Shown piece by piece: positions 1 to 26,009 of a DNA stretch of 26,009 nt. Location of the stretch: assembly GCA_038214755.1 (NCBI GenBank), contig JBBQRQ010000074.1:1-26009 (forward strand), read 5' to 3'. Made by a program: the position numbers and the translations under genes. Below the pieces are notes generated by a model, which was not told the origin of the DNA, did not search any database, and worked only from the letters and a program-made list of their open reading frames with translations. Source of the stretch: Verrucomicrobiota bacterium (lineage in GTDB: Bacteria; Verrucomicrobiota; Verrucomicrobiia; Limisphaerales; CANJXF01). How positions within the stretch are numbered: position 1 is the first letter of the stretch; each line of letters starts with the position of its first letter.

Positions 1-37
1 TTCGCGACGTGTTCAGAGTGGCGATGAGCTGGCCTGA

Positions 38-136
38 AGGAGCGCGGGCTTCAGTCCGCTTCGAGGTGAGATACGATTTAGTGTCCGGTGATTGCAAGGC
101 GTCCTTCAGTCGAAGCGGAATAAATTCCGCGCTCCT
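38..136. repeat. REP/REPIN-like inverted doublet (GGAGCGCGG-N7-TCCGC family)
   Basis: Arm aggagcgcgggcttcagtccgcttcga (38-64) is the reverse complement of tcgaagcggaataaattccgcgctcct (110-136) with 4 mismatches in 27 nt. Each arm has GGAG followed by an internal hairpin. Confidence 0.7.
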
Positions 137-287
137 ATTTATCGGAGTCTGCACGTTGAAACTCGCGCCTACGAATTCGTGGGAAGCGATGTAACAAATT
201 CCTTTCGAGTGAATGGAATCCGGCAGTTGCCCAACTTCCTTCCTTCGAGTAGGTAATGGCAGGATTCGCGTTGGGAAATAAAAACAC

Positions 288-3200
288 ATGCAGACTCTGA
301 AGCGGGCACGGCACAACTGGAGGGAGAAGCACCCGGACTTAGCGGAGGCGAGCGAACCGCTTCTCCGAGCGGAGTTGTTCAGCATCGAACAACTGGAGCG
401 CCACGCCCGGACTCTTGCTGCCAGTCATCAGGTCATCACCCGACGAGGTTCCAATCGCCTCCTCGCCCGCCTCGACCAAAACGAGGCGATACTACGCTCC
501 TTCAACCGCGCGACTTTGGCAGTGGATCAAACCAGGCGCGTTACTCCCGCCGCCGAGTGGCTGCTGGATAATTTTTATTTGATCGACGAGCAGGTGCAAA
601 TGGCACGGACGCATTTGCCCCGGCAATACAGCCGCGAGTTGCCGCGTCTGGCCAACGGCCCTTTGACAGGTCTGCCGCGTGTTTACGAAATCGTGGTCGA
701 ATTAATCTCGCATGTGGATGCGCAAATTGATTCCGCGGCGCTCACCGCATTCGTCCGAGCTTATGAAGAAGTCTCTCCTTTAAAGCTGGGTGAGTTATGG
801 GCCATTCCGATTATGTTGCGACTAGGGTTGATTGAAAACCTACAGCGCGTGACAAGCTGGTTGACCCTCGCTCGCCGTGAACGCGACCTCGCTGACTTAT
901 GGGCGGAACGTTTGCAAGACATGGCAGAGAAAGACCCTTCTCACCTCGTCGTGGTCGTAGCAGATATGGCCAAAGCCCGCCTTTCCATGTCCTCTTCGTT
1001 TGTCGCGGAATTTTGTTTGCGCCTCGCCGGAAAAGCTTCCGTCCTCCCTTTCGCGCGAGGCTGGGTCGAACAACGGCTCTCCCAACAGGGCCTCTCCATC
1101 GAACAACTGGTCCAACGCGAAAGTCAGAGCCAGGCGGCCGACCAGGTATCGGTCAGTCATAGCATTGCCAGCCTTCGCTTCTTAAGCAGCATGGATTGGA
1201 AGGAATTCGTCGAGACGACAAGTCTGGTCGATCAAATACTGCGGACCGATCCAGCGGATGTTTATAGTGACATGGATTTTTCCACCAGAGACAGCTATCG
1301 CCATTCCGTGGAAGCTCTGGCCCGGTATAGCAAGCAGACCGAATTAGATGTCGCCAAACACGTCATACAACTCGCCGCGGACAGCGCAAGAGAGAAAGGA
1401 CGGGAAGATCGCAGCGCCCACGTCGGTTATTACCTGATCGACAAGGGCCATCCTCTCCTGGAGCGCGCCACCGGAGTAAAGTGGCCGCGAGCGACAGCGA
1501 TTGAACGAGCCATTCCTCGTCATCCACTGACCTTCTATGTCGGCGGAATTTTTTCAGTGACCCTTCTCGCTACGTTCCTGTTCGCGCGACAAGCGGTGTC
1601 GCTCAACGTCCAGGGTTGGAAACTTATTTTCTTCACCTGCATCCTGCTGCTCTGCTCCAGTCAATTGGCGGTCGCGCTGATGAATTGGCTCTCCATCCTG
1701 TTGATCAAACCTCGCTTGCTCCCGCGCCTGGATTTTTCGTCAGGCATACCGCCGGACCGACACACGATGGTGGTAGTCCCTACCATGCTCACAAGTGTGG
1801 AAGAGGTGGAGCATCTCATAGAAACACTCGAGATTCATTACCTCTCGAACCGGGACGAACAACTTCACTTCGCTTTGCTGACCGATTTTCGCGACGCTGT
1901 GGCGGAGGTCATGCCCAATGACGAGTCACTGCTGCAATGTGCGCGCAAGGGAGTAAGGATGCTGAACCAAAAATATTCAACGGGGGACAAAGACATCTTC
2001 TTCCTATTCCATCGCCCGCGCCGTTGGAACCCGGAAGAAGGATTATGGATGGGTTATGAACGAAAACGCGGCAAGCTCGCCGAGTTCAATGCGCTCCTTC
2101 GCGGCGGCAATGACAAATGTTTTTCCGAGATCATCGGAGATATCTCCATCCTGCCTTCGATCAAATATGTCATCACTCTGGATACGGATACTCAACTGCC
2201 GCGCGATGCGGCGCGTCAACTGGTCGGAACGATGTCTCACCCATTGAACCAGCCGCGTTTCGATGCGGAGCGCGGCATCGTCACTGAAGGTTATAGCATC
2301 CTACAACCGCGCGTGGGTGTCAGCTTGCCCAGCGCGGGACGATCGTGGTTCGTTCGACTTTTTGCCGGCGATGCTGGAATCGATCCCTATACCCGCGCCG
2401 TGTCCGATGTGTATCAGGATCTCTTTCATGAAGGCTCTTTTATCGGAAAAGGAATTTACGACGTCGATGCCTTTGAACGGTCGGTGGCTGGACGCTTCCC
2501 AGAGAACAGGGTGTTGAGCCATGACTTGTTGGAATCCTGCTATGCCCGATCCGCTCTGGTCAGTGACGTGGAATTCTACGAAGCGCATCCTTCCCGCTAC
2601 AATGCGGATATAGGCCGGCGTCATCGTTGGATACGAGGCGACTGGCAAATAACCCAATGGCTCTTGCCTCGAACTCCTGGAGCAGATGCCCGCAGCATTG
2701 CAAACCCTATCTCCGGTTTGTCACGTTGGAAGATTTTCGATAATCTCCGTCGTAGTCTGATTCCTCCCGCTCTGCTGCTCTTTCTGGTTTGTAGCTGGCT
2801 CCTTCTCCCGCAACTGGGTGGGTTAGGATCATTGTTTGTTCTCTCTATCATCCTATTGCCTGGTTTGTTGTCCGTCCTCAATGAGTTATTTAACAAGTCC
2901 GAGGCTTTACCTTGGCCCATGCATCTCCGCGCGGTCGCCAGGTCCTGCGGACGCGACCTGGCCCAGGTATTTCTTACCCTGGCCTTCCTCCCCTACGATG
3001 CTTTCATCAGCGTGGATGCAATTGCGCGCACACTCGTTCGTTTGCTCGTGACTGGGAAACGGCTCTTGGAATGGCAAACGTCAAGTGAATCCGAGCGCAC
3101 TGCCCGGTCGGACCTTCCTGGCTTTATCGCTAGCATGTGGGTCACACCGGTTATTGCTGTGGCGAGTGGAATTATCCTCGCTTTACAACACCCACACCAA

Positions 3201-6200
3201 TTGCCCGTCGCTCTGCCCTTCCTGTCCGCCTGGCTCGTTGCTCCGTGCATCGCCTGGTTGATCAGCCGACCTATCGCAGCCCCATCGCCAGATTTAAGTG
3301 AGGAGCAACTGGCCTTCCTCCGACGTGTAGCCCGTAAGACATGGCATTTTTTTGAAACCTTCGTTACCTCGCGGGATAACTGGCTGCCTCCCGATAATTT
3401 CCAGGAGATTCCCGCGCCAGCCATCGCCTCGCGCACCTCCCCCACGAACATAGGTCTGGCGCTGCTGGCCAACCTCTCCGCGCATGACTTCGGCTACCTG
3501 TCCACCGGCCGCTTGCTGCAACGCACCAAAGATACGTTTGCTACCATGCAACGGATGGAGCGACATCGTGGACATTTCTTTAATTGGTACGAGACCGGAA
3601 CGCTTCAACCTCTTCAACCTCTCTACGTCTCCTGCGTGGACAGCGGAAATCTCGCGGGACATCTGCTCACGCTTGGCTCGGGTTTAAAAGAGTTGCCTGA
3701 TGAAAAAATTTTCACCCCGCAAATTTTTCAGGGCTTGCGGGATACGATGAATATTTTGGAAGAGTTGAGAGTTGAAAAGAATACGCTGACCCAGTTGGAG
3801 GCCGAGTTAAAAAAAACGCCTGCCACTCTGCGCGCGAGCTTTGACCTACTGGAGAGGAGTAGAAACTTGGCAACCCAAATCGCTGACTCAATCCCGCCGC
3901 AGGAAGAAGAGTCCAGACGTTGGGCGAATATATTGAAGCAAAGTTGCGCGGAACATTTGCAGGAATTACTCCTGCTCGCTCCGTGGCTTGGTGCAACCTC
4001 TGACTTTCCTGACAATCGAACTAACCAAGAGGATACTTCTTCATTTACGGTACCCGCCGACGTGAGGAAGCGGATGTCAACTGATGAACCACCCATCCGC
4101 CTCCTCACGTCGGCGGCTCCAACCGAGGAAACTACTTTCCGTTCTCTCAACGCCAATGAAGGTCTGCCTACTTCCACTTCGACACGATGGAAGGAGAAGC
4201 TGGCGCAACTCGACCAGATACCTACCTTGCGCGAAGTGGCAGAACTGGAACAGACACTCATTCCATTGATTGAAGAAAAGTTAAAAAGTTTCGCGGCGGA
4301 GCCTGCTTCATCTGCCGAGAGAAGAACCTGGCTCCGTGAATTGTCAGACCACTTGCGCGAGGCCGGGGAGCGTGCCCGGCAGCGTACACTCGAGATAGAG
4401 ACGTTGGCTCAACAAAGCGCCGAGTTGGCCGAGATGGACTTCACCTTTCTGTTCGATCATGCGCGAAATTTATTTTCGATTGGTTTCAATGTTACCACTT
4501 ACCGGCGCGATACCAGTTTCTACGACCTCCTCGCCTCGGAGGCGCGCCTTTGCAGCTACGTTGCCATTGCTCAAGGACAAGTGTCGCAGAAGCACTGGTT
4601 TTCTCTCGGCCGTCTGCTCGTGGCTAAGCGAGGAGAACCGCTCCTGGTTTCATGGAGCGGGTCGATGTTCGAGTATCTGATGCCGCTGCTCATCATGCCC
4701 ACCTATGAAAATACTTTGCTCGATCACACTTGTCGCGCGGCGGTTCGGCAACAAATAGAGTATGGCAAATTGCGCGGCGTGCCCTGGGGTATTTCTGAAT
4801 CAGGTTACAATCGAACGGATGCCCATCTCATCTACCAATACCGCGCCTTCGGTGTGCCGGGCCTTGGATTGAAGCGAGGTTTAGCGGAGGACATGGTTAT
4901 CGCTCCCTACGCCGCAGCCCTGGCTTTGGTCATTGCGCCACGAGAAGCTTGTCAGAACCTGCAACGAATGGCGGTCGATGGCCGTGAAGGAGCCTACGGA
5001 TTCTACGAAGCAATCGACTACACGCCATCGCGCCTGCCGCCGGACGAGTCTAGTGTTACTATCCAATCCTACATGGCGCATCATCAGGGGATGACCTTGC
5101 TGGCATTGGCGTCTCTATTGTGTGACCGCTCCATGCAACGACGCTTCATGGGTTGCCCTTTGTTGAAAGCCGCCGACTTGCTTTTGCAGGAACGTTTGCC
5201 CAGGGCCGCCGCCAACGTCCTATCCGAAGACTTAACCATGGAAGAGCGGAGAGTCTCCGGCGATGGCGAAGGTATCATGCGGGTCTTTACTCAACCTTCC
5301 TCCCGCGCGCCTGAGGTCCATCTATTGTCCAATGGACGTTACCATGTGGTTATCAGCAGCGCGGGGGGCGGTTATAGTCGGTGGGGTGATCTGGCCGTGA
5401 CCCGCTGGCGTGAAGATCCCACGCGCGACTGTTGGGGAACATTCATTTATGTGCGCGACGTTGACACTGGAGAATTTTGGTCAACCGCTTATCAACCTAC
5501 TCTGCGCGAAGCGAAATTTTACGAAGCAATCTTCACTCAAGGACGCGCCGAGTTTCGTTTGCATCAATCGAACCTCGAAATTCATACCGAGATCAGTGTC
5601 TCGCCGGAGGACGACGTGGAGTTGCGTCGTGTCACCATCACCAACCTATTACATGTTGCACGCACCTTGGACCTGACCAGTTATGCTGAAGTAGTTCTGG
5701 CCGCGCCCGCCGCAGACGCAACCCATCCGGCCTTCAGCAACCTGTTCGTTCAAACAGAATTTATCCCATCCTCTTCGTCGATTCTTTGCACTCGCCGCGC
5801 CAGGTCACAAGAAGAAAAACCGCCCTGGCTTCTCCATCTCATGGTCGTTCAAGGGCAGGAACGAAGTAACCTTTCCTGCGAAACGGATCGTTTCAAATTC
5901 ATCGGACGAGGCGGGTCTCTGTCCCACCCGGTGGCGATGCAAAGTGTTTCACCCTTGAGCAACACCGCTGGCTCCGTCCTTGATCCGATTATCTCATTAC
6001 GACGCGCCATTAGCTTGAAGCCAAATGAAACCATCGTCATTGACCTGGTTATAGGTGCGGCGGAAAGCCGGGAGAACGCATTGATGCTGATCGAAAAATA
6101 TCAAAGCTCTCGCATGGCCGACCGCGCGTTGGAACTCGCCTGGACTCATAGTCAGGTAACCTTGCGCCATCTCAATGCTACCGAAGCCGAAGCGAAACTC

Positions 6201-9140
6201 TACGGCGGGTTAGCCAGCGCCTTGATTTATGTTGACCCTTTCCGACGCGCGCCCACCAGCATTTTGCGCGCGAACCGTCGCGGCCAAAGCGGTCTTTGGA
6301 GCTATGGCATCTCAGGCGACTGGCCGATTGTGCTGCTACGGGTAAGCGATACTGAAAAAGTTGATCTCGTTCGCCAGTTGATCACCGCCCACTCCTACTG
6401 GCGGATGAAAGGGTTGACGGTGGAACTAGTTATCTTGAACGAAGACCTTTCCGTTTATCGCCAATCCTTGCACGAGCAGATAACAAGCATGATTTCCTCT
6501 GGCCTTGCCGCGCGAATGTTGGACAAGCCCGGCGGCATCTTCGTCCGGCGGCTGGAACAAATCCCGGAAAACGACCGCGTGTTACTTCAGTCGGTGGCTC
6601 GCATTGTCCTCGATGACCAACATGGAACTCTGACTGAGCAACTGGAACAACGCAGTCTCATGGAACCGGTAGTTCCTCCACTCACACCGACGCGTTCTCC
6701 CTACCTTGACGCGCCAAAGTCTCTTCCACCGCGCGAGCTAATTTTCCACAATGGCTTCGGCGGCTTTACCCCGGATGGACATGAGTATGTTATAACCCTT
6801 CAACCTGGACAAATGACTCCAGCCCCATGGGTCAATGTGCTGGCCAATCCCTACTTCGGCACAGTCATATCCGAAAGCGGCGGTAGCTATACCTGGGTGG
6901 AAAACGCCCACGAGTTTCGTCTCACACCCTGGAACAATGATCCCGTCCAGGATACGACAGGAGAAGCCTTCTACATTCGCGACGAACTCACTGGACAATA
7001 CTGGTCCCCCACCCCTTTGCCGGCGCGCGGCCTGACGCCGTATGTCATCCGCCACGGCTTCGGTTATACTGTATTCGAACATATTGAAAATGGCATCGCC
7101 TCCGAGTTATGGGTCTATGTCGCGATGGATGCGCCGGTTAAGCTGGCCGTCTTGAAGTTACGCAATGAATCAGGACGTCCAAGACGTTTGTCTCTGACCG
7201 GCTACTGGGAATGGGTGCTGGGTGAGTTGCGGCATAAAAGCCTGTTGCATGTGCAAACGGAAGTTGATCTTAAGACCGGAACGTTGCTCGCCCGCAATTT
7301 TTATAATACCGAATTTCCCGAACGCATCGCCTTCCTGGATGTCAACGACACCGCGCGCACTTTGACCGGCGATAGAAAGGAATTCATAGGTCGCAATGGA
7401 AATCTTTCACATCCCGCCGCGCTGAAGCGCATGCGCTTGTCGGGTAAGGTAGGCGCTGGACTCGATCCTTGCGGCGCGTTGCAAGTAACCCTCGACCTCG
7501 CTATTGGACAGGAACGCGAAACAACCTTTCGCCTGGGAGTGGGTCGTAACATGGCGGAGGTTCACAATCTTATCCAACGCTTCCGCCGCGCGGATTCCAG
7601 TCGGGGCGCCCTCGAAGGTGTCTGGGCCTATTGGAACAAAACTCTCGGCGCGGTAAATGTCGATACTCCTGACCCCGCCGTGAATGTAATGGCCAATGGC
7701 TGGCTCTTGTATCAAACCCTCAGTTGCCGCGTTTGGGGCAGGACTGGCTTCTACCAATCCGGTGGGGCTTATGGGTTCCGCGATCAGTTACAGGACGTGA
7801 TGGCATTAGTCCATGCTGAGCCAGGTTTGACACGTGAGCACCTCCTCCGCGCCGCTGCTCACCAGTTCCGAGAGGGCGATGTCCAGCATTGGTGGCATCC
7901 ACCCGGCGGGCGAGGTGTGCGAACTCATTTCTCTGATGACTATCTGTGGTTGCCTTACGTTACCTGTCGTTACGTCTCCTCTGTGGCCGACACTGGCGTG
8001 CTGGACGAAAAAATTCCCTACCTCGAAGGCCGGGCTGTGCGACCCGACGAAGAAGCCTACTACGACTTACCCAATCGCTCGGAGGAGTGGGGCACACTCT
8101 ATGAACATTGCGTGCGAGCTATTGAATACGGATTGAAGTTCGGCCAACACGGTCTCCCCTTGATCGGTTGCGGCGATTGGAACGATGGCATGAACCTCGT
8201 TGGAAAAGAAGGACGGGGCGAAAGTGTCTGGCTGGCCTTCTTTCTTTACGAAGTGCTGAAGCAATTTGCCGAACTGGCTCGCGCGCGAAAGGACAACACC
8301 TTCGCCGAACGATGCCTTACTCAGGCCCGGCAGCTCCAACAGAACATCGAGCTACACGCATGGGACGGCCAATGGTATCGCCGCGCCTACTTCGATAATG
8401 GCGAACCTCTCGGTTCCCAGTCCAACCAGGAATGCCAGATCGATTCACTCCCGCAAAGCTGGTCCGTCATCAGTCGCGCCGGCGATCCGGAACGTTCTAC
8501 TCAGGCCATGAATGCTGTTGATCAACATCTCGTCCGGCGCAACGCGAAATTGATCCAGCTATTTGAACCACCTTTCGATAAGTCATCGCTTAACCCCGGC
8601 TACATCAAAGGTTACATCCCCGGCATCCGCGAGAACGGCGGCCAATACACTCACGGCGCAATTTGGACCGTGATGGCCTTCGCCTTTATGGGAAACAATG
8701 AACGAGCCTGGGAACTCTTCCGTCTGCTTAACCCCGTTCTACACGGGAACACCGCGAAACGGATTGCCGCTTACAAAGTGGAGCCTTATGTCGTCGCGGC
8801 GGATGTCTATGCCGTGGCGCCACACACAGGTCGAGGTGGGTGGACATGGTACACCGGCTCGGCCGGCTGGATGTATCGACTGCTGATTGAGACGCTGCTG
8901 GGTGTGAACCTCGAAGGAGATCGACTAAGGATTACACCTCGTTTGCCGAAACAATGGAACACTTACAAGATTCACTATCGCTACCGACAGACCCTTTACC
9001 ATATTACCATCACTCGACAGGCCGCTGATGCGGTTGCCTCAGACCATCTTCTTTTCCTCGATGGACAACAACTGTCGCAGACTTCGATCCCATTGGTGGA
9101 CGATCACCGAGAGCATATGGTCGAATTGAAAGTGCGTTGA
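288..9140 (+). CDS. ndvB: Cyclic beta-1,2-glucan synthase (NdvB/ChvB/Cgs): GT84 synthase region, TM helices, GH144-like/glucoamylase-like domain, C-terminal GH94 phosphorylase
   Basis: 2950-aa ORF with typical Cgs motifs: AAEWLLDNFYL, GELWAIPIMLR, WMGYERKRGKL, YVITLDTDT, GKGIYDVDAF, LSHDLLE, RRHRWIRGDWQ, LPPDNFQE, RTSPTNIG, SWSGSMFEYLMP, PWGISES, YQSGGAYGFRDQLQD, GDWNDGMN, RENGGQYTH, GGWTWYTGSAGW. Confidence 0.95.
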   Translation: MQTLKRARHNWREKHPDLAEASEPLLRAELFSIEQLERHARTLAASHQVITRRGSNRLLARLDQNEAILRSFNRATLAVDQTRRVTPAAEWLLDNFYLIDEQVQMARTHLPRQYSRELPRLANGPLTGLPRVYEIVVELISHVDAQIDSAALTAFVRAYEEVSPLKLGELWAIPIMLRLGLIENLQRVTSWLTLARRERDLADLWAERLQDMAEKDPSHLVVVVADMAKARLSMSSSFVAEFCLRLAGKASVLPFARGWVEQRLSQQGLSIEQLVQRESQSQAADQVSVSHSIASLRFLSSMDWKEFVETTSLVDQILRTDPADVYSDMDFSTRDSYRHSVEALARYSKQTELDVAKHVIQLAADSAREKGREDRSAHVGYYLIDKGHPLLERATGVKWPRATAIERAIPRHPLTFYVGGIFSVTLLATFLFARQAVSLNVQGWKLIFFTCILLLCSSQLAVALMNWLSILLIKPRLLPRLDFSSGIPPDRHTMVVVPTMLTSVEEVEHLIETLEIHYLSNRDEQLHFALLTDFRDAVAEVMPNDESLLQCARKGVRMLNQKYSTGDKDIFFLFHRPRRWNPEEGLWMGYERKRGKLAEFNALLRGGNDKCFSEIIGDISILPSIKYVITLDTDTQLPRDAARQLVGTMSHPLNQPRFDAERGIVTEGYSILQPRVGVSLPSAGRSWFVRLFAGDAGIDPYTRAVSDVYQDLFHEGSFIGKGIYDVDAFERSVAGRFPENRVLSHDLLESCYARSALVSDVEFYEAHPSRYNADIGRRHRWIRGDWQITQWLLPRTPGADARSIANPISGLSRWKIFDNLRRSLIPPALLLFLVCSWLLLPQLGGLGSLFVLSIILLPGLLSVLNELFNKSEALPWPMHLRAVARSCGRDLAQVFLTLAFLPYDAFISVDAIARTLVRLLVTGKRLLEWQTSSESERTARSDLPGFIASMWVTPVIAVASGIILALQHPHQLPVALPFLSAWLVAPCIAWLISRPIAAPSPDLSEEQLAFLRRVARKTWHFFETFVTSRDNWLPPDNFQEIPAPAIASRTSPTNIGLALLANLSAHDFGYLSTGRLLQRTKDTFATMQRMERHRGHFFNWYETGTLQPLQPLYVSCVDSGNLAGHLLTLGSGLKELPDEKIFTPQIFQGLRDTMNILEELRVEKNTLTQLEAELKKTPATLRASFDLLERSRNLATQIADSIPPQEEESRRWANILKQSCAEHLQELLLLAPWLGATSDFPDNRTNQEDTSSFTVPADVRKRMSTDEPPIRLLTSAAPTEETTFRSLNANEGLPTSTSTRWKEKLAQLDQIPTLREVAELEQTLIPLIEEKLKSFAAEPASSAERRTWLRELSDHLREAGERARQRTLEIETLAQQSAELAEMDFTFLFDHARNLFSIGFNVTTYRRDTSFYDLLASEARLCSYVAIAQGQVSQKHWFSLGRLLVAKRGEPLLVSWSGSMFEYLMPLLIMPTYENTLLDHTCRAAVRQQIEYGKLRGVPWGISESGYNRTDAHLIYQYRAFGVPGLGLKRGLAEDMVIAPYAAALALVIAPREACQNLQRMAVDGREGAYGFYEAIDYTPSRLPPDESSVTIQSYMAHHQGMTLLALASLLCDRSMQRRFMGCPLLKAADLLLQERLPRAAANVLSEDLTMEERRVSGDGEGIMRVFTQPSSRAPEVHLLSNGRYHVVISSAGGGYSRWGDLAVTRWREDPTRDCWGTFIYVRDVDTGEFWSTAYQPTLREAKFYEAIFTQGRAEFRLHQSNLEIHTEISVSPEDDVELRRVTITNLLHVARTLDLTSYAEVVLAAPAADATHPAFSNLFVQTEFIPSSSSILCTRRARSQEEKPPWLLHLMVVQGQERSNLSCETDRFKFIGRGGSLSHPVAMQSVSPLSNTAGSVLDPIISLRRAISLKPNETIVIDLVIGAAESRENALMLIEKYQSSRMADRALELAWTHSQVTLRHLNATEAEAKLYGGLASALIYVDPFRRAPTSILRANRRGQSGLWSYGISGDWPIVLLRVSDTEKVDLVRQLITAHSYWRMKGLTVELVILNEDLSVYRQSLHEQITSMISSGLAARMLDKPGGIFVRRLEQIPENDRVLLQSVARIVLDDQHGTLTEQLEQRSLMEPVVPPLTPTRSPYLDAPKSLPPRELIFHNGFGGFTPDGHEYVITLQPGQMTPAPWVNVLANPYFGTVISESGGSYTWVENAHEFRLTPWNNDPVQDTTGEAFYIRDELTGQYWSPTPLPARGLTPYVIRHGFGYTVFEHIENGIASELWVYVAMDAPVKLAVLKLRNESGRPRRLSLTGYWEWVLGELRHKSLLHVQTEVDLKTGTLLARNFYNTEFPERIAFLDVNDTARTLTGDRKEFIGRNGNLSHPAALKRMRLSGKVGAGLDPCGALQVTLDLAIGQERETTFRLGVGRNMAEVHNLIQRFRRADSSRGALEGVWAYWNKTLGAVNVDTPDPAVNVMANGWLLYQTLSCRVWGRTGFYQSGGAYGFRDQLQDVMALVHAEPGLTREHLLRAAAHQFREGDVQHWWHPPGGRGVRTHFSDDYLWLPYVTCRYVSSVADTGVLDEKIPYLEGRAVRPDEEAYYDLPNRSEEWGTLYEHCVRAIEYGLKFGQHGLPLIGCGDWNDGMNLVGKEGRGESVWLAFFLYEVLKQFAELARARKDNTFAERCLTQARQLQQNIELHAWDGQWYRRAYFDNGEPLGSQSNQECQIDSLPQSWSVISRAGDPERSTQAMNAVDQHLVRRNAKLIQLFEPPFDKSSLNPGYIKGYIPGIRENGGQYTHGAIWTVMAFAFMGNNERAWELFRLLNPVLHGNTAKRIAAYKVEPYVVAADVYAVAPHTGRGGWTWYTGSAGWMYRLLIETLLGVNLEGDRLRITPRLPKQWNTYKIHYRYRQTLYHITITRQAADAVASDHLLFLDGQQLSQTSIPLVDDHREHMVELKVR
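4050..4120. repeat. REP/REPIN-like inverted doublet inside the ndvB reading frame (GTAGCCGCCGACGTGAGGAGGCGGAT family)
   Basis: gtacccgccgacgtgaggaagcggat (4050-4075) ... atccgcctcctcacgtcggcggctcc (4095-4120). The right arm matches the intergenic copy at 25828-25853 in 25/26 nt. Translated as VPADVRKRM...IRLLTSAAP. Confidence 0.85.
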
Positions 9141-9284
9141 TGGTTCGGTCAAGCGGCAACCGCTCGCCTCCTCTCGGCGAATAATAGGTGAAAACTCCTC
9201 TTTGTGACAGGGCAGGTCAGTAACGCGAAGCTGCTCCGGTATTGACTTTCAAATACGTGGCTCATGCCTCGCCATTGGTTGCCG

Positions 9285-9540
9285 TCATTTTGGACTCTGA
9301 AGCGCTTTCTCAAACTCCTCTATGCCGAGCTTACATTTTCCCTGTGTGCCGACATCTAGGTCGTCTTCTTGCTACTTCTTTGGTCTCAAAATCGAGACTG
9401 ATATTAAAGCGATCAAAAGTGTATTCCTTAACAGTAGGAACGCCTAACACCCTTTGTTCACGAATTGCATCCAATAGTTTACGACGAACATAGGGATCGG
9501 CTTCTTCAGAAAGAAATTCGCTTAGTAGTTTTTCGTTCAT
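9285..9540 (-). pseudogene. Putative immunity protein of the orphan toxin module, frameshifted near 9372
   Basis: ATGA overlap with the upstream toxin ORF (9537-9540). The called ORF ends in ARRRPRCRHTGKM, while the shifted frame reads QEDDLDVGTQGKCKLGIEEFEKALQSPK* (stop 9285-9287), a plausible acidic C-terminus. Confidence 0.65.
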
Positions 9541-10097
9541 GGGATTCTGACAGGAAATGCCGTTTGTATCTGTCCATTTTTAATAAACACCCGAATATTC
9601 GAGGTGGCTCCGCCTGCCCGATCTGTTCCAATTGTTTGACCTAGATTATACTCGATCTTAATGCCGTTAGCACCCTGTGGGGTTATATTACCGTATCGCG
9701 ATGCCTGATCTACAAAGGACTTAATGTCACGGGCGGATGTGCCTTCGGCAAAACGACTCACATCAGAAAATCCAGAATCAAAGGCGCGTCGGTAATTAAT
9801 GTGCTCAATCGCGGTCATTAAGCCGCCCTCCCTGTAGGTGTTCAATGCACCCCATGACCCTCTTGCGGCAACGCTCTCGACCCGTGTTGCCGCACGAGCG
9901 CCTGTCAATCCCACCCGTTCCAATGGAATCAGTGATAAGCCAACACTGGCAGTCGCCAGAATTTTCTCCTGTGAAGTGACTCAGTTATCATACAGATCAT
10001 AGCCTGTGGTAGCCGACGTGACATCGCCAGCGAAGCCTAATGTCACTATGTTGAGAGCACCCGCAACAATGAGACAGATGACACAAATCACTTTCAT
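9537..10097 (-). pseudogene. Orphan RHS C-terminal toxin module (pre-toxin TG-like linker + putative RNase-type toxin) with in-frame TGA at 9981-9983
   Basis: ATG at 10097. The ORFs 9981-10202 and 9537-9923 are in the same frame. The N-terminal ~65 aa repeat the linker of the main RHS C-terminus, where the codon corresponding to TGA is CGA (Arg). The distinct tip EHINYR...SRF...GQTIGTD...IRVFIKNGQIQTAFP resembles small RNase toxin domains. Confidence 0.75.
9865..10064. repeat. Diverged direct repeat of the RHS pre-toxin linker (copy 2)
   Basis: Aligns with about 10801-11000 and includes a 36-bp exact match (9990-10025 = 10926-10961, atacagatcatagcctgtggtagccgacgtgacatc). Confidence 0.9.
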
Positions 10098-10098
10098 G

Positions 10099-10473
10099 CT
10101 AGGTACTAGGAGGCGGCAAAAGAAGACCACTGGGTGCAAAAAACTCACCATCGTCTTCCCTGAACGAAACAATCCCTCCAACAATAAAACCCAACCACTC
10201 ATGGCCTTTAATGGAGTAGACCTTATTCCCGGACTCGATCATTTGAGCCGGATTGCTGTGGAAGTCTTCCAAAAATGCTGCATCAATCTCTTCAATCGTT
10301 ACACCTTCAAACCAAGACCTCAACTCCATGGCCCTGACATCTTGGAACAATATGTCAATTCTCGTCGGAGCTTGCTTCGTCTTTCTGCTTCGCAATAATA
10401 ATAGACCATGGCTTGCAGCATAGCTGAAGATCACAAAGCTCCGCTTGGATTCAAATATAGGAGTATTACTCAT
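10099..10473 (-). CDS. Putative cognate immunity protein of the RHS toxin
   Basis: 124-aa ORF with an ATGA overlap with the RHS stop (10470-10473). No signal peptide, and it sits in the canonical toxin-immunity position. Confidence 0.8.
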   Translation of the reverse strand: MSNTPIFESKRSFVIFSYAASHGLLLLRSRKTKQAPTRIDILFQDVRAMELRSWFEGVTIEEIDAAFLEDFHSNPAQMIESGNKVYSIKGHEWLGFIVGGIVSFREDDGEFFAPSGLLLPPPST

Positions 10474-13400
10474 TTTATGAATGGATTAGGCATTGGGGTC
10501 AATTGTCCGGGCTGATAAAAATTCGCTTGAGGGAGGCGTCCAGCCTGTTGCAGTCGTTGTAATTCCCAACCCGTGTGAGAGCCACTTTGCATCTCGTTCA
10601 TAATCATTTCCGCTGGTGTATCCCCGAAGAACCCACCCATGTTAATATGAAAAGTTGTCGTAGGGTTCTCCACATGGGAAAGGAAAACGTTCTTCCATTG
10701 ATTATTCGGCAGGTCCAAGAGATGGTTGGCTCCTATGTCTGAGGCGAATGTTCGTAACCCGCTAAACCTGGATCCTAATGCTATATTCGCGCCCCCTCCT
10801 GCGGCAACGCGCTCCACTCTTGTTGCGATACGCGCGCCGGTAAGTCCGACACGTTCCAACGGAATTAGCGATAAACCAACACTGGCAGCGGCCAGGATTC
10901 TCTCCTGACTGGTGACTCGGTTATTATACAGATCATAGCCTGTGGTAGCCGACGTGACATCCCCGGCCAAGCCCAATGTCACTACATTCAGGAAGCCCGC
11001 CGCCAGGTTCCGTCCTGCATTGGGATCGCCATAGTGCCGCGCATCGGCTTGCAGATTTTGGGTTTGCTGATACCAGGATTGCGATTGGAGCCAGGACGCG
11101 GAACTCGCTGCTGCAATTGCACCCAACCCGAATGGATCACTCATACTGATAGGATTGCCATCGGCATAAGCGTAGTGGTTCAAGCCACCGGAGAAGCCGC
11201 TAGGGTCGGCGTTGATGAAGCGACATAGGAACGGATTGTAATATCTGGCCCGCATGTAGAGCAGGCCGTTGCTGTCGGTCTGGACTCCATAACGTCCGTT
11301 ATAGAGGAATGGCGTGTCCGTTGTGCCAGTGCGGTACGTGGTAGTTCCATAAGCAGAGTATTCAACGCGGTCAGTGACGATGCCGCTGCCATCAGTCAAC
11401 GCTACGGTGCTGCCACGACAATCGTAATGATAGGTCTTGGTATTTCCCGCATCATCCGCCTCATAAAGCAAGCCGAGGCCATAGACGTAGTAGTTAGTCA
11501 CTCCATTCTTCCCACGGATGAGCACTTGTGAGAGAGCGGCGTTCGGATTGATGATGAAGCGCGTTACGTTTGTCCCGTTGGTTATAGATGTCCTGCTCCC
11601 CGTTGGATCGTAACCATAAGTCAGGGACGCCGTCGAAGTCGTCCCTACCAGCCGATTGCGCGCGTCATACGTGTAAGTGGCAAACGTGCCATTGGTGAGC
11701 GGCGCACCTGTTATGTTGCCATCCGAATCATTCGTCACTGCCGTGCTGTTGAACGTTGCCAGACGGTTGTCATCATCATAGGTCATCACTCGTGTGGGCG
11801 GCGTGTAGGCATGAGGTAGTGGCGCGGCAAATTCCCATTCCATTCTTGCGGCGCTGTTCCAATTGAATTTGAAGAAGGCAATCGGGACTCCTATTCCCAT
11901 CCGCTCGATGATGTTCGTTGTCTGTCCCGCGGCATCGTAGAAGAGTTCACGCACGGTGTTGTTCGGACGCGTGATCTTCTTTAACCGATTGGCGAGATCG
12001 TATTCCATGCTCGTCTTGCGGTTTGCCCAGTCGGTCACGTTCGTCAGCCGGTTCAAGCTATCGTATGCATAATAGACATTCTTGCTGTCAGGATAAACGA
12101 GGTTCGTCAGATTGCCGTTCGGGTCGTAGCGATATTGAAGAAGGTTGTTATCCGCATCGCGGTAAGTAACAGCACGGTCATAAGCGTCATACGTCCAGAC
12201 ATTCGACTTTCCTAATTCAATGACGTTCGTCGCATTGTCATTGAAGTCATAGCGATAGAGAGTCGTCGCGACTCCATCGACGCGATTGGTCAAGCGGCCT
12301 TTCGCATCGTAATTATTCGTCGCTGATTGGGTAGATGGTTCCTTTACCGATGAAACCAATCCGCGATTATCATAAGTCAACTTAGTTTCGCGTCCTAGCG
12401 GTGTAACCGTGTTCGTCAAACGATTGGCGGCATCAAATTGAAACTGCCACTTCTTTCCGTTCCTATTCGTCAGCGTAACTTGGTTGCCCCCTTCGTCATA
12501 GACACTCGAGGCGGTATGACCCGCTCCGTCTATTACCTTGACTGCTTCACCCCGCGCGTTCCATTCCTGTCGGGTTACTTCCAAAGCCGCATTGGTCGTT
12601 TGCGTTTGGCGTCCGACAGCGTCATAGACAGCTCGGCTCGTTCGCAGGAGAGGATCGGTTACGCTCGTGACTCGGCCCGCTATATCGTTAGTGTAGAGCG
12701 TGGGTTGTTGAAGTGGGTTCAGGGTGCGTAGCACCCAATCGCGATTGTCATAGATATTGGTTACTATCGGCGTGCCTTGGGCAGTTACCGGGTAAATAGT
12801 CGCCAGTTGTTTCTGCGTGGCGCTCCAAAGATTGCTCACGACAAAACTCCGTGCATCTGTCGCACTCACTGCATTGCCCACGGCATCAAAGGCTATCTTG
12901 GTAATAATGTTAGTCGGCGCTATTGTGTTAGTTACTTGTCGGCGCGCGTTGTATTCAAAGCTGGTCACGAAGTTACGCGCATTCGTATAACTCAGGACAT
13001 CTCCATTGGCGCTGTTCAGAAAACTATTTGTGCCAAGACTGCCCGAAGAGATGACAGTCTTCAATTGTCCCCAAGTATCGTAGGTAAAGCTGCTTGTTCC
13101 TCCCGGATCGCTTTGACTGGTTAGAGTCCCGTCCGTCGTACTGTAAACAAAAGTCTTCCAATCACCCGCTCCATTGGTCATTCCGGTCAATTGATGTTTG
13201 GTATTGTAACCGAATGAATTGATTTTACCTCGCGCATCGACGCTCTGACTTAACCGATTGGAGGAATCATAACTGAACTGATTGGTGAAATTCAGCGCGT
13301 CAATCGAACGGACCAAGTTGTTTCGTCCGTCATATATCATTCGGTTTGTCTCGTTCAACGCAGAGATGGAGATCACGGCGTGGTCATGGCCGTCATAGAA

Positions 13401-16400
13401 GGTTTGGCTTAGATTTCCCAAGGCATCCTTTACTCCAATCGGGCGATGTTGTTCGTCGTAGTAAAAGAGCCGCTTGCTTCCCGCCGGGTCTTCCTCTGTA
13501 TTCATGTAACCGCTCCAATACAAGCGCCAGCGCCGGTTGGTGTCGCCAGCGGTGTATTGTTCTACCACACGCCCGAAACCATCGTAGATGTTGCTTGTGA
13601 TGGTTTGGTTTAACTCATCCTTAGTTGCAATGATTTGATGATTGGTATCATAAAGATAGGTGCCTGCCGCCTTTTCAACATTCGTGACCGCCACGAGATC
13701 AATACCGCTGGTATTGGCAACATAGCTAAAGCCAATCGAACGCCCGGTGCTATCCGTCACACTATCCAAATGCTTTGGCGTGCCGGAGTAGGCCAGGGTC
13801 AAGGTGCGGTTCTTCCAGTCGGTGATCAAAGTAGGAAGAGAACTGGTGCTGTTGAGATAGGTAAACGTGAGGTCTTGAAGATAGGGATCGACGATGCTGG
13901 TCAGCCGGCCTTTGGCGTCGAAGTTAAAGGTGTTCTTATTCCGTTCCTTTAGCGCATAGGTTGTCCCGGTCTTGGTCAAGGTCATGGTGCAGTTGGCTGG
14001 CGGAGTATAGGAACCGTCCGGTTGTTTCACAAACTCCAGAGTGTCATTGCCCATCGTAATTGAGATTCCGTTATCAATCAGTTGATCGATTCCCCACTTT
14101 GCAATGAGCGCGGTGACAGTCCATTTTTTGACATCCTCGGCAGTTGTATAAAGGTTCAATGCCGCGCAGGTTGCGACCAGCATGGAAGCCATTTGTGCCG
14201 GAGTGCTTCGACCCAGGCCTGCTTCGGGCGAACTGATTTGCGCGAGGTTGAAATAGTAGTTATGCAGCCAGCCATTCGCCATGCCCGCCAGATTATGTCG
14301 CCGTCGCGCCGGGTTGTAATACCGGGTAAAGGCCAGTCCTTTCGGTTCAGCTTCACCAATAGATAAATCAAGGGAGTTAATATAGAATGAACCATCCGCC
14401 ATGTTGACCGGGTCCGCGCCATGAAAACTCGGAATCGAAGGCGGTTGCGGCGCGAAATAGGTGGGTGCGGCATAACTGGATTGATAAACAAAGGGTGGAT
14501 TAACAAAAGCGGAAGGACTGGAAACAAAGCCTCCATTGTAACCGCCCTCGATTTTCAGACGGATACTGCTATTGCCGGTGGTTGCCTTAATGATCAAGCC
14601 GTAACCTGCCCAGCCCGCACCTGCGACCAACCGATGACCATCCTTCGGCAGAAGCAACGTATTGGTGGCATTGATATATCCCTGTAAAAGGTTGGTGTCG
14701 TAATTGACTAACTGACTCTTGAGTGTTGCCCAATTACCGCTGTTCAATAAATAAATAGGGACTGACGCAGCAGTGGCGGATTGAAGCATCTTGATGGTGG
14801 AAGCTCCAACCAGACCATCAGTTTGGAGTTGTTCAATTATGCCATGTTCAAGAGCACTTTCAAAGTAACCCGCAAGGTCAAGGAACTTCGATAATTGACC
14901 GATACCTTCCAGGGTCCGCCCTTTCTCTGGAAAATCCAACGCAAGCTGCGCATAGGCGTCAATATAGTAGCCGCGACCTTGCTCTTGCGCCATGCGTCCG
15001 AGGCGATGATGATACTGGGTGAGCACGTCGCTTTGCCGCGCCAGTATATGTTCGCTTAATGCCGTCTGAAACATCCAGTTCAATCCCATGACATTCAGTG
15101 TTTCGCTCGTTACTTCACGCGAGGTGTTGGTTAAACCCATTTGCACATAAGCATCTAATTTCTTTTGGCGCAGTCGTAACAGTTCACTGCCCGCTTCAAA
15201 GCTATAAAGCAATGCGTAGGTGGAGTTGGTTCGTTGGTAGGTTATGGTCACGGATTGATCGTTTGTGATTGAATTACGGAGAGTATTGGCGGTGGTCCAT
15301 TGTCCATGAGGATGATCGATGCTGAGTGTTAGATCAACCGTTCGGCCACCGGTGGTTGATTGTTGTAAAAGAAGGTTGTCTTCCTGCCACAGCTTACCCA
15401 ACCCGTTGGCGTCGAAAGTCAGTGATAAACGCTGCCCTTGCAGGGACGGAACAAACCATTGATAATTGGTTCCCCCAATGCTGATGGCCAGAGTCGTCAT
15501 CAAACTGGTCGGCAAATTGGTCCAACTTAACAACGGAAGAACCCCATTCAGATCGTCCCGCGGGAAAAGTGGGGTCTGACTTAACTCATTGGTCCAGGGA
15601 ACGATTCTGCGTCCACCCAGAATTTCTTCGACCGAAGCATTGGGACAATTTGATTGCAGATAGCCCAGTAAGTTCGTGGTGTAATCGCGTAGCTTGTTGC
15701 GCAAAGGAGTTTCTGTCAGATTATCCACGTAGCCCGTGCCGAGAACGCCCGCTGCATTGGTCATCAGCGCGTTGGTGCTTAGACCGGTGGCCGTAAGCAG
15801 ATTGGTTCCGATGATCGCTTCACTCACCTTGAAAGCAGGATCGAAGTAATAGTTGGTGGAGCCAATGGTCAGCGCCACCCAAACCCGATGGAATTCAATC
15901 GTTGAATTGCTACTGGGCCATACATACGGATAGCCTCGAGCCAGCAATAGAGCCGCAGATGAATTATACGACGTTGTCCAATCGGTATTGGGGAGGTTAA
16001 ATTCAAACCAATGCTGTAAATCATTATGATCCGAGCTTTCATACGGCATCCGCATCAGACTGAATTGGTAAGTGGTATTAGTATGTCCCGCCGCGCGCAG
16101 CAATGCCACCAACAACGCGCATTGATCAAAGTCATTGCCGGAACGTTCCAATAGTGTCAGCTGCGCTCCTTTCTTGGACCCAAAATACAGGACGTGTCGA
16201 ATATAATCATGGACGTATCGGAAGATGCGAAGCGGATCATTTTCCAAACCTCGCGCCAGTTCTTGAATTTCCGGCGTGACCGCTTCCGCGATAGCGTCAG
16301 GAGCATTAATGTATCCCTCAGACTTAGCCTCGTCCGGGGACACTAGTTCGCTGATAGGCCCCGAATCATCTATCGTCGCATTAAACCAACCCGGTTCCGT

Positions 16401-16475
16401 AAACTGTTGTGCGTGGCCAACCGCAGCGGTTGTTATCAGCAGGAGGAATAAACAAAAAATTCGGGTGTATTTCAT
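10470..16475 (-). CDS. RHS/YD-repeat polymorphic toxin with Sec signal peptide, transglutaminase-like N-terminal domain, RHS core and C-terminal toxin
   Basis: Signal peptide MKYTRIFCLFLLLITTAAVGHA|Q. TGase-like segment (IFRYVHDYI...GNDFDQCALLVALLRAAG...VWVAL...YFDPAFK). DPVNMADG at about 14414, many YD repeats, core end RARYYNP...DPSG...GNPISMSDPFGL, then a 217-aa C-terminal extension. Confidence 0.93.
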   Translation of the reverse strand: MKYTRIFCLFLLLITTAAVGHAQQFTEPGWFNATIDDSGPISELVSPDEAKSEGYINAPDAIAEAVTPEIQELARGLENDPLRIFRYVHDYIRHVLYFGSKKGAQLTLLERSGNDFDQCALLVALLRAAGHTNTTYQFSLMRMPYESSDHNDLQHWFEFNLPNTDWTTSYNSSAALLLARGYPYVWPSSNSTIEFHRVWVALTIGSTNYYFDPAFKVSEAIIGTNLLTATGLSTNALMTNAAGVLGTGYVDNLTETPLRNKLRDYTTNLLGYLQSNCPNASVEEILGGRRIVPWTNELSQTPLFPRDDLNGVLPLLSWTNLPTSLMTTLAISIGGTNYQWFVPSLQGQRLSLTFDANGLGKLWQEDNLLLQQSTTGGRTVDLTLSIDHPHGQWTTANTLRNSITNDQSVTITYQRTNSTYALLYSFEAGSELLRLRQKKLDAYVQMGLTNTSREVTSETLNVMGLNWMFQTALSEHILARQSDVLTQYHHRLGRMAQEQGRGYYIDAYAQLALDFPEKGRTLEGIGQLSKFLDLAGYFESALEHGIIEQLQTDGLVGASTIKMLQSATAASVPIYLLNSGNWATLKSQLVNYDTNLLQGYINATNTLLLPKDGHRLVAGAGWAGYGLIIKATTGNSSIRLKIEGGYNGGFVSSPSAFVNPPFVYQSSYAAPTYFAPQPPSIPSFHGADPVNMADGSFYINSLDLSIGEAEPKGLAFTRYYNPARRRHNLAGMANGWLHNYYFNLAQISSPEAGLGRSTPAQMASMLVATCAALNLYTTAEDVKKWTVTALIAKWGIDQLIDNGISITMGNDTLEFVKQPDGSYTPPANCTMTLTKTGTTYALKERNKNTFNFDAKGRLTSIVDPYLQDLTFTYLNSTSSLPTLITDWKNRTLTLAYSGTPKHLDSVTDSTGRSIGFSYVANTSGIDLVAVTNVEKAAGTYLYDTNHQIIATKDELNQTITSNIYDGFGRVVEQYTAGDTNRRWRLYWSGYMNTEEDPAGSKRLFYYDEQHRPIGVKDALGNLSQTFYDGHDHAVISISALNETNRMIYDGRNNLVRSIDALNFTNQFSYDSSNRLSQSVDARGKINSFGYNTKHQLTGMTNGAGDWKTFVYSTTDGTLTSQSDPGGTSSFTYDTWGQLKTVISSGSLGTNSFLNSANGDVLSYTNARNFVTSFEYNARRQVTNTIAPTNIITKIAFDAVGNAVSATDARSFVVSNLWSATQKQLATIYPVTAQGTPIVTNIYDNRDWVLRTLNPLQQPTLYTNDIAGRVTSVTDPLLRTSRAVYDAVGRQTQTTNAALEVTRQEWNARGEAVKVIDGAGHTASSVYDEGGNQVTLTNRNGKKWQFQFDAANRLTNTVTPLGRETKLTYDNRGLVSSVKEPSTQSATNNYDAKGRLTNRVDGVATTLYRYDFNDNATNVIELGKSNVWTYDAYDRAVTYRDADNNLLQYRYDPNGNLTNLVYPDSKNVYYAYDSLNRLTNVTDWANRKTSMEYDLANRLKKITRPNNTVRELFYDAAGQTTNIIERMGIGVPIAFFKFNWNSAARMEWEFAAPLPHAYTPPTRVMTYDDDNRLATFNSTAVTNDSDGNITGAPLTNGTFATYTYDARNRLVGTTSTASLTYGYDPTGSRTSITNGTNVTRFIINPNAALSQVLIRGKNGVTNYYVYGLGLLYEADDAGNTKTYHYDCRGSTVALTDGSGIVTDRVEYSAYGTTTYRTGTTDTPFLYNGRYGVQTDSNGLLYMRARYYNPFLCRFINADPSGFSGGLNHYAYADGNPISMSDPFGLGAIAAASSASWLQSQSWYQQTQNLQADARHYGDPNAGRNLAAGFLNVVTLGLAGDVTSATTGYDLYNNRVTSQERILAAASVGLSLIPLERVGLTGARIATRVERVAAGGGANIALGSRFSGLRTFASDIGANHLLDLPNNQWKNVFLSHVENPTTTFHINMGGFFGDTPAEMIMNEMQSGSHTGWELQRLQQAGRLPQANFYQPGQLTPMPNPFIK
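10801..11000. repeat. RHS pre-toxin linker repeat (copy 1, PT-TG-like)
   Basis: Encodes AGFLNVVTLGLAGDVTSATTGYDLYNNRVTSQERILAAASVGLSLIPLERVGLTGARIATRVERVAA and is duplicated at 9865-10064. Confidence 0.85.
11623..11648 (-). repeat. Single GTAG-type REP-like hairpin within the RHS gene
   Basis: The minus strand reads GTAGGGACGACTTCGACGGCGTCCCT (GTAG + AGGGACG/CGTCCCT stem) and encodes VGTTSTASL. There is no second copy in the window. Confidence 0.45.
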
Positions 16476-16486
16476 AGACTTAGCTT

Positions 16487-18055
16487 TTATGGGGTCGCCT
16501 GCGAAACGTTTGCTTCGGAATCCAGACCGATGGTTTCAATGCGCTTGCCTGAAATAGTTCGCAGCCACGCATCCGTGCCATAGGTGTAGTTTAGCCTTCC
16601 GCTGCTTTGCGCCGATTCATCAACCCGCGGGTTCAGGCCCGACATGACTTCCCATCCATCAAGAATCCCGTCTCCATCCGTGTCTGGATTAAGTGGGTTG
16701 GTGTGGCTCATCAACCGTTCATAGGCGTCCGTTAATCCGTCGCTGTCACTATCCAGAGAAGTTCCTAAAATCAGGAAGGCGCGACTCGGCAAATTGGTAA
16801 TCGTATAAATATTGCAATGATACCCTTGCCCCATCCAAAGCCATTGACTGTTCGTGAGCGATGACCCGATAAAATCGCCCGTGGCAAAAACATCGTAAGG
16901 CAGATTGTTCGAACCGCCCGCAATTTCAAAGGTGAAGTTTACACTTTGATTTGTTGCATTCGTTCCTACTAACGTCGCGACCATGTTCGTGATCCAAACG
17001 TTGCTGCTGGTCACGCAACTCGTCGCATTCGACCCGACCCATTGCAGGTATCCCGCGCCGGTAATAGCGAGGAAAGTGGGATCATAAGAAGGAGAAGACT
17101 GCGCAGAAGATAAGTTGGCAAAGTTCAGCGGATTTAAATAGTAATAAAAAGATCCCATGCTGAACGTCCTGCTGATCCTGGCCGCGTCCAACTGGAAGTT
17201 ATAGGTCGATATATCGTCAAATATTCCGCGCGCTTGGCTCAGGCCGGCGTTGTCGCTGCCGACAAAGAAGCCTGCCGCGAGCACGTTAGTATCGGGCAAG
17301 TAAGTTACAGGCAATCCGTTGGTCGCAAGTTCTCCGTCCAGATAAAGTGCGGAGTTGGTAGGCGAGTAAGTTAGCACAATCAAATGCCAACGGTTGGTCG
17401 TCCAGGCAATCGGAGCAGAAAGATGTGTTTGGCCTGCGCCGTTGGTTTGCGAGGAGAAATAAATGTTTGCGCCGTCGGGATCGAGATAAATGCTCCACCA
17501 ACCGTAACTCGCATTGGTCGTATAAGAGCCAACTTCAATCAAGCGTCCCCATTGTCCGGGACCGTTGCCGCCTTGATTAGTTCCCGTCCAGTTTGGCGCG
17601 AACCAAAACATCAATGTTCCTTCGTTCACCGTCAGGTTGGTTACGCCGTTAGTTTCAAAGACGTTGTATTGCAGCCAAGCCCCATTGGTGTTGTCTAAAA
17701 AAAGGGCGGAACCGTTGCCGAGCGGCGAAACTTCGAGATTTGTAAATGAAACAGGCGCGTGGCCAATTTCACTTGTCCAGGTATTGGTGTTATTGAACGT
17801 CCAATTATCCAGCCAGTCGTAAGTAGGAGGATCGCCGGGGGAAGGAACGTCAGCGCGAACCAATCCGACCAGCGGAAAAAACAATAAAAGAAAAATCCCG
17901 CCGATATAACGAAAACGCCGTGCCGCCGGATTCAAAGAGAACCTTCGCTGGAAGTCGTTCTTTAAGGATGAAGGAGCGAGAGGACTTTCCTGCGACGCGG
18001 GGTCGATTGTTTTCATGGGTTGTTTTCTGGTTAATTCCAGACAGTAAATTTTCAA
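16487..18055 (-). CDS. Secreted LamG/concanavalin-A-like domain protein with thrombospondin-type-3-like Ca-binding repeats and a C-terminal YD-like hairpin (ATG at 18016 is an alternative start)
   Basis: Hydrophobic signal-like stretch ending LVRA|D. LamG3-like motifs GTLMFWF, TNRWHLIVLTY, ALYLDGEL, GIFDDISTYN. Repeats DSDSDGLTDAYE and DTDGDGILDGWE. Ends 11 nt upstream of the RHS start. Confidence 0.8.
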   Translation of the reverse strand: MKIYCLELTRKQPMKTIDPASQESPLAPSSLKNDFQRRFSLNPAARRFRYIGGIFLLLFFPLVGLVRADVPSPGDPPTYDWLDNWTFNNTNTWTSEIGHAPVSFTNLEVSPLGNGSALFLDNTNGAWLQYNVFETNGVTNLTVNEGTLMFWFAPNWTGTNQGGNGPGQWGRLIEVGSYTTNASYGWWSIYLDPDGANIYFSSQTNGAGQTHLSAPIAWTTNRWHLIVLTYSPTNSALYLDGELATNGLPVTYLPDTNVLAAGFFVGSDNAGLSQARGIFDDISTYNFQLDAARISRTFSMGSFYYYLNPLNFANLSSAQSSPSYDPTFLAITGAGYLQWVGSNATSCVTSSNVWITNMVATLVGTNATNQSVNFTFEIAGGSNNLPYDVFATGDFIGSSLTNSQWLWMGQGYHCNIYTITNLPSRAFLILGTSLDSDSDGLTDAYERLMSHTNPLNPDTDGDGILDGWEVMSGLNPRVDESAQSSGRLNYTYGTDAWLRTISGKRIETIGLDSEANVSQATP

Positions 18056-18160
18056 CTATTTCACAGAAGTGCCTCGCGCCTTCGGAGAACGTTCTTCTGA
18101 TAGGACGACACATGTTTGGGGCAACGACGGTTTAATAGCAAGGGAAATGTTCAAGCATAC

Positions 18161-18214
18161 CACGATATATGTATCGTTCACGATTCAGCACGGGCAGCGA
18201 TTTAATATATCGTG
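18161..18214. promoter_or_regulatory. Candidate operator for the XRE regulator
   Basis: Perfect 10-bp inverted repeat CACGATATAT (18161-18170) / ATATATCGTG (18205-18214), which overlaps the GTG start. It contains two CGAT-N6/7-ATCG palindromes. Confidence 0.4.
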
Positions 18215-18442
18215 CCTCTGAGGAAAAAAGAATGGAACAGACTGAAGGTGTATGGCGCGAATGTGCGGCGCGAACGGGTGAGGAAAGGCTGGACGCAAGA
18301 AAAGCTCGCGGAAGAATCTGAAATTGCCACAAGGAATTTACAAAAAATTGAAGGTGGAGAAATTAATGTCCTGCTTACCACCGCATTTAGAATTCAACTG
18401 GCTCTTCGTTGCTCTTGGAAGCGTCTCGGCCCACCCGAATGA
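18212..18442 (+). CDS. XRE-family helix-turn-helix transcriptional regulator
   Basis: 76 aa: GANVRRERVRKGWTQEKLAE...NLQKIEGGEINVLLTTAFRIQLAL, a typical HTH_3 pattern. Divergent from the RHS operon. Confidence 0.9.
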   Translation: MPLRKKEWNRLKVYGANVRRERVRKGWTQEKLAEESEIATRNLQKIEGGEINVLLTTAFRIQLALRCSWKRLGPPE

Positions 18443-18506
18443 TGCAAACCGAAGCGGCATTTACAATAAACTTCGAAGAAGCAAATAAGACTTCGCGTTC
18501 GTTACT

Positions 18507-19856
18507 CTAAACCTTCTCCGGTTCGGGATGAATCCACGGTGCGCGATAGGCTCGCCGTAGCAAACGGTTTCCTTCTTCGTCGTTCACAATTTTTCCCTTT
18601 GCCGAATCCCATTCCAACCCGCGCTTAAGTTGCATCGACAGATTGGCGAGAATGCAGGCGGTAGTAGAGATGTGACCTTGCTCAATATCCGCAACGGGAC
18701 GACCGCGGGTTGCAATCGCGGAAAGAAAATTTTTCATGTGCCCGCGAATGGCGGGCGCGACATGTTTCTCCAAATCCTTCTCCGTCTTGTCCTCCGGATA
18801 TTGTTCCAACTCATAAGTCACATCGCGATGGATAGGTTGTCCTCCGCCCGAAGGTGTGTAGTCATAACCCATCAAGCCCGCCTTCAACGTTCCTTTGTCG
18901 CCATACATCGTCAGCGCCCAGGGATACTTCGGGTCGGGTGCGTCGCCCCAGGTTCGATGTTGCCAAATGATTTGTAATTCGCCGTAGTCAAACGTCGCGC
19001 TCTGTGTATCCGAGATGTTTGACTTGCTGTTTTTGTCCATCAGAATTCCGCCCGAAGAAGTGACGCGCTGCGGTGCGCCCAAATCGAGCATCCATCGAAC
19101 CGTGTCAAACATGTGAATGGCCATGTCGCCGATAATTCCATTTCCATATTCCATGAAGGCACGCCAACTGCGAGGGTGAACCAGTTTGTTGTAAGGCCGC
19201 ATTGGCGCGGGGCCAGTCCACATCTCGTAATCCAAATAATCCGGCGGCGCAGTGTCCGGCGGATTCTCGCGAGTCCGCATGTGGTAGTAACAACAAATTT
19301 CAACTAGGCCAATTTTCCCCAGCTTGCCTTCCTTGACGATGGTGTCGCGGGCTTCAATCAAATGAGGAGTGCTGCGTCGTTGCGTGCCGACCTGGACAAC
19401 GCGTTGGTGTTTCCGCGCGGCGGCGAGCATCGCTTGTCCTTCGACGATGTCCATGCTGATGGGTTTTTGCACATAGACATCCGCGCCGGCTTCAACTGCC
19501 GCAATCATCGGCAAGGCGTGCCAATGATCCGGTGTTGCGACGAGCACGATGTCGAGGTCCTTTTCCTTCAGCATCTGCCGATAGTCGCCGTAAGTGCGCG
19601 GTTTATTTTTTGAAACTTGCCGCGATGCCACCATCTCCGCCGCCTCAGCGAGCATTCGTTTATCGACATCGCACAGAGAAACCACTTCGACCGGGGCGAC
19701 CTGGATCAAGCGAAACAAATCACATTTGCCGTACCAGCCGCAGCCGATCAGGCCGACGCGCATTTTTTTCTGGTCGGCGAATTCCGCGGCGTAATTTCGG
19801 AACGGAGCGAGCGCTAATCCTGTTGCGCCAAGTTGAAGAAAAGTTCGACGATTCAT
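18507..19856 (-). CDS. Gfo/Idh/MocA family oxidoreductase, Tat-exported
   Basis: NRRTFL twin-arginine signal, RVGLIGCGWYG, ATPDHWH, DVYVQKP, VQVGTQRRS. Confidence 0.93.
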   Translation of the reverse strand: MNRRTFLQLGATGLALAPFRNYAAEFADQKKMRVGLIGCGWYGKCDLFRLIQVAPVEVVSLCDVDKRMLAEAAEMVASRQVSKNKPRTYGDYRQMLKEKDLDIVLVATPDHWHALPMIAAVEAGADVYVQKPISMDIVEGQAMLAAARKHQRVVQVGTQRRSTPHLIEARDTIVKEGKLGKIGLVEICCYYHMRTRENPPDTAPPDYLDYEMWTGPAPMRPYNKLVHPRSWRAFMEYGNGIIGDMAIHMFDTVRWMLDLGAPQRVTSSGGILMDKNSKSNISDTQSATFDYGELQIIWQHRTWGDAPDPKYPWALTMYGDKGTLKAGLMGYDYTPSGGGQPIHRDVTYELEQYPEDKTEKDLEKHVAPAIRGHMKNFLSAIATRGRPVADIEQGHISTTACILANLSMQLKRGLEWDSAKGKIVNDEEGNRLLRRAYRAPWIHPEPEKV

Positions 19857-19935
19857 GCGCTCGTTTTAGACTTCGAGAGGACGGAACGCAAGCGGGGATA
19901 AGTTGCGGGGGTGATTTAAGTGGCGATCAAAAACT

Positions 19936-20036
19936 AGAGCGCCCGAGGGCGAGCGCACTCCAAGACGCTTCGCGCCATTCAAGCACCATCGAAATCCGCG
20001 CGAGCGTCTTGGAGTGCGGCGGCCCTCCGCCGCTTT
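19936..20036. repeat. Intergenic REP/REPIN-like inverted doublet (TTGGAGTGCGGC family)
   Basis: gcactccaagacgct (19955-19969) is the exact reverse complement of agcgtcttggagtgc (20003-20017). The arms extend into hairpins (GGAGTGCGGCGGCCCTCCGCCGCTTT). Confidence 0.75.
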
Positions 20037-20153
20037 AACGGCGTCAGGGGTGACTGTCACTTTGAATCACACCTGAAGTTCCGGGTAAGGAAAATATGCG
20101 GTGAAAAATCTGAACAACGGTTCTCCCGAATTGCCCGACGAGACGCCTGAAGA

Positions 20154-20366
20154 CTAACCCAACCGCCAGACGATGCGCGCTTTGTTCAGATCGTAAGGGG
20201 ACATTTCCATTTTGACGCGGTCGCCGACGGTGAGACGCACGAAGCGTTTGCGCATTTTTCCTGAGATCGTGGCGAGCACCTGATGTTTGTTGTCGAGTTC
20301 CACTCGAAACATCGTGCCAGCCAGCACCGTAAAGATCCGGCCTTCTACTTCAATGTGTTCTTCCAT
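20154..20366 (-). CDS. infA: Translation initiation factor IF-1
   Basis: IEVEG...[10 protein letters not shown]...[35 protein letters not shown], the IF-1 signature. Confidence 0.95.
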
Positions 20367-20436
20367 GCGTTAAAACAAATCCAGACGGCAGTTGGGTCAA
20401 AAAAGTAACAGGCCGATCTGCCAGAGGAATGTTACC

Positions 20437-20472
20437 AAAAAAAGCGAGGCCAAGGTTTACCCAAGGCCTCGC
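20437..20472 (-). terminator. Rho-independent terminator after the RRM gene
   Basis: The minus strand reads GCGAGGCC-ttgggtaaacctt-GGCCTCGC-TTTTTTT, 20 nt after the stop codon. Confidence 0.85.
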
Positions 20473-20491
20473 GTGAATTCAAATCCAAAGA

Positions 20492-20830
20492 TTAATAGCG
20501 ACCACGTCCGCCGCCGCCCCCACCACCGCCGCCGCCGTATTCACGACGACCGCCGCCGCCGCCGCCGCCGGGAGCGCGTTCTTCGCGAGGTTTGGCAATG
20601 TTAACCGTCAGGGCGCGACCATCGAGGTCCGTGCCATTCAAAGCGTCGATCGCTTTTTGAGCTTCGTCCGCGCTGCTCATGGTGACGAAGGCGAATCCAC
20701 GAGGACGGCCGCTCATACGGTCCATCATCAGGTTGGTTTCGACGACCGTGCCGTGTGCGGCAAAGGTGTCTTGCAGTTGGTTTTCCGTGACATTGAAGGA
20801 AAGATTTCCAACAAATAATTTAGTACTCAT
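20492..20830 (-). CDS. RNA-binding protein (single RRM + Gly/Arg-rich tail)
   Basis: RNP2 KLFVGNL, RNP1 RGFAFVTM, and a C-terminal [16 protein letters not shown] tail. Confidence 0.95.
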
Positions 20831-21170
20831 GTGATGTTTAACTCTAACTAGACTAACCGTTCTTTCTCCAGACTGTTCCCGAGGATCGGGTCTAAAATCA
20901 TCACTGAACTAAGTTCACCTGAGGATTACCATGCCGTGAAAGTGACAAGCTATCTAAGGCGCTAAAGATGCAGTGTCTCAACCGAATAGCAATGGCTATT
21001 TTGAGAAATTTTTTTCGACTTTCAAATATGATGGAACGCAGACGAAGCGCTGGTTCGGAACCGGCTTGGCTCATTGACGCCTGAAAACTCAGTTGGTCAT
21101 CGCAGATCCCATGGAGTCGGCTGCTTTGGGCCGTTCCGTCTTTGCGTTAAAGTTTTCTGTAGGATTTCGG

Positions 21171-22643
21171 TTAGGCAAGCAGCTTCTGAATAATTTCCCC
21201 ATGCACATCAGTCAGGCGAAAATCGCGGCCTTGAAAACGGAAAGTTAGTTTCGTGTGCTCCAATCCGAGCAAGTGCAAAATCGTCGCGTGGATGTCGTGA
21301 ACGTGACAGCGATCTTCGACGGGGCTGAAACCGAGTTCGTCCGTTGCGCCGAGAACTTGCCCGGCCTTCACGCCGCCGCCAGCAAACCACATGGTAAACG
21401 AATCGATGTGATGATTGCGCCCGGTTTGTTCGCGCACTTCGCCCATCGGCGTGCGGCCAAATTCTCCACCCCAAATCACCAGCGTGTCTTCCAACATGCC
21501 CCGCTGTTTCAAATCTTTGATCAGCGCCGCGCACGGTTGATCGACTTCTTTCGTGATCTTTTCAAACGACTTTTCCAAATCCTCCCCGGGGCCGCCGTGG
21601 CTGTCCCAGTTGGTGTGATACAACTGCACGAAACGGGAGCCGCGTTCCACGAGTCGGCGCGCGAGCAAACAATTTCGCGCGAACGAGGGCTGGCCTTCCT
21701 TGACCCCATATAAATCTTTTGTCGCCTGTGTCTCTTGGGAAAGATCGATCAGTTCGGGCGCGCTGCTTTGCATTCGATACGCCATCTCGTAGGCGGAAAT
21801 GCGCGTGCGAATTTCTTCGTCGCCCGTTTCCACCAGCCGTTTCAAATTCAAATCGCGAATGGCGTCGATGGTTTGTCGCTGGCGATTCGCATCCACGCCT
21901 TGCGGGTTGGTGAGATTCAAAATTGGCTCACCTTGTCCACGCAACGGAACGCCTTGATACGTCGTCGGCAAGAATCCGCTCGCCCAATTCACCGCTCCGC
22001 CCCGAGGCCCGCGTGGCCCAGAGAGCAACACAATGAATCCCGGCAAATCTTTCGACTCGCTGCCGATGCCGTAGGTCGTCCACGCTCCCATGCTCGGCCG
22101 GCCAAATTGCGTCGAGCCGGTGTTCATAAAAAGTTTAGCCGGCGCGTGATTGAAAACATCGGTGGCGCAGGAATGCACGAGCGAGATGTCGTCCACGATC
22201 GTGGAAGTGTGTGGAAATAATTCTGAAACCCACGCGCCGCTTTGACCACGTCGCGCAAATTTCCGGCGCGAGCCTAAAAGTTTCGGCGGATTTTTCGCGA
22301 ACGTGTCCATGAACGCGAAACGTTTTCCTTTCAAATACGAATCGGGAATCGGTTTGCCGTTCAACTCGACCAGCTTCGGTTTGTAATCGAACAACTCCAA
22401 CTGGCTCGGCCCGCCCGCCATGAAGAGGTAAATAATATTTTTCGCTTTCGCCGGAAAATTCCCCGCTTTCGGATCGAGCGGATTGACGAGTTTCACCTGT
22501 TCGCCGCCGAAAACTTTTTGCTCATTGAGCAAAGACGCCAGCGCGATGGAGCCGATTCCCATCGCGCACTTGCCGAAAAATTGGCGGCGCGTGACTTCGC
22601 GAAGATCGCCGGCGCAATCAGGATTGTTAAAAAAGTGAGACAT
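21171..22643 (-). CDS. DUF1501 (sulfatase/alkaline-phosphatase-like) protein, Tat-exported
   Basis: TRRQFF, IIYLFMAGGPSQLELFDYKP, GRPSMGAW, CLLARRLVERG, WGGEFGRTP, RLTDVHG. ATG at 22643 is preferred over the TTG at 22658, which lies in a repeat. Confidence 0.92.
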   Translation of the reverse strand: MSHFFNNPDCAGDLREVTRRQFFGKCAMGIGSIALASLLNEQKVFGGEQVKLVNPLDPKAGNFPAKAKNIIYLFMAGGPSQLELFDYKPKLVELNGKPIPDSYLKGKRFAFMDTFAKNPPKLLGSRRKFARRGQSGAWVSELFPHTSTIVDDISLVHSCATDVFNHAPAKLFMNTGSTQFGRPSMGAWTTYGIGSESKDLPGFIVLLSGPRGPRGGAVNWASGFLPTTYQGVPLRGQGEPILNLTNPQGVDANRQRQTIDAIRDLNLKRLVETGDEEIRTRISAYEMAYRMQSSAPELIDLSQETQATKDLYGVKEGQPSFARNCLLARRLVERGSRFVQLYHTNWDSHGGPGEDLEKSFEKITKEVDQPCAALIKDLKQRGMLEDTLVIWGGEFGRTPMGEVREQTGRNHHIDSFTMWFAGGGVKAGQVLGATDELGFSPVEDRCHVHDIHATILHLLGLEHTKLTFRFQGRDFRLTDVHGEIIQKLLA

Positions 22644-22649
22644 ACTTCT

Positions 22650-22780
22650 AAACTCCAAAAACCAAACTCCAAGCTCCAGAAAAACACCCGGAAAAAAAAT
22701 GCGCTTTCCAAAGCACGATGAAACATTGGAGCTTTGGATTTGGAATTTCTCTGGAGCTTGGTGTTTGGTGTTTGGAGTTT
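22650..22780. repeat. Inverted element built from TTGGNNY-type heptamers
   Basis: 31-bp arms at 22650-22680 and 22750-22780 are complementary at 29/31 nt and made of 7-bp units (ttggagc, ttggtgt, ttggagt). More units occur at 22727-22747. Confidence 0.8.
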
Positions 22781-22787
22781 TTCATCA

Positions 22788-25331
22788 TCATTCCCGCGTA
22801 ATCGTTTCATCCAAATTCAACAAAACCCGCGAAACAGTCGTCCACGCCGCAAGTTGTTTCACGTCCGTGTTCGCAGGAATTGTTTTCGACAGCAACGATC
22901 TTGCGTCATCCGCGGATTGATAACTGAGCAATTGTTGGCTCAACAATTCTTTGACGCGCTGTTGCTCATCAGACTTCGGCGCGCGCGACAAACAAAGTTT
23001 AAAAGCGCGAACGATTCGTTCGTCCTCGCTTTGCGGAACTTCTTTTAAAAGGCGCAGCGCCAGACCTTGCGCAAATTCCACGAAGCCGACGTCGTTCAAC
23101 AACGTGAGCGACTGTAGCGGGGTGTTCGATCTCATGCGCCGCGTGCAGGCGCTGGTTGATTCCGGTTGGTCGAAAACCATCAATTCCGGCGGCGGCGTGG
23201 CGCGATAAAAAAACGTGTACATTCCCCGGCGATAACGATCCGCGCCCGGGCTGATTTTCCATTCGCGCACGGCTTGGCCCAAAGTCATCACGCCATCGGG
23301 AATCGGCGGATAAACACTTGGCCCGCCCACTTTTTCACTGAGCAAACCACTGGCGGAAAGTTCCACGTCGCGCACAATTTCCGCATCAAGCCGAAACCGA
23401 TTTTGTCGCGCGAGCAATTTGTTGTAGGGATCGATCAAGTCCAGATCGCGCCGCGCGCGCGAGCTTTGCCGATACGTCGCCGAAGTCACGATCAGCCGGT
23501 GCATTGCCTTTTGGCTCCACCTTTGTTTCACGAATTCGTTCGCGAGCCAATCGAGCAATTCGGGATGCGACGGCGCGGAGCCTTGCGTGCCAAAATCATT
23601 TTCCGTTTCGACAATTCCTTTCGCGAAATAGCGCATCCAAATCCGGTTCATCGTCACGCGAGCGGTCAAAGGATTTTTCGGATTCACCAGCCACTTGGCC
23701 AGATCGAGGCGATTGAGCGAATTAGAAATTCCAGAATGCGTTTCCAACGGTGGCAAAATTTTCGGGACGCCGGGCGACACTGGATCGCCGTGCCGGGTAA
23801 AATCGCCTTTGATGAAAAGGAATGTTTGCCGGGGCTCTTTGCGCTCCTCCAGAACCAGCGTGGTTTCGAACTCGGGCTTTTTCTTTTCCAGTTTGGTCAG
23901 CGCGGATTTTCTAGCTCTGTAAGCGGAATCGTCCTTTCGCACCTCGTCCAAAAGCAAAAGTTTTTGTTTGAGGGTGCGCTTTTCCAGAGCAGTTTCGAGG
24001 ACTGTCGTAATTTCCGGTTTCAGTTTTGAAACTTCTTCCGGGGACAACGATTTTTTCCAGGCCGCAACTTCGTTGGTCAGCGAGTCGGCGTACGATTTCA
24101 ATTCCAGTTCCGCTTTGGCAATTTCCCTCTTCAACAATTCCTGTTGGGCGAGTTGCGCGGGCGTGGCGACCTGCAAATCCGGTTCCTCCTGATTATTTAA
24201 AAACGCAAAAAATTGATAATATTCCTTCTGCAAAACCGGATCGAATTTGTGGTCGTGACACTGCGCGCAGCCCACCGTCAACCCCATCCAGGTCGTGGCT
24301 GTCGTGTTGACGCGGTCAATAATCGATTCGACCCGAAACTGTTCCTTGTCGATTCCGCCCTCCTGATTGATCTGGGTGTTGCGATGAAAACCGGTGGCAA
24401 TTTTCTGATTGAGCGTTGCGTTCGGCAACAAATCTCCCGCCAGTTGCTCAATCGAAAATTGGTCGAACGGCAGGTCGCGATTGAATGCGTCAATCACCCA
24501 ATCGCGATACTTCCAAATCTGACGCGGGTTATCGATGCTGTAGCCATTTGAATCCGCGTAGCGCGCGGCATCGAGCCAGTGGCGTCCCCACCGTTCGCCG
24601 TAATGTTGGGAGGCCAGCAAACGATCCACCAGCCGTTCGTAAGCATCAGGACTGTTGTCATTCACGAAGGATTCGACTTCAGAAATTTTCGGAGGCAAGC
24701 CGATCAAATCCAAACTCACCCGGCGAATCAGCGTGACGCGATCCGCTTCCGGCGATGGTTTGATTTTTTCTTTTTCGAGTCGCGCCAAAATAAAATTGTC
24801 GATGGGATTACGCGCCCAATTTTTTTGATTGTTCGGAGCGCCGATCTCCCGATCGGCATTCCCCGCAACCGACCTAGAGGTCGCCGCTCCGCCCTTAAAT
24901 TGCACTTGCGGAATCGGAACCACCGTCGGCGGCGCAATGAACGCCCAATGCAAAACCGATTCCGCTTTTTCATCTGCGGGTGACTTTGCCCCTTCATCGA
25001 TCCAGCGTTTGAGCAAGGCGATTTTGTCATCGTCCAGCGGAGTTTTTTTGAAAGGCATTCGCGGCAAATCTTTCGCCGTTCCCGAAACTGCTTGGATCAA
25101 AAGGCTCTCTTCACTTTTTCCCGGAATAATCACCACGCCTTTTTCACCACCCTTCAACGCATTAGCGCCCGTGTCCAAACGCAGCCCGCCTTTTTGCTGA
25201 GTCGCGCTGTGACATTGATAACAAACACCGGAAAGAATCGGCTTGATCTCCTTCGTGTAATCCACCGGCTCCGCCGCGAAAAGCGGGAGGGCGCCGGCGG
25301 ACAAAATAAAAAAAATCGCGCGTAAATTCAT
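22788..25331 (-). CDS. Planctomycete-type cytochrome c domain + DUF1549 + DUF1553 (PSD1) protein
   Basis: Signal peptide from ATG 25331 ([10 protein letters not shown]...LFA|A). CYQCH and [11 protein letters not shown] heme-type motifs, [48 protein letters not shown]. Lies directly upstream of DUF1501, as is usual. Confidence 0.92.
24834..24891. repeat. REP/REPIN-like inverted doublet inside the DUF1549/DUF1553 reading frame (GGAGCGCCGATCTCCNGATCGGC family)
   Basis: cggagcgccgatctcccgatcggc...accgacctagaggtcgccgctccg. Same family as the intergenic copy at 25429-25502. Encodes [19 protein letters not shown]. Confidence 0.8.
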
Positions 25332-25428
25332 GAAAAATTGCTGGATATATCTAATCTTTTTTTCCTTTTCTTCAAGGGCTTTCCCCATGTGGTTTACAAG
25401 CGGCACATCTCAGTTTCTTGCAAAATAA

Positions 25429-25502
25429 CGGAACGCCGATCTCCTGATCGGCTCGCGGAAAAGATAAAGTGCTCTAATGCCGATCAGGATATCGGCGCTC
25501 CG
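25429..25502. repeat. Intergenic REP/REPIN-like inverted doublet
   Basis: cggaacgccgatctcctgatcggc (25429-25452) ... gccgatcaggatatcggcgctccg (25479-25502), complementary at 22/24 nt. Confidence 0.85.
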
Positions 25503-25590
25503 TCGCCACCACTTTCCGAAGATTTGAAACTTGCATTTTAGCAAGATGCGCCCGTTTACAAGCGCAGGTCGGTTTCATAATTTCCGTCGT

Positions 25591-25770
25591 ATGGAAGTTT
25601 CGGAAAAAATCCAATGCCCTTTCTGCGGACAAAGTTTTGAGTTGGCCATCGACACCAGTGTTGAAACGCAACAGTTCACAACCGATTGCGAAGTTTGCTG
25701 CCGGCCTTTAGAAGTTTTCGCGGAGTGCGAGCCGGGCGAAATTCTATCGCTTAACGTGAATGGAAATTAG
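25591..25770 (+). CDS. CPxCG-motif cysteine-rich small zinc-finger protein
   Basis: MEVSEKIQCPFCGQSFELAIDTS...DCEVCCRPL. ATG at 25591 is preferred over the TTG start at 25531. Confidence 0.88.
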   Translation: MEVSEKIQCPFCGQSFELAIDTSVETQQFTTDCEVCCRPLEVFAECEPGEILSLNVNGN

Positions 25771-25780
25771 AAATGCGCTC

Positions 25781-25853
25781 GTAGCGGCCGAGGTAAGGAG
25801 CCGGGCGTTTTGACTTCTCCCGGGAAAATCCGCCTCCTCACGTCGGCGGCTAC
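25781..25853. repeat. Intergenic GTAG REP/REPIN-like inverted doublet
   Basis: gtagcggccgaggtaaggagccgg ... atccgcctcctcacgtcggcggctac, 10 nt after the CPxCG stop. Sister of the copy at 4050-4120. Confidence 0.85.
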
Positions 25854-26009
25854 CGTTTTGGTGGGCGCATCTTGAGGGCGTGTTGCCCAAATGAAAAAGA
25901 GCGCGGGCCTTGGCGTGCGCGGGGTTGAAAAAAGAAAAAAAACAAGATGCTTAGGGCCGAACGAACCAAACGCCCCAAGAAACAGCCCCCAACCACCAAG
26001 TTTTGGAAA

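Follow-up and report, generated by a model that had tools for sequence, protein, structure and literature searches.

The RHS locus and its genome context

The window analyzed here, a stretch of 26,009 nucleotides, is the entire contig C74 of a 5.1-Mb, 97%-complete Verrucomicrobiota genome, and it holds a gene for a predicted antibacterial RHS polymorphic toxin, a partner gene, a regulator and putative immunity genes (Table 1). The partner ORF stops 11 nt before the toxin ORF. The sequence-only reading had listed an XRE gene together with an operon of a LamG partner and an RHS toxin; the partner/toxin pair on one strand agrees with this description, and the XRE gene is divergent from the pair. 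Also, an XRE homolog in divergent orientation is observed in 35 of 108 evaluable related loci. By sequence criteria, the RHS array, a variable C-terminal domain and a downstream putative immunity gene are all present at the locus. A family search with the putative immunity protein gave no match, and a segment of the orphan module (9858-10048) is 83% identical over 191 nt to the pre-toxin region of the toxin (10794-10984). The window also contains an ORF of 2950 aa (288-9140, plus strand), presumably resembling a cyclic beta-1,2-glucan synthase. Promoter and terminator counts at the locus are near chance, and a phage comparison of the locus returned no match.

Table 1. Position and basis of the features of the RHS locus within the window
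Feature	Position	Strand	Basis or remark
XRE/HTH_3 regulator	18212..18442	+	Divergent from the RHS/partner pair; HTH_3 match
Partner gene, 522 aa from TTG	16487..18055	-	ORF; leader, LamG, TSP3 x2, YD unit
Single LamG_3 domain, residues 135-295	17171..17653	-	E 5.9e-12; variable cargo
Two bacterial TSP3 repeats, residues 435-478	16622..16753	-	Domain match; putative Ca-binding spacer
Single YD/RHS repeat unit, residues 486-522	16490..16600	-	Profile match; would supply the toxin barrel with four strands
RHS polymorphic toxin, 2001 aa	10470..16475	-	ORF and domain matches
Sec-type signal peptide, residues 1-22	16410..16475	-	Basic/hydrophobic leader, heuristic call
Transglutaminase-like domain, catalytic Cys lost (Asp115)	15831..16241	-	Pfam and structure match
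Conserved, confidently modelled region, residues 216-687	14415..15830	-	Alignment and model
DUF6531 plug-type domain from DPVN (residue 688)	14241..14414	-	Pfam match
11-residue Pro-rich linker, residues 1550-1560	11796..11828	-	Stands where other RHS proteins carry one more YD unit
Rhs-associated core, PxxxxDPxGL autoprotease motif, residues 1706-1784	11124..11360	-	RHS repeats precede it
C-terminal region, 217 aa	10473..11123	-	PT-TG-like pre-toxin part (E 0.007, below cut-off) and 114-aa putative toxin
Putative immunity protein, 124 aa	10099..10473	-	Overlaps toxin stop; GC 0.45
Orphan toxin module	9537..10076	-	In-frame stop interrupts; weak EndoU match, E 0.016
Putative orphan immunity gene, 69 aa	9331..9540	-	GC 0.40

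The toxin

The Sec-type leader proposed earlier for the toxin agrees with the homologs, 70 of the 74 scored passing the same basic-plus-hydrophobic heuristic. The proposed N-terminal region of about 690 aa, composed of a transglutaminase-like domain and some 470 aa before DPVN, likewise corresponds to the domain order found here, with residues about 216-687 giving no match in Pfam and NCBIfam. For the transglutaminase-like domain, PF01841 matches residues 79-166 (E 0.0033, below the cut-off) and is found in 40 of 41 family rows at E<=0.05; in the model of residues 23-760 (pLDDT 84.5) this part resembles the transglutaminase-like protease 3isr (Z 11.2, 124 aligned, rmsd 2.4). At the nucleophile position, which we take to be marked by the GxCxD motif, Cys occurs in none of the 41 aligned rows and Asp in 35. 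A Foldseek search with residues 23-760 gave no match at E<=0.001, and the VIA structure matches of these residues cover mostly the transglutaminase part, which gives no basis for claiming a new fold. An atlas match for residues 215-690 scored 0.79, and a single-protein genome scan found nothing.

Within the region that lacks a family assignment, invariant S, E and H with Q and S nearby lie at window positions 14841-14858 (residues 540-545), a cluster that could be a binding or catalytic site. DPVN at the start of DUF6531 is a possible N-terminal autocleavage site, P689 being kept in 39 of 41 rows. Just past the DUF6531 match (window 14060-14200, residues ~760-805) there is a conserved, fairly hydrophobic, two-helix-like insertion with a near-invariant Trp.

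The autoprotease motif of the Rhs core is the one given in the excerpted text of PMC8765631. Beyond it the ends are polymorphic, the 95 complete C-termini of the family falling into 62 clusters. The query's C-terminal toxin domain has no match in Pfam and PDB; an unconfirmed lead from the atlas is ADP-ribosyl-cyclase-like (0.84, with the family on 45% of members).

The partner protein and its single YD unit

The partner would start at the ATG at 18016 (509 aa) with higher probability than at the TTG, a paralog being conserved from that ATG. It consists of a long leader with a hydrophobic region, the LamG domain, a beta-rich middle, the TSP3 repeats and a terminal YD unit. The gene had been read as encoding a secreted LamG-repeat protein in an operon with the toxin; the two-gene pair holds, but in place of LamG repeats there is one LamG_3 domain, followed by two TSP3 repeats and one YD unit.

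Two paralogs of the LamG partner are found on other contigs of the genome, C10 and C106, with no RHS gene adjacent. The one on C10 (117-1544, minus strand) is 80% identical and is cut off after the first TSP3 repeat, without the YD unit; the 116 nt to the contig end show no similarity to the toxin gene. The arrangement on C106 (1893-6782) consists of a divergent XRE gene and a LamG/TSP3 protein of 1530 aa.

For a survey of related loci, 200 were fetched, and 199 of them carried the family N-terminus. Among these were 158 unique loci, 152 of them with 250 nt or more of upstream sequence; the loci are kin and not independent. A single YD unit of about 38 aa is found in the directly upstream gene of 138 of the 152 loci, being C-terminal in 136 and N-terminal in 2. 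Because the YD-unit profile was seeded on 28 of the surveyed loci, the count outside the seed set is also given, which is 111 of 124. On re-examination, 12 of the 14 profile misses proved to have the unit: it lies directly upstream in eight, past an inserted ORF in one, in small downstream genes in two and on the opposite strand in one. At L059 and L060 the upstream gene has no YD unit and a small downstream gene carries it. Altogether, a neighboring gene bears the unit in 150 of 152 loci. Of the others, L041 has an intact gap-type toxin and no YD gene within 20 kb, a second locus in that genome having one, and L092 has no YD gene and a broken toxin.

The unit shows 20-65% identity across loci, lies in frame behind a leader, ends at the stop codon and has near-invariant Y/L/D/E/G/N. 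It occurs in several phyla and its placement varies: it is found at the C-terminus or the N-terminus of the neighboring protein, in a small gene of its own, or as a fusion with the toxin. Seven proteins are natural single-ORF fusions with the unit at the N-terminus; in two of them, P0129 and P0229, a hydrophobic segment lies internally between unit and toxin part, and P0129 has a weak midcut-by-XrtH match.

The remainder of the partner is far less constant, its length ranging from about 65 to over 2000 aa. A TSP3 motif accompanies the unit in 116 of 138 YD-bearing upstream genes, and a query-like LamG is present in 75 of 152 loci. In the five proteobacterial plasmid loci opened, all toxins lack the barrel unit and the upstream gene consists of a leader and one YD unit; four of these partners are cargo-free, and the fifth also carries TSP3 and, at the cut-off, an IPTL-CTERM signal, an exosortase gene being located in its vicinity. 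Thus, the neighborhood survey bears out the two-gene arrangement of the sequence-only reading, but not a constant LamG, and its lectin-defined partner is not supported by these counts. Judged from the sequences, the defining element of the partner is the single YD unit, which that reading had overlooked.

A repeat unit missing from the toxin barrel

The Pro-rich linker of the toxin is found at the position where a YD unit stands in cis before the last strands leading to the core in 9pt5 and 8h8a. The spacing between landmarks is 38 aa in the toxin and about 77 aa in PDB 9pt5, as counted manually after motif re-registering of a repetitive sequence, on which the barrel gap rests; a phmmer alignment to 9pt5 in its own register, which is one repeat off, shows no gap. 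In the family this spacing never exceeds 45 aa (0 of 292 rows, a redundant set, and 0 of 100 rows in a second set), and the linker measures 11-12 aa in 82 of 85 rows, with two or more Pro in 82 of 85. Moreover, the partner profile ranks the position of the missing unit best in 8h8a (897-933) and second-best in 9pt5/9ifo (1874-1916). One family relative, L271:14916-16520, is truncated and carries the unit in cis.

Covariation over 85 paired sequences places 4 of the top 10 pairs near the gap. For the tail against the gap flanks, 8 of the top 25 pairs were obtained against 1-8 in 12 neighbor swaps, which is not above the relatedness control. An extra unit of 41-45 aa near toxin residue 1277, present in 11 of 40 loci, was considered as a partner-linked feature and discarded, as it does not track the partner in these 40 loci.

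RHS loci outside the family

Within the own genome, the RHS proteins on C57, C100, C18 and C3 have the barrel unit and no single-YD neighbor was detected beside them, whereas the RHS protein on C9 lacks the unit and its neighbor consists of TSP3 and one YD unit. The tail profile matched only 1 of 26,747 ORFs of this genome, the partner itself; the same profile detected 55 of 56 held-out family tails and missed the C9 partner.

A control set of 40 RHS loci with frames of at least 1300 aa was drawn among the 150 listed of 354 Rhs-core matches (61 genomes); loci of the own genome and known family members were excluded, as were three very long frames. Inspected by eye, 35 of them have the unit, 2 lack it (L256 and L259) and 3 are unclear. 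L256 and L259 are also the only control loci with a single-YD neighbor, both by the profile and by a separate pattern, in a set where 24 of the 40 had at least 1 kb upstream and at least 2 kb downstream. Moreover, these two, and no others of the 40, match the gap-type profile over its full length with no added residues. The gap-type barrels of the family, L256, L259 and C9 give high mutual scores, and a single split may be the origin of them all, in which case the correlation would not amount to many independent events.

Three neighboring observations are worth recording. The RHS protein of L259 (7587-12131) has a C-terminal region corresponding to a TonB-dependent receptor plug (PF07715, E 9.6e-19), with no usual toxin. 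On C3 (16452-17219, plus strand), upstream of another class of RHS protein, a gene product combines a leader and TSP3 repeats with a short C-terminal tail that is hydrophobic, and is possibly a second kind of plug-in partner. On C100 (11416-14067, minus strand), just downstream of a unit-complete RHS gene, the mature N-terminus of the encoded protein resembles half a YD unit.

Export and secretion machinery

PAAR, VgrG-type GPD and TssC (PF05488, PF05954 and PF05943) have no matches in the own genome, 97% complete, where PorV and SpvB (PF03534) were not found either; in the toxin itself, a PAAR/VgrG-linked N-terminus was not found. The earlier remark that PAAR, VgrG and SpvB are not visible in the window agrees with this genome-wide result. 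As for the secretion systems that had been suggested for checking, a T2SS-like cluster with GspG and a secretin together is present on C20, whereas markers of T6SS and T9SS were not found. Two exosortases are also encoded. In a plasmid of Methylomonas sp. UP202 (L272:1323-7861), a T2SS-type gene cluster is divergent from a YD-unit/RHS pair.

A proposed mechanism and its alternatives

The most plausible explanation, which we regard as probable on the sequence data, is that the YD unit of the partner completes the RHS barrel of the toxin in trans after export, the LamG domain or a membrane anchor being variable cargo. Sec would take both chains across the inner membrane, and they would come together in the periplasm. 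There, the Pro-rich linker would span a four-strand gap in the barrel wall and the partner YD unit, with four predicted strands, would fill this gap, closing the barrel and thereby clipping the variable modules of the partner (here the lectin-like LamG) onto the toxin. The Rhs core would cleave off the caged C-terminal toxin, the toxin/partner pair would exit by T2SS, and the cargo would provide surface attachment or target binding. Because many partners carry no cargo, the first role of the YD unit is likely structural, that is, closing and perhaps later opening the cage.

A different possibility is that the YD unit attaches the partner to the toxin outside the gap, for instance at the DUF6531 plug, the N-terminal region or an edge of the barrel, and that the partner assists folding or secretion as a chaperone; the shortness of the linker would then be ordinary variation in repeat number. 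Such variation does exist in the family, as seen in the extra unit near residue 1277, which has no link to the partner. Nonetheless, a chaperone would leave unexplained both the co-occurrence of unit loss with a single-YD neighbor outside the family and the preference of the partner profile for the gap position in solved RHS chains, and we consider it rather unlikely. The model of the sequence-only reading, in which the LamG partner is a dedicated target- or surface-binding subunit of a two-component toxin, finds some agreement in the loci with a query-like LamG and in PMC3482391, excerpts of which view laminin-G in T2SS-type toxins as likely anchors. As the main function this appears quite improbable, considering that about half of the loci lack such a LamG, that partner size spans the range given above with four plasmid partners reduced to leader and YD unit, and that no RHS gene adjoins the LamG paralogs on C10 and C106; surface or target binding may hold here as a secondary role. 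Finally, the unit could be a recombination relic of rhs DNA with no role as a protein, given that rhs loci shed fragments and orphan modules lie in the window. A relic, however, would hardly be kept in frame between leader and stop in nearly all loci at such divergence, with near-invariant residues and at several positions and in several phyla, and this explanation seems very improbable indeed.

Extending completion of the barrel in trans beyond this locus, we lean slightly towards a widespread class of Sec-exported RHS proteins with a split barrel in Verrucomicrobiota, Desulfobacterota, Nitrospirota and proteobacterial plasmids. In this class, the separately exported unit would act as a lock by which the cage is closed only once export has taken place, might offer a side door through which the toxin is released, and would serve as a standard clip for modules of the lectin, TSP3-spacer or exosortase-anchor kind, so that these systems would vary at both the killing and the attaching ends.

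Comparison with known systems

In donor-strand complementation of chaperone-usher pili, one strand from another chain finishes an Ig fold. There too an incomplete beta fold is finished by another chain, while a four-strand unit entering a barrel wall is predicted here. TcB and TcC are both large and are joined end to end. In contrast to Tc B/C, a 38-aa unit would fill an internal gap here, both chains have leaders and SpvB was not found in the genome. The Tc B/C cocoon, as far as the excerpts of PMC8765631 describe it, likewise has a C-terminal aspartyl autoprotease and a caged toxin, with an RHS barrel formed by two polypeptides, as is predicted here. The T6SS Rhs effectors RhsA, RhsP and Tse5 in the same excerpts share the DUF6531 plug, the DP motif, the barrel and the Rhs core. 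They differ from the present toxin in that this one has a Sec-type leader in a genome where PAAR, VgrG-type and TssC were not found, and 8h8a has the unit in cis.

The architecture of the toxin, which had been considered undescribed, is already known: polymorphic toxins combining a signal peptide with an inactive transglutaminase and RHS repeats are described as a Sec/T2SS class in the available portion of PMC3482391 (Zhang 2012), and the toxin is a member of this inactive-transglutaminase RHS architecture. Those toxins have the same leader, triad-lost transglutaminase domain, RHS repeats and variable C-terminal toxins, but that portion of PMC3482391 mentions no partner gene, missing repeat or 470-aa region between transglutaminase and RHS. 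Another RHS bacteriocin, Bcn-A from Xanthomonas perforans (1398 aa), loses activity in an xpsD (T2SS) mutant and requires accessory ORFs, which in the excerpts of PMC7259588 are not described as YD units; it is set apart by this description. The bacterial teneurin-like proteins (bioRxiv 10.1101/2025.11.11.687626) are, according to the excerpted preprint, YD-shell toxins of the Sec type that have adhesion domains and are accompanied by immunity genes. Their adhesion domains are in cis, along with an FN-plug/NHL superfold and, in 9pt5, the YD unit. FN-plug and NHL gave no Pfam match in the toxin at E<=0.1, DUF6531 being present instead. Literature searching by word matching, with most subscription papers outside its coverage, found no description of a single-YD partner or of a missing barrel unit.

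On the questions of how RHS toxins with signal peptides fold, find their targets and open, the solved examples come from T6SS, Tc and teneurin-like proteins. A repeat unit supplied in trans, if true, would give Sec-exported RHS toxins a concrete assembly and release step. Moreover, it would explain the small genes beside rhs genes annotated only as 'RHS repeat domain-containing protein'.

Distribution of the family

The nearest homologs carry labels of Verrucomicrobiota, Limisphaerales. In the phylum, 22 of 301 genomes have a match to the N-terminal region of the toxin, and in the order 20 of 251 do, counting the own genome; it is also matched in 16 proteobacterial plasmid records and in proteins labelled Geobacteraceae, Nitrospirota, Smithella and others. 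The family comprises 3,010 representatives (50% clustering, E<=1e-30), with members in the cultured non-pathogens Luteolibacter algae and Methylomonas. Also, in P0130, P0137, P0148, P0154, P0184, P0205 and their relatives, subtilisin, C1 peptidase, SBBP propeller or other domains are fused ahead of the transglutaminase domain.
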